A stretch of 54,401 bases of DNA from an uncultured Nitrososphaerota archaeon (GTDB taxonomy: Archaea > Asgardarchaeota > Njordarchaeia > Njordarchaeales > Njordarchaeaceae): positions 1 through 54,401 of the forward strand of contig CAZFGR010000013.1 of assembly GCA_964518475.1 (NCBI GenBank), written 5' to 3'. Below are positions 1-54,401 of this stretch, piece by piece (position 1 is the first letter of the stretch; each line of letters begins with the position of its first letter). Both the position numbers and the translations under genes were made by a program. The notes under the pieces are model-generated. The model was not told where the DNA came from and searched no databases. It was given only the letters and a program-made list of their open reading frames with translations.

Positions 1-2
1 GC

Positions 3-1286
3 GAAGTACTTCGCTTTCATAGCAGCGGTTAGGGCTGGTTTAGCCACTGCTGCTCCGACTACATATGGTTTCTCGCAGTCTTCGAAACCGCTTAAAGCGA
101 TTGCCTTAAAGATCTGTGTCTCGTTGATTATTCCACCAGCAATCAGTATATCAGGCACATACTTGCCCTTCTTGTCAAGGATCCTAGCAGCCTTTATTAC
201 GAATGATAACATCCATAGCGTCGGCACTCCCATCTCCAGCATCATTGGCCATGGGCTCATTCCAGTACCGCCGCCCTGACCATCGTAAGTTACGTAATCG
301 ACCTTGGCCTCACTAGCTGCTTTGAGGGACCAAGCTATTGCAGCGGGTCTGTATTGACCCATCTTTAGGGATACTATCTTAGCACCCTGCTCTCTTAGCT
401 TGTCAACATCTTCACAGAAGTCCTCGATCGTTGGCATTCCTAGTCTTGAGTGCCTCTCGAAGGACTCGACTGCTCCCATCTTGAAAGCTTCCTGAACAGC
501 TGGATCCTCAGGATCTGGAAGGACGATGTATCCTCTTCTCTTTAGCTCAATAGCTCTCTGGAGATCTCTTACTCTTATCTCGCCACCTATTGACTTGGCT
601 CCCTGTCCCCACTTCCTCTCGATACCATTTACCTCTAGTTTAGTTAATACATATACGTCAACGCCAAGTCTTTGGTCCTCTACGTTTGTCTGAACAATTA
701 TGTCTCCATATTCACCATCCCACCAGTCTCTGAAGCTCTTTATTCTGAATTCCATGTCGGGGCTCTTCTGAACTCTACCGTTGCTGATAACGGATTCAGG
801 GTCAACACCGCATACGTTCTCTCCAACAGTTACGATTGTTCCAGAAATAGCAGCACCAGCAGCTAGGTGCTCCCAGTTGTTCTTAGCTACGAAGGTAGAT
901 CCCATAGCAGCAATTACCACTGGGACTCTTAGCTTTATCTTGTGCTTGTTACCTAGGGTGATCTCGACTTTTGCATTCTCAAAAATTGCTTTGTCTGGGT
1001 CTGGCTCAATTCCTTGGACTTTTTCGGCTCTTACCTCGCTCATGATTTGGATGTCGGCCCAGTCGAGACCATAGTATTTATTGCTGGCAATGACTGATTT
1101 TCCAAACAGGTCTGGGCGTGGGTATAGGGTCTCTCTTCCACGCAGAGCTGATTTTGATATCTCACATAGAATAGGACATTCCTCTACACAAACCGGACAG
1201 ATACCAGTAGGCATTGGGTCAGTAGCGAATCTGATTCGAGTTCCAGTTGCAGAGGCATGACCTAGAGAAGATCTAGCACCAGACAT
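3..1286 (-). CDS. FMN-binding glutamate synthase family protein (archaeal stand-alone GltB FMN domain), runs off the left edge
   Basis: Not in the ORF track because no stop lies in the window. Manual translation from ATG at 1286 gives MSGARSSLGHASATGTRIRFATDPMPTGICPVCVEECPILCEISKSALRGRE..., followed by AAMGS, VTVGEN, KWGQGAKSIGGE, LKMGQYRP and YDGQGGGTGMSP, typical of this family. GGTG SD upstream. Confidence 0.85.
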   Translation of the reverse strand, partial: MSGARSSLGHASATGTRIRFATDPMPTGICPVCVEECPILCEISKSALRGRETLYPRPDLFGKSVIASNKYYGLDWADIQIMSEVRAEKVQGIEPDPDKAIFENAKVEITLGNKHKIKLRVPVVIAAMGSTFVAKNNWEHLAAGAAISGTIVTVGENVCGVDPESVISNGRVQKSPDMEFRIKSFRDWWDGEYGDIIVQTNVEDQRLGVDVYVLTKLEVNGIERKWGQGAKSIGGEIRVRDLQRAIELKRRGYIVLPDPEDPAVQEAFKMGAVESFERHSRLGMPTIEDFCEDVDKLREQGAKIVSLKMGQYRPAAIAWSLKAASEAKVDYVTYDGQGGGTGMSPWPMMLEMGVPTLWMLSFVIKAARILDKKGKYVPDILIAGGIINETQIFKAIALSGFEDCEKPYVVGAAVAKPALTAAMKAKYF

Positions 1287-1553
1287 TCAAAACACCAGTT
1301 TTTGCAGTATATATATTCGAGAACTTGTATAGATGAGTATGTTATCGAGTATTTTCTCTATGATATTTTAAAGGCTTGTGTAATTATGGAGTATAGACCT
1401 AAGAATTCACAAGAATAAAAGATTATCGTAATATCTATTTCGCTCATATAACTCTTTAGAAAAAAAATACGAATAGGCATAATAGTAATGCTTAAAATAT
1501 TATTTTTCATTAGTCTATTATAGGACAAAGAGAATTAAAAAATAGGTGATTCC

Positions 1554-4460
1554 GTGAGCCTCTCTCTAGCATTAAGAATGATGCGGAGAAGAAGAGCATT
1601 ATGGCTCGGTACTTCTATAGGGGTCTTGCTAGCGTTAGCATTGCTGACTGGGGCTTTAATGACAACTGATTATTTGGGCTACGCCACTATATACAAAAGC
1701 ATAGAGGACGTTAAGGTTGATATGTTAGCTTATGGACACGAGGGGGATATTGAGAATTCATCAATTCACTATAAAGATGTCCAGAAAGAACTATTAAAGA
1801 TCGAGCACGTAAAAATCGCTGAGCCAGTCATAATATATAATCTTTACTTTACAAATGTCACATCAGAGGATGGTAGAAGCTCAGGCGATATAATAGGATC
1901 CCAACATATACGAGTTTTAGGTATTCCCCCAGAGACTAATATCTCTGGACTCCATATTCTTCGAGGAAACTTTACCTTTAAGGAAGGAGAAATAGCTATT
2001 GGAGCAGGATTAGCTGATTACCTAGAAGTCGATGTGGGTGATAATATTACAATAGTTTCTATTATTGAAAATGTCTCTGGATCCGTTATTGTTAGGATTA
2101 ATCTAAGAGTAGTTGCAATAGTAGAGTTTGAAGAGCCATGGATTTCTATAATGTCTGCTGGAGGATACATATTATTTTCCGTACCCGTAGGAGGAGCTCT
2201 ACCCACGAGACCCATTGAGAAGAGTCTAGATCCTAATTATGGCCTCGTTGGTGATATAGATTACATCATATATAATTTCTCAAAAATAGTAACGCAGTAC
2301 GAGATCCCTAGGTATATAGAGGATAGGTACGCTATTTTCGTTGATAGAGAAAAAATAATTAATCCATGGGCCTTGGATAGGACGCTACAGACACTTAACT
2401 CTATCGAGTATAAGGTTGAGTTTGTGCTGAGTAATTATTATTCTGAGTCCAGAGTAGATAATAACTTGGCATACGCGATTCAGTGGCATGTACTGATGGC
2501 TACTACAATAAAAGGTTCTCTTGCTTTTCAATTGTTGCCTCTAGTAGTCTTAGGAATTATACTTGGCTTGATAGCGAATTGGATTGCTGTGAATCAGAGG
2601 AGAAGGGAGATAGGGCTGTTGATGGTGAAGGGGGCTAAAGGTTCGCAAATCTTTTCGCTAATTTCCATAGAGTCTATCATTGCTGGTTCCTTTGGAGGGT
2701 TTGTCGGATCTTTATTAGGATACATAGCGGCTATATGGAGTGCAGACATTATCTTGCCAAAGCTTGCTGAGAAATATCCTCCAGCAGATTTTCTAATCCG
2801 GATAATGGATACGTACGTTATAGCGGGCATAATCGTTGGGGCAATAATTGGGATAATTGCTGCTTATTACCCAGCTAGGAAAGCTTCAAAGTTACGAGTT
2901 CTAGAGGCTATCTCAGAGTATTTAGAGGAGATAGAGGTTGGTAGGAAACTATCTAGATGGACAATACTATTCTTTGTTCTCGGCCTATACTCAATAATGG
3001 AACTAATACTTGGATTTCCAGTGTTAAGATTCATTATGAACATTATATTGGCATCACGGCTCTTTGTTTTGATTTTCCTAGTGGTTCCCATAATGATCCT
3101 AGATATAGTACTAATGTATATTGGTCCATTCATGTTCGCATTTAGTGGGAGTAGAGTTATATCCCATTTCTCTACCAAATTAGTGAGACTCTACGAGATA
3201 CTCGTGAAACCATTAAGTGGAGCTATGAGTTATGTCGCTGTCAAAAATTTTACAAGAAAGCCTGCTAGAATAGCGAGAGTCCTCTTCTTGATCTCTCTAG
3301 CATTAGCTATGGGAGTATTTCATGCTATTAGTAGCGCAACAAATGAGCATCGTATAGTTATTGATACGCAAATTAGAGTAGGAGCGGATATTAGCATAGA
3401 GTTCTTAGATTTGGTAGATTATAATACTTCTGAGGAAATACTTAGGAACTTATCACAAGTAGAGGGTGTCATAGATAGTGCTAGGATTTGTTATATGGGT
3501 TCTCAGGAATATGCACAGACATGGTTAAATTTGTACCTTATAGACGCAGATTACTTCAGAGTCTCTTCCTTTAAGAACAGTTACTTCGAAGACATGGATA
3601 TTGAGGATGCCCTAAACGACTTCGCGGCGGAAAATAATATCATATTATCAATAAGCGCTAAGAAATACTACAACATTAAAAGAGGGGATGAATTTATTGT
3701 AAGGCTTCAAGACAGACAAGGAATACTAATAAATTACACGGTATTGGGATTCATTAAATTTGCTCCAGGTATTGCTTTCTCTATATTCGATCTACAGTAT
3801 AATTCTCCACTCTATGGATTTATAGCTCTAGAGAACTTAGTTAGGGCTCTAAACGATACGAGTAGAATTACCATAACAGAAATACTTGTCGATGTTGACG
3901 ATAGTTATAACGTTTCATTGGTTGCGGAAAAAATCTTGCAAGTTCTAGAAAAAATGGGCCTGTCATCTCGAACAACTGTATATGAAAAAGCGCTTGAGGA
4001 GGCTAAAGAGTTCGGTTTTCAATCAATAGTAGCGTTTTTCACAAGGGTAGAATTTGGATTCGTGATGGCTATAGCATTTGCTGGGATGGCTCTAATAATG
4101 GTAATGGCGATTTTGGAGAGAAAGCGTGAAATAGCGTTACTCATAGCTAAGGGAGCTTCGTATAGGAATATTCTTGGAGAGGTGACGGGGGAAGCTTTCC
4201 TAATAGTGTTAATCGGATTTGGTCTAGGGATATTTATCGCTATAGCTTATAGTTATGGCTTGCTGGTCGGTTCGCTTAACTTTGCCGTTGTTTTTACACA
4301 ACAAGTATTCGAGTTACCACCGGGATATGGAATGACTATTCCAGGATTTCTGCCGTATGTTCTTGGCTTATCTATCGTGTTATTTATCATATCCGCCCTA
4401 ATACCCGCTCTGATAATTATGAGGAAACCAATTGTTAATGAGTTAAGAGTTCGTCACTAA
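1554..4460 (+). CDS. Large FtsX/MacB-like ABC permease (duplicated FtsX module)
   Basis: Two RRREIG/RKREIA...GA motifs, many TM helices, two extracytoplasmic domains. AGGTGA SD before GTG. Confidence 0.85.
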   Translation: MSLSLALRMMRRRRALWLGTSIGVLLALALLTGALMTTDYLGYATIYKSIEDVKVDMLAYGHEGDIENSSIHYKDVQKELLKIEHVKIAEPVIIYNLYFTNVTSEDGRSSGDIIGSQHIRVLGIPPETNISGLHILRGNFTFKEGEIAIGAGLADYLEVDVGDNITIVSIIENVSGSVIVRINLRVVAIVEFEEPWISIMSAGGYILFSVPVGGALPTRPIEKSLDPNYGLVGDIDYIIYNFSKIVTQYEIPRYIEDRYAIFVDREKIINPWALDRTLQTLNSIEYKVEFVLSNYYSESRVDNNLAYAIQWHVLMATTIKGSLAFQLLPLVVLGIILGLIANWIAVNQRRREIGLLMVKGAKGSQIFSLISIESIIAGSFGGFVGSLLGYIAAIWSADIILPKLAEKYPPADFLIRIMDTYVIAGIIVGAIIGIIAAYYPARKASKLRVLEAISEYLEEIEVGRKLSRWTILFFVLGLYSIMELILGFPVLRFIMNIILASRLFVLIFLVVPIMILDIVLMYIGPFMFAFSGSRVISHFSTKLVRLYEILVKPLSGAMSYVAVKNFTRKPARIARVLFLISLALAMGVFHAISSATNEHRIVIDTQIRVGADISIEFLDLVDYNTSEEILRNLSQVEGVIDSARICYMGSQEYAQTWLNLYLIDADYFRVSSFKNSYFEDMDIEDALNDFAAENNIILSISAKKYYNIKRGDEFIVRLQDRQGILINYTVLGFIKFAPGIAFSIFDLQYNSPLYGFIALENLVRALNDTSRITITEILVDVDDSYNVSLVAEKILQVLEKMGLSSRTTVYEKALEEAKEFGFQSIVAFFTRVEFGFVMAIAFAGMALIMVMAILERKREIALLIAKGASYRNILGEVTGEAFLIVLIGFGLGIFIAIAYSYGLLVGSLNFAVVFTQQVFELPPGYGMTIPGFLPYVLGLSIVLFIISALIPALIIMRKPIVNELRVRH

Positions 4461-4474
4461 GGAGGTGAAAAATA

Positions 4475-5371
4475 GTGAGTGAAGTTTTGTGTGAGAAAAT
4501 AGTTAAGATTTATAGGACGGGAGACGTCGAGGTTGTTGCACTAAGAGACCTTAACTTGAGAGTAGATAAGGGCGAGCTTAGAGTAATTGTAGGCCCATCA
4601 GGGAGCGGGAAAACAACTTTACTGAATTTGATAGGGGGTATAGATCAGCCCAGTGCTGGAAAAGTAATCGTTGATGGAATCGTAGTAAGTAGGTTAACTG
4701 GAAAGCAACTAGTGGAGTATAGAAGGAGAAAAGTTGGCTTTGTCTTTCAGTTTTTCAATTTAATTCCTACTCTTACAGCATTAGAGAATGTTGAGTTACC
4801 AATGGTACTGACGGGGGTACCTAGGGAGCAGAGAAGAAGGAGAGCAATCGAACTTCTTAAACTAGTTGGGTTGGAAGAGAGAATGCATCATCGTCCTGAT
4901 CAACTCTCTGGAGGCGAGCAACAGAGAGTAGCTATTGCATCAGCACTAGCTAATGACCCGCCTCTAATACTTGCGGACGAGCCTACGGGAGAGCTTGATA
5001 CTGTTACTGGTAAGCAAATTGCTGAACTCTTTAGAAGACTTAGGGATGAGTTAGGAAAGACCATCATTATAGTTACGCATGATATATCCATAGCAATGAT
5101 AGCGGATAGAATATCTAGGATAAGAGATGGTAGAATAGTATCCACAATAACCCCTGCAGAATTAGAAGTCGCGGAAACCGTCCCTAAAGAAGGATACGAA
5201 ATTGTCAAGATCTTAGAGGAGCGAAGAGATCAACTAAGACGAGAAATAGCAAAATTAGAGGAGGAGTTCAGACAGAAGAAAATCACCGCTGACGAATTCG
5301 TAAATAGGTATACAAAACTAAAAGCAAAACTAGAAGAAGTAGAGGAAGAAATATCTAAGTACTCTATTTAA
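4475..5371 (+). CDS. LolD/MacB-type ABC ATPase with C-terminal helical extension
   Basis: [26 protein letters not shown] and VTHD motifs. GGAGGTG SD. Confidence 0.92.
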   Translation: MSEVLCEKIVKIYRTGDVEVVALRDLNLRVDKGELRVIVGPSGSGKTTLLNLIGGIDQPSAGKVIVDGIVVSRLTGKQLVEYRRRKVGFVFQFFNLIPTLTALENVELPMVLTGVPREQRRRRAIELLKLVGLEERMHHRPDQLSGGEQQRVAIASALANDPPLILADEPTGELDTVTGKQIAELFRRLRDELGKTIIIVTHDISIAMIADRISRIRDGRIVSTITPAELEVAETVPKEGYEIVKILEERRDQLRREIAKLEEEFRQKKITADEFVNRYTKLKAKLEEVEEEISKYSI

Positions 5372-5820
5372 ACTTTCCCACTTTTTCTCTTCATAAGCTT
5401 ATAGCCATAGAGAATCATGTTACGAGCTGTCGACTATCCCGAGAACAACCTCATCGTAATAAGTCCGGAATAGCTTGCTCAGAAAAGCCTTGTCTTCACC
5501 CATAGACCAGTCATAGTCCTAAACATCTTTAATGGCTTAAGCCGATAAGTACTTCTTTCCATTTCAAACGCGATCTGAGTAACAGTGGTCATAATAGTAG
5601 TATAGTTGCGATCCAGTACTCGTTCACTTTGAGATAGACTAAGATACTCTCGTTTTTCGCTCTCGAATTCGCTATGGCATTTTCGTTTCGAGAAGATCTT
5701 TAGTTTCTTGTATCTTGTCTTGTGAGTAATTAGTCTTAGTCGATGCTTTAATCATCTCTAGTTGCATCTATTTAAAACTATTTAACCAAAAACTAATAGA
5801 TAAGTGGAAAAATTAGCAGC

Positions 5821-6020
5821 TTATTCTTCCTCTTCGTGCATCCTAACAACAATACTTGTTAAACTAAGATACTTCTCAGTTCCTTCGCGAATTCTCTCTA
5901 ACCGCTCTATGAGCAACTCCTTATAATGCTTCTTAATCGGCATATTGATAATCTCCCTAATATCCTAGTATGGGTCCTAAAACTTATCCTCTGCAAGATA
6001 ATCAATCTTGGTATGAGGAT
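5821..6020 (-). pseudogene. Degraded gene remnant (3' end of an unknown gene)
   Basis: Minus frame reads KIDYLAEDKF*DPY*DIREIINMPIKKHYKELLIERLERIREGTEKYLSLTSIVVRMHEEEE*. Composition is protein-like with two in-frame TAG; the intact part 5821..5943 is 40 aa. Confidence 0.35.
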
Positions 6021-6097
6021 TTGTATTAAGTATGTGTGAAAGTTTCTATATCAAAAAAGCTATTTAGGGACTCTTAATTAATGGGAAAATGTAGAGA

Positions 6098-8731
6098 TTA
6101 TGTGGGAGATATTCTTAGTAGAATTACTGCTTTTTTCTCCTCTCCTGGTAATAGGTGCCAACTCCATCTCGATTCTATAACTGGTGTGAAGTTTGTTAAC
6201 TGTATAGCATTCACCGTTTTATTCTCACCATCAACTATTAACGAGACTTCTACTTTCTTATCTCGAATAAGACCCCAGACTCTCGTATCATGATTTATTG
6301 CTAGGATTTTTCCTCCTCTTATCTCTAAGTTCTCGCAACCCACTGCCGAGAAATTTTCATTAAAGAATACGCAGTGATGTATTGTAAGTTTTCTATCAAG
6401 TACTCCGTTGTTTCTTATCACGATCTCCTCCATTAACGCATTTTTGTCGAGCCCTAGATACTTTCTCTTTATTTCGAGGTCTTTAACACGTATCTCAAAT
6501 GCTCCATTCCCTATATAACTCCATTTCTTGAGATGAAGATCTAGACTCTCTCCATCTTCCACTATATTGAGGACTATTCCTCCGTGAGTTACTGGAATTC
6601 TAAGAGGAGTTCTCAGCTTTTCCTCACCCCATAGGAGAAGCTCATCATTATTCATTTTAAGATCCTTTACTGAACCGCCTAAGTCGCTGAGCGATAATGT
6701 AAGATGTCCGTATATAGCCGTTTTATCCTCCCATTCTAATTCCTCAGGAATAACATATTGGAGCCTTCGCTTCTCTATTAACCCATTATTAATGTCCGTC
6801 AAGACATCAATACATCCTAGCCCCTTCCTATCAATAGGCATCGTCAATTCTTCGAGTGGTCCTAATTCCCGGCTTAACTCTTTGTTATCGAGGATAATCC
6901 TTAACTGAAGAGAATTGAACCAGTTATTCCTAATTATTAAGTGATCGCCTTCTATAGTAGTTTCCACTTCTCTTATAACTTTTCTACCATAAAGCTTCTC
7001 AGAAACTTCCGTGATTTCCAAATGAATTCTCCTATGAAGAACCTCTCCTTTCGCCAGCTTGAGTGGAAAATCTATTCTAGGGTTTAATGGAGAGCGCTCC
7101 ATGGTATATAATCCATCTTCATCATATTCTATTAGCAACCTTCTATCCTTAAAATCAAATCCGATTACTGGGATATCCAGCTTCTTCTTTATAATAGCAA
7201 ACGCCTTTGGGAATTTAGAATAAGCAACCAATCCCTTAACAACCCTCTCAGAATCTCTTGGAACTAAGAAAAAGTTCCTACTAGACGGAAGATCAACCCA
7301 AAACCGAATACTAAACCAACCTTCTACATCTCTCAATGCCCTCACAGTTATATCCAAGATAACCTCTCGATCAAATAATTCTGGCTTAACCTCCAGTAAT
7401 AACTCCTCAAATTTTCCAAGAAATACTCGTCGCTCCTTATTAAATTCGAGAGAAAACTCTTCGCCATTTATCAATAAATCATACCAAATCTCTATTCCAG
7501 ATATTTTACGTGAAACGATCTCGTCTCCTCCTACTCTCCAGAAACTTGATTCTAGACCATCCTCTAGTAACCTTATGTAGTCCTTCTTAAGAATGTAGAA
7601 CGTTTCTTCTTTTGATCCTAGAACTACTTTTATGGCTCCCTCACCAATTACTCTGAGCTTAAAAATTCTCGAAGTCTTTGGTGGAATACTTACCCTTAAT
7701 TTATTAGGTAATACCTTCACTACTCCATCAATTGGAATTACTAATAGTTCATCTTCGATGGGATCGTCCTTATTATTAATAATTATAAGGAATATTCTAT
7801 CCCCATCTATTCTCGACATCCTTATTTCTAAAGGCTCCACCACTTTCAGTTTAAAACCGAACTCGTAATTATCTATTTTCAAGGATACCGTATCCTTTGC
7901 TTCTATGTTAAGTAGGTGCGTTCCTCTGGTTAAGAGATACTGCTTATTCTCCACTAGAGCTATTGATTCCTCAGATACTTCTATACCGATACTTACCTTT
8001 TCTCCCTTGAGATACTGCTTGTTCTCTGGCGGAGTTAACTTAATTAATTTTTTATCGATTTTTATCGCTAGAAGCTTTCTTGTTGCGTTGTCAAATATTG
8101 CTTCTATCTCCCTATCATCTATCCTCCACTTATACCTCCACGCGACGTGTCCCTTAACGCTTATTTTTTCGGGCGGAGAGAGAAGGCAATCTATTAGATT
8201 CTCGGGATCCTTGAAGATTTCTTTAATTTCCTCATACTTCATTAATTGCGGCGAAAAATTTACCATATAAACGTGGCTAGATGGTATCCAACAGAATCCA
8301 GTTCTCGCATACAGTCTCATTGCCCGATTATTCGCCCATGTATGTAAGCTAATTACGTTGAACTCTTTCTCAACAGCCCTCCGCAGGGACTCTTTTATCA
8401 ATGCTGTTCCAGCCCCCCTACCTCTGTATTTAGGGTGCGCTATTAACCAGCCTATATAATAATTATCCTTCTCGTCCCAGTGTCGCCTATTAGTAGCAAG
8501 TGCAATAACTTTCCCGTCATACTCAGCCACCAATGTTGGATAGTCCTTCGGTCCTCTAATCCGTTCCCAAACAATTTCCTCGTCAAGCTTTTCGACATTA
8601 TAATAGAGACCCCATGGAAAATCTAGTCGAGACTTCCTCATAATTTCGATAATATCTCTGACATCCTCACGCCTAATCTCCCGAACCCTTATACTAGTTC
8701 TCTGCAACTTACTACTCATAAAAACACCCAT
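6098..8731 (-). CDS. GNAT N-acetyltransferase fused to a large beta-rich C-terminal region
   Basis: N-terminal GNAT with acetyl-CoA motif HPKYRGRGAG and N..AMRLYARTGF, followed by about 700 aa of beta-rich sequence. Confidence 0.8.
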   Translation of the reverse strand: MGVFMSSKLQRTSIRVREIRREDVRDIIEIMRKSRLDFPWGLYYNVEKLDEEIVWERIRGPKDYPTLVAEYDGKVIALATNRRHWDEKDNYYIGWLIAHPKYRGRGAGTALIKESLRRAVEKEFNVISLHTWANNRAMRLYARTGFCWIPSSHVYMVNFSPQLMKYEEIKEIFKDPENLIDCLLSPPEKISVKGHVAWRYKWRIDDREIEAIFDNATRKLLAIKIDKKLIKLTPPENKQYLKGEKVSIGIEVSEESIALVENKQYLLTRGTHLLNIEAKDTVSLKIDNYEFGFKLKVVEPLEIRMSRIDGDRIFLIIINNKDDPIEDELLVIPIDGVVKVLPNKLRVSIPPKTSRIFKLRVIGEGAIKVVLGSKEETFYILKKDYIRLLEDGLESSFWRVGGDEIVSRKISGIEIWYDLLINGEEFSLEFNKERRVFLGKFEELLLEVKPELFDREVILDITVRALRDVEGWFSIRFWVDLPSSRNFFLVPRDSERVVKGLVAYSKFPKAFAIIKKKLDIPVIGFDFKDRRLLIEYDEDGLYTMERSPLNPRIDFPLKLAKGEVLHRRIHLEITEVSEKLYGRKVIREVETTIEGDHLIIRNNWFNSLQLRIILDNKELSRELGPLEELTMPIDRKGLGCIDVLTDINNGLIEKRRLQYVIPEELEWEDKTAIYGHLTLSLSDLGGSVKDLKMNNDELLLWGEEKLRTPLRIPVTHGGIVLNIVEDGESLDLHLKKWSYIGNGAFEIRVKDLEIKRKYLGLDKNALMEEIVIRNNGVLDRKLTIHHCVFFNENFSAVGCENLEIRGGKILAINHDTRVWGLIRDKKVEVSLIVDGENKTVNAIQLTNFTPVIESRWSWHLLPGEEKKAVILLRISPT

Positions 8732-9030
8732 TAGAGAACAGATACCTTATATCTCTAGTGAAGATTCCGTGTAGAATTAAGAAGTTTAGCTATGTAGACT
8801 CATCCAATACATGATAAAGAACCAAGACATATAGCTATTTTAAACATCAAAAATACACATTTACTATGGTTAAATATAACCCCCTATACTTCATAAGAAA
8901 AAGCCATTATGAGTTTATATCATTGCTCTGGTACATTGAAATTATTTAAATAACTCCATTGTAATGTAATATAATGATATACCTCGGGGGAATCATAATT
9001 AACTCAACCATAGATAATGGTGAGTTAATT

Positions 9031-10752
9031 ATGATTCCTCTTAAAAAAGAAATTATACTCCCTTTACTTTATATAACTCTCATAATCATTCCAATTGCAA
9101 TTATTCCAGTATATGAAATGATTTCAGTTACCAAGTCTAATAATCTTTCTTTTGATAAAATAGTGACTCTTAGTGATTTCAGTTATATTGAAGGCGGCGA
9201 TGGTTTTGATGAAACGGTTTTTGATTGGATTAATTTGAGAGAGTTCTATGATAAACTTCCATTTGGTCTAAGAACAGCAAATTATTTCTCTGAGAAGAAA
9301 GAAAAAATGGGTGCGTATGGATTAGACATTACTGAGACTATTTTGTGTATAATTGATGATGGGTTACATAATCAGGTATGGAGATATATTGAAGAGTATA
9401 TTGGTAAAGAAGCAGCAGCAACAATAGATTATTGGTTTGTAGAAATAACTAGGAATTCTGCATCTAATAATTATAGTTTAAGCTATTGTCATTATTGGTA
9501 TAATATGTATGGTAAGGGGGTTCCACCGTATAATGAGGCTCGGCATAACGGAGCCCATGTGCACGAATCAAGTATAGTCTATCTCATTAAAAGTTTAGTG
9601 CCAAGAATTCCACTATTAGTAATAGGATTAGACCAAATTATATGGGATTCAACTATACCTGTTGAAGAAAAAGATGATATACTCTCCAAAGTTCTAATAG
9701 AAATAATTGATGGTGACCAAACATTAAGTTATAGGGAAGATATACATAAAAAACCACATGTTATCTCTATTTCCTTTGAACTATCAAACCCTAGTGCCTA
9801 TGATGATACTATTAAAGCTCTTGAAGAAGTTGTAGAAAAGGGCATTAAAGTTTTTGCCGCAGCTGGAAATTATGGTGAAAATAAAATAGTTTTTCCAGCT
9901 AATCTACCATACGTTTATGCAATAAATTCGGTTTATGATTTTGATCATCCATCAAATTATCTAGCGGGTCAGAAAACAGATTTCTCGAATTATGGAAAAG
10001 GATTATTTGGAACAGCACCCGGCTACAATATAGAAACAGTCGTCTATAAAGAGGATCCCAGTTCCCTTGAGAGCGGAGTCATTAAGGTCTTAGTCTCTGG
10101 AACAAGTTATTCCGCTCCGCTTGCAGCTTTGACATATGCAATCTTAAGGGAAGCATATTTAAAAATGTCAAAATGCCTTTCGATAGAGGGAATCGATTTT
10201 CTAGATATAGCTGATGAAATACTGAGAGCTTCCATGGAGAATTATCCAAATAACGATTTAGTGCCCGTGCCAACAATTAATTCCGATCCTTCGGAATCTT
10301 ATGACATTTATAATGGATATGGGTGCGTAGACATATATGATGCTGTGAACTTTCTTGGTTATCTGTCAAAATATCCGTTAGATTCTATTAGTGGCACCTA
10401 TCCAGGATTTACATCAGTTAAAATTAATTTGAGAATCAAGGTTATCTTATCAATAATTAGCGAGATAACTAGCGCTATAAGGAAAACTGGATATAAACTT
10501 TTCTACAGAGTTTATAGAACGGCTAATGGTGTTACCAAAGTTGTAGAACAAGGATATCTGTCCTTAACGGATTCTGGCTCATATTGGGATATATGGAAAT
10601 TAAGTATTGAAATATATGGTCTACCTGGTGAGCATTATTCAATAGTTATAAACTGGTATGTCGAGAATGATGCTTTATGGAACATATGTTTCTCAGATCC
10701 AATAGTTTTTCATCTAAATTTTGAGGGAAATGGCGGAATTACACCATTTTAG
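9031..10752 (+). CDS. Divergent S8 subtilase-family serine protease, N-terminal membrane anchor/signal
   Basis: IIDDG (Asp), HVHESSIV (His), AAAGN (oxyanion) and SGTSYSAP (Ser). Start moved from the track's 8974 to ATG 9031, which follows a GGTGA SD. Confidence 0.75.
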   Translation: MIPLKKEIILPLLYITLIIIPIAIIPVYEMISVTKSNNLSFDKIVTLSDFSYIEGGDGFDETVFDWINLREFYDKLPFGLRTANYFSEKKEKMGAYGLDITETILCIIDDGLHNQVWRYIEEYIGKEAAATIDYWFVEITRNSASNNYSLSYCHYWYNMYGKGVPPYNEARHNGAHVHESSIVYLIKSLVPRIPLLVIGLDQIIWDSTIPVEEKDDILSKVLIEIIDGDQTLSYREDIHKKPHVISISFELSNPSAYDDTIKALEEVVEKGIKVFAAAGNYGENKIVFPANLPYVYAINSVYDFDHPSNYLAGQKTDFSNYGKGLFGTAPGYNIETVVYKEDPSSLESGVIKVLVSGTSYSAPLAALTYAILREAYLKMSKCLSIEGIDFLDIADEILRASMENYPNNDLVPVPTINSDPSESYDIYNGYGCVDIYDAVNFLGYLSKYPLDSISGTYPGFTSVKINLRIKVILSIISEITSAIRKTGYKLFYRVYRTANGVTKVVEQGYLSLTDSGSYWDIWKLSIEIYGLPGEHYSIVINWYVENDALWNICFSDPIVFHLNFEGNGGITPF

Positions 10753-10774
10753 ATTTCTAATGAGGAGGATTCTT

Positions 10775-12427
10775 ATGCTTAAGAGAAAGAAACTTTTATT
10801 TATTTTTTTCATAATTAGTGGCGTCCTTTTATCTTCTCTTACTATTAATTTTCTTAGAACTTCTTTTGATAATTGGAGCGGAAGAGAAAAAAACCAATTT
10901 AATATTATCTGGAAGTTTAAGACATCTAGTTTTATATCATATGGACCCGTTGTGGTTGATTTGGAGAATGATGGTTTTCCTGAAGTTGTCCTTTTAAATG
11001 TGGAGGGAGTTTATGTTCTAAATGGCTTTAATGGTTCCGTTAAATGGTTTAAGTGTATCGATCAGCCACATTCTGATTACGCTCTATACTCCTTTGCTTT
11101 GGGCGATGTTAGTGGTGATGGCGTTCTAGACATCGTTTTTATTGGTGATATTTATCCAGATTGGATAGGCTCCATCGGGGCTTTAGATGGGGTTAACGGA
11201 TCCTTATTATGGGAAGTGAGACTGAAATATCTTCTTACTGATACACTTCTTGTTGGCTTGGGTGACTTGAACAGCGATGGTCATGCCGATGCTGTCACCT
11301 ATGATGGGTTCGCCCGCTTATACGCTGTTGATGGATCTGATGGCTCCATTCTATGGGTCAGGAGTATTGGTAGGGTACCATACGTCTTCGCTTTGGGGGA
11401 TTTGGATAATGACGATGGTGATGATGTGGTTGTTGGGGGTGGTGATCATTTGGTAGCTTTGGATGGAGAGACGGGAGAGATCATTTGGGTAAATAATGAG
11501 GCTAAGTATTATCCAATCATAGCCGACTTTAATAAAGATGGTTCATTGGAGGTTCTCGCCTTTGGCCAGAATAATGCTTACCTAATCAATGGTGAGAATG
11601 GTTCAATTATTTGGACCTCTCCAGATTTTGAAGAAGTAGCATCTTACCACACAATAGTCACTGACTTGGCACAACATTTACTCTCAGCTGTCGGTGATAT
11701 AAATGGAGATGGTTTTTTGGACATAGTAGTGCTTCATGATTCTTGGAGGAAATTGTATATCATTAGTGGCTCTGATGGATCATTATTGCTGGAAAAGGAT
11801 ATTGGAGTTCTCTTTAAAGAGTTAAGAGGTGTCCACTATGCCAGCGATATCATTCTTGCTGATCTGGATAACGATATGCAATTAGACATTTTGTTTTACA
11901 TACCATTTGATAACATTGCTCCAGGTAAGAAAATGATTTACGCGTTAGATGGTCAGAGTCTCACATTACTCTGGTACTTCGAAGCTCCAGCTTGGGCTGA
12001 TCTAGTCGCGATTTCTCTAGGCGACTTGGATAATGATGAGTATTCCGAGATTGTCTATAGGGGGGAAAGCGTTGTTTATGCTTTAAAGTGTTCCTGTTTT
12101 GGTAAATTGGTTTATTGGGAGGGTTTTGGTGGCTCTCCCTCTAATAGCTTTAATGTTAGGAGGTTTGATCGGGATTTCGATGGTCTATCCGATAGAGATG
12201 AGGTCTTGCTCGGCACTAATCCGGTTTCGAGGGATAGTGACGGGGATGGGTATGGAGACTATGTTGAGGTGTATCATTATTCAGATCCGCTGGATCCGAC
12301 AAGTATACCGAGACAAGAGACAGGTTGGCAAAGAATACTGTACTCAACTCCGCCAGCAGTAGCTATAGCTCTAGTCATAGTATATCTCTATAAGAAGAAA
12401 TCGAGGAAAAAGAAAAAGAAAGAATAA
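10775..12427 (+). CDS. Membrane-anchored FG-GAP/VCBS (PQQ-like) beta-propeller protein with DxDxDG Ca-binding repeats
   Basis: Repeated (L)GD(L)xxDG..D(I/V)V and ALDG..G.LLW units, DFDGLSD..E...GTNP...DSDGDG repeats, C-terminal TM plus poly-Lys. Start at ATG 10775 after GAGGAGG. Confidence 0.85.
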   Translation: MLKRKKLLFIFFIISGVLLSSLTINFLRTSFDNWSGREKNQFNIIWKFKTSSFISYGPVVVDLENDGFPEVVLLNVEGVYVLNGFNGSVKWFKCIDQPHSDYALYSFALGDVSGDGVLDIVFIGDIYPDWIGSIGALDGVNGSLLWEVRLKYLLTDTLLVGLGDLNSDGHADAVTYDGFARLYAVDGSDGSILWVRSIGRVPYVFALGDLDNDDGDDVVVGGGDHLVALDGETGEIIWVNNEAKYYPIIADFNKDGSLEVLAFGQNNAYLINGENGSIIWTSPDFEEVASYHTIVTDLAQHLLSAVGDINGDGFLDIVVLHDSWRKLYIISGSDGSLLLEKDIGVLFKELRGVHYASDIILADLDNDMQLDILFYIPFDNIAPGKKMIYALDGQSLTLLWYFEAPAWADLVAISLGDLDNDEYSEIVYRGESVVYALKCSCFGKLVYWEGFGGSPSNSFNVRRFDRDFDGLSDRDEVLLGTNPVSRDSDGDGYGDYVEVYHYSDPLDPTSIPRQETGWQRILYSTPPAVAIALVIVYLYKKKSRKKKKKE

Positions 12428-12452
12428 CGCAAAGGCTTTAGCGTCTTTTTTA
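12427..12452. terminator. Hairpin plus T-tract between convergent genes
   Basis: ACGC-AAAG-G-CTTT-A-GCGT followed by CTTTTTT, directly after the stop of 10775..12427. Confidence 0.5.
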
Positions 12453-12454
12453 AT

Positions 12455-13432
12455 CTATTTCCTTCTTATTAGAATGATTCCTGCTATGATAGCAATGATT
12501 GCTGCTCCGGCCCATAGGTACGGGGATGTAACTATTTTAAGTACTCCTTGAGTGGGTGCTTCTTCTTTCTCTATTAGGATGCTTGGGTCGTGTTCGAGGG
12601 TTCCTTCGAAGTGTGGATATACTATGTATTGAGCTGCGCTACCGTGTCTGAAGTCGTCTGTTGCATTAACTTTTTCCTCGTATTCTGTACCGTTGTGGTA
12701 TCTGACTCTTACGTTTTCACGGAACGTAAAGACTCCCTTAGCACCTACATTGTCTCCTCTCATCTCTACTCTATGCATGGCGTGCTCTTCCTCTCTTACA
12801 TGGTGCATCTCTGGTGCTCTCTCTTCTTTCTCTCCTCTAAAGTGTCCAGCGAAGAGTATCATTAATGCTAATTTTGACTCATTATTGTGCCATGGCCAGT
12901 CACTAATTATTACATCAATTTTTAGTTCCGCACCACCCTTCACGACATAACCTTCGATGCTTACATCTTTGTCAAAGATGTGGTTAACGAATGTCACGTT
13001 TACTCTCTCTTCCTGCATTCCAGCTCTATGCGTTATTACTGCTACATAACCCTCCATAACCACTCTTAACTCCGTGCTATTCTCTGGACCTGGTAACACT
13101 GCCGCCGTAATGTTCCATTGATCATGCGCCGTTAATTCAGCCCTCGCTAGAATAGTGTCGCCCATGGGATCAAATTCCCCGTCCTCATCTACGTCGATAA
13201 ACTCTATTATTTTAACGAACTTTACTATGTAAACTGCTGTATCGTTTTCTCCAGGTATCCAGAATTTGTATTGGGGTGTTCTTTGGTGGAACTGAACAAT
13301 TATTCCGCTAGCTTCGATAGTAGCGGTATCGGAGTTCCATCTAGGTTTTGATTGAGCAAAAGCCTGAGATGGAGCAGCCATAAGAACTAGTCCTAGGAAG
13401 ATCACTGGAAGTAATCTCTTTATCGTTAACAT
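12455..13432 (-). CDS. Secreted type I membrane protein of unknown function (beta-sandwich)
   Basis: Signal peptide (..APSQAFA), DVDEDGEFD loop, ELKIDVIISDWPW and YPHF..TLEHDPSI motifs, C-terminal TM plus RRK. Confidence 0.75.
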   Translation of the reverse strand: MLTIKRLLPVIFLGLVLMAAPSQAFAQSKPRWNSDTATIEASGIIVQFHQRTPQYKFWIPGENDTAVYIVKFVKIIEFIDVDEDGEFDPMGDTILARAELTAHDQWNITAAVLPGPENSTELRVVMEGYVAVITHRAGMQEERVNVTFVNHIFDKDVSIEGYVVKGGAELKIDVIISDWPWHNNESKLALMILFAGHFRGEKEERAPEMHHVREEEHAMHRVEMRGDNVGAKGVFTFRENVRVRYHNGTEYEEKVNATDDFRHGSAAQYIVYPHFEGTLEHDPSILIEKEEAPTQGVLKIVTSPYLWAGAAIIAIIAGIILIRRK

Positions 13433-13530
13433 TTCATAATCACCACTAATTTATGGTTCAGAGAAAAAGTAATGATAAGAAGAAGTATATAAGGACTGCT
13501 AACAAATCGTATAGACAAATTGTGAAATAT

Positions 13531-15258
13531 CTAAACTATTAAGTGAATAAGAAGAGGAACTATGGAGAAGATCGTTATTGCAAATAATACGAGCCCTTCC
13601 CCGCTCATTACGCCCGATAGGATAGCATTCCACTTTGATCTTTCCCGCATATAAGCTTTTTGATCTCCCCTATATTTTCTAGAAATCCAGTAGTCAATGA
13701 ATGCTCCGATGGAAGCTATCCATAGATATGATGGTGGAATAATCATTCCTATAGCTATTAGTATTGGAGAGAGCCTCTTAAGACCTCTTTTCTGCAGAAA
13801 AACCCATATAATTATTGTCAGCAATACGCTGATTACTAAGAGACTTGGCTTTATCATTGGTGGGAGCTTCCTCTCTTTAATACCGATGTAGAACAGAAGA
13901 ATGTATCCTCCTAATAATTTAGCCATCGGAGCCGGCCAATTACTGCTTCCTACACCTCCCTGATAATAGTGTATCGCTAGGAATAATGAGGGGCCCGTTA
14001 TTATTCCAGTTAGTCCTCCTATAAGAACTGCTTCCAATGTTTTTCTAGCGTCCACACCGATTATGGAGCAGAACTTTACTCTCCTTATGAAGGAGATTGC
14101 TATTGATTCAAAAACACCTACTATCGCGAAAGCTAGAAGAATCGACTCAAAACTAGGCGCAAATATAAAAAGAACAATGATAAGGGTTGCATCAAGTGTT
14201 ATACTTGTAGAAAAGCCAGTTTCTCCAGCCGCTCTTACAGCGAATATGGCAGAGATAAAGACTATTGGAAGTGCAACTAAGATGATCTCTACTACTTCCA
14301 ATAATTTACTGAAGGGAAGCTCTCCCGTAAGCCAGAGAGATACAAAGGCTACACATGGAAGGAGAACTAATGAGAGAGCACTCATAATTTTAATTCTTCT
14401 AGATTCCTTATCAATTGAGGAGATAGATGATTTTATTCCTTTAGAATAGCTTATAAGTGATAGAATTGCAGTAGTGATCATCATTGGGACTGCTACACTA
14501 TAGATGAATGGGTTGAAGAAATGTTGTTGAACACTAATTGCGGGATCACCACCCTCCACGAAAAACCAAACAAGCATAGAGTAAACAACTCCACCCATGA
14601 GAAAGAGATAGCCGAGATACGATATGAAAAAACCTAGACCTGCGTAGAGGGGACTAATAGTTACCCCAGTGAAACTTAGTCTGTTCTCCTTATCTCCTCT
14701 TCCACTAAGGTCTATCTGATAAAGTCCTGTAGCCATTAGAGACGAGCTAGCCAGGATCGAAAAGCCCATACCCTTCAAAGCATACCTTAATTCTTCTGAG
14801 CCTGTCTTCTCTAGAACCTTAACCATATAAGCCATCGGAGTTACTAAAGGCCATCTTAATTGAACAAACTCCCTATGCAGTGGGTATAATAGAAAAACTC
14901 CCAAGAATACCCCTGGGACAAGGAGAGAAATAATTAGTCTGAAAGTAATAGGAATTGAAAAAGAGATATAATCCTTGTAAACAAGTAAGGCTACGATAGG
15001 ATCAATAAAACCCATGGCTGCGAGATTACACGCCCCAGCAATTGTTAAAATCATAGCATTTTCCCTAGCATCATAACCCCCCGTTAATGACAGAATCAGA
15101 TAACCAATTATAAAGATCCCAGCAAGCGCTACGATACCAACCTTTAGATATAGGTAAATAGCGATAAATGTAAATACTACTCCGAGCATAACACCCGCGA
15201 CGATAGCTCTTCTCGTCAATGGATAGCTTCCCATGATAGGACTCCCACTAAGTATCAA
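13531..15258 (-). CDS. OPT/YSL-family oligopeptide transporter
   Basis: LTRRAIVAG, YLYLKVG, ENA, RAAGETG, PAPMA and SG.MSGEGL motifs; highly hydrophobic. Confidence 0.75.
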   Translation of the reverse strand: MILSGSPIMGSYPLTRRAIVAGVMLGVVFTFIAIYLYLKVGIVALAGIFIIGYLILSLTGGYDARENAMILTIAGACNLAAMGFIDPIVALLVYKDYISFSIPITFRLIISLLVPGVFLGVFLLYPLHREFVQLRWPLVTPMAYMVKVLEKTGSEELRYALKGMGFSILASSSLMATGLYQIDLSGRGDKENRLSFTGVTISPLYAGLGFFISYLGYLFLMGGVVYSMLVWFFVEGGDPAISVQQHFFNPFIYSVAVPMMITTAILSLISYSKGIKSSISSIDKESRRIKIMSALSLVLLPCVAFVSLWLTGELPFSKLLEVVEIILVALPIVFISAIFAVRAAGETGFSTSITLDATLIIVLFIFAPSFESILLAFAIVGVFESIAISFIRRVKFCSIIGVDARKTLEAVLIGGLTGIITGPSLFLAIHYYQGGVGSSNWPAPMAKLLGGYILLFYIGIKERKLPPMIKPSLLVISVLLTIIIWVFLQKRGLKRLSPILIAIGMIIPPSYLWIASIGAFIDYWISRKYRGDQKAYMRERSKWNAILSGVMSGEGLVLFAITIFSIVPLLIHLIV

Positions 15259-15440
15259 TTAGAACATATGTCTCAAAACAAAATTAGTACTCTTTTAACC
15301 CTTTTCTAAATACCAAAAGCTTTCTCAAACACCGATTAATTCCTCTTATTTTTCTCTTCCATATTTTTGACAATACGGACTAATTCTGTATCTAGGGCTA
15401 GTAGTATTTACGAGAGAAAGAAAGGACGCCTAGAAGCAAT

Positions 15441-15449
15441 TTTTAAAAA
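15441..15449 (+). promoter_or_regulatory. Probable TATA box for the C/D sRNA
   Basis: TTTTAAAAA about 27-35 nt upstream of the C box at 15476. Confidence 0.4.
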
Positions 15450-15471
15450 CCCGTGTTTTTCTAAATAATAC

Positions 15472-15535
15472 TATCTAGATGAGGACTAGAGGCCCCGGAC
15501 TGAAGAGTTATGATGAGCTTCTACTCAACCGATAA
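15472..15535 (+). ncRNA. Archaeal double-guide box C/D sRNA
   Basis: C TAGATGA (15476-82), guide GGACTAGAGGCCCCGGA, D' CTGA (15500-03), C' ATGATGA (15510-16), guide GCTTCTACTCAA, degenerate D CCGA (15529-32). About 57 nt from C to D, intergenic, GC-rich guide. Confidence 0.75.
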
Positions 15536-15563
15536 CATTTCTTGTCCGTCCCAGAATTCAGAT

Positions 15564-16226
15564 CTACTCCGTTATATATTGTAAAGCTTGTTCAACAACT
15601 TTTCTTACATCTCCCTTATACGCCATTCCATGGCCGGGGCAGAGAATACTCGCTTGTATATCTTTTAACTTTTTCAGACTATTTATTAGTAGGGAAATAT
15701 CTCCTGTCGGTAAATCTGTTCTTCCATAGGCTCCATTCTCAAAAATAGTATCACCCGTGATGAGGGCATAGATCTCTGGAACATATATTGATATGCTCCC
15801 TATTGTATGTCCGGGCGTGTGGATTATTCTGAGAGTGACGCCACCGAGATCTATAATGTCACCATCTTTTAATGCTGTATCACATTTTATCGGTTCTAAC
15901 CTGGATACGCCGAAGAATAGTGCTACAGTAGCATAAGTGTCTCCGTTTTCCAAATATTCTTTTTCGTTTTCGTGTATAAGTAGTTTCCCATCCAGTCTTT
16001 CTTTAACTAGTTTAGCTCCACCAATATGATCATAGTGCATATGAGTGCAGATAATATAGCATTCCCCTTCTCTAATTCCCCAATTCTCTAACGCAGAGAG
16101 AACTTTCTCAACGTGCTCTGGTAACCCAGGATCAATAATCGCGAACGCCTTTTCCCCCACAACGATATAAGTATTTGAGGAGTATCCCTGAGCTTCGACC
16201 ATATATAGTTTCTCTGTAAGTCTCAT
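15564..16226 (-). CDS. MBL-fold metallo-hydrolase (glyoxalase II-like)
   Basis: THMHYDHIGG, HTPGHT, TGD and PGHG motifs. Confidence 0.9.
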   Translation of the reverse strand: MRLTEKLYMVEAQGYSSNTYIVVGEKAFAIIDPGLPEHVEKVLSALENWGIREGECYIICTHMHYDHIGGAKLVKERLDGKLLIHENEKEYLENGDTYATVALFFGVSRLEPIKCDTALKDGDIIDLGGVTLRIIHTPGHTIGSISIYVPEIYALITGDTIFENGAYGRTDLPTGDISLLINSLKKLKDIQASILCPGHGMAYKGDVRKVVEQALQYITE

Positions 16227-16394
16227 TTATTCGCCCCTTTTAGAATAGACAAAATTATATGTCCTATTGGCTTCTTATCATTACCTTACAATAATAGTTA
16301 TTAATATGAATCCTCACACGGTCTTGCATGCATATGTGTAAAAAAATTATATATGTAACTTTGTGTTCATACTTCATTATATCTTGTCGTACTA

Positions 16395-17504
16395 GTGATG
16401 CTTATGCAACAAAAACACCTAGTAGTGCTCGGTACCTCATTAGTAATTGCGGGAGAGACACTATCGTTCCTAGGTTTTCCAGTTTCTTTCAGCGTTTTCT
16501 TGGGCTATGAAGCTCCGCTGCTCCTAATTTTGCTGGGTCTTGTATCATTGATTGCTTATTTATGGGCTAGAAGAGTTTTCTTCGTAAAGGTCTTTTATCT
16601 CACATTACTCTTTTTGTCAATAATTTTCTTGGTTTTATTATTCAGTGTAGAGGCTACATTCACATACGTGCTTAATGCGTTAGCATACATGGGCTTATCT
16701 TGGATAGTTTATAGAGCTGTATCAGAAGAAGGAAGCCAAGTAGAAAATAGCAGCAGCAAGATCATGGCTATGGATAAGAGTAAATCTTCTGAGTACGTTG
16801 TAGAGCTTATTGATGTGAAGAAGGATTATGTGGTGGGACCAATAATTGTGCACGCGCTTCGAGGAATTAATATGAAGATTCGCAGAGGAGAGTTCGTGGC
16901 AATAATGGGTCCATCAGGTTCTGGAAAATCAACTTTACTGAATCTTATAGGTGCTTTGGATAGACCGACCTCTGGTAAAATAATCATTGACGGTGTGGAT
17001 ATCTCACAACTATCCGAGGATGAGTTAGCTGAGTTCAGAAATAAGAAGATAGGTTTTATTTTTCAACAGTTTAACCTAATAACTAGAACAACAGTCCTTA
17101 GAAATATAGAATTACCCGCTATCGTTGCTGGAGTTCCTCCAGAAGAGCGCCGAAGACGGGCCTTAGAACTCTTAAGGCTTGTTGGATTGACGAAGGAAGA
17201 GGCTATTCGTAGACCGGTTTATCTGAGTGGAGGGCAACAACAGAGAGTAGCTATTGTTAGAGCTCTAATGAATAATCCCTCCATAATCTTAGCAGATGAA
17301 CCTACTGGTAATCTCGATTCTAAAACTGGCGCTGAGATAGTTAAGCTTTTGAGGGAAATGAACGAAAAATTCGGGACAACAATAATTCTTGTTACTCATG
17401 ATAAGGAGGTAGCCCGAGCAGCTGATAGGATATTATATATTAGGGATGGAAAAATTGTAGGAGAGGAAATTTTGAGGAGGGAAAAATATGTCAACTCGAG
17501 TTAA
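16395..17504 (+). CDS. LolD/MacB-type ABC ATPase with N-terminal transmembrane extension
   Basis: About 110 hydrophobic N-terminal aa, then [28 protein letters not shown] and VTHD. Confidence 0.88.
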
Positions 17505-19074
17505 GGCATCGATAATTTTGTTCTGCCTATTATTTTATGTAACTTTTTATGCAGGAGTTTCTGGCTCTGGATACTCTATAGCTAGAGTCTCGGCGAGTAG
17601 TGTTGAGTTTCGAGTAGAAGATGTTTTTTGGGGTACTCTTGGTAATAGGATTACTCCCAGCGCAGGAATGATTAATGTTCCCTTAACAATAGTGGTTAGG
17701 AATTACTCTAACAATACTCTTAGAGGCGTAATAGGTACACTAAACCTAACCTATCCCTTCACTGATTACCAGACGGGATCAAATCAATCAAGAGCACGAG
17801 CAGAGCCTATTGAACAGGAGAGCGTGTTTAACCAAACTGGAGATATTCTACCCATGGGCTCGTTCGCGTTAACCTTCTACCTCAATATAGATGATAACGC
17901 TACTAAGGGAGAGTACTTATGTCTCCTTAAAATAGAGTATTCCATCAAGAATGGTTCCTTCTTCATAATTGGTCAGCCAAAGATTATCGAAGTATCAATA
18001 AGTCTTCCTAATCACCCCCCAACTGTGGAATCCTACTCACCTTCCCAGACTACTCTAACACTGAGTATTGGTAGCTCGGTTAATTTCACTGTCGAAGCAT
18101 CTGATCAGGATAATGATTCTCTGACGTATGAATGGGAATTGAATGGGGAAATCGTTGCTAAGGGCACAAATTATACCTTCGTAGCTACTGAGAACTATAC
18201 TGGATCTAATACTTTAGTATGCACTATTGATGATGGCGAAGCAACAACAAGTATAACATGGACCATCATTGTCCAGAGCATATCCTCCACCAAGCTCTGG
18301 GTATCTACCCAATACATCGTTGCTGGTATGGAGAATAAGTTAACTATTAAGATTAGGAATGACGAGTGGACGGGTACTGTGACCGCTACCTTTATGGCCA
18401 TGCAACCTCTTGTAATAATGGGTAATAATACATTCACTTTCGAAAATATCAATCCTGGAGATACAGTATCCTTCAATATTACTCTCTATGCACCAGATAC
18501 TGCTCTAGGAGCGACGACTCAATGCACGGTATCTATCACTTACAATAATGAGAATGGAGAATTATTCACGGAGAATCTGGCTATTGGTCTTATAATAAGG
18601 GGAATGATAACTATTATGATCTATGACATAGAGATAGATCCGCAACCAGTGAGCCCTGGAGAAAAAATAACAATCACGGGAGTCATTCTCAATCGCGGAA
18701 ATGTCAAAGCACAATTCGTTAATGTATCTATAGTACCAAGTTCCCTACTCTCATTATTCGCTGGCAGTTTTGAGTATATTGGCGATCTAGACCCCAACTC
18801 TCCTACACCATTTACGATATACGCGTACTTGAGAGAGGATGTTAAGAACGGTACATACTCCATTAGAATCACCGTGGATTACTTAGACGATATCTACGAG
18901 CCTCACACCTATGTAAAAGAGCTATCATTTACAGTTATTGAGAAATCTACGGAATCGTCTCAAACCGAGGGGCAGCAATCATTTACTATTGTCCAGTATG
19001 GCTGGGTTATTGTGTTATTGGTGGCTGTAACAGCAATGAGTATTCTCTACCTAAGAGGGAGAAAACATGTTTAA
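17488..19074 (+). CDS. COG1361-like S-layer/CARDB Ig-domain protein, C-terminal TM
   Basis: Signal peptide, repeated Ig-like units (N.G..A, YIGDL.P), PKD-like insert (ASDQDND.LTYEW), many NxS/T sequons; lies between ABC ATPase and permease. Confidence 0.75.
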   Translation: MSTRVKASIILFCLLFYVTFYAGVSGSGYSIARVSASSVEFRVEDVFWGTLGNRITPSAGMINVPLTIVVRNYSNNTLRGVIGTLNLTYPFTDYQTGSNQSRARAEPIEQESVFNQTGDILPMGSFALTFYLNIDDNATKGEYLCLLKIEYSIKNGSFFIIGQPKIIEVSISLPNHPPTVESYSPSQTTLTLSIGSSVNFTVEASDQDNDSLTYEWELNGEIVAKGTNYTFVATENYTGSNTLVCTIDDGEATTSITWTIIVQSISSTKLWVSTQYIVAGMENKLTIKIRNDEWTGTVTATFMAMQPLVIMGNNTFTFENINPGDTVSFNITLYAPDTALGATTQCTVSITYNNENGELFTENLAIGLIIRGMITIMIYDIEIDPQPVSPGEKITITGVILNRGNVKAQFVNVSIVPSSLLSLFAGSFEYIGDLDPNSPTPFTIYAYLREDVKNGTYSIRITVDYLDDIYEPHTYVKELSFTVIEKSTESSQTEGQQSFTIVQYGWVIVLLVAVTAMSILYLRGRKHV

Positions 19075-20251
19075 AGAGTTCCTAATACTTGCATTTGAAG
19101 CTCTTAAGGAAAGGAAACTGAGAGCCTCTCTGACAATACTCATGGTGTTGATAGGATGTAGCTTATTAATAGCCGTGGACGGTATAAGCGCTGGAACACT
19201 ATACTATATCAATGAACAATTTGAGAAACTTGGAACCAATGTTTTGATAGTTACACCGCGGAGTACAACTGTTAAAATAGATAGGTACATGGTAGACTAT
19301 ATCAAAAACATAGAAGGAGTAAAAGATGCTGTTCCAGTGTATTCGCAAACAGTAACCGCGAATATACGCGGAGAAGAGATCACTGTGACACTAATAGGGG
19401 TCGATAATTCTAAACTTCCACTTATATTTCCCGGCTTACAACTCCGCGAAGGATCCTACGTGCCAGAAGGTGATACTATTGGGGCATTAGTTGGTTATCA
19501 GTTAGCTTATCCAGCCCCAGGAGAAATCCTCGCAGAGATCGGGCACGCTATAAAGCTTTCTTGGATGGAAGTCGTCGGTGAGGAAGTAATAAAGCATGAG
19601 AGAAGCTTTATAGTCCGAGGCATTCTTGATCACTTCGGTGCCATGTTTCTACCAGTAGATCGTTCAATATTTATATCAACGACAGCCGCTAAGAGTTTTC
19701 TGAATAGAGGCGATTCTTATGATCTATTATTCATAGTGGCGAAGGATCCATCTTATCATGAGCATATAAGCGAGGCCATTTCTTCTAAATATGATGTAGA
19801 CGTAATTTCCATGCAGTTAATAATAAATGTTGTCAACAATGTTTTATCAGCCATAACATTCTTCGTCAATAGTATAGCGCTTGTTTCATTAATAGTCGCT
19901 GGTGTTGGCATAATCACCACTCTATGGACATCTGTTATGGAGAGAATCCGAGAAATTGGTGTTCTAAAAGCTATTGGTTTTAAGAACCATCACGTTCTCA
20001 TACTGTTCCTAAACGAGGCTATAATCATTGGACTATTAGGGTCCTCACTAGGCTCAATTACTGGAGTAGTCCTCTCCCATGTTATGAAGAATGTTTTATT
20101 ACCAGAGTTCACGTGGATCAAACCAACATTCACTATCTTCTCGTTCATAAAAACATGGGCACTCTCAATAGTCCTCAGTATTATCTCTGGTTTATATCCA
20201 GCATGGAGGGCCTCTAAGTGGGATCCAGTTATAGCGCTCAGGTACGAATAG
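19067..20251 (+). CDS. MacB/FtsX-type ABC permease
   Basis: ERKLRASLT, ERIREIGVLKAIG and YPAWRAS..DPV.ALRYE motifs. Confidence 0.9.
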   Translation: MFKEFLILAFEALKERKLRASLTILMVLIGCSLLIAVDGISAGTLYYINEQFEKLGTNVLIVTPRSTTVKIDRYMVDYIKNIEGVKDAVPVYSQTVTANIRGEEITVTLIGVDNSKLPLIFPGLQLREGSYVPEGDTIGALVGYQLAYPAPGEILAEIGHAIKLSWMEVVGEEVIKHERSFIVRGILDHFGAMFLPVDRSIFISTTAAKSFLNRGDSYDLLFIVAKDPSYHEHISEAISSKYDVDVISMQLIINVVNNVLSAITFFVNSIALVSLIVAGVGIITTLWTSVMERIREIGVLKAIGFKNHHVLILFLNEAIIIGLLGSSLGSITGVVLSHVMKNVLLPEFTWIKPTFTIFSFIKTWALSIVLSIISGLYPAWRASKWDPVIALRYE

Positions 20252-20338
20252 TGCGCTATTACTAAACACTATTAATTTTTATAGGATTTCCTTGGTTTAT
20301 ACTTTGGCACTATTGTAATGTATGTTGAGGTATACTTA

Positions 20339-22222
20339 TTGATACTCGGTTATATCCTTCTTAGTAGTGGCGGAGTACCCATTATTACGGATATTCTGAT
20401 ACCATTTGGTGCTAAAGAAAAAAGAGAATTCCTACCAATGATTCTAGGTAGCATCAGCGACTTGTTCAATACTATGCTTAAATCTCGAATCAAAGCTATA
20501 TCCCTCCAGAATTATCGCTTATACATGGATTACAGCGAGAAATACTCAGTAATAATAATTAGTGATACTATAGATCCTAGGCTAGAGACTATTAGTGGGA
20601 AAATAGTAAAAATGTTAGAGGAAGCGGATATTGATCCCTTAGAGCTTCAGATTCTACCAACAATGTTAGAGGATCTAAAAAATAAGGTAAGGGAGCTCCT
20701 CCTAGGCTCACCTCCTTCTCTACAATTCATCCGAGATATTTTAGGTGAAATAAGCGAGAAACCGATTAGTGAATCGGAGAAAACTCCGGCTAAAGAATTT
20801 CCAAATGAAGCAAAAATAACTGGGAAAGGTATTAAGTTAGTTACCCAATTAAGAAATGTCACTATCAGTGACTTATTGAAAATGTTTTATAAGGGAGACT
20901 TATCGAAGATACTTGAAAGTGCTCCATCTCTCTTCGGATCAAGTGATAATGATCTCGCAAGAATACTATACGCGAAAGCAGGTCTCTTTCTGCACATGTC
21001 TACTGCTCAGACGGATGAGTCATTGTTATACGCCATAAAAGGTGTTGTATCTAGAATCAAGGATTCTTTCGCTAAAAGGTACTTGGAGGCTGAAATTCTT
21101 TCATTTCATAGTGTTACGGGTTATCGAGAAATCTTCCAGATAATCTCCGATAACAGTTCAAGAATAAATAATATGCTTTCGAGGAATGATATTTTGGGAG
21201 ACGTCTATAAATTACTCCTTATTCCCGTCCCCATAATGTCGATACTGGAGAAACTCCAGAACCACTACGAAAAAACCTCTCCCTATCTCTACAGCATAAT
21301 ATATGAGGCAAAATCGTTACTAGTTCTGGATAAAGGAATGGAAGATCTCGAAACCCGAGCTTACTCAATATTGGGCACATCAAAAGAAAAATTAAATAAG
21401 TTCATGAAAATAAAAGCTCCATCAATAACTAGTTACTACCTTACTTTGCTGAGTAGTCTATTACACATCATTTTATTATCCAACATGACATATGAGGAAG
21501 GATCAAATATTATCCTAGAAACGCTAAACTTATTCGACAAAAGATGGAGAAAAACTATTGATAAGCTTAAAAATCAGCCGATTGCCACAAAGTTTGCTAA
21601 TATTTACCTAGCCTATGGAATACTCTACAGGTTTCTCATAGAAAGCAAAGATGAAAGAGCTAGAAAAAAACTTAATCGAGTCGAAAGTGTTTTACAAAGC
21701 AGTTTGACAGAACTTATGCAGTTCTATGCTCAAAAGAAAATTTTCAGAGTTTCCTATCTTTACCTATTAGCTGGTATATTGTCGGCACTCTCTAGAATAT
21801 TCATTGAAAAGAGCAAGGTCTCCAATCAGTTAGAATCCATAGTGGCGAGAGCTCTTGATTTTAATGCAGAACAATTATGGACATACGACAGAACACTTTA
21901 CCTCTCCTACTACATAAATTTGCTCGACACCATTGGTAACATAGTAATAATAAAAAACCGTGAAGAACTTAGTGAAAAACATAAGAATCTTCTCAATACG
22001 ATTGCTGATCGCTTAGCTATGATAAGTAACACTTATACGGGATCACTCTTGATCTCTTGCTTATCCGCATTAAGAGCAGTTAGATTCTATGGAGTGATAG
22101 GATCTGAAGCGGCTCTAGAAAAAAGTAAGAATCTCTGTCAATCCATAATGAAGAGGAGCTCACCATTCATCACAAGTATAATCACAAAACTACTTCAAAA
22201 AAGAAATGTAAAAAATGTTTAA
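20339..22222 (+). CDS. Putative longin-domain protein with C-terminal alpha-helical solenoid
   Basis: N-terminus follows a longin-like beta-beta-alpha-beta-beta-beta-alpha pattern; the rest is helical and Leu/Tyr-rich. Likely TTG start at 20339 after GAGGT (track start 20318). Confidence 0.6.
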   Translation: MILGYILLSSGGVPIITDILIPFGAKEKREFLPMILGSISDLFNTMLKSRIKAISLQNYRLYMDYSEKYSVIIISDTIDPRLETISGKIVKMLEEADIDPLELQILPTMLEDLKNKVRELLLGSPPSLQFIRDILGEISEKPISESEKTPAKEFPNEAKITGKGIKLVTQLRNVTISDLLKMFYKGDLSKILESAPSLFGSSDNDLARILYAKAGLFLHMSTAQTDESLLYAIKGVVSRIKDSFAKRYLEAEILSFHSVTGYREIFQIISDNSSRINNMLSRNDILGDVYKLLLIPVPIMSILEKLQNHYEKTSPYLYSIIYEAKSLLVLDKGMEDLETRAYSILGTSKEKLNKFMKIKAPSITSYYLTLLSSLLHIILLSNMTYEEGSNIILETLNLFDKRWRKTIDKLKNQPIATKFANIYLAYGILYRFLIESKDERARKKLNRVESVLQSSLTELMQFYAQKKIFRVSYLYLLAGILSALSRIFIEKSKVSNQLESIVARALDFNAEQLWTYDRTLYLSYYINLLDTIGNIVIIKNREELSEKHKNLLNTIADRLAMISNTYTGSLLISCLSALRAVRFYGVIGSEAALEKSKNLCQSIMKRSSPFITSIITKLLQKRNVKNV

Positions 22223-22235
22223 TGAAATGTGTTGA

Positions 22236-22835
22236 TTATAGGCGTGCAAGGATCTCCTCGTATTTTTTCTTGGCTTGAGACATGACGTCCAGATATATGT
22301 TGTTCCCATGAGAATCTATCGCAACAACAAGAGGACCAAAATTCTCTACTTCCAAAACCCATAGAGCTTCTGGAATTCCGAGATCTAACCAATGTACCTC
22401 CCTCACTCTTTTAATCGCCCTAGCTGCTAGTGCTGCCGCTCCACCAGTGAAGGCTCCATAGAATGCGCCAAATCTCTTCATAGCCTCAGTAGTTTTTGGC
22501 CCCATTCCTCCCTTGCCAATCACCGCCCTAACTTTGAATACTTCTATGAAATCGCTCTCTATAGCCTCCATCCTAGTGCTTGTTGTGGGTCCTGCAGCAA
22601 TTACTTCCCAAGTTTCTCCAACTTTCCTAACAACGGGACCACAATGATAAACAGCTAATCCCTCGAAGTCGATGGGTATTTCATCTTTTTTCCCGGCTCT
22701 AGCAAGGTCTAGAGCACGCCTATGAGCCCCATCTCGGGCTGTAATGATTAATCCGCTTATATAAACTACATCTCCGACTTTCAGCTTTCTAACATCTTCT
22801 TCCTTGATAGGGGTTGTTAAATAATACTCAGCCAT
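22236..22835 (-). CDS. Fe-S class I fumarate hydratase/tartrate dehydratase, beta subunit
   Basis: TARDGAH, YHCGPV, GPTTSTRM, IGKGG and DSHGN motifs. Confidence 0.9.
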   Translation of the reverse strand: MAEYYLTTPIKEEDVRKLKVGDVVYISGLIITARDGAHRRALDLARAGKKDEIPIDFEGLAVYHCGPVVRKVGETWEVIAAGPTTSTRMEAIESDFIEVFKVRAVIGKGGMGPKTTEAMKRFGAFYGAFTGGAAALAARAIKRVREVHWLDLGIPEALWVLEVENFGPLVVAIDSHGNNIYLDVMSQAKKKYEEILARL

Positions 22836-23728
22836 TATAGCTTCACCCCATGACTAATTATTTCTGCAGAACCATCTTTTTTAATAACTAGTGTGCCTCT
22901 CCTCATTGCCCAACACCCAATAGCTACGCCCGTTAATAATGTTGCAGGATGCCTATGTGCCCACTCAACATTCACGCCCAGAACAGTTATTTTTCCACCG
23001 AATCCCATGGCACCAATACCTAACTCATTTAATAGATTCATTAGCTCCTCCTCAAAAGAAGCTACTGCCTCGTCACTACTTCGACTGGTTACTGGTCTCA
23101 ACAATGCTTTCTTAGCTAGCATCATTGCTAGATCCTCCGTACCTCCTACTCCGACACCCACTATTATTGGAGGACATGGTTTAGGTCCGGCCTCGTATAC
23201 TGCATTAAGAACCGCTTTTTTGACACCTTTGATTTTCTCGGCTGGCGGTACTGAATAGAGTTTCGCTACATAACTTGAACCCCCTCCTTTGGGCATCACA
23301 GATATTTCAAGAGTGTCCCCAGGAACAAGCTCGTAGTGTATGAAAGGAATATTCCTTCCCGTATTATCGCCAGAGTTCTTGTTAGTCCAGGGATCTACAG
23401 CATTAGGTCTTAAAGGAACTTCTTCTGTAGCTTTTCTAACGGCCTCCAATAATAGAGAATTCAGTTTTGATCTTATTGGAAAATCATCACCGAGTTTTAC
23501 GTAGAAGGTTATTAATCCAGTATCCTGGCATATCGGTAGGCTCTTCTCCATAGCATATTTTACGTTATCTAATATCGCTTTCAACTGGGTTTTCGCAAGT
23601 TCATTGGTTTCCTTATTATAGGCATCTTCTAGAGCATTAATAATATCTTGGGGCAACCTCGTTTCAGAAACTCTTAGAAGCTCAACAACACTCTCCACGA
23701 TTCTTTGTTCTAGGGAAATAATCATCAC
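22835..23728 (-). CDS. Fe-S class I fumarate hydratase/tartrate dehydratase, alpha subunit
   Basis: PICQDTG, LRPNAV, PKGGGS, PCPP, HRHPA and CWAMRR motifs. Confidence 0.9.
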   Translation of the reverse strand: MMIISLEQRIVESVVELLRVSETRLPQDIINALEDAYNKETNELAKTQLKAILDNVKYAMEKSLPICQDTGLITFYVKLGDDFPIRSKLNSLLLEAVRKATEEVPLRPNAVDPWTNKNSGDNTGRNIPFIHYELVPGDTLEISVMPKGGGSSYVAKLYSVPPAEKIKGVKKAVLNAVYEAGPKPCPPIIVGVGVGGTEDLAMMLAKKALLRPVTSRSSDEAVASFEEELMNLLNELGIGAMGFGGKITVLGVNVEWAHRHPATLLTGVAIGCWAMRRGTLVIKKDGSAEIISHGVKL

Positions 23729-23858
23729 CCCCGCATAAGAACTACTAGAATAAAGTGTTGAAGCTCCAATTCTTACTCAACAATATCTTTTTTAAAATAT
23801 TTTTGCTAGGTGAAGAATACTCTTGCATGCTTCCATAGTGAACTTATAAGGTGCCACT

Positions 23859-25103
23859 ATGGCGAGTACGACCGTGGAGAAACTTGATTGGAAATTAACA
23901 TTTATTATAGGTCTCGGATTCTTCACAACAGGTATTACCTGGTCTCTATACAACTCCTACGTTCCAATATTCTTGAGAAACATAATTAATAATGATCCAT
24001 TCTGGTACGCGATTTTCGGATCATGGATTAATACGTTCATAGGTATAGTAATGATCTTGGATAACGTAGCAGCGGTTACGCTTCAGCCATGGATAGGTGC
24101 TCGGTCGGATAATACTTGGACAAGATTTGGAAGAAGAATGCCCTACATAATGATAGGGATTCCGTTAGCTGCCTTCTTTTTCATCTTCATACCAGTGATA
24201 AAGGAACTCATGATATTACTCATCATAATTACGCTATTTAATATCGCGATGGCGATCTATAGGGCTCCAGTCGTAGCTTTAATGCCCGATCTCATACCTT
24301 CAAAATTCAGGAGCAAGGCTAATGGCGTGATAAATTTCATGGGAGGTATCGGAGCAGTATACGCTTTCTTTATCGGCTCTTACCTATACGAACTATACAG
24401 CCCCTTCATAGCATTCCTAACAACATCCATAATAATGATCATAGCATTGCTAGTCTTAATCATCTTCATTAAAGAGCCGGAAAAACCCATGAATCTCGAT
24501 GAGAAAATCGGAATTATTGAAGCGTTTAAAGAGGTGCTTACGGACGAGGAACTGAGTGGCTTATCAATGCTCTTAGCTATTATGATGTGGTTTTTTGGAT
24601 ACTATATCATAGAGACATGGTTCACTACCTACGGCGTCATCGTCCTAAATATTTCCGAGGCTCTTGCTTCACGCATGCTGACTGGTTTTGCCTTAATGTT
24701 CATATTATTCGCAATCCCAGCAGGATTCATCGCCAGTAAAATAGGTAGGAGAAGAACGATAATCATTGGCTTAATTGGTTTGATAATTCTCATGATCGTG
24801 CTCGCTAATCTACGCGACATTGTTTTGATCGCCATCCTACTTACCATTGGTGGAGTTTTCTGGGCATTAATAAACATAAATAGCATAGTCATTGTTTGGG
24901 AAATTGGTGGAGAAGCTAAACTAGGAGCATATACGGGGCTCTATTACTTCTTCTCCTCCCTCGCCGCGATAATAGGTCCAGTTGTCGCTGGTAGTATATT
25001 TGATAGAGTTGGTCACTGGGTAATGTTCTGGATCTCTGCCATCTTTATGGCTATAGCATTATTCTTCATGCTTATGGTTAAGAAAGGGGAGGGAGAAGCA
25101 TGA
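23859..25103 (+). CDS. MFS transporter (SLC45/GPH-like)
   Basis: SD.TWTRFGRRMPY, RAPVVALMPD and GAYTGLYYF motifs; about 12 TM. Confidence 0.88.
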   Translation: MASTTVEKLDWKLTFIIGLGFFTTGITWSLYNSYVPIFLRNIINNDPFWYAIFGSWINTFIGIVMILDNVAAVTLQPWIGARSDNTWTRFGRRMPYIMIGIPLAAFFFIFIPVIKELMILLIIITLFNIAMAIYRAPVVALMPDLIPSKFRSKANGVINFMGGIGAVYAFFIGSYLYELYSPFIAFLTTSIIMIIALLVLIIFIKEPEKPMNLDEKIGIIEAFKEVLTDEELSGLSMLLAIMMWFFGYYIIETWFTTYGVIVLNISEALASRMLTGFALMFILFAIPAGFIASKIGRRRTIIIGLIGLIILMIVLANLRDIVLIAILLTIGGVFWALININSIVIVWEIGGEAKLGAYTGLYYFFSSLAAIIGPVVAGSIFDRVGHWVMFWISAIFMAIALFFMLMVKKGEGEA

Positions 25104-25813
25104 TTGATGAAAAAAGGAAGCCTTGGTGTATAGCTCATAGAGGAGCTAGTAAGTTAGCTCCAGAAAACACATTAAAGAGTTTTAAGAAAGCGATAGAGCT
25201 GGGCGCTGACATGATAGAGCTCGATGTACGGTTAACAAAGGATAGAAAAGTAGTCGTTATTCACGACGCTGATATCAGTAGAACAAGTAATGGTTCTGGC
25301 CCCGTTAGATCATACACATTAGAAGAACTCAGAAAATTTGATTTCGGAGATGGGGAAAGAATACCAACGCTTGAAGAAGCACTGGAGCTGGCTAGAGACA
25401 AAGTGTTAGTTAATGTAGAAATAAAGGAGCCAGACATGGTTCGGGAAGTCGTGGAGGTGATAAAGAAAACTGGGATGGTTAATCAAGTGATAGTAAGTTC
25501 GTTTATTCACCCAATACTTCCTATGATAAAGAAGCTTGAGCCAAGCATAAAGACGGCCATACTATTTGTTTGTTATCCAGTCAATGTGGTAAGATTAGCA
25601 CGTGATGCTATGGCTGACTTCATTAATCCCTACCATGAAGCAGTTGAGGAAATGATGGTGAATGCCGCTAGATCCGCTGGTCTTGGAATATTACCATGGA
25701 CTGTTGATGATGAAGAATCCATGAAAAAATTGATAAGACTGGGAGTTGATGGAGTAATAACAAACGATCCAGCATTATTTCTTAGAGTCAGGAAAGAAAT
25801 TCTTGGTTTCTAA
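25100..25813 (+). CDS. Glycerophosphodiester phosphodiesterase (GDPD)
   Basis: AHRGAS..APENT, IELDV, IHD, NVEIK, PWTVD and ITNDP motifs; ATGA overlap with the MFS gene. Confidence 0.92.
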   Translation: MIDEKRKPWCIAHRGASKLAPENTLKSFKKAIELGADMIELDVRLTKDRKVVVIHDADISRTSNGSGPVRSYTLEELRKFDFGDGERIPTLEEALELARDKVLVNVEIKEPDMVREVVEVIKKTGMVNQVIVSSFIHPILPMIKKLEPSIKTAILFVCYPVNVVRLARDAMADFINPYHEAVEEMMVNAARSAGLGILPWTVDDEESMKKLIRLGVDGVITNDPALFLRVRKEILGF

Positions 25814-26006
25814 TCCTCTTTTTCTCTCTAAGAGATACGAATTCTCGTTAGAGGAGATACGTGGCATAATTAGAGAGTCAAGATGATTGCTAATTCTGAG
25901 ATTTAGTAGCATTATGTTTTTATCAAGGGTTTAATTCGTCATTTCTTAAGAGACAGAATCATGCGGGGCTTCTTCCTTGCTTAGCACTCGGGAACTCACT
26001 TTCACA

Positions 26007-27494
26007 ATGGCTATTCGCGATCCTATTCATGGTGTTATACCAATAACAAGATTGGAGTACGAAGTTACTGTCACCAGTTTATTCGAGAGGCTTAGATATA
26101 TCAGAAAGGCGGGCGGTGCTTACCTTATCTATCCAGGCGAAAATGATAATAGGTATGCTCATAGTATAGGAACTTGTCACATCGCATATAGTATCCTTAA
26201 GAACGCTTTTGACCACTATCTAAGGAAGATTGACGAGAAGCTTTGGAAGGATCTCTGGAGCCCAGAATATGGAGTTGATGATATTTTACAAATAGTGAGA
26301 CTTGCTGGGTTACTACACGATATTGGTCATGGACCTTTTTCCCACACGACAGAGGATATTCTCCATTACGTACTCAGGAATTTCTATAGTAAAGACTATG
26401 AGGAGTTTTTATCAAAGGGCTTTGGAAATGTTCATGAATTCTTTAGTTATAAGATGGTGCTAGAGAATAAGGAGATAAAAGAGATCCTAGGGAAATACGG
26501 TTTGAATCCCCTAGATATCGCAATATTGTTTAGCAAGGAAGAGGTTTCTGAGAGAAAAAGTCTTCTAACCCCTGTAAGCATTAATGTTCTTAGAAAAATA
26601 ATAAGTAGTCAGATAGATGCTGACAGACTTGATAATCTTCTTCGAGATAGTCATGCAATTGGTGTTCCTTATGGTGTAATAGACGTAGACTCTATTGTCA
26701 AGAATATGTTTATTTATCAATCCAAGCAGGATGATTTAAAACTTGTTCACCACATAAGATCCCTAGGCTCTATAGAAGATTTGCTAGATGCTCGTTATAA
26801 GATGTATAGATGGCTTTATTACCATCAGAGAGTAGTTTTGGTAGATACGATATTGAAGAGATTAATATTAATGCTTGTCGAAGACGGAATAATCGAGCCT
26901 CATCACTTCCATTATAGTGGGTACGTAAGGGACGATTACTTCTTTGCGGATGATTATTGGTTATGGAGAAAAATTATTGAGGCTTATAGAGATAGGCCAG
27001 ATGATTACTACTTAGCGAAAACTCTAATTAATCAGGATTATCTTCCCTTAGCTTTGTGGAGAACTTATGAAGAATTTGCCGAGATAGTGAGAAGAAGTAT
27101 TAAAACAGATTCTGTCTCAGATATCGTAAAGAAAGTACTTCGTCTAAGGAAAGAAGGTATTCTGAATGATGATCAATTATCTTCCCTTGTGGCTGAGAAG
27201 ACCAAGATTCCTGATATAAGATTATTAATGATATGGGAGAAACCTACAACACCTTATGATTGGCGTAGCGGCGAGGAAGTTCTAATTTATATCTCGCCTC
27301 GCAGAATAGTGCGTATGACGGAGATCTCCATATATATTCGTAAACTGATAGAGGTGGGAGAAGAGTACTATCCCCTATACGTTTATTATTACGTGTATAA
27401 GAAGAGGAGAAGCCATTTTATACAATACATGTATAAAGTGAGAAGTTCCTTCATTAGCATTCTGAAGCAGTACTTGGAGATGGGTGAGAAGTAG
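26007..27494 (+). CDS. HD-domain phosphohydrolase of the SAMHD1/COG1078 dNTPase family (variant pocket)
   Basis: IRDPIHG, RLRYI, R..HS.G, LHDIGHGPFSH, DADRLD..RD and R..MY..LYYH motifs. Likely start ATG 26007 (track 25977). Confidence 0.85.
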   Translation: MAIRDPIHGVIPITRLEYEVTVTSLFERLRYIRKAGGAYLIYPGENDNRYAHSIGTCHIAYSILKNAFDHYLRKIDEKLWKDLWSPEYGVDDILQIVRLAGLLHDIGHGPFSHTTEDILHYVLRNFYSKDYEEFLSKGFGNVHEFFSYKMVLENKEIKEILGKYGLNPLDIAILFSKEEVSERKSLLTPVSINVLRKIISSQIDADRLDNLLRDSHAIGVPYGVIDVDSIVKNMFIYQSKQDDLKLVHHIRSLGSIEDLLDARYKMYRWLYYHQRVVLVDTILKRLILMLVEDGIIEPHHFHYSGYVRDDYFFADDYWLWRKIIEAYRDRPDDYYLAKTLINQDYLPLALWRTYEEFAEIVRRSIKTDSVSDIVKKVLRLRKEGILNDDQLSSLVAEKTKIPDIRLLMIWEKPTTPYDWRSGEEVLIYISPRRIVRMTEISIYIRKLIEVGEEYYPLYVYYYVYKKRRSHFIQYMYKVRSSFISILKQYLEMGEK

Positions 27495-27509
27495 CTCTCT
27501 ATATATAAT

Positions 27510-28661
27510 TTAGATTTCTTCTAGGGCTTCTTTATACACTTTCATAATTAATTTGATTACTCTACGCCAGTCGTACCTTTTGATAAATTTCTGTCCTCTT
27601 ATACTCATTTTTCTTAATTTTTCTGGGTTTTTTAGTAATGCTATTATCGCTCCCGCTAGCGACCCAGGATCCATTTTTCCGAGGAATATTCCCGCTCCAC
27701 TATTTGAGAAGACTCTCTTTAATTCTCCACCCACTGTGGATACTATCGGAACCCCTAGTGCCAACGCCTCTAAGAAAATCATAGGGAAGCTTTCTCCTCC
27801 GTAACTAGTATTTACCAGGATGTCTGACCGCATATAAACTCTGAAAAGTTCTTTTCTTGGGAGATATCCGAGGAATTCTATTTTATCCTCTATATCTAAT
27901 ATATTAGCTAGTTTTCTCAGATAGCTATGGGTAAAGCCGGTCGGCCCTACTACCAACATTTTAGCTGCTGGATAATATTTTAGAACTTGTTTAAATGCGA
28001 GAAAAGCTAGCTCAAAACCTTTTCGTGGAGACCCTCTTCCTATTAGGAGAAGAGTGGGTTTTTCTGGATCGATATCCTTTTTCTCAACAAATTTTTGTAT
28101 CTCTTTCAAATAGATGGCATTTGGTATATAGTAGACCTTCTTCCTATACACATAAGAGAAGAACCTAGCACCTATAGGGTTTACAGAAATAGCCTTCGTA
28201 TACATTTTAAGAGCATTCGTTGGAGGAATCTTTGACAATATTCTCGCGCTACCATACCACCAAAAATGTATCTGTCTAAAGAATGGAGGCGTGAAATGAT
28301 TGGTTATGACTGTTGGTATTCCCAACTCTGCCCCTATCCTAGGAGTAGCTATTCCAAGGGGAGAAAAGGGGTGGTGAGCATGCATTAAATCTGGATCTAT
28401 AACCTTTACCAAAGGCTTTATTCTTTTTCTGAAAGCTCTTATTCCAAAGGTGGCTGGAGCAAAAATTCTCGATTTTCTCCTAAAAACGGGTATCCCGTCA
28501 TGAAAATCAAAATCTTTTGTCTCTCCAGCTGTCGTTAATATATAAACATTATGTCCTAGATCTCTAAGAGTCTTAGCTAATTCTTCAACATGTGTCGCTA
28601 TACCGCCAAATCTTGGATAGAAAAAGTCTGTCAATAAAAGAATCCTCAACGATAATAGCAC
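27510..28661 (-). CDS. GT4 glycosyltransferase (PigA-like)
   Basis: TDFFYPRFGGIATH, HAH, R...RKG and ESFPMIFLEALALG (EX7E) motifs. Confidence 0.88.
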   Translation of the reverse strand: MLLSLRILLLTDFFYPRFGGIATHVEELAKTLRDLGHNVYILTTAGETKDFDFHDGIPVFRRKSRIFAPATFGIRAFRKRIKPLVKVIDPDLMHAHHPFSPLGIATPRIGAELGIPTVITNHFTPPFFRQIHFWWYGSARILSKIPPTNALKMYTKAISVNPIGARFFSYVYRKKVYYIPNAIYLKEIQKFVEKKDIDPEKPTLLLIGRGSPRKGFELAFLAFKQVLKYYPAAKMLVVGPTGFTHSYLRKLANILDIEDKIEFLGYLPRKELFRVYMRSDILVNTSYGGESFPMIFLEALALGVPIVSTVGGELKRVFSNSGAGIFLGKMDPGSLAGAIIALLKNPEKLRKMSIRGQKFIKRYDWRRVIKLIMKVYKEALEEI

Positions 28662-28850
28662 CTCTCGAATTTCCTAGGGAACAGTTGCTCATCACCTATA
28701 TAAGAAGTAATTCTTGCTATGTATAGGAAATTAATATTTTTAAAACATACTTTGCCGGGAGCTAATAATGTAGATTTTTATACTTGAATTACTCTCCCTG
28801 TCTCTTTACTAATGCCTTCTTCCATGTGTTAACAACCTCGATAAGATCTA

Positions 28851-30059
28851 GTGAGGATCATGGGAGAGTACTACCCAGTATTTGACAACGGAGAAGTAAA
28901 GGCTTTTATTAACGCTGGGGGCGACGTAATTAGCATGCTGGACAGCCATGGAGAAAAGTTTTTCTTATGGATTTCGCGGAGCGAAGGAGTTAATATTAGC
29001 ACGTTGCTTAGGGGGAGGTATTTAGTAGTTGATGATAGGAAACTTTGGATCGCTCGACTCTTGGATCCCGCTCCTACTCTCTATGGATATGTTGCCTATA
29101 ATTTAGATGCTTATGTCGATTTCTTAGCCAGTAAAGTAAGGGAGAAACTGCGCTACAAGAAGGTCTTACTATCTTTTAGTGGAGGCAAGGATAGTATCGC
29201 TAGCCTCGTTGTTTTGTTAAAATTACAAGAACACATTCCTTTTGACCTCTTTGTCGTATACTCCTACGTACCTTATCTCGAATCATTGCGAAATGACCGA
29301 TTTATCGATTATATTGAGAGAAAGCTAAATATTGACATTGAGAGAGTAGAGGCTCCCAGGGATATCATGAAACGAGTATTGTTTGACTCTGGCCTACCCT
29401 TCAGAGGCTATCGATGGTGTACGTATCTCAAGATTAAACCTATTAGAAAGCTTAAGCGGGAGAAAAGGATTGATTTTGAAGTATCTAATGAGAGACTATT
29501 TGAGGCTTCAAAGAGATTTAAAAGTCTGCTCAGTTATGCTCGTCAAGGGATATTTATTAGTGGTGGTCAGTTTAAACCCATGTATCCCTTAACAATTCTT
29601 GATGTGATAAAACTAAATAGGGAAATAAACCTCGTTCACCCAGATTACCTTAATGGTTGCTCTAGAATATCTTGTGCTTTATGCCCCTACCGAATGATCT
29701 ATGAAATAAAGGAAGGTTACAAGGATGTTGAGGACCCTGGAGTGATTGAGAAGGCCTTGCAGATCGGTTATGAAAAATTCTACAAAGCGAGAATTGATTG
29801 GGATACTTATTTAGAACATGAATTATGGCGGTTTCATCCCGAGCAAGCAGAGTTATTAAGTAGGATAATTAAGAAACTCAAAAAGAGGGAATATGAGGAA
29901 AAAATCTCGGAAGAAACTATAAGAGAATTGATTAGTAACCCTTGGATGGTTGATCTCCCCTCCCACCCAATCATATCTTTAGACACTATTTTTGTAAAAG
30001 CTAGAGAATGGAGCAGGAAACCTATTTATTCAGTCATTAATCCACCTTGGAAAAAATAA
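28851..30059 (+). CDS. Phosphoadenosine phosphosulfate reductase-family (PP-loop) protein
   Basis: SFSGGKDS, RWCT..KIKP and SRISCALCP motifs. Confidence 0.8.
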   Translation: MRIMGEYYPVFDNGEVKAFINAGGDVISMLDSHGEKFFLWISRSEGVNISTLLRGRYLVVDDRKLWIARLLDPAPTLYGYVAYNLDAYVDFLASKVREKLRYKKVLLSFSGGKDSIASLVVLLKLQEHIPFDLFVVYSYVPYLESLRNDRFIDYIERKLNIDIERVEAPRDIMKRVLFDSGLPFRGYRWCTYLKIKPIRKLKREKRIDFEVSNERLFEASKRFKSLLSYARQGIFISGGQFKPMYPLTILDVIKLNREINLVHPDYLNGCSRISCALCPYRMIYEIKEGYKDVEDPGVIEKALQIGYEKFYKARIDWDTYLEHELWRFHPEQAELLSRIIKKLKKREYEEKISEETIRELISNPWMVDLPSHPIISLDTIFVKAREWSRKPIYSVINPPWKK

Positions 30060-30158
30060 ATTCTATAAAAACATTTGATTTTAAAAGATAAATTTTTAAG
30101 CATACACTTCATTATTATTATTTTAATAATGACTTTCGCTTCTATTGGAGGTTTTTGA

Positions 30159-31037
30159 ATGCCTAATGGACGTGGTGCTGGAATACTAACTGGTTGGTTT
30201 TTCCTGATATTTGCTGGTTTGATGTTATACATGATTAGTCCTGGAAACATTGCTATACCCATTATTACAGCTATGTTAGCGGTGATAATATATATAGTAT
30301 CAGGAATCTACATTATTCGTGAATGGGAACGAATCCCGGTTCTGCGACTTGGAAGATTTCAAGGAATTAGAGGGCCTGGAATAACATTTGTTTGGCCCAT
30401 TATAGAGACTGTTCCCCGAAAGGTCTCTCTACGAATTATGCCATACATGTTCTCAGCAGAATCAACACTTACAAAGGATAACATACCAGTCACTGTCGAT
30501 GCTGTGGTTTACTATAGAGTTATAGATCCCGAAAAAGCGATTCTTAACGTCGAAGATTATGAAGTCGCGACTCAATACGCTTCACAAACATCCTTGCGAG
30601 AAGTTATTGGTATGGTGGAGCTCGATGAATTATTGGCTCATAGAGAGAAAATCGCTAAGCATTTACAGGAGATAATTGATGAGAAGACAGAAAACTGGGG
30701 AATAAAGGTAACTTCTGTAGAGTTGAGAGATATAAAGATTCCAAAGGAGTTACAGGATGCAATTGCTTTGCAAGCCCAAGCTGAGAGGGAGAGAAGAGCT
30801 AGAGTAACTCTAGCTCAAGCAGAGGTTGAGGCTGCACAAAAAATGCTCGAAGCGGCTAAAACCTACACCCAAAATCCTGTGGCTTTCGAACTGCGATGGA
30901 TGAATATTTTGTATGAAATAGGTAGGGAAAACAATACATTAATGCTTATTCCAACGAAGTTGCCTATGGTATTAGAACCCGGTAAAGAACTAGAGAGCTT
31001 ATTTAAGAAACTATTAGAAAAGACTCGTGAGGAATAA
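30159..31037 (+). CDS. Stomatin/SPFH (slipin) protein
   Basis: RLGR...GPG, LTKDN...VDAVVY, QTSLREVIG and QAQAERERRA motifs. Confidence 0.93.
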   Translation: MPNGRGAGILTGWFFLIFAGLMLYMISPGNIAIPIITAMLAVIIYIVSGIYIIREWERIPVLRLGRFQGIRGPGITFVWPIIETVPRKVSLRIMPYMFSAESTLTKDNIPVTVDAVVYYRVIDPEKAILNVEDYEVATQYASQTSLREVIGMVELDELLAHREKIAKHLQEIIDEKTENWGIKVTSVELRDIKIPKELQDAIALQAQAERERRARVTLAQAEVEAAQKMLEAAKTYTQNPVAFELRWMNILYEIGRENNTLMLIPTKLPMVLEPGKELESLFKKLLEKTREE

Positions 31038-31095
31038 ACTATGTATCCAATTTTATTAATTTTTTCTTACTATAGAAATATATATGGTGTAAATC

Positions 31096-31872
31096 ATGGC
31101 GGATTTCGCTAGGTTTGCTGCAGCTATAGCATTCCTCATCATAATTTCTTTTGCCACGAATATCATTATCTATGATCCTCTACTAGGTCTCACCCTAATC
31201 CTTATGGGGATTCTCATCCTCTCCCTAGCCGTGGATCCCGCGTCCGCCAAGGCTTTAATGAAAGTCTTCGCCCCCGTAATATTTGCCCTCTTAATTCTCC
31301 CAGTAGTATTTAGCATTACCGGAACATTAAATAGGGAAATAGCCATAGTAGCCGTAATTTTCCTAATCCTCCTGTTTATCACATCAGGAGCACTTATGGG
31401 AGGTGTAGAGGCGAAATCATCCCTAGTTTTGACTCCCTTAGTAGCCATTCCGACACTATTGGCTCTTCTATATGACCCTACGGGGACTCTAGCAATATTG
31501 ATCTCGACCTCTCTAATCTTCGGTTTTCTCTTCGTCACTTGGTACTTAGTTAGGCGCATTCCTCCCGTTAGGGAAATGACATTACCTTCCCGAGTAGGTG
31601 TTGCAATAGAAGACTTGACTCCACGAGGTAGAGTGAAGCTCGATGGGGAGATCTGGTGGGCCATGGCTAGGGGTTGGAAAATAGAGAAGAATACGAGGGT
31701 GTATGTGATAGGGAAGAGAGATCTTGAACTGATCGTTGTCCCATTGATCGAGTGTCCGAATTGTGGTATGGAATATCCTATTACGAATGTCCCAGAGAGG
31801 TGTTCTAACTGCGGATTTGATTTATCTGCTATAGTGTTACAGGCTCTCAAGAAGTATATGGTGAATAAATAA
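31096..31872 (+). CDS. NfeD-like protein (TM + OB-fold) with C-terminal zinc ribbon
   Basis: About 5-6 TM helices, G.A.EDL.P.G.VK.DGE.WWA OB-fold motif, CPNC..CSNC; follows stomatin. Confidence 0.8.
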   Translation: MADFARFAAAIAFLIIISFATNIIIYDPLLGLTLILMGILILSLAVDPASAKALMKVFAPVIFALLILPVVFSITGTLNREIAIVAVIFLILLFITSGALMGGVEAKSSLVLTPLVAIPTLLALLYDPTGTLAILISTSLIFGFLFVTWYLVRRIPPVREMTLPSRVGVAIEDLTPRGRVKLDGEIWWAMARGWKIEKNTRVYVIGKRDLELIVVPLIECPNCGMEYPITNVPERCSNCGFDLSAIVLQALKKYMVNK

Positions 31873-31910
31873 ACAATTTGCAGCGAGCCAATACCGATGC
31901 TCTAGAAAAA

Positions 31911-33680
31911 CTATAGTAGACCGGCCTCTCTAAACATTTTCTTTCTTTCCTCAATTTTTTTATTATGCTGCTTAATAATTTGTATGAATCTCTGAGCAGC
32001 TTCTGAGTAATCTTTTACACTTATCACTATCGGGAACTTTATTGCCTCACCATAGACTAAAACTTCTCTATTTCTCAACAAGGGGATAAGCTTTTTGAAA
32101 AGCTTCACTTGAGGCGCTCCCATGAGGGCTGCTTCGATATCTGATTTTTCCGTTAGAGAGAAGACAAAGTTTGTCCATAACATACTTATTACATCGGAAT
32201 CTAATTCGCTGGGTCTTTGATCGATTACACAGAGAATAACTCCACGCTTCCTCATTTCTCTAGCGATATCACCAAACGGAGAGAGTCTATATGTTGTTCT
32301 ACCTAGAAAGTTATGAGCCTCTTCTAAGAAGATTATGATCTTTGTGTCTGGTTCTCCCTTCTCCAGGATTTTCTTATTTATCATGTCACGCAATCTTCTT
32401 GCAATGAGGTTCGCTACAAGCATGTACAGGGGTAGCTCCTTTTCATACTTACCTAGACTTATTGTTACGTGGGCCCCGTCCTTTTCTGTTAAATAATTAA
32501 CGATTTCACCAACATGATCCTCTGTAATTGTTACTGGATATGAAAGAATTTTTCTGAGTTTAGGTGCTTGAGAAATAAAGGATTGAAGTGCGGAGAAACC
32601 CAGCTTCTCTTTTACAGCTTTCTCAAAGCTTCTCCTAAGGCGTGCTATAGAAGTTACTGATTGGAGTCCTTTTCTCTCCTGAATAAACTCTAGAAGCCTT
32701 TCTATGATCTCCTGCCCTTCAGGACTACGGGAGAATCTTTCTTCAGTTTCTTCATCCATTAGGAGGATCCATAGCCAATACTTACCTAATCCGAATAATT
32801 CATCGATCAATTTTCTATATTCTCCCAGCAGTGTGAGAAAAGTCTCGCTTACTCCAAAGATTGGTCCTATTAATCGAATATCGTCTGGGGTTAGCTGAGA
32901 TAGATTTATCTTGAATAGTCTTAGGTTCCGTTTCTCAGCTAATTCTGGATCTAAAGTGTATCTAACATAGTAATTACTGAATATCTTTGCCACACCATCA
33001 GCTATCGGTCTTCCAAGATTATCTTTTAACTCAAGAGCATATTCAGAGTGCATATCAAATATTAATAATCTGTAAGGTTTATCCCCTCGCGCAATCAAAT
33101 CGTAAAGAGTTATGTAACCAGCCAAGAGATTTCCTAGGAATGTCTTGCCTGTACCAGATTTTCCAAAAATTCCAAAACTAAGATTTGCCAGTTTTTCCAC
33201 ATCGATCGGCACTTCAACCAGTAATGTTTTTGGAGTTTTGGGTTGACCCAGACTCCATAAATTCCGCTCATTTTCTTTTCCGAAGAACGCAGATATCTCC
33301 TCCACATTTGTTTCTACAAGAGCCGATGCGAAGCTTGGCATCGTGTCAGCTGACATGGGTTCGGTTCCATCATTACTAGCTTGAGCTATTAGGGCTATTT
33401 CTACCCACTGAGTTCTCAGCAAATCACTACACACTTTTAATAAATTCTCCTTAATACGTGGAGATGTATTCGGATTGATTATCTCGTAAGCCGTTTTATC
33501 AGTGGACGATAATCCAGCATCTGTTATTATTCCTAAATATTTATGATTAATACCATTTATCGTGACAAGAGACCCAAGAGGATAATTCTCTATATTTTCG
33601 GAGTTCTCCAGTATAATCTTTACACCAGAATCAACGCTTCCCGAAACAACTTTCCCAAGAACTTTCATAAGAATCACCAC
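31911..33680 (-). CDS. herA: HerA-family ATPase/helicase
   Basis: N-terminal HAS barrel, GKSGTGKT, FDMHSEY, LEEAH, REMRKRG and IDQRPS motifs; adjacent to NurA. Confidence 0.88.
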   Translation of the reverse strand: MVILMKVLGKVVSGSVDSGVKIILENSENIENYPLGSLVTINGINHKYLGIITDAGLSSTDKTAYEIINPNTSPRIKENLLKVCSDLLRTQWVEIALIAQASNDGTEPMSADTMPSFASALVETNVEEISAFFGKENERNLWSLGQPKTPKTLLVEVPIDVEKLANLSFGIFGKSGTGKTFLGNLLAGYITLYDLIARGDKPYRLLIFDMHSEYALELKDNLGRPIADGVAKIFSNYYVRYTLDPELAEKRNLRLFKINLSQLTPDDIRLIGPIFGVSETFLTLLGEYRKLIDELFGLGKYWLWILLMDEETEERFSRSPEGQEIIERLLEFIQERKGLQSVTSIARLRRSFEKAVKEKLGFSALQSFISQAPKLRKILSYPVTITEDHVGEIVNYLTEKDGAHVTISLGKYEKELPLYMLVANLIARRLRDMINKKILEKGEPDTKIIIFLEEAHNFLGRTTYRLSPFGDIAREMRKRGVILCVIDQRPSELDSDVISMLWTNFVFSLTEKSDIEAALMGAPQVKLFKKLIPLLRNREVLVYGEAIKFPIVISVKDYSEAAQRFIQIIKQHNKKIEERKKMFREAGLL

Positions 33681-34321
33681 CCAAGAATCTCACTTATCTC
33701 TTCAAGCAACGCGCTTAATAGTTCCGGCTTTGCCCTAGAAATCGCCCTAATGAGCGTCTGAAGGATGTTGTCTTTCTCATTTTCGAATCGCTTGAAGAAA
33801 TCCCTATAAAGGAGGAGAAAATCCCTAAATTCCCATTTAGTAGCCCCCTCCGCGAAGAAGTATCCTAGGAAGGTAAAGTCCCACTTATTATTGGGTCTGA
33901 AAAATGAGAGAAGTGCGTCGAAGTCAGAGCTTTTAATTAGGTATACCAAGTCATGCAGTTTTGGTGGCCCAGCTCTTCCGTGTCTCACAATATTTGCATC
34001 GTCGAGATAGCTGGTATATGCTATTGTGGATACGAATAAGTGGTAACGCTCTATATCTGGATAAGCATTAGAAATCTCCGTCCTAGTCATTTTCATTGGA
34101 GTAAAGGTACCGTAACGCGATGAGTGAGCCAACTTGAGAACAAGCCCCATCGGTTTTTGGTTCTCCGAATCTATGATAAGTATAGAACCTACTCGTATTT
34201 TGCTGAAATGTTCTGGATAGACGAAGATCTCTATAATACCTCCTTCCGTACCAGCTACTTCTCCTATTGCTTGATCTTTCTTACCAAGAATATTCTCCCA
34301 GACACTCATGCTAGAGGCCAC
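33674..34321 (-). CDS. Stand-alone HAS-barrel domain protein
   Basis: IGEV.....G...I....VGS.L.I pattern and GPPKLH.LV motif; overlaps both nurA and herA. Confidence 0.6.
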   Translation of the reverse strand: MASSMSVWENILGKKDQAIGEVAGTEGGIIEIFVYPEHFSKIRVGSILIIDSENQKPMGLVLKLAHSSRYGTFTPMKMTRTEISNAYPDIERYHLFVSTIAYTSYLDDANIVRHGRAGPPKLHDLVYLIKSSDFDALLSFFRPNNKWDFTFLGYFFAEGATKWEFRDFLLLYRDFFKRFENEKDNILQTLIRAISRAKPELLSALLEEISEILGW

Positions 34322-35403
34322 CTCTTCGAAGATGCTTTCTTAGATAAAATATACTCAACAGAAGGTCTTTTTAGGAAGTTCGCAATAAGATCCTCGATGA
34401 CTACTCTTTCATCTTTACTTATAACAGCCGCTTCATGCGCTCTTTGAAGGGCTAGAGGATACCCTCCACCGAGGACTGCTTGAGCATATATGATCGCTTG
34501 TATATCGCTGGCCAAATCTTTGTATTCTTCAGGGAATTCTACGCGGACAACGTTTCTGTCACCGATCTTTAGGTAGAAACTAACGAGTTCTAACTCTTTG
34601 TAATCAGCTATTGCCCGCGAAAATACTTCGAAAACAGGGGATCTTGACCCCCTATTCTTTAAGTAGATATTCATAAGCGTCCTATCAGAGACTGGAGGAA
34701 GAACATCATGAGGAATATTGTTTATCTCTGCTAAACCTTTGGTAATGTCTCTCGCATTGGTATAAAAAATGCCCACTGGTATTACATCCTCTTCAATACA
34801 TGTCCTTATTATAGCGTTCGTCTTCATGACCATTTCTTTCCTCATACTAGAGGCCCAGGCCAGAGTATATGACATATTCAGGGATTCATCTAGCAACAAA
34901 ACCTTTACGTCTCCATCTAATCTACCAATGACCGCTTCCACAACTTCTTTCTCCAGATCTCGCGTTCTTAATTGAAGCTTTATCCTATTTTCTACAATAG
35001 GTTCCGCATCCGCTTTGATACCAAACCCATTTTTCCCCGAAACATAATTATGATACCAGAAACCGACACTAATGACGGTGATAGGAACCAGTACGTGTGG
35101 TCCAGGATTGAAGAAACTTGAATCTATAGCACCAATAGATACGTTTGATTTTCTAAGATACTCGACAGCCTCTGGTATATCCTTAAAAGGTTTTATCAAT
35201 GGATATTCTCTAGGAACCTCGAGCGGGAAGAGAGCAGAAGAACTACTAACAACTCCCTTTCTAACGGGTATTGTGACTTTCTCAAAAAGATTTATTATTC
35301 TCTCCACTTCACCAACTTTAGTGTTTTCCATGTACTCTTTGAGCGCTTTCTTTATGGCCGATGAAATCTCGTTAACTTTGTCAATTTTATAGTCCCATGC
35401 CAT
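34306..35403 (-). CDS. nurA: NurA-family nuclease
   Basis: AIDSS and LLLDESL acidic motifs, RVEFP, and GYPLALQRAHEAA. Confidence 0.85.
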   Translation of the reverse strand: MAWDYKIDKVNEISSAIKKALKEYMENTKVGEVERIINLFEKVTIPVRKGVVSSSSALFPLEVPREYPLIKPFKDIPEAVEYLRKSNVSIGAIDSSFFNPGPHVLVPITVISVGFWYHNYVSGKNGFGIKADAEPIVENRIKLQLRTRDLEKEVVEAVIGRLDGDVKVLLLDESLNMSYTLAWASSMRKEMVMKTNAIIRTCIEEDVIPVGIFYTNARDITKGLAEINNIPHDVLPPVSDRTLMNIYLKNRGSRSPVFEVFSRAIADYKELELVSFYLKIGDRNVVRVEFPEEYKDLASDIQAIIYAQAVLGGGYPLALQRAHEAAVISKDERVVIEDLIANFLKRPSVEYILSKKASSKRWPLA

Positions 35404-35412
35404 GACTTCTAC

Positions 35413-36549
35413 CTAGTCCACACCTATTATTCTTATTCCTCGCTTAGAAAGCTCTGAAATAATTAATTGGAACACATCCATATTTCTTCCTAAGTATTCT
35501 GGAGGTATTACCCCCTTCTCCCTTATTATACCCTGAGCTAGTAACTGGGCAATAATGGATGCTGTGAATCCCGTTGTCCGACCCATAGCCGTTATACCTG
35601 TTTTATCATCATAATAATCTATTAGCTCAAATACTTTCTCCAGTTCCTTACCCTCCCTAGTTCCCCTTACCAGTACTCTCAAAATAACTAAGTCTTTCAC
35701 GTCTTTGCAAGCAAATCTCTGCTCGAGCAACCTTGCTGTGAAACGCTTGATAATGATTCTTTGTCCATCAATATTCAATTCCTCATCATCAAAAAGCCCC
35801 AGTTGCTTCATAAGTAGTATTTTATCCACGTGTCCTGGGTAGCGTAGAGTTTTCTCTTCCATGTTCTCCGCCTTAATGGTATACAGAAGAGTTCTGAGCC
35901 CATCGGTGTAGAAAGCTTCTAATTCACCAACCTCCCCCATACTTATTTTCTCTAATCCACTAAGAGCCTCTACCTCCACTATTTTGCCATTCTTGATTAT
36001 CCTTGCTGGTCTCGTATACTCCTCTATTAGATCTTCCGCAGACCATGTTAGGCAGTAATTAAGAGGAGGTATCTTTTCCTGCGGGAGTCCTCCAACATAG
36101 ATTCGAACTAGTGAAAGTTTATCAAAGAGTAATGATGCGTAGCCGATGAGAATATTACTTATTCCTGGTGCAAAACCAGCATCAGGGATAATTGTGATAT
36201 TCCTTTCCTTTGCTACCTGATCCAGACTTAGCGGGTTTTCGGGCATATAGGAAACATCTACTAGGTTAACACCAATGGATATGGCGTTTTTCATCACTTT
36301 ATACCCTATGGATCCTGGAAGAGCATTTATGATAACATCAATCCCTCTCGAAAAATCCTTTAAAGTATCAGGATTCGTTGCGTCACCAATCATATAATCC
36401 AATCTCTCATCACGTATATCTCTAGCAACCCTCTTTACCTTCTCCTCCGAAAGATCCACTATAGTGACTCGGTAACTAGGACTGCTCTTAATAAGATCCC
36501 TTGCAATAACGGATCCTATATTACCGCATCCTAAAACCAAGAAACGCAT
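35413..36549 (-). CDS. Saccharopine dehydrogenase-like / lysine 6-dehydrogenase
   Basis: GCGNIG Rossmann motif, DAGFAPG, VGGLP, TWS, TDGLRTL, EKTLRYPGH and TAMGRTTG. Confidence 0.85.
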   Translation of the reverse strand: MRFLVLGCGNIGSVIARDLIKSSPSYRVTIVDLSEEKVKRVARDIRDERLDYMIGDATNPDTLKDFSRGIDVIINALPGSIGYKVMKNAISIGVNLVDVSYMPENPLSLDQVAKERNITIIPDAGFAPGISNILIGYASLLFDKLSLVRIYVGGLPQEKIPPLNYCLTWSAEDLIEEYTRPARIIKNGKIVEVEALSGLEKISMGEVGELEAFYTDGLRTLLYTIKAENMEEKTLRYPGHVDKILLMKQLGLFDDEELNIDGQRIIIKRFTARLLEQRFACKDVKDLVILRVLVRGTREGKELEKVFELIDYYDDKTGITAMGRTTGFTASIIAQLLAQGIIREKGVIPPEYLGRNMDVFQLIISELSKRGIRIIGVD

Positions 36550-36556
36550 AATTCAC

Positions 36557-37366
36557 TCACCCGAAGTCCCATAACGATGCTTGCCTAGTACCAACTGGTA
36601 CTATATCTTCAAAATTCAATCCTAATAATTTGATAAATTGTGAAGCATTTCTAGGTGCATAAGCCCTAAAGTGATTATTGAAATAAATGAAGATCTCTTT
36701 AACACTAGGTTCAATCTCTTTCTTTATCTTTTCCGCCCAAGGTTTTAACTCATCTTCAGAGTAGAGATAGAAGTACCATACTTTTCTTCCCCTACCATGG
36801 AACCGAATATATGCGAAGTCCGCCGTTATTCTAACTATTGGAGGGAGATGTGGTTCATCAACTATTACGTATGCAATATTGTACTTATCCAGTAACTGGA
36901 AGGTATCGTCAGTTAACCAACTATGATGACGAAACTCGATCGCGTATTTAAAACCCTTGGGCAACTCATTAATAAATGATTCAAGCTTCTGGAGATTCTT
37001 CCCAATACTAGCTGGGAGCTGAATAAGAAAGACGGCTACCTTACCCCTGATTATGAGGGGTTGAAGAACATTAAGAAATTTATCAATAACTGGCCTAGTG
37101 TGGTATAGTTTACGTTCATGTGTAATTCCTTGATAAAACTTGATTGAATACCTAAAATAAGGCGGTGCACGAGCAGCCCAATGACTCACAATCCTCCTAT
37201 CTGGAATTTGATAGAACGTAGAATTTATCTCCACAGTGTTAAACTTCTTCACGTAATACTCTAAAATGTCTTTCTTCTCAATATTGGATGGGTAAAAACG
37301 TCCAATCCAATCATCGTAACTATAACCACTACACCCAATCCAGTATTTAACCCCCAAAGCAATCAC
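36557..37366 (-). CDS. DUF72 (YecE-like TIM barrel) protein with C-terminal PIP-box-like motif
   Basis: IGCSG..Y.DW, VEINSTFY, QLP, EFRH.SW, YIRFHG, YLYSE.EL and YFNNH motifs; ends RQASLWDFG. Confidence 0.92.
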   Translation of the reverse strand: MIALGVKYWIGCSGYSYDDWIGRFYPSNIEKKDILEYYVKKFNTVEINSTFYQIPDRRIVSHWAARAPPYFRYSIKFYQGITHERKLYHTRPVIDKFLNVLQPLIIRGKVAVFLIQLPASIGKNLQKLESFINELPKGFKYAIEFRHHSWLTDDTFQLLDKYNIAYVIVDEPHLPPIVRITADFAYIRFHGRGRKVWYFYLYSEDELKPWAEKIKKEIEPSVKEIFIYFNNHFRAYAPRNASQFIKLLGLNFEDIVPVGTRQASLWDFG

Positions 37367-37715
37367 GGCCTAAGCCTTATTCATTAACATCCTACGTAAT
37401 AATATCCTTAACATTTTTTTATACATTTTTTATATTAATTTGTGAGGATTAAGACATAAACTGTAATACCTCAGCATTTTCTTAAATAAAGTCTTAAGCG
37501 GATGACTCTATCTTGGTAAAGAGTGCCAAAAAAGAAGCCTCTAGTTATTAAACAGGCATCCTCTCGTCAATTACCTTTCTTTTAAATACTCCACTTAAAC
37601 CGAGAAATCATGTCGTGCAAGGGAAGAAAAAACCAAGTTAGAAATAATCGGATGAAGAAATTTTAGGGAAAATTTGTTAAAAATATCCAAGATCTTTAAG
37701 AAAACTGCCTAATTT

Positions 37716-38372
37716 TTATTCTGTTATCCCGAATCTCAGAATAGCTCTTATTAAATCTTTCTCTTTAGGTACGCCTACTGCAAATACGTTGCCGCTATAG
37801 GGTTCTTCGACTGAGAGTATTACTGTTGGCACTGCGGTGATTCCCCACTTATCTGCTATCTCTGGAAACTCATAAGCCTCTATTGTATCACTAATAACCT
37901 TTCCTCTGGAGGCTATTGCTATTCTATTAGCTATCAATACCGCATAGGGGCAGTAAGGGCAGGTAGGTGTTACAACGGTTTCTATCCTAACCTTCCTATC
38001 TAAGGATCTCAAGTCGTCAACATACTCGTCTAATCCATGCTTATCGTTTGACGCTATCGCTATGGTCTCAATGAAGGCCCATCCTTCTTCCCCGAGGGGC
38101 GCTCCAGTGTACCTTACTTCTCCCTTCGAACCTATCAGGACAATTGGTCCCCTGTTTACTCTTAGTATCTTAGAGAGAGTTGGGTTCATTTCAGAAACTT
38201 TCACAAGTATTTTTCCGCTTGAAACCTCCGCTAGCTCTTTTAGTAGTTCTTCTACTGGATCACAATAATTGCAGTTGTCGCTTTTTACTAAGCTAATGGG
38301 TACAGGATTAACCATTTCCTTCTCAAATTTCTCTGCAAGTACTTTCTTATCGTCTTCGCTAAGGATTCCCAA
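37716..38372 (-). CDS. Protein disulfide oxidoreductase (PDO, two thioredoxin folds)
   Basis: CNYC and CPYC motifs, AVP cis-Pro motif. Likely TTG start at 38372 after GGTGG (track start 38444). Confidence 0.88.
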   Translation of the reverse strand: MGILSEDDKKVLAEKFEKEMVNPVPISLVKSDNCNYCDPVEELLKELAEVSSGKILVKVSEMNPTLSKILRVNRGPIVLIGSKGEVRYTGAPLGEEGWAFIETIAIASNDKHGLDEYVDDLRSLDRKVRIETVVTPTCPYCPYAVLIANRIAIASRGKVISDTIEAYEFPEIADKWGITAVPTVILSVEEPYSGNVFAVGVPKEKDLIRAILRFGITE

Positions 38373-38390
38373 GTCTACCACCAAATTTTT

Positions 38391-38441
38391 ATATATTGTA
38401 TTCAACTTGAATATATTACTAGATATTTTCTTACAATATAT
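38391..38441. promoter_or_regulatory. Nested inverted repeats in the divergent PDO/Lrp intergenic region (candidate operator)
   Basis: TATTCAA-C-TTGAATA (38399-38413) and ATATATTGTA (38391-38400)/TACAATATAT (38432-38441). Confidence 0.5.
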
Positions 38442-38485
38442 CAATAATATATTTAAATTTATTCGTCAATTTGAAGGTGTGAGAA

Positions 38486-39010
38486 GTGGTTAAGAAGTGT
38501 CCAGATGGCATAGATATTATCATAATAAAAACTCTTATCCAGGATGGAAGAATCCCTATTACAGAACTAGCGAGAAAACTGAATATGAGTCACTCAAGCG
38601 TAAGGGAACGGATAAATGACTTGATTTCCTCAGGCGTGCTAAGAGTACAGGCTAATGTCAACATTTCTTTACTCGGCTATAAGGTGGCGTTTATTAATCT
38701 TGAAATAAAGGATTATAACGAGGTTGTCCGAATATTATCCAGGTGTGATGTCTGTCCTCGAGTATTGTTGGCGGGAGTAGGTACCGGAGAATATAATGTA
38801 TTCATCGTAATGGCGGCGAAGAATATTGATACTCTCAGGGAAATTATCGAGAAAGCCTTTAGGTCGAGTCCTTATGTCTCAAGAATAAATGTGGCTTTTG
38901 GAGAATTAAAGATTCCAAAATATGTTCCTTTGAGACTTAATTGTGAAGAGAACTGCTTCGATGGAGAAAAAATTTGCGATAAGTGTTTATTCCTATTAGA
39001 AGAAAAATAG
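38486..39010 (+). CDS. Lrp/AsnC-family transcriptional regulator, Cys-rich
   Basis: D..II..L..DGR....ELA..L..S...V..RI..L...G HTH, RAM domain, CxxCP and C-terminal CxxxC..CxxC. Confidence 0.88.
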   Translation: MVKKCPDGIDIIIIKTLIQDGRIPITELARKLNMSHSSVRERINDLISSGVLRVQANVNISLLGYKVAFINLEIKDYNEVVRILSRCDVCPRVLLAGVGTGEYNVFIVMAAKNIDTLREIIEKAFRSSPYVSRINVAFGELKIPKYVPLRLNCEENCFDGEKICDKCLFLLEEK

Positions 39011-39016
39011 TATTCT

Positions 39017-39760
39017 TTATCTTCGCAATCTGGGATTATAGAACATTGAGAGATCAGTCTTTGTTAGTTTAACAGGCGTCTTTCCTTTTCTAAGTTCTTT
39101 GTAGATGCGATCTAGTCTTTCGTTTATGTCGTCATAGAATCGTAGTGTGGTTGCGAAGAGTATTAGCGAGTGCCAGAGTCTTTCATCATTAATCTTTGTT
39201 TTGATTTCCCATTCCCCACCTATATCTAGAATCTTTCCATCCACCTCAGCGATTTCTTTGTCAGTCCTCATATCTACTACTTTCCAATCACTGCCCAGAG
39301 TAAATCTTTTGCTCTTTATGACTAATGGGTGTAGAACTCTTTCTCTATCAATAAATGTAAACAAGAATGCATCTGTTTCTAGGAACCTTGGACGTATCCT
39401 CTCTATGTAATAGACTACTCTCTGCCCACTATGAGTTATGATGAATGCGGGGGATGGTTCATCGTTTGCCAGCGTTAAGAGTACTTCTCGGCCAAAGTTT
39501 TCGTCTATGCTTGCTATCCATTCAATGTCTTTGCTGAAAAGTCTGGCTGCAAGTCTTCTTTCGAAAATAGATTCCTTATTCCATGGAATTGTTCTATAGG
39601 CTATGTAGCCGTATTCCTCATTGTCAATTTCTACTTTGCCTATAATATCTGTATCCTCTGTAAATCTTCGTGACTTAGACATTAATTCTTCTTTCTTTTT
39701 TATTCCTATCTCGACCCCGTGTAATCCAGTTCTCCACAAATCTACTACAATTTTGACCAA
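39017..39760 (-). CDS. Hypothetical protein, probable Tubby C-terminal/LURP-one (scramblase-like) fold
   Basis: KRFTLGSDWKV.D....IAEVDGK..DIGGEWEI followed by a hydrophobic helix (LWHSLILFA). Confidence 0.55.
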   Translation of the reverse strand: MVKIVVDLWRTGLHGVEIGIKKKEELMSKSRRFTEDTDIIGKVEIDNEEYGYIAYRTIPWNKESIFERRLAARLFSKDIEWIASIDENFGREVLLTLANDEPSPAFIITHSGQRVVYYIERIRPRFLETDAFLFTFIDRERVLHPLVIKSKRFTLGSDWKVVDMRTDKEIAEVDGKILDIGGEWEIKTKINDERLWHSLILFATTLRFYDDINERLDRIYKELRKGKTPVKLTKTDLSMFYNPRLRR

Positions 39761-40081
39761 TTAAATCACCAGCAATAGTTTTCAAAAACAAATATTTTAA
39801 TAAAATCGAAGAAAAATGTTTCATAATTTGCAAGATATCCTCCCACAAGGATAGCTTCATTAATAAGCCTAATTGATACTTGGCCTTACCTAAGTGGAGT
39901 AAAATAAGAGTGCCGAGTTGCATAGATGCAAGATTATAGAATGCAATTTGAGGATTTCAGTATAGGTATGACTTGATAAATACTAGAATACGTCTTATAG
40001 ATTCTCCTCCCTCTGACTTCGAAATCAGTATTCATAGCTATCTTTATTATCTATATCTTATCTTCCCATTATTTTGATAGA

Positions 40082-40489
40082 TTACGTCAGGAATATCACA
40101 TTCAATCCTCTAAAATGTTCATCTCCTGTGACTACGCGAGCCTTCTCAGCCAAAGCTGTGGCGTATATTATTATGTCAGCTAAACTTGGTTTTTGTTTCA
40201 ACTTCAAACGTTTTGTGTTTTTTGTAAGAATTTTGCGAGCTTCTCCGAGTATTTCTAATACGTCATTATCAATCTCTCTTACAAATGAAACTTCCTTAAT
40301 CACCGATATTCTGTTCACGACGATTTCTTTACTAAGACCTTCTCTATAGTACTTATTTGCTATTTCTGCTAAGACAATTGTGGGGGTTACGATCTCTTCT
40401 CCATTCTCTATGAATTCCTTAACTTTCTCTCCTAGTTTAGATCCTGTGAAAAATTCTATCCATGCATAGCTATCAAATACGAGTGTCAA
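40082..40489 (-). CDS. vapC: VapC PIN-domain toxin
   Basis: VFDSYAW, VLAE, LAD..I.A.A and VTGDEHF motifs. Confidence 0.9.
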   Translation of the reverse strand: MTLVFDSYAWIEFFTGSKLGEKVKEFIENGEEIVTPTIVLAEIANKYYREGLSKEIVVNRISVIKEVSFVREIDNDVLEILGEARKILTKNTKRLKLKQKPSLADIIIYATALAEKARVVTGDEHFRGLNVIFLT

Positions 40490-40676
40490 GCCTGTCCTCC
40501 TCTTTAAACCTACTTATTTTCCCTTTATCTACTCCGAAGTACTCTCTAGCTATTTTCTTTCTTCGTTCGTTAATCAGCCTAATAATTACTTCCTCGATGG
40601 ATTTTGCATTCATGCTTCGCTTCAAGTTCTCAAGTTTCTTAGCAGTTTCGACAGAGACTCTAATTGTTGTAGACAT
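40473..40676 (-). CDS. vapB: VapB-type antitoxin (ribbon-helix-helix)
   Basis: MSTTIRVS.ET...L..LK.....S.EEVI pattern; overlaps vapC. Confidence 0.85.
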   Translation of the reverse strand: MSTTIRVSVETAKKLENLKRSMNAKSIEEVIIRLINERRKKIAREYFGVDKGKISRFKEEDRLDTRI

Positions 40677-41049
40677 TCTATACCACCAATTATCATTCTT
40701 AGATATACACTATCATTGTAGCTAAGTATATAAGTATATCAGTAGATAATTTTTGTGACCGGATAATATACGCGTAACCAACTAAAAGACTCATTAACTA
40801 AACTATCGTTAGCTTATAATGCAGAGAACTAGTTTTTCTCGAAACGAACTATTCGCCATTATAGAGCATAAGAGCACTCCTACTCTTGTTGCTCTAAATA
40901 TTATTTTAGCTATTAAGAAAGATTTGTTTCCCCACGAATTCTCCTAATATCTTAAGAACTTTTAACTAGATTAATGAAGATTATATTTAGTCTTTCTGGC
41001 TAATTATCTTAGCATCTTGTTTTGCATTAATTTTTGGAGAAGATGTTCT

Positions 41050-41793
41050 ATGGATCCGAGGAATAAAGTTGCTCTAATAACTGGCGCGAGTAGAGGGATT
41101 GGGAAAGCTATAGCTCTTCGACTCGCTAAGGAGGGAACCCATGTAGCAGTAAACTATGTTAAAAACAAGGATCTCGCCGAAGAAGTCGCCAGACAGGCAT
41201 CAAGCTACGGGGTAAAAGCTAGGATTTACCAAGCAGATGTTTCTAGTCCCTCTCAGGTAAAGGCTATGGTTGATAGGATCGTCGAAGATTTTGGAGGCAT
41301 TGATATTCTTATCAACAATGCAGGGATTATGGCTACTCATCACTCTATATTGGGCATACCCCTAGAAGAATGGGAAAAGATACTAAGAGTGAATCTGACG
41401 GGAGCATTTATCGTAACAAAAGCCGTTGTCCCCGTAATGATAAAGAGGGGTGGTGGAAAGGTCATTTTCATGTCCTCTGTAGCGGGTAAGAGTGGAGGAA
41501 CCGTTGGTCCTCACTACGCGGCTTCTAAAGCTGGATTAATTGGAATGACATTCTTTCTCGCGCAAGAATTATTAAAATATAACATAACAGTCAACGCAAT
41601 AGCACCTGGACCAATAGAGACAGAGTTAATAGCTAATCTACCCGAAGATGTTAAGGAAAGGATTCTCCAAAAAGTCCCTATGAGAAGATTTGGTAAACCG
41701 GAGGAAGTGGCTGAAGCAGTAATATTCCTGATAAGGTGTGACTATGTTACTGGCGAGGTAATAGATGTTAATGGCGGGTACTACATGGATTAG
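41050..41793 (+). CDS. fabG: SDR oxidoreductase, FabG-like 3-oxoacyl reductase
   Basis: TGASRGIG, NNAG, YAASK, NAIAPG and VNGG motifs. Start at ATG 41050 (track 41017). Confidence 0.85.
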   Translation: MDPRNKVALITGASRGIGKAIALRLAKEGTHVAVNYVKNKDLAEEVARQASSYGVKARIYQADVSSPSQVKAMVDRIVEDFGGIDILINNAGIMATHHSILGIPLEEWEKILRVNLTGAFIVTKAVVPVMIKRGGGKVIFMSSVAGKSGGTVGPHYAASKAGLIGMTFFLAQELLKYNITVNAIAPGPIETELIANLPEDVKERILQKVPMRRFGKPEEVAEAVIFLIRCDYVTGEVIDVNGGYYMD

Positions 41794-41856
41794 AACTCAT
41801 TATACCTAGAATAATCGATGATTGAGATTTTGATCTTTAACCAATGTCTTTAAAGT

Positions 41857-42651
41857 ATGAATGAGTTGATAAGAATGGAAGGTTTTATAGATACTTTATC
41901 GGGGATGAGTCTTTTTCAGAGAGTAATTATCATAGCGTTAATTCCTGCCATACTTACAACGATTGGAGCGGCACCAGCGCTTTTCTATAGGTTTAAGACT
42001 GAGAAGTATCGCTCAATAGGTCTAGGCTTTTCTGCGGGTATTATGTTGGTAGCGTCTTTTACTAGCTTATTAATCCCAGCTATAGAGGTGAGTAGTGCTT
42101 TTCTAGGAATTCTGGGTTTTGTCTTAGGTCTTTTCGTAGTAAAAGGATTAGATATAGTGATTCCTCATGAACACTTTGAAAAGGGTTATGAGGGTCTATC
42201 GATAAGCGGAAAGGAACTAAAGAAATTATGGTTACTGGCTCTAGCCATGATTATTCATAATATTCCAGAAGGAATGGCGGTAGGAGCGAGCACCGTATAT
42301 AGTATTGAAGACGGTTTGCTTTTAGCTATCGCTATAGGCTTACAAGATATGCCAGAAGGCTTAGCAGTTTCTATGCCGTTAGCCTCTATGGAGAAGGGGA
42401 GAGTGAAAGGATTCTTAGTAGGAGCTCTAAGCGGTTTTTCAGAGACCTTAGCTGCTCTAATTCCTCTAATCATAGTAACGTATATAACCACAGCTCTGCC
42501 TCTTTTAATGGCTTTAGCGGCAGGCGCCATGGTTTATGTAGTTATTCACGAAATAGTGCCAGATATTATGAATAAGGAGCATAGTGAGGAGGCTTCTATA
42601 GGCTTTTTCTTAGGTTTTATAGTTATGCTTTTCTTAGATTCCATCTTTTAG
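41857..42651 (+). CDS. ZIP-family metal transporter (ZupT/GufA)
   Basis: HNIPEG, QDMPEG and AAGAMVYV..E..P motifs. Confidence 0.9.
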   Translation: MNELIRMEGFIDTLSGMSLFQRVIIIALIPAILTTIGAAPALFYRFKTEKYRSIGLGFSAGIMLVASFTSLLIPAIEVSSAFLGILGFVLGLFVVKGLDIVIPHEHFEKGYEGLSISGKELKKLWLLALAMIIHNIPEGMAVGASTVYSIEDGLLLAIAIGLQDMPEGLAVSMPLASMEKGRVKGFLVGALSGFSETLAALIPLIIVTYITTALPLLMALAAGAMVYVVIHEIVPDIMNKEHSEEASIGFFLGFIVMLFLDSIF

Positions 42652-43610
42652 TAAGTAGTCACGAATAATCGTTCAAATATTTCAATATCATTTATCTTTA
42701 CTGGTTCATGCTCATAGGTAAAGTGTAATACCCTCATAGGCTCCCAAATCACACTAAATAGCTTAGAAACTTTCCTAGATATTCTTGGTTTGGGAAGGAC
42801 GGAATTTCTATATACAAAGAAGCAGTATAGGAGAGGTATAGCAAATTGTGTAACATCAATAATATCTTCACGCGGAACCTTTGGCAAGATAGGATAAAAC
42901 ATTCTCAGGATTCTCTCAACTTTCTTACTTTGATAAAGGATTTCGGGAATCTTATAACTTTCTAGTGCTCTGAAAGAGACCCACACACAAAACTCCTCCT
43001 CTTCATCCCTCTTAATGGGAGAATACTTTGCCTTCTTTATCCCCTCTAAGTATGTAGAAATATCTTCGATAATATGGTGAGTCAATGCATGAAAATAAGA
43101 AAACACTGCAAAAACTACGAAGAAAGATGCAATAAAAGCATTTAGATTTCTCAGAAGCTGCCTAAGCATCAGCCATCTATCAGGAAATTTCTTTCCCAAG
43201 AAAGCAAGTTTATCCTTGTCAATCGCAAGGTATGAAAGAGCAGCAAACTCCAAAAAATCCTCAATAATGTTCTTTGCACGAAAATAGATACCATAGCTAC
43301 GTAAGTCTAGGTGATAGGGATAATAAAAGGTGTAAGGATCAACAATGATGCTCTTACCATATTTCTTCACATCAACTCTCTTAACTCTAGCAAAGGTTTT
43401 CAAGTCCTTTAGATTACGCAAGTATAGTATTCGAGATTCTAAATCAATAGTTTCTGGCAGAATAACCTTTTCCATCTCCTTCTTCTTAGGCTCAGTATCG
43501 GCATCTATAATAAAACTTAGGAAAGATTCGGGGAGCCAAGGAGTTAATTCGTATTCACCAACAGGAAGAATAAGCTGGGAAAGCACATGTTTATCCTTTT
43601 CACGCCACAT
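42648..43610 (-). CDS. Hypothetical protein with degenerate zincin-like motif
   Basis: FYYPYH....YGIYF, FHALTHHIIE and EEEFC motifs. Confidence 0.6.
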   Translation of the reverse strand: MWREKDKHVLSQLILPVGEYELTPWLPESFLSFIIDADTEPKKKEMEKVILPETIDLESRILYLRNLKDLKTFARVKRVDVKKYGKSIIVDPYTFYYPYHLDLRSYGIYFRAKNIIEDFLEFAALSYLAIDKDKLAFLGKKFPDRWLMLRQLLRNLNAFIASFFVVFAVFSYFHALTHHIIEDISTYLEGIKKAKYSPIKRDEEEEFCVWVSFRALESYKIPEILYQSKKVERILRMFYPILPKVPREDIIDVTQFAIPLLYCFFVYRNSVLPKPRISRKVSKLFSVIWEPMRVLHFTYEHEPVKINDIEIFERLFVTTY

Positions 43611-43914
43611 TCAAAGAACCCAGCTCGATAGAGTCTTAACATGAAACACGGAAAAACTAGTATTTAAGTTATTAACCTAAGGGATGTGAAGACGATAGGT
43701 AGTCATTTTATTTTACTCATACTGGGATTTCCCAGGTAGTGATATTTAGGAATCAAATGTTGCGTCTTAATTACTTTTGGTAATTTATTGGATTTTAGTA
43801 AAGGCGCTTAGGGCTCTGGATATTCTTAGTATTGTATCATTATTTTTATTAATATACATCCTAATGATGCAGAAAGTAGTAGTGGGGGTTTAACTTCTTT
43901 ATCTGGGGTCTCTT

Positions 43915-45642
43915 TTGAGTACACCGTTTCGAGAGCTTGCAGAGCTTTGTGAAAAACTTGAGAAATTGACCGAGAGAATTCCCAAGATAAGTATGATTAG
44001 TGCTTTTCTCAAGAAACTTTCTAAGGATGAATTAGCACCAGCTGTGAGATTAATTATTGGGAAAATTTTTCCTGACTGGAGTCAGTATACGCTAGAGATT
44101 TCTTGGGCAACTATAATAAAAATTGTTCAGGAACTAACAAAGGCTTCTCCCAAGGAATTATTAGAAGCTTTTAATAAGACTGGCGACCCCGGCGAAATGG
44201 TTGAATTAATAATGAAAAACAAAAAAGTTATTCGCCAAGCCACGCTTTTCGAAGAACCTTTAACGATATTAAATGTTTACCGGACTTTGGAGTCTATAGC
44301 TAAAATTAGAGGCAGTGGTAGTCGAGTGAGAAAAGAAGCCATCGTAAAGTCATTGCTTAGTAGGGCATCCCCCCTAGAAGCAAAGTACTTAGTGAAAATT
44401 ATGCTAGGAGAGATGCGTCACGGCGTCTCTGAGGGATTAATGGAGGAGGCCATAGCTAAGGCGGCTGATGTATCCCTTGAGCTTGTTGAAAGAGCACACA
44501 TGTTTCTTGGGGATATTGGGGAGGTAGCGTACATCGCTCTTACGCAGGGGGCTAAAGGGCTTGAAAATGTGCATTTGCAACTTTTTCGTCCACTAAAACC
44601 TATGTTAGCGCAGCAAGCAGAGAGAGTTCAAGAGGCTTTAAGAGAGCATGGCGGCAAAACCGCATTTGAGTACAAATTTGATGGAGCGAGAGTTCAGATA
44701 CATGTTAAGGACGGTGAGGTGAAAATATTTAGTAGACGATTAACGGATGTCACAAAAAGTCTTCCTGACGTTGTAGAAATTGTTAAGAAGGGTCTAAGAG
44801 CTAGAGAGGCTGTTGTAGAAGGAGAAGTAGTTGCGATAGGGGAAAATGATAAGCCTTTGCCTTTTCAGCATTTGATGAGAAGGTTCAGGAGAGTACGGGA
44901 GATTAGTAAAATGATACATGAGATCCCTGTGAAATTGTATCTCTTCGATATACTGTATCTTGATGGTGAATTACTTATAGATAGTCCTTATGTAAAGAGA
45001 CGCGAAATCTTATCTAAGGTAGTGAATGGAATTCCATTAACGCCCCAGATCATAACCGATGATCCTAGAATTGCTGAAAACTTTCTCGAAAAAGCTATAA
45101 ATGAAGGGCACGAAGGGCTGATGGCGAAGAAACTAGATAGCAAATATACACCTGGCATAAGAGGAAAGCTCTGGCTAAAAATTAAGCCTGTTCTCACAAC
45201 ATTAGATCTCGTTATAGTAGCTGCTGATTGGGGTTATGGTAGAAGAAAAAATTGGTTATCCGACTATTACCTAGCGGCTAGAGATGAAAAGACAGGAAAA
45301 TTCTTGGTCGTTGGGAAGACGTTTAAGGGGTTAACAGATGAAGAATTCGAGGAAATGACGAGGCGTTTACTACAGCTTAAAATAGGGGAAAGAGGTCGTA
45401 CAGTCTATGTTCGACCAGAAATAGTTGTAGAAGTGGCTTTTAACGAGATCCAGAAATCTCCTAAGTATAAATCGGGCTATGCTCTAAGATTCGCAAGAAT
45501 TGTACGAATAAGAGATGATAAGTCTCCAGAAGAAGCCGATACTATCCAGAGAATAGAAGAACTTTACAAGAAGCAATTTCTGGCAAAAGCTGAAGTGAGG
45601 AGAGATGAAAATCTCTTGCAGAGGAATAATTACCAGAAGTAA
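43915..45642 (+). CDS. lig: ATP-dependent DNA ligase
   Basis: EYKFDGARVQ (motif I), EGEVV, LFDILY, EGLMAK, WLKIK and LRFAR..RIR.DK motifs. Confidence 0.96.
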   Translation: MSTPFRELAELCEKLEKLTERIPKISMISAFLKKLSKDELAPAVRLIIGKIFPDWSQYTLEISWATIIKIVQELTKASPKELLEAFNKTGDPGEMVELIMKNKKVIRQATLFEEPLTILNVYRTLESIAKIRGSGSRVRKEAIVKSLLSRASPLEAKYLVKIMLGEMRHGVSEGLMEEAIAKAADVSLELVERAHMFLGDIGEVAYIALTQGAKGLENVHLQLFRPLKPMLAQQAERVQEALREHGGKTAFEYKFDGARVQIHVKDGEVKIFSRRLTDVTKSLPDVVEIVKKGLRAREAVVEGEVVAIGENDKPLPFQHLMRRFRRVREISKMIHEIPVKLYLFDILYLDGELLIDSPYVKRREILSKVVNGIPLTPQIITDDPRIAENFLEKAINEGHEGLMAKKLDSKYTPGIRGKLWLKIKPVLTTLDLVIVAADWGYGRRKNWLSDYYLAARDEKTGKFLVVGKTFKGLTDEEFEEMTRRLLQLKIGERGRTVYVRPEIVVEVAFNEIQKSPKYKSGYALRFARIVRIRDDKSPEEADTIQRIEELYKKQFLAKAEVRRDENLLQRNNYQK

Positions 45643-45886
45643 TTATTATTCATAATTAAGTCTTGTCTTTCCATAGTCTAATCAATATCTCGATCTCGCA
45701 TTTGACAAAATATTTCTCCCTGGTGAGTGTATAGGATCTCTAAGCAATATCTCTTTTGATCTGTGAACTCTTTGAGGAATTCTTCTGGTGATAAAAAGCA
45801 TTATTAATGAATGTCTTCATGAAATTGTTTATAGGAGAAACGGGAACAATTGTTGAGAAAAGAGATATAGTGGTGGGAGAAACATA

Positions 45887-47119
45887 ATGGGTAGTGATTC
45901 AGTGAGAATAGTACATACAGCAGATTTCCACCTAGGAGTATCTTTCAGGAATATTACTGGATACAACGTTAGTGAGGTAAGAAGAGAGGATTTCAAAAAG
46001 AATATTGCGAGAATTTTTAGCGAGGCGATTAATCGCGACGCTGACATGATTCTCATTTCGGGAGATGTTTTCCATAGATCGGACCCCTCTAATAGAGATT
46101 TCGTATTCATAGCAAATCAAGTAGGTAGAGCGGCTGAGAACGGCATTTACGTGATCATAATAGCAGGGAACCATGATAAACCAAAAACCACTTATGCACA
46201 AAGTCCCTTGCAAGGACTTGTGGAAGCTCATGCACCATACTTCTATTACTTCCAGTCAATCCCCAATGGACCATTAATAATTAATATTAATAAGGAAAGT
46301 AAGCGAGCAAAAGTTGCTGTAGTGCCTATACCCTACGTTGATCCACGCATAGTAAATGAGATTAGCGAAGGAAGCATAAGTTATGGGAAATTTATCAATG
46401 AGGAAATCTCTAGACTAATAGATAGCATACCTCCCGATGTTGATTACAAGATTCTAATGGCTCATGTCACTGTTAAGGGGGCGGAGTTGAAAAATATATG
46501 GTCCGTATACATCAACGAGCCAACCGTTGCTCGAAGCGACCTCATAGAACACTTCTTTGACTACATAGCGTTAGGTCATATACATACTCCCCAAGAAATC
46601 TCTAAAAAAGTGGTTTATGCTGGTTCTATTGAGAGAATTGATTTTTCAGAGCTCGGTGAAGAAAAAAGCTTTGTGCTTGCTGAATTATCGGAGGACGGAG
46701 TAAGTATTAATCGAGCGCCCCTAGAATGCAGGCCAATGCTATCAACTGATACTATAAAGATTAAGAATGCTCTTATGCCTGATAAGGCTCTCTCAGATAT
46801 ACTAGAAAGCCTAGCAATCCCATCTGGAAGCATACTTAGGATTATTCTTGAAGCCGACGAGATAACGTGGAAAAAACTCATGAAGGGAAAAGAAATTTTG
46901 GAGGATTTCCTTTTCAACAAAAAGAAGATCCTTGGATATTATCTCAAGCACATTAATCCTCACTCACCTATGCCAGAAAACATTGATACTGAATTACGGA
47001 GAATCTCGTTGCGAGAAAAAATAATAGAGTATATCAAGAATCTAGACATCGATAACAGGGTTAAGGAAAGAGCTCTTGAATTAGTGAAAGATATTCTAGA
47101 GGAGGCCAGAGTGCCATGA
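45887..47119 (+). CDS. mre11: Mre11/SbcD nuclease
   Basis: HTADFHLG, GDVFH, AGNHD, MAH, ALGHIH and YAGSIER motifs. Confidence 0.9.
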   Translation: MGSDSVRIVHTADFHLGVSFRNITGYNVSEVRREDFKKNIARIFSEAINRDADMILISGDVFHRSDPSNRDFVFIANQVGRAAENGIYVIIIAGNHDKPKTTYAQSPLQGLVEAHAPYFYYFQSIPNGPLIININKESKRAKVAVVPIPYVDPRIVNEISEGSISYGKFINEEISRLIDSIPPDVDYKILMAHVTVKGAELKNIWSVYINEPTVARSDLIEHFFDYIALGHIHTPQEISKKVVYAGSIERIDFSELGEEKSFVLAELSEDGVSINRAPLECRPMLSTDTIKIKNALMPDKALSDILESLAIPSGSILRIILEADEITWKKLMKGKEILEDFLFNKKKILGYYLKHINPHSPMPENIDTELRRISLREKIIEYIKNLDIDNRVKERALELVKDILEEARVP

Positions 47120-49494
47120 AGCTAGTAAGACTACGTATAGAGAACATAGCTACCTACGAAAAAGCCGAGATCGTATTTGACAATATAGAGTACCCCCTAT
47201 TCGTAACAGGAAAAACTGGTGCTGGCAAGACAACGTTATTCGTAGATGCTTTAACGGCTGCATTGTTTGGTGGTGCATACGGAGCTAAGACGGGGTATAG
47301 AAATCTTGTAATGGAGGGTAAGAATAGGGGTCTTGTCGAGCTGGAGTTCGAGATAGGTGATACAATTTATTTCGTGAGACGCGTCTTTTTCAGGGATAAA
47401 TCTCCTTCAGCAATTCTCTATGTCAGAGATAAAAGTAGCGGAAATAGTCTGAGAATAATGGCTCAGAGCGCTCGTATAGTTGATGAGAGAATAAGAAAAT
47501 TAACTGGTCTTGATTATGAAGTACTTCTAAACTCTGTTATAGTGAGGCAAGGCGATGTTTATGAGTTCTTGAGAAAAAGACCCAGCGAAAGACGAGATTT
47601 GCTAGTGGATATCTTGCGAATCCGCATGGATAATTTGAGAGACCTAGTCAAAAAGAAGACAGATAATCTGGAGAAAGAAAAGGCAAAGCTTGAGAAAGAA
47701 AAAGAGATCTTAGAAAGAGAAGTTTCCAAAAAAGAAGAGATTCAGAAGGAGATAGAGAACATAGAAAAAGAACTGCCAGTTTTGAGCAAAAAAGAATCCG
47801 GATTAAGAAGAGTAGAGGAAGAACTAGAGGCACAGAAAAGAGACTTGGATAACCGATTAGGCGAGATAAAGTCACAACTCGATAAAATGCTTGAGAGCGA
47901 AAAAAACCTTAAGACGCTTCGAGAAAAACTGCAAAACATCGAAGAGGAGATTTCTCGCATTAAGGAAGCCATTAATAGGTTTGGCGTCGAGAAGCTCCAA
48001 TCAGTTAATGAATACATGAAATATGTCAGGGAACTAAACTCATTAAAAATGAGGATAAAGGAACTCCAGATGCAGAAAGAAAAATACGAGAACCTCTTGA
48101 AAATGAAAAAAGAGATAGAGAACCTAAAGAAAGAATTAATGGAACTTGGAAACGTTGAAGAAAAAGAGAATGAACTACTGGTTATGCGAGATAATCTCAG
48201 TAAAGAACGAGGAGTAATAGAGGGAAAAATCCAGACGGTTAAGGATGTTCTAAAGAAACTGGATGAGGCTGAGGCTTACTGCCCAGTATGCGGCTCATTG
48301 TTACCCCCCAATAAAAAGGTTGAGAGGAAGAAGCATTTAAAGAATGAGTTATCTGGACTAGAAAATAAGCTACGAGATGTCCTCAAAGAACTAAAACGGA
48401 TCGAGACTGAGGCAACACTTATTCGGGAAAAAGTCAAGCGTAAAAGAGATTTGCAGTCAAGACTTATTGTTCTCCGGAGAAATATTGAAAAAGAAGATGT
48501 TAGCGAAGTTAGCGAGGAGAACTTTCAAAGGATATGTTTCGAGCTGGAGGAGCTAGAAAGAAAATATGATGAAAAATTAAAATTACTCCAAGAGTTTTCC
48601 GGTGAAGAGGAGTTAGAGAAAATAGAGGAAGTTTTGCAGCAAATGCTTGATGCTTCTTATAAACTGGATAGTTTAAGGGATAAGGAGGCTCTTAGGGATC
48701 ATCTCTTAGGACAGATTCGTTCATTAGAGGCAGCATTAGAAGATAAAAAGAAGCTAATTCTAGAACAGGAAAGACTAGAAAAAGAACGCGAGAGTATCGA
48801 AAATAAAATAGCTACAATTAGGAAAGAGTTGGAGAATACTATTGGACGAAGAAATAGGCTTGAAGAGAAACTAAAAACGCTCAGAGAAGAATTAGAGAAG
48901 ATTCTGAAAAAAGAAAAGAGGTTGGATCAGGTAAAGAATGAAATTGCGAAGCTTCTACTCGATATTCAGGCGTATAAAGTTTTGGATGAAAAGGTTTTTG
49001 CTCCAGGAGCTCTTCCGACAAGGCTGCTAAAAGATTATGTGGAGCTACTCCAAGAATACACGAATGACTATCTCAGAATCTTTGGGCAACCAATAGAGGT
49101 GGAGTTCATTTTTAGTCAGAGAGGCTCTTCTCAATCCATAGATATGAACATATATTCCAACGGTTTTAAACGGGAAATCCGAACATTCAGCGGTGGAGAA
49201 CAAACATTAATTGGATTCGCTATTAGATTAGCTATTGGAAAATTGCTTGCACAGCTTTACTCACGAAAACATCGACCAAGATTCTTGATAATAGATGAAG
49301 GATTCGGACCGCTTGATGAAGAGCTTAGATTAGAAGTAGCTGAGGCGCTCTCTAGACTTCAAACTAGTGGAGAGTATGATCAGATAATAGTCATTTCTCA
49401 TCATCAGGAATTGAGGAATAATCCAGCATTCAAGACAATACTAGAAGTTGTGAAGGATAATAGAAATATCAGTCAGTTAAGAAAGGTTACATAA
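47116..49494 (+). CDS. rad50: Rad50/SbcC SMC-like ATPase
   Basis: GKTGAGKTT, Q-loop VRQG, coiled coil with CPVC zinc hook, FSGGE, IIDEGFG and ISHH; ATGA overlap with mre11. Confidence 0.92.
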   Translation: MKLVRLRIENIATYEKAEIVFDNIEYPLFVTGKTGAGKTTLFVDALTAALFGGAYGAKTGYRNLVMEGKNRGLVELEFEIGDTIYFVRRVFFRDKSPSAILYVRDKSSGNSLRIMAQSARIVDERIRKLTGLDYEVLLNSVIVRQGDVYEFLRKRPSERRDLLVDILRIRMDNLRDLVKKKTDNLEKEKAKLEKEKEILEREVSKKEEIQKEIENIEKELPVLSKKESGLRRVEEELEAQKRDLDNRLGEIKSQLDKMLESEKNLKTLREKLQNIEEEISRIKEAINRFGVEKLQSVNEYMKYVRELNSLKMRIKELQMQKEKYENLLKMKKEIENLKKELMELGNVEEKENELLVMRDNLSKERGVIEGKIQTVKDVLKKLDEAEAYCPVCGSLLPPNKKVERKKHLKNELSGLENKLRDVLKELKRIETEATLIREKVKRKRDLQSRLIVLRRNIEKEDVSEVSEENFQRICFELEELERKYDEKLKLLQEFSGEEELEKIEEVLQQMLDASYKLDSLRDKEALRDHLLGQIRSLEAALEDKKKLILEQERLEKERESIENKIATIRKELENTIGRRNRLEEKLKTLREELEKILKKEKRLDQVKNEIAKLLLDIQAYKVLDEKVFAPGALPTRLLKDYVELLQEYTNDYLRIFGQPIEVEFIFSQRGSSQSIDMNIYSNGFKREIRTFSGGEQTLIGFAIRLAIGKLLAQLYSRKHRPRFLIIDEGFGPLDEELRLEVAEALSRLQTSGEYDQIIVISHHQELRNNPAFKTILEVVKDNRNISQLRKVT

Positions 49495-49546
49495 AAGCCC
49501 TTCTAATAATTTTCACAAATATTAGAAAAAGGATTTTTGTGGAGAA

Positions 49547-50926
49547 TTAGACTACAGCAACGAACATTATATCATTCACGTTACTTCCAGTGGGACCCGT
49601 AAATATAACGTCACCAACAGCTTTGAGAAACGTATAGGAATCATTATTAGCCAAATACTCCAAGACATCGAGACCTTTTCCTTTACCTCTATCTACTGTT
49701 GTACTATCTACTAATCCTCCTGCCGCATCAGTTATACCATCAATACCATCAGTGCCTACGGAGGCTATAGCTGTTCCTTCAAGTCCCCGAATTCTTAATG
49801 AGGCTGATAAGGATAGCTCCTGGTTTCTACCACCTTTTCCAGTTCCAGTAACCGTCACTGTTGTTTCCCCTCCCATAATTATCAGTGCTGGTCGTTTCAG
49901 AGGCTTGTCATATTTGTGAATTTCCCTCGCTATCCCCGCTAGAACAGTACCTACGTGGCGAGCTTCTCCCTCTATATGAGTCGAGAGAATGAGTGTATTT
50001 ACGCCCATTTCTCTAGCTTTAGCTTCTGCAGCTTCGCAAGCTATTCGATTATTAGCTATGATTATGTTATGAACTTTTTCAAATATCTTATCACCAGGCT
50101 TTGGAGTTTCGGGAATTTCACCTTTTAGTCCCTTCTCAATTCTTTTTCTTACGTTTTCAGGCACCTTATCGAGGATACCATAGAATTTCAAAACTCTGTA
50201 AGCATCCTCGAAGGTTGTAGTATCAGGAGCTGTTGGTCCCGAGGCTATCGTATCCAATGGATCACCAACCACATCAGATATCACAAGAGCTACTGTAGTG
50301 GCCGGATAACAAGCTCTAGCTAGTTGCCCACCTTTAAAAGCAGAAATATGTTTCCTCACAGCATTAATTTCATTAATAGTGGCTCCGCATTTGAGCAACA
50401 AATCAGTAGTGATCTTCATTTCCTCTAATGTAATAGGTTCTGCTGGTTTAGGCATTAAAGCTGATCCGCCTCCAGATATAAGCACTATTACCAAGTCATC
50501 CTCGTCCGCTCTTTTTGCGATTTCCAACATTTCTTCAACGCCATGCATTCCGTTCTCATCAGGAATCGGATGCGATGCCCCCACTAACTTTATCCTTTGA
50601 ACCCTAAAGTTCTTTTCAGTACCTTTCAGCACATTAACGACTCCTCCAGATATTCTATCTCCAAGGACCTCCTCCATTGCTTCAGCCATTGCCCCACTAG
50701 CTTTACCGCCGCCTATCACATAGATATTTCGTATTTTATCTAAATCGAATTCCTTTCCAGCTATCACGAGTTTATTATCGCTGATCATAACATTTCTTTT
50801 CACTGTGTGCCTAGGATCAACCGCTATTAACGCGGCCTCTAATGCTTGGAGAATTATTTCTCTTGCTTGTTTATCTTTGTCGTTTCTGGCGGAGGCTAAC
50901 AGTTCCTCGTAATTTTTAACAAACAA
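49547..50926 (-). CDS. Glycerate 2-kinase (MOFRL family)
   Basis: GGKAS, SHP.PD, ISGGGSAL, RKH.S..KGG, SDV.GD, GGRNQE, TDG.DG and TGSNVND motifs. Confidence 0.92.
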   Translation of the reverse strand: MFVKNYEELLASARNDKDKQAREIILQALEAALIAVDPRHTVKRNVMISDNKLVIAGKEFDLDKIRNIYVIGGGKASGAMAEAMEEVLGDRISGGVVNVLKGTEKNFRVQRIKLVGASHPIPDENGMHGVEEMLEIAKRADEDDLVIVLISGGGSALMPKPAEPITLEEMKITTDLLLKCGATINEINAVRKHISAFKGGQLARACYPATTVALVISDVVGDPLDTIASGPTAPDTTTFEDAYRVLKFYGILDKVPENVRKRIEKGLKGEIPETPKPGDKIFEKVHNIIIANNRIACEAAEAKAREMGVNTLILSTHIEGEARHVGTVLAGIAREIHKYDKPLKRPALIIMGGETTVTVTGTGKGGRNQELSLSASLRIRGLEGTAIASVGTDGIDGITDAAGGLVDSTTVDRGKGKGLDVLEYLANNDSYTFLKAVGDVIFTGPTGSNVNDIMFVAVV

Positions 50927-50969
50927 GTTTCAGCACCTTGCGAATATTCCCGCCTAAAAAAGAATATTT

Positions 50970-52637
50970 TTATGGGATTCTCCAAATAGCACCTTTGCTG
51001 GCTGATTCCGCTATATGGGCATATAATCTAAGATAGCCCTTTTTCACTTTCGGTTTGGGTGGTTTCCATCTTTTTCTGCGCTCCTCAAGCTCTTCTGGAG
51101 GAACTTCAAGCTCTAATTTTCTACTAGGAATATCTATAGATATTATATCTCCATCCTTAACTAGTGCTATTGGTCCACCATCCATAGCTTCTGGGGAAAC
51201 ATGACCTATGCACGGGCCTCTAGTGGCTCCAGAGAACCTACCATCTGTAACGAGTGCAACGCTTTTTTCTAGTCCTGCTCCTACTACTGCTGATGTTGCT
51301 GCTAGCATTTCTCTCATTCCGGGACCTCCCTTCGGTCCTTCATATCTGATTACAATTACTTGTCCCTTCTCTATCTCCCCATCTATAATAGCTTTTACCG
51401 CGTCCTCTTCCCTGTCAAATACTCTTGCCTCGCCCTTGAATTTGAGCATTTCTGGTGCAACTGCTGACTGTTTAACCACAGCACCTTCTGGAGCTAAAGA
51501 GCCCCAAAGAATAGCGATACCTCCTTCTTTGCTATAGGGTCTCTCCCTTGGTCGAATAACATCGTGATCTCTAACAACGGTATTCTTCAACAGATCCTTT
51601 AGTTTCTTTCCAGTAACTGTTAATACATCAGTATTGAGTAGAGGCTCAAGCTCCTTCATAACTCCCAAAACTCCACCTGCCCTGTGAAGATCCTCCATGA
51701 AGTGAGGCCCTGCCGGATTTATCTTTGCTAGTACTGGTGTTGTCTTACTTATTTCATCAAAATCGTTAAGATCCAGCTTTATTCCAGCCTCGTTAGCGAT
51801 CGCCATTAAGTGAAGAACAGAGTTTGTAGAACCACCTAAAGCCATATCTACTCTCATAGCATTCTCGATAGATTCCCTAGTCACAATGTCTTTCGGCTTT
51901 ATATCATGCTCCAATAGGTACATTATCTGCCTACCAGCTTCACGAGCAATTCGATACCTCTCCGCAGAAACTGCTGGAGCAGTACCTGATCCCGGAAGAG
52001 ACATTCCAAGGGCTTCTATTAGAACAGCCATAGTATTTGCCGTGTATAGTCCAGCACATGATCCAGGCCCTGGAAGTGCATTATTTTCTAGCTCTTTCAC
52101 GTCCTCCTCACTTAATTCGCCTCTTTTTATCTTGGGAATAGCCTCGAACAAATGATTTATCGCTACTCTCTGCCCCTTCCAGTAACCCGCTAACATGCAT
52201 CCTCCAGTAACTATTATTGAGGGTATGCTTAATCGAAGGGCCGCCATTAACATTCCCGGTTCTATCTTGTCGCACGAAGCTATGAGAACCATCGCATCAA
52301 ATTGGTGAGCCTCTATCATCAATTCTATCGATGCAGCAATAATTTCTCGACTAGGAAGTGGAGTCCTCATTCCCTCGTGACCCATTGCTATACCATCACA
52401 TATAGCAATTGTGTTAAACTCTAGGGGTGTTCCTCCAGCTTCCTTGATACCTAATTTCACAGCTTGCGCGATTTTGTCCAAATGAACATGGCCTGGAACA
52501 ATTTCATTCCAAGAATTAACCACAGCTACTAATGGCCTCTCTAAATCATCATCCGTTAATCCAGCAGCCTTAAAAAGGGCTCTATGTGGAAGACGATCAA
52601 TTCCTTTTTTTACTTTATCACTACGCATTTTTCTCAA
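50970..52637 (-). CDS. ilvD: Dihydroxy-acid dehydratase (IlvD/Edd family)
   Basis: [50 protein letters not shown] and GHVSPEA motifs. Confidence 0.92.
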
Positions 52638-52744
52638 CTCAAATTAGTTAAAAAGTTACCAACTCCCCATAAAATTATAAAAAATACTGACCCAAATTGT
52701 AATGGAGTTATTATGTTAAAAGCTTTAATCCTCTGCGTCTCACT

Positions 52745-53743
52745 TTACGCTTCGCTACTCATCTCCTCTCCCAAAGACTCATGCTTTATCTTGCTTATTA
52801 TGAAAGACACTACGAAGGACAGTATTAGGATTGTGAAGACTATCGCTAAAGAAAGCACTATTGGGATTTCGAAACCTAGGAAAGAGAGAATCATTTTAAC
52901 GCCTAAGTACGCTAATAAAATGCCAAGACCCACGTGGAGATATTCTAGGCGTCTTATGAGAAGAGCTATAAACATATAGAGAGCTCTCAATCCCAGAATC
53001 GCTAAGATATTAGAGGTATATGCTATGAAGAAATCAGTGGTTATAGCTAGAACCGCTGGAACAGAGTCTACTGCAAATATAACGTCCGTAGTTTCTATAG
53101 CTAAGAGAACAACTATTAAAGGTGTAAATCGGATAGCACCGTTTTCTCTAACAATGAAATGCGAGCCATAATACCTCGGAGTAATAGGCAGAATTCTGCG
53201 AGCAAGTCTAACGATGGGATTTCTCTCTGGATCTACATTTTCTTCTCCCTTTCTGATACTTAACCTGATACCAGAAATTATAAGGATGATACCGAAAACC
53301 ACGATAGTCCAGTGGATTCTTTCGATTAAGTAAATACCCCCAAGAATAAATGCTGCCCTAAAGAGTGCTGCACTTAGAATCCCTATCAAGAGTACTTTGT
53401 GCTGATACCTATACTCAACTCCAAAGTAACTGAAGATCGCGTAGAATACGAACATGTTATCCATACTTAATGACTTTTCTACCAGGAACGCTGCGTAATA
53501 AAGAAGCGCCGGTAAACTACCGTATGCGTATAGGATATAGACTCCGAATAATACTCCTGTTAGAATCCATATGATTGTCATTATTAGTGTTTCCTTGATT
53601 GTCGGATCTCTATCCTCGTGCTCTAGCGTTAGAATATCAATGATGATCATTATGATTATGATTACATGAAACACTATCCAGAACCATAGGGGCGGATGAG
53701 GTATCGAAGCATCAGTGCCATGAGCCAACATCGTCACCAACAT
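52745..53743 (-). CDS. TerC/Alx-family metal homeostasis membrane protein
   Basis: EKSLSMDN, QHKVL..GI..A..FR, E.TD..FAVDS.PA and SNILAILGLR motifs. Confidence 0.92.
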   Translation of the reverse strand: MLVTMLAHGTDASIPHPPLWFWIVFHVIIIIMIIIDILTLEHEDRDPTIKETLIMTIIWILTGVLFGVYILYAYGSLPALLYYAAFLVEKSLSMDNMFVFYAIFSYFGVEYRYQHKVLLIGILSAALFRAAFILGGIYLIERIHWTIVVFGIILIISGIRLSIRKGEENVDPERNPIVRLARRILPITPRYYGSHFIVRENGAIRFTPLIVVLLAIETTDVIFAVDSVPAVLAITTDFFIAYTSNILAILGLRALYMFIALLIRRLEYLHVGLGILLAYLGVKMILSFLGFEIPIVLSLAIVFTILILSFVVSFIISKIKHESLGEEMSSEA

Positions 53744-54049
53744 TCTTTTTAATGAAAAATGTAGTTAAGTCTAAATTCTTCAAACACATACTTAAAGCCT
53801 TTACTCGTTATTCTAATTTCTTATACTCTACCCATATACCTTCTTTATTTCTCATCAATTCGTAATAAATAAATTCTTTTGAAAGTAGCCGATGAAACTC
53901 TCTTATACAAGGAATTAAAGGTCTCTTAAAGACATACTCAGTATTTGAAGGCAACTCTCAGTTTTTAACTCCTATTAATCTTTAATGAAAAGATGGCTTT
54001 GTTTCAAATTTATCTCTTCTCTCAGCCTAGTTCTTGCCAGTTAACGCCT

Positions 54050-54401
54050 TTCTCGTGACTTTGTGGCGGGGGCGCCTTTATAGGTATTATAGCCGTATTA
54101 CTTGCGACCCCATGAAAAAGGAGCCCCCCGATGCAAATATGTTGGCTCGGCAAGTTTATAATTGTTAAGGCCATTTATAAGCTGGCTAAGAAGAGTTTGC
54201 CGAGCCAAGGAAGGAAGAGAGGGCCGAAGATGTATATTACGGCCTCAAAGATAGCCGTTCTGGCATGGGTAGTCCTCAGCCACCAGAGCTGTAGACGAGC
54301 ACTAGACGACCTTAAAGGACTCAGCATGTACAGGAGAATCTGTCTAGAAAGAGTGCCGAGCCCGGCCTCGGTGAGTAGGTGGAAGGAGACTCTCCTGGCA
54401 A
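54050..54401 (+). mobile_element. Left end of an insertion sequence with truncated DDE transposase (ORF 54131..>54401)
   Basis: GC rises abruptly near 54040. An AAGGAG SD precedes MQICWLGKFIIVKAIYKLAKKSLPSQGRKRGPKMY...RRALDDL...ERVPSPASVSRWKE, matching the N-terminal pattern (RGP..Y; VPS.ST.SR) of IS4/IS5-like transposases. Left boundary approximate; the window ends inside the element. Confidence 0.65.

Follow-up and report, generated by a model that had tools for sequence, protein, structure and literature searches.

The gene analysed here raises the question of what a longin domain does when it is joined, in a single archaeal chain, to a long alpha-solenoid. Such a protein could be read as an adaptor- or coat-like subunit, as a platform for small GTPases, or as a scaffold of another kind, and these readings make different demands on the two domains, on the relatives of the gene and on its neighbours. 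The gene lies in a stretch of DNA of 54,401 nucleotides from a hydrothermal-sediment Asgard archaeon (Njordarchaeum), referred to below as the window.

Gene and protein architecture

The locus at 20318-22222 (+) is a single open reading frame of 634 aa from the ATG at 20318 (P0001, whose residue numbering is used throughout). An in-frame TTG at 20339 aligns with the 'MILGYILL' start of nearly all homologues, and residues 1-7 of the ATG form have pLDDT values below 50 in the AlphaFold2 model. On the basis of the homologue starts, the position of a GAGGT element and these low-confidence residues, the gene is taken as 20339-22222, encoding 627 aa (Table 1). The TATA-like TTTTTATA is possibly the gene's own promoter, if it is read from its letters as an archaeal TATA box. 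The whole protein had no significant match in Pfam, NCBIfam or the PDB sequences, and weak hits to PIN_6, ATG17-like and FAM91A1 (E 0.04) were treated as chance. A chance open reading frame is ruled out by full-length, collinear homologues, present as 45 clusters at 50% identity and in related genomes; the gene is real and conserved.

The AlphaFold2 model, built from a 45-sequence alignment (pLDDT 88.5, pTM 0.90), consists of three parts, namely an N-terminal longin domain, a disordered charged linker and an all-helical superhelix of ~455 aa. The region that follows the longin domain holds the most conserved short motif of the family, GSPPS ('PPxI' in the family consensus), and the wider linker stretch (aa 141-182) is 31% charged. 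Given that the whole-chain pTM reaches 0.90 despite the 24-residue disordered linker, the model by implication fixes the longin domain in place on the solenoid, with the two domains probably packed together. No convincing transmembrane segment was found in P0001 from Kyte-Doolittle windows and the model: the highest windows are the first two beta-strands and buried solenoid helices, all confidently globular in the model. The hydrophobic N-terminus (KD 2.0) was considered as a candidate membrane segment and rejected, as strands beta1 and beta2 of the longin domain, which is modelled with confidence, account for this stretch. Modules for membrane binding or cargo binding, or of the appendage type, were not seen in the protein either. 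The first-pass annotation, made from the sequence, had described a longin topology, a short charged linker, C-terminal amphipathic helices forming a repeat and the lack of a membrane span, and the model and the searches described below agree with it on all of these points. P0001 is best explained as a soluble, cytoplasmic two-module scaffold. A structural search of the ESM Atlas, a library of clusters with 50 or more members, returned nothing that resembles the chain over its full length (TM by query at most 0.28), and no eukaryotic or other Atlas cluster shares the whole arrangement.

Table 1. Features of the gene and its product, and the full-length paralogues in the same genome.
Feature	Position	Strand	Contig	Remarks
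TATA-like TTTTTATA	20276..20283	+		Read from sequence; inside 67-bp gap after FtsX-type permease gene; possible promoter
Shine-Dalgarno-like GAGGT	20327..20331	+		7-nt spacer to TTG 20339; read from sequence; putative role
CDS of longin–TPR protein	20339..22222	+		627 aa from TTG, stop included; homologues start at TTG position
Longin domain	20339..20713	+		aa 8-132 of P0001; beta1-beta2-alpha1-beta3-beta4-beta5-alpha2-alpha3
Post-longin helix region	20714..20773	+		aa 133-152; holds GSPPS
Disordered, charged linker	20774..20845	+		aa 153-176; pLDDT <50
TPR/SUPR-like alpha-solenoid	20849..22216	+		aa 178-633; ~24 predicted helices (from 183 to 633)
Paralogue P0001			C13	
Paralogue P0012			C24	
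Paralogue P0058			C5	
Paralogue P0013			C15	
Paralogue P0056			C14	
Paralogue P0090			C12	Distant member; hhalign probability 91.6%

The longin domain

Longin and roadblock domains are told apart by the order of their secondary structure elements. The roadblock order is alpha-beta-beta-alpha-beta-beta-beta, with an N-terminal helix that sets this fold apart from the longin. In the AlphaFold2 model of P0001, the DSSP assignment (E9-16, E21-26, H32-53, E60-63, E66-72, E76-82, H88-102, H107-112 and H114-129) gives beta-beta-alpha-beta-beta-beta-alpha-alpha, which is the longin order; the N-terminal helix of roadblock/LC7 (MglB-like) domains is absent before beta1, and the chain opens with beta1. 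The N-domain superposes on solved longins with Z 11-13.2 and rmsd 1.9-3.2 Å over 113-120 of its ~125 residues (Foldseek and VIA-align). Matches include AP-1 sigma3 (9ddt_B; Z 13.2, rmsd 2.8 Å over 115 residues by VIA-align), AP-3 sigma (7p3x_S; Z 12.7, rmsd 1.9 Å over 117 residues by VIA-align), COPI zeta/delta (Z 11-12.7, with COPI 9qpq_L at Z 12.7), the AP-2 mu N-domain, and both Fuzzy (9rs8_A) and VAMP7 (2vx8_A) at Z 11.2. A Clat_adaptor_s cluster of the ESM Atlas also matches the N-domain (TM by row 0.65, rmsd 2.4 over 123 residues). The Z values for adaptor, Fuzzy and VAMP7 longins are too close to one another for the longin subtype to be assigned from structure.

Sequence profiles point the same way as the modelled fold. 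When searched against PDB sequences, the N-domain profile ranked TRAPP Bet5 first (E 2.3e-5 and 5.5e-5), followed by a Robl_LC7 protein (E 0.0067), TRAPPC1 (E 0.009), dynein roadblock, delta-COP and AP-2 sigma (E 0.45). With the family profile, short Asgard proteins (126-150 aa) were recovered at E 1e-15 to 1e-21; among them is one that exceeds the Pfam gathering score for Fuz_longin_1 (30.3 vs 26.1 bits) and lies right at the threshold for Intu_longin_1. Within the family itself Fuz_longin_1 is weakly matched by 2/45 members, and Robl_LC7 signals are likewise weak, being limited to the N-domain profile in the PDB and to the paralogue P0058 (E 0.002). Clat_adaptor_s (PF01217) gave no Pfam match in P0001 at E up to 10. 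Taken together, the predicted topology, the superpositions and the profile matches place the N-domain in the longin fold superfamily.

The C-terminal superhelix

The C-terminal domain was modelled with high confidence when folded alone (pLDDT 93.6). A structural scan of this domain against 48,161 PDB chains, which was independent of Foldseek and for which the best 50 matches were listed, ranked domain III of MalT (1hz4_A; Z 15.6, 285 residues aligned) and the phage protein Rap (8rte_B; Z 15.2, 317 aligned) at the top, within a range (Z 14-16) that is common to any helical repeat. Further matches include APPBP2 (8jal_A; Z 14.6, 356 aligned), APC6 (3hym_B; Z 12.3) and APC5/APC6 solenoids more generally (Z 11-13.6), together with separase, NprR, CBF3/Cep3, LGN-TPR, proteasome lid subunits and, again among the best 50 of 48,161 chains, designed repeats. 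ESM Atlas matches of the domain are TPR_12-rich clusters (TM by query 0.58-0.65) and an ANAPC5 cluster (TM 0.64), and the TPR_12 arrays matched there are attached to TIR, CHAT, CadC and kinase domains. Since the top matches of both the PDB scan and the ESM Atlas are of TPR/SUPR type, the predicted solenoid is regarded as TPR/SUPR-like. This assignment of the modelled superhelix is one of structure and not of sequence motif, as a Pfam search with an E limit of 10 gave no TPR family for P0001. Chains of adaptin, COPI beta/gamma or clathrin are absent from the best 50 of the 48,161.

Distribution and paralogues

The family is small, restricted to few lineages and rich in paralogues, with up to six per genome. 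A word-indexed search recovered ten homologues at ~37% identity, all from Njordarchaeales MAGs, and an exhaustive HMMER scan of 1.84 billion representatives recovered 45 clusters (50%-identity clusters) with E <1e-3, most of them 600-635 aa in length and collinear end to end. Named members belong to Candidatus Njordarchaeales, Candidatus Njordarchaeia and Njordarchaeum guaymaensis, or carry the older label 'Korarchaeota'. The Asgard-related host that had been proposed at first reading is supported by these names among the close family members, one such contig being assigned to the same GTDB genus as the genome of the window. Metagenomes in which the DNA occurs come from sediments and hydrothermal vents, and the runs listed for the gene include none of RNA. 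A profile search of 400 genomes of the phylum found full-length matches only in the genus and order of the window, in families f17 and f30 and in one partial case (G043), with 2-3 full-length copies per genome when the three best candidates of each genome were scored. Matches to the N-domain alone, in short or differently fused proteins, were found in 326/400 of these genomes. Its fusion partners elsewhere in the phylum include TackOD1, CARF-Csm6 HEPN and GTPase domains, the last in Atlas clusters with Arf/Ras/Roc.

The genome to which the window belongs encodes six full-length paralogues (Table 1) and several longin-only relatives. A maximum-likelihood tree of the family contains many deep paralogue clades, and in it P0001 has a single partner, its orthologue from the same genus, beside which the fumarate hydratase gene is conserved. 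P0001 and P0012 coexist in this genome. It also encodes P0089, a longin–Arf-like GTPase fusion; the helical protein P0088, encoded upstream of this fusion, was considered as a detached copy of the solenoid and rejected (hhalign probability 0.3%).

Genomic context and GTPase neighbours

The neighbours of P0001 itself are uninformative on function. A MacB/FtsX-type ABC transporter set lies upstream, a convergent class-I fumarate hydratase gene downstream, and MFS, GDPD and HD-domain genes further along the contig; there is no small GTPase on the 54-kb contig and there are no ubiquitin-system neighbours at the gene. The nearer relatives have no conserved neighbour either, the only recurrent ones, each at 4 loci, being a rubrerythrin and a multi-pass membrane protein, which are mutually unrelated and are both absent beside P0001.

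More distant paralogues are found beside small GTPases. The first-pass annotation had suggested a genome search for paralogues and small GTPases, and both are present: in addition to the paralogues, the genome encodes at least 8 Rab-like GTPases as well as the longin–Arf-like fusion. P0056 ends 21 bp before the co-oriented gene for the Rab-like GTPase P0057 (Ras PF00071, E 5e-51). The orthologue of P0056 was located in four further genomes of this genus, and the orthologous GTPase comes directly after it in 4/4 of them (E 1e-58 to 1e-63), so that the pair occurs in 5/5 genomes examined, and in 2/4 of the other genomes a longin-only gene comes next after it. P0090 lies 1178 bp from another Rab-like GTPase. 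Overall, a Rab-like GTPase is found within 1.2 kb of 2/6 paralogues, compared with 1.8% of ORFs of at least 300 aa (binomial P 0.004). These GTPase-linked paralogues fall within the most divergent subfamily. The predicted complex of P0056 with P0057 obtained a score of 0.07, the mark being 0.32, which weighs neither for nor against binding.

Possible functions

Small-GTPase scaffolding is the most likely role of the family, given the P0056/P0057 operon, the proximity of P0090 to a GTPase gene and the published longin/roadblock GTPase platforms. Longin/roadblock dimers have been described as platforms for GTPases, and longin-GTPase fusions are known from Asgard archaea (PMC10933270; bioRxiv 10.1101/2020.10.19.343400). 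Extended to P0001 across deep paralogy, the reading of the protein as a longin–TPR platform linked to small-GTPase signalling is held with moderate confidence. Its longin domain would serve as the platform on which a Ras-superfamily (Rab-like) GTPase or a longin/roadblock partner docks, and it may act singly or dimerise, in the manner known for longin and roadblock domains from TRAPP, Mon1-Ccz1, Ragulator and MglB. Recruitment of other proteins would fall to the TPR superhelix, and each paralogue might thereby couple one of the roughly 9 small GTPases of the genome to a different partner set. We infer that P0001 itself may bind a GTPase, and may do so in a GEF, GAP or effector mode. The transfer of function is a long step, because it starts from the most divergent subfamily. 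The small-GTPase-regulating scaffold put forward in the first-pass annotation is plausible, though by an indirect route: paralogues adjoin Rab-like GTPases and longins have such roles elsewhere, but the contig of P0001 offers no GTPase partner of its own.

Longin domains also have GTPase-independent roles, as in SNAREs and in adaptor sigma/mu subunits. P0001 could be a signalling or assembly scaffold that works without GTPases: the longin would be a docking or sensing module of general use, with peptides or partners bound by the TPR superhelix. Such a protein might take part in KaiC-type or two-component signalling, for example, or help in the assembly of complexes. This is a possible explanation, though a less probable one. 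Elsewhere in the phylum this N-domain family occurs joined to TackOD1 and to CARF-Csm6 HEPN, so a longin-type domain need not always work with GTPases, and Liu et al. reported numerous fusions of Asgard longins to domains of two-component signalling (bioRxiv 10.1101/2020.10.19.343400). The highest-ranking matches of the solenoid are moreover peptide- or ligand-binding signalling TPRs (Rap, NprR and MalT domain III) and effector-attached TPR_12 arrays, and no GTPase is encoded near P0001. Against this stand the conserved operon with a Rab-like GTPase in one paralogue clade, the GTPase beside a second paralogue, and the TRAPP subunits, which are GTPase-exchange platforms and the closest relatives of the longin among PDB sequences.

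Readings that bring the protein closer to eukaryotic trafficking complexes are improbable. A first of these would make the family a single-chain prokaryotic counterpart of an adaptor or TRAPP-like hemicomplex, in which each paralogue, a longin carried on a helical-repeat scaffold, would have its own Rab-like GTPase to recruit it to a site on a membrane or the cytoskeleton. If true, this would represent an independent, even ancestral-type, solution to GTPase-directed targeting in an Asgard lineage. Marginally less probable still is a single-chain proto-adaptor or coat subunit, in which a sigma/zeta-like longin sits on a trunk-like solenoid, equivalent to half of an AP/COPI core, and acts as a membrane-recruited cargo sorter. 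The top structural matches of the N-domain are indeed AP sigma/mu and COPI zeta/delta (Z 12-13), joined by the Clat_adaptor_s cluster of the Atlas, and the high whole-chain pTM suggests that the longin packs on the solenoid. Yet the Z values of adaptor longins (11-13) lie within ~2 units of Fuzzy and VAMP7 (11.2), and the sequence places the domain closer to TRAPP Bet5 and to longins of the Fuz/Mon1 type than to Clat_adaptor_s (AP-2 sigma at E 0.45, and no Pfam match). The analogy is further weakened because no adaptin or COPI trunk is found among the best 50 solenoid matches, and neither a full-length look-alike nor a module for membrane binding, cargo binding or an appendage was seen. The adaptor- or coat-like interpretation of the first-pass annotation is thus reduced to the longin, the solenoid being of the TPR/SUPR-like kind known from APC subunits and from signalling scaffolds of prokaryotes. 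The least probable reading is a proteostasis or complex-assembly scaffold, akin to APC/C TPR subunits, APPBP2-type receptors or PCI-type lid subunits and using its longin only for dimerisation, which the matches to APPBP2, APC5/APC6, separase, the proteasome lid and the Atlas ANAPC5 cluster would suggest were such scores not typical of any TPR-like superhelix, and for which there are neither ubiquitin-system neighbours nor a sequence signal of those families.

Comparison with known systems

The reading of P0001 as a GTPase-linked platform finds its closest parallels in TRAPP and the tri-longin RabGEFs. The N-domain has the same fold and the same strand/helix order as Bet5/TRAPPC1 of TRAPP and as the first longins of Mon1, Fuzzy and HPS1 (PF19036), and it is connected to these GTPase platforms through a profile-level link (Bet5, E 2e-5) and a transitive link via the short Asgard protein that passes the PF19036 cut-off. 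The overall organisation is different in both cases. TRAPP longins are small stand-alone subunits, whereas the longin of P0001 is fused to a 455-aa TPR-like superhelix. Tri-longin RabGEFs (Mon1/Ccz1, Fuzzy/Inturned and HPS1/HPS4) are defined by three consecutive longin domains, and in these systems a heterodimer of two paralogous subunits forms the Rab-binding site. Mon1, Ccz1, Fuzzy and HPS1 each have three longins; P0001 has one, and the remainder of the chain is all-helical.

Adaptor and coat subunits differ as well. AP sigma/mu and COPI zeta/delta (Clat_adaptor_s, PF01217) give the best superpositions of the N-domain, yet P0001 is not a member of their family by sequence. Adaptors have their solenoid in a large subunit of its own, of HEAT/ARM-like type, whereas in P0001 a TPR-like repeat lies in the same chain as the longin, and the mu-homology and appendage domains of AP/COPI have no counterpart in it. 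The view of the protein as a proto-adaptor is also tempered by the TPR type of its solenoid, which is common in prokaryotic signalling proteins. MalT domain III, Rap/NprR, TPR_12 arrays and the TPR subunits of APC/C have an overall superhelical repeat architecture in common with the C-domain, at scores in the generic range, but the effectors of TPR signalling scaffolds (HTH, phosphatase, TIR or CHAT) are not attached in P0001.

The broader setting is the longin/roadblock superfamily of Asgard archaea, whose genomes encode dozens of small GTPases and longin/roadblock proteins. Both these proteins and their lineage-specific fusions are already well documented (bioRxiv 10.1101/2020.10.19.343400). 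The superfamily comprises 130 asCOGs with many lineage-specific fusions, and the partners reported for Asgard longins are GTPases, TRAPPC3, NPRL2-C, DENN and two-component domains (bioRxiv 10.1101/2020.10.19.343400; PMC10933270). The N-domain of P0001 is homologous to short longins of this superfamily, and its fusion fits lineage-restricted domain shuffling. No description of a longin–TPR-like solenoid fusion was found in the literature, and it is absent from both of these reports (PMC10933270; bioRxiv 10.1101/2020.10.19.343400). The longin plus TPR-like superhelix is a new domain combination, distinct from Clat_adaptor_s proteins and from the tri-longin RabGEFs. In Asgard genomes the pairing of regulators with GTPases is hard to tell, as the genes are rarely in operons (PMC10933270). 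The family described here is a defined, clade-restricted architecture, and its P0056/P0057-type operon gives expressible pairs for testing archaeal longins as GTPase platforms. The family is most useful as a tractable starting point for matching archaeal GTPases to longin partners and for learning what the fused scaffold adds.

Longin–solenoid paralogues and small GTPases

An operon conserved in the genus encodes P0056, a divergent longin–solenoid paralogue of 667 aa, and directly after it the Rab-like GTPase P0057; orthologous loci occur in four other genomes (L046, L047, L048 and L049; coordinates of all features in the table). Two of these loci (L047 and L049) carry a third gene after the GTPase, encoding a longin-only protein of 138-153 aa. 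The G3 motif of P0057 and of its L046 orthologue reads DTAGE rather than DTAGQ, so that the catalytic Gln is replaced; the Q is retained in the other three orthologues. A Rab-like GTPase (L063:68-736) also lies 1.2 kb from P0090, the very divergent sixth longin–solenoid paralogue of the genome (726 aa), in convergent orientation.

Elsewhere in the genome, P0089, an Arf-like GTPase with a fused longin-like N-domain (Pfam Arf, E 2.6e-16; G3 'TVAGQ'), is encoded 44 nt downstream of P0088, an all-helical protein of 642 aa without family assignment. P0088 has no detectable relationship to the longin–TPR solenoid of the P0001 family, to which the protein under study belongs (hhalign probability 0.3%).

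Other neighbours and domain fusions

Further neighbours were seen at L018-L021 and L023, L025-L027: a rubrerythrin-like gene (182-189 aa) directly after one longin–solenoid family clade in four genomes, and, after another clade, in family f17 of the phylum, a gene for a multi-pass membrane protein of ~320 aa, tandemly duplicated in two loci. The longin-type N-domain of this family also occurs fused to other modules elsewhere in the phylum (table).

Features discussed in this section
Feature	Locus or window position	Contig position	Strand	Context
P0056–P0057	L044:1969-4521	C14:9968-12520		
P0090	L071:2157-4334	C12:23653-25833	-	
P0088–P0089	L070:188-3000	C1:180187-183002		
Longin-type N-domain + CARF-Csm6 HEPN module, 566 aa	L041:140-1840		-	One other genome of phylum
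Longin-type N-domain + TackOD1 + zinc ribbons, 377 aa	L038:223-1356		+	Another genome of phylum
Secreted or extracellular protein, 528 aa	Window 17488-19074		+	Between ABC ATPase and MacB/FtsX permease genes

The 528-aa protein encoded within the transporter gene set exceeds the Pfam cut-off for PTHB1_GAE (E 1.3e-7; 32.5 bits vs 27.4), the gamma-adaptin-ear-like domain of BBS9. It also matches the Ig-like domains Big_9, PKD and CARDB, and its likeness to PTHB1_GAE is probably just that of an Ig-like sandwich.
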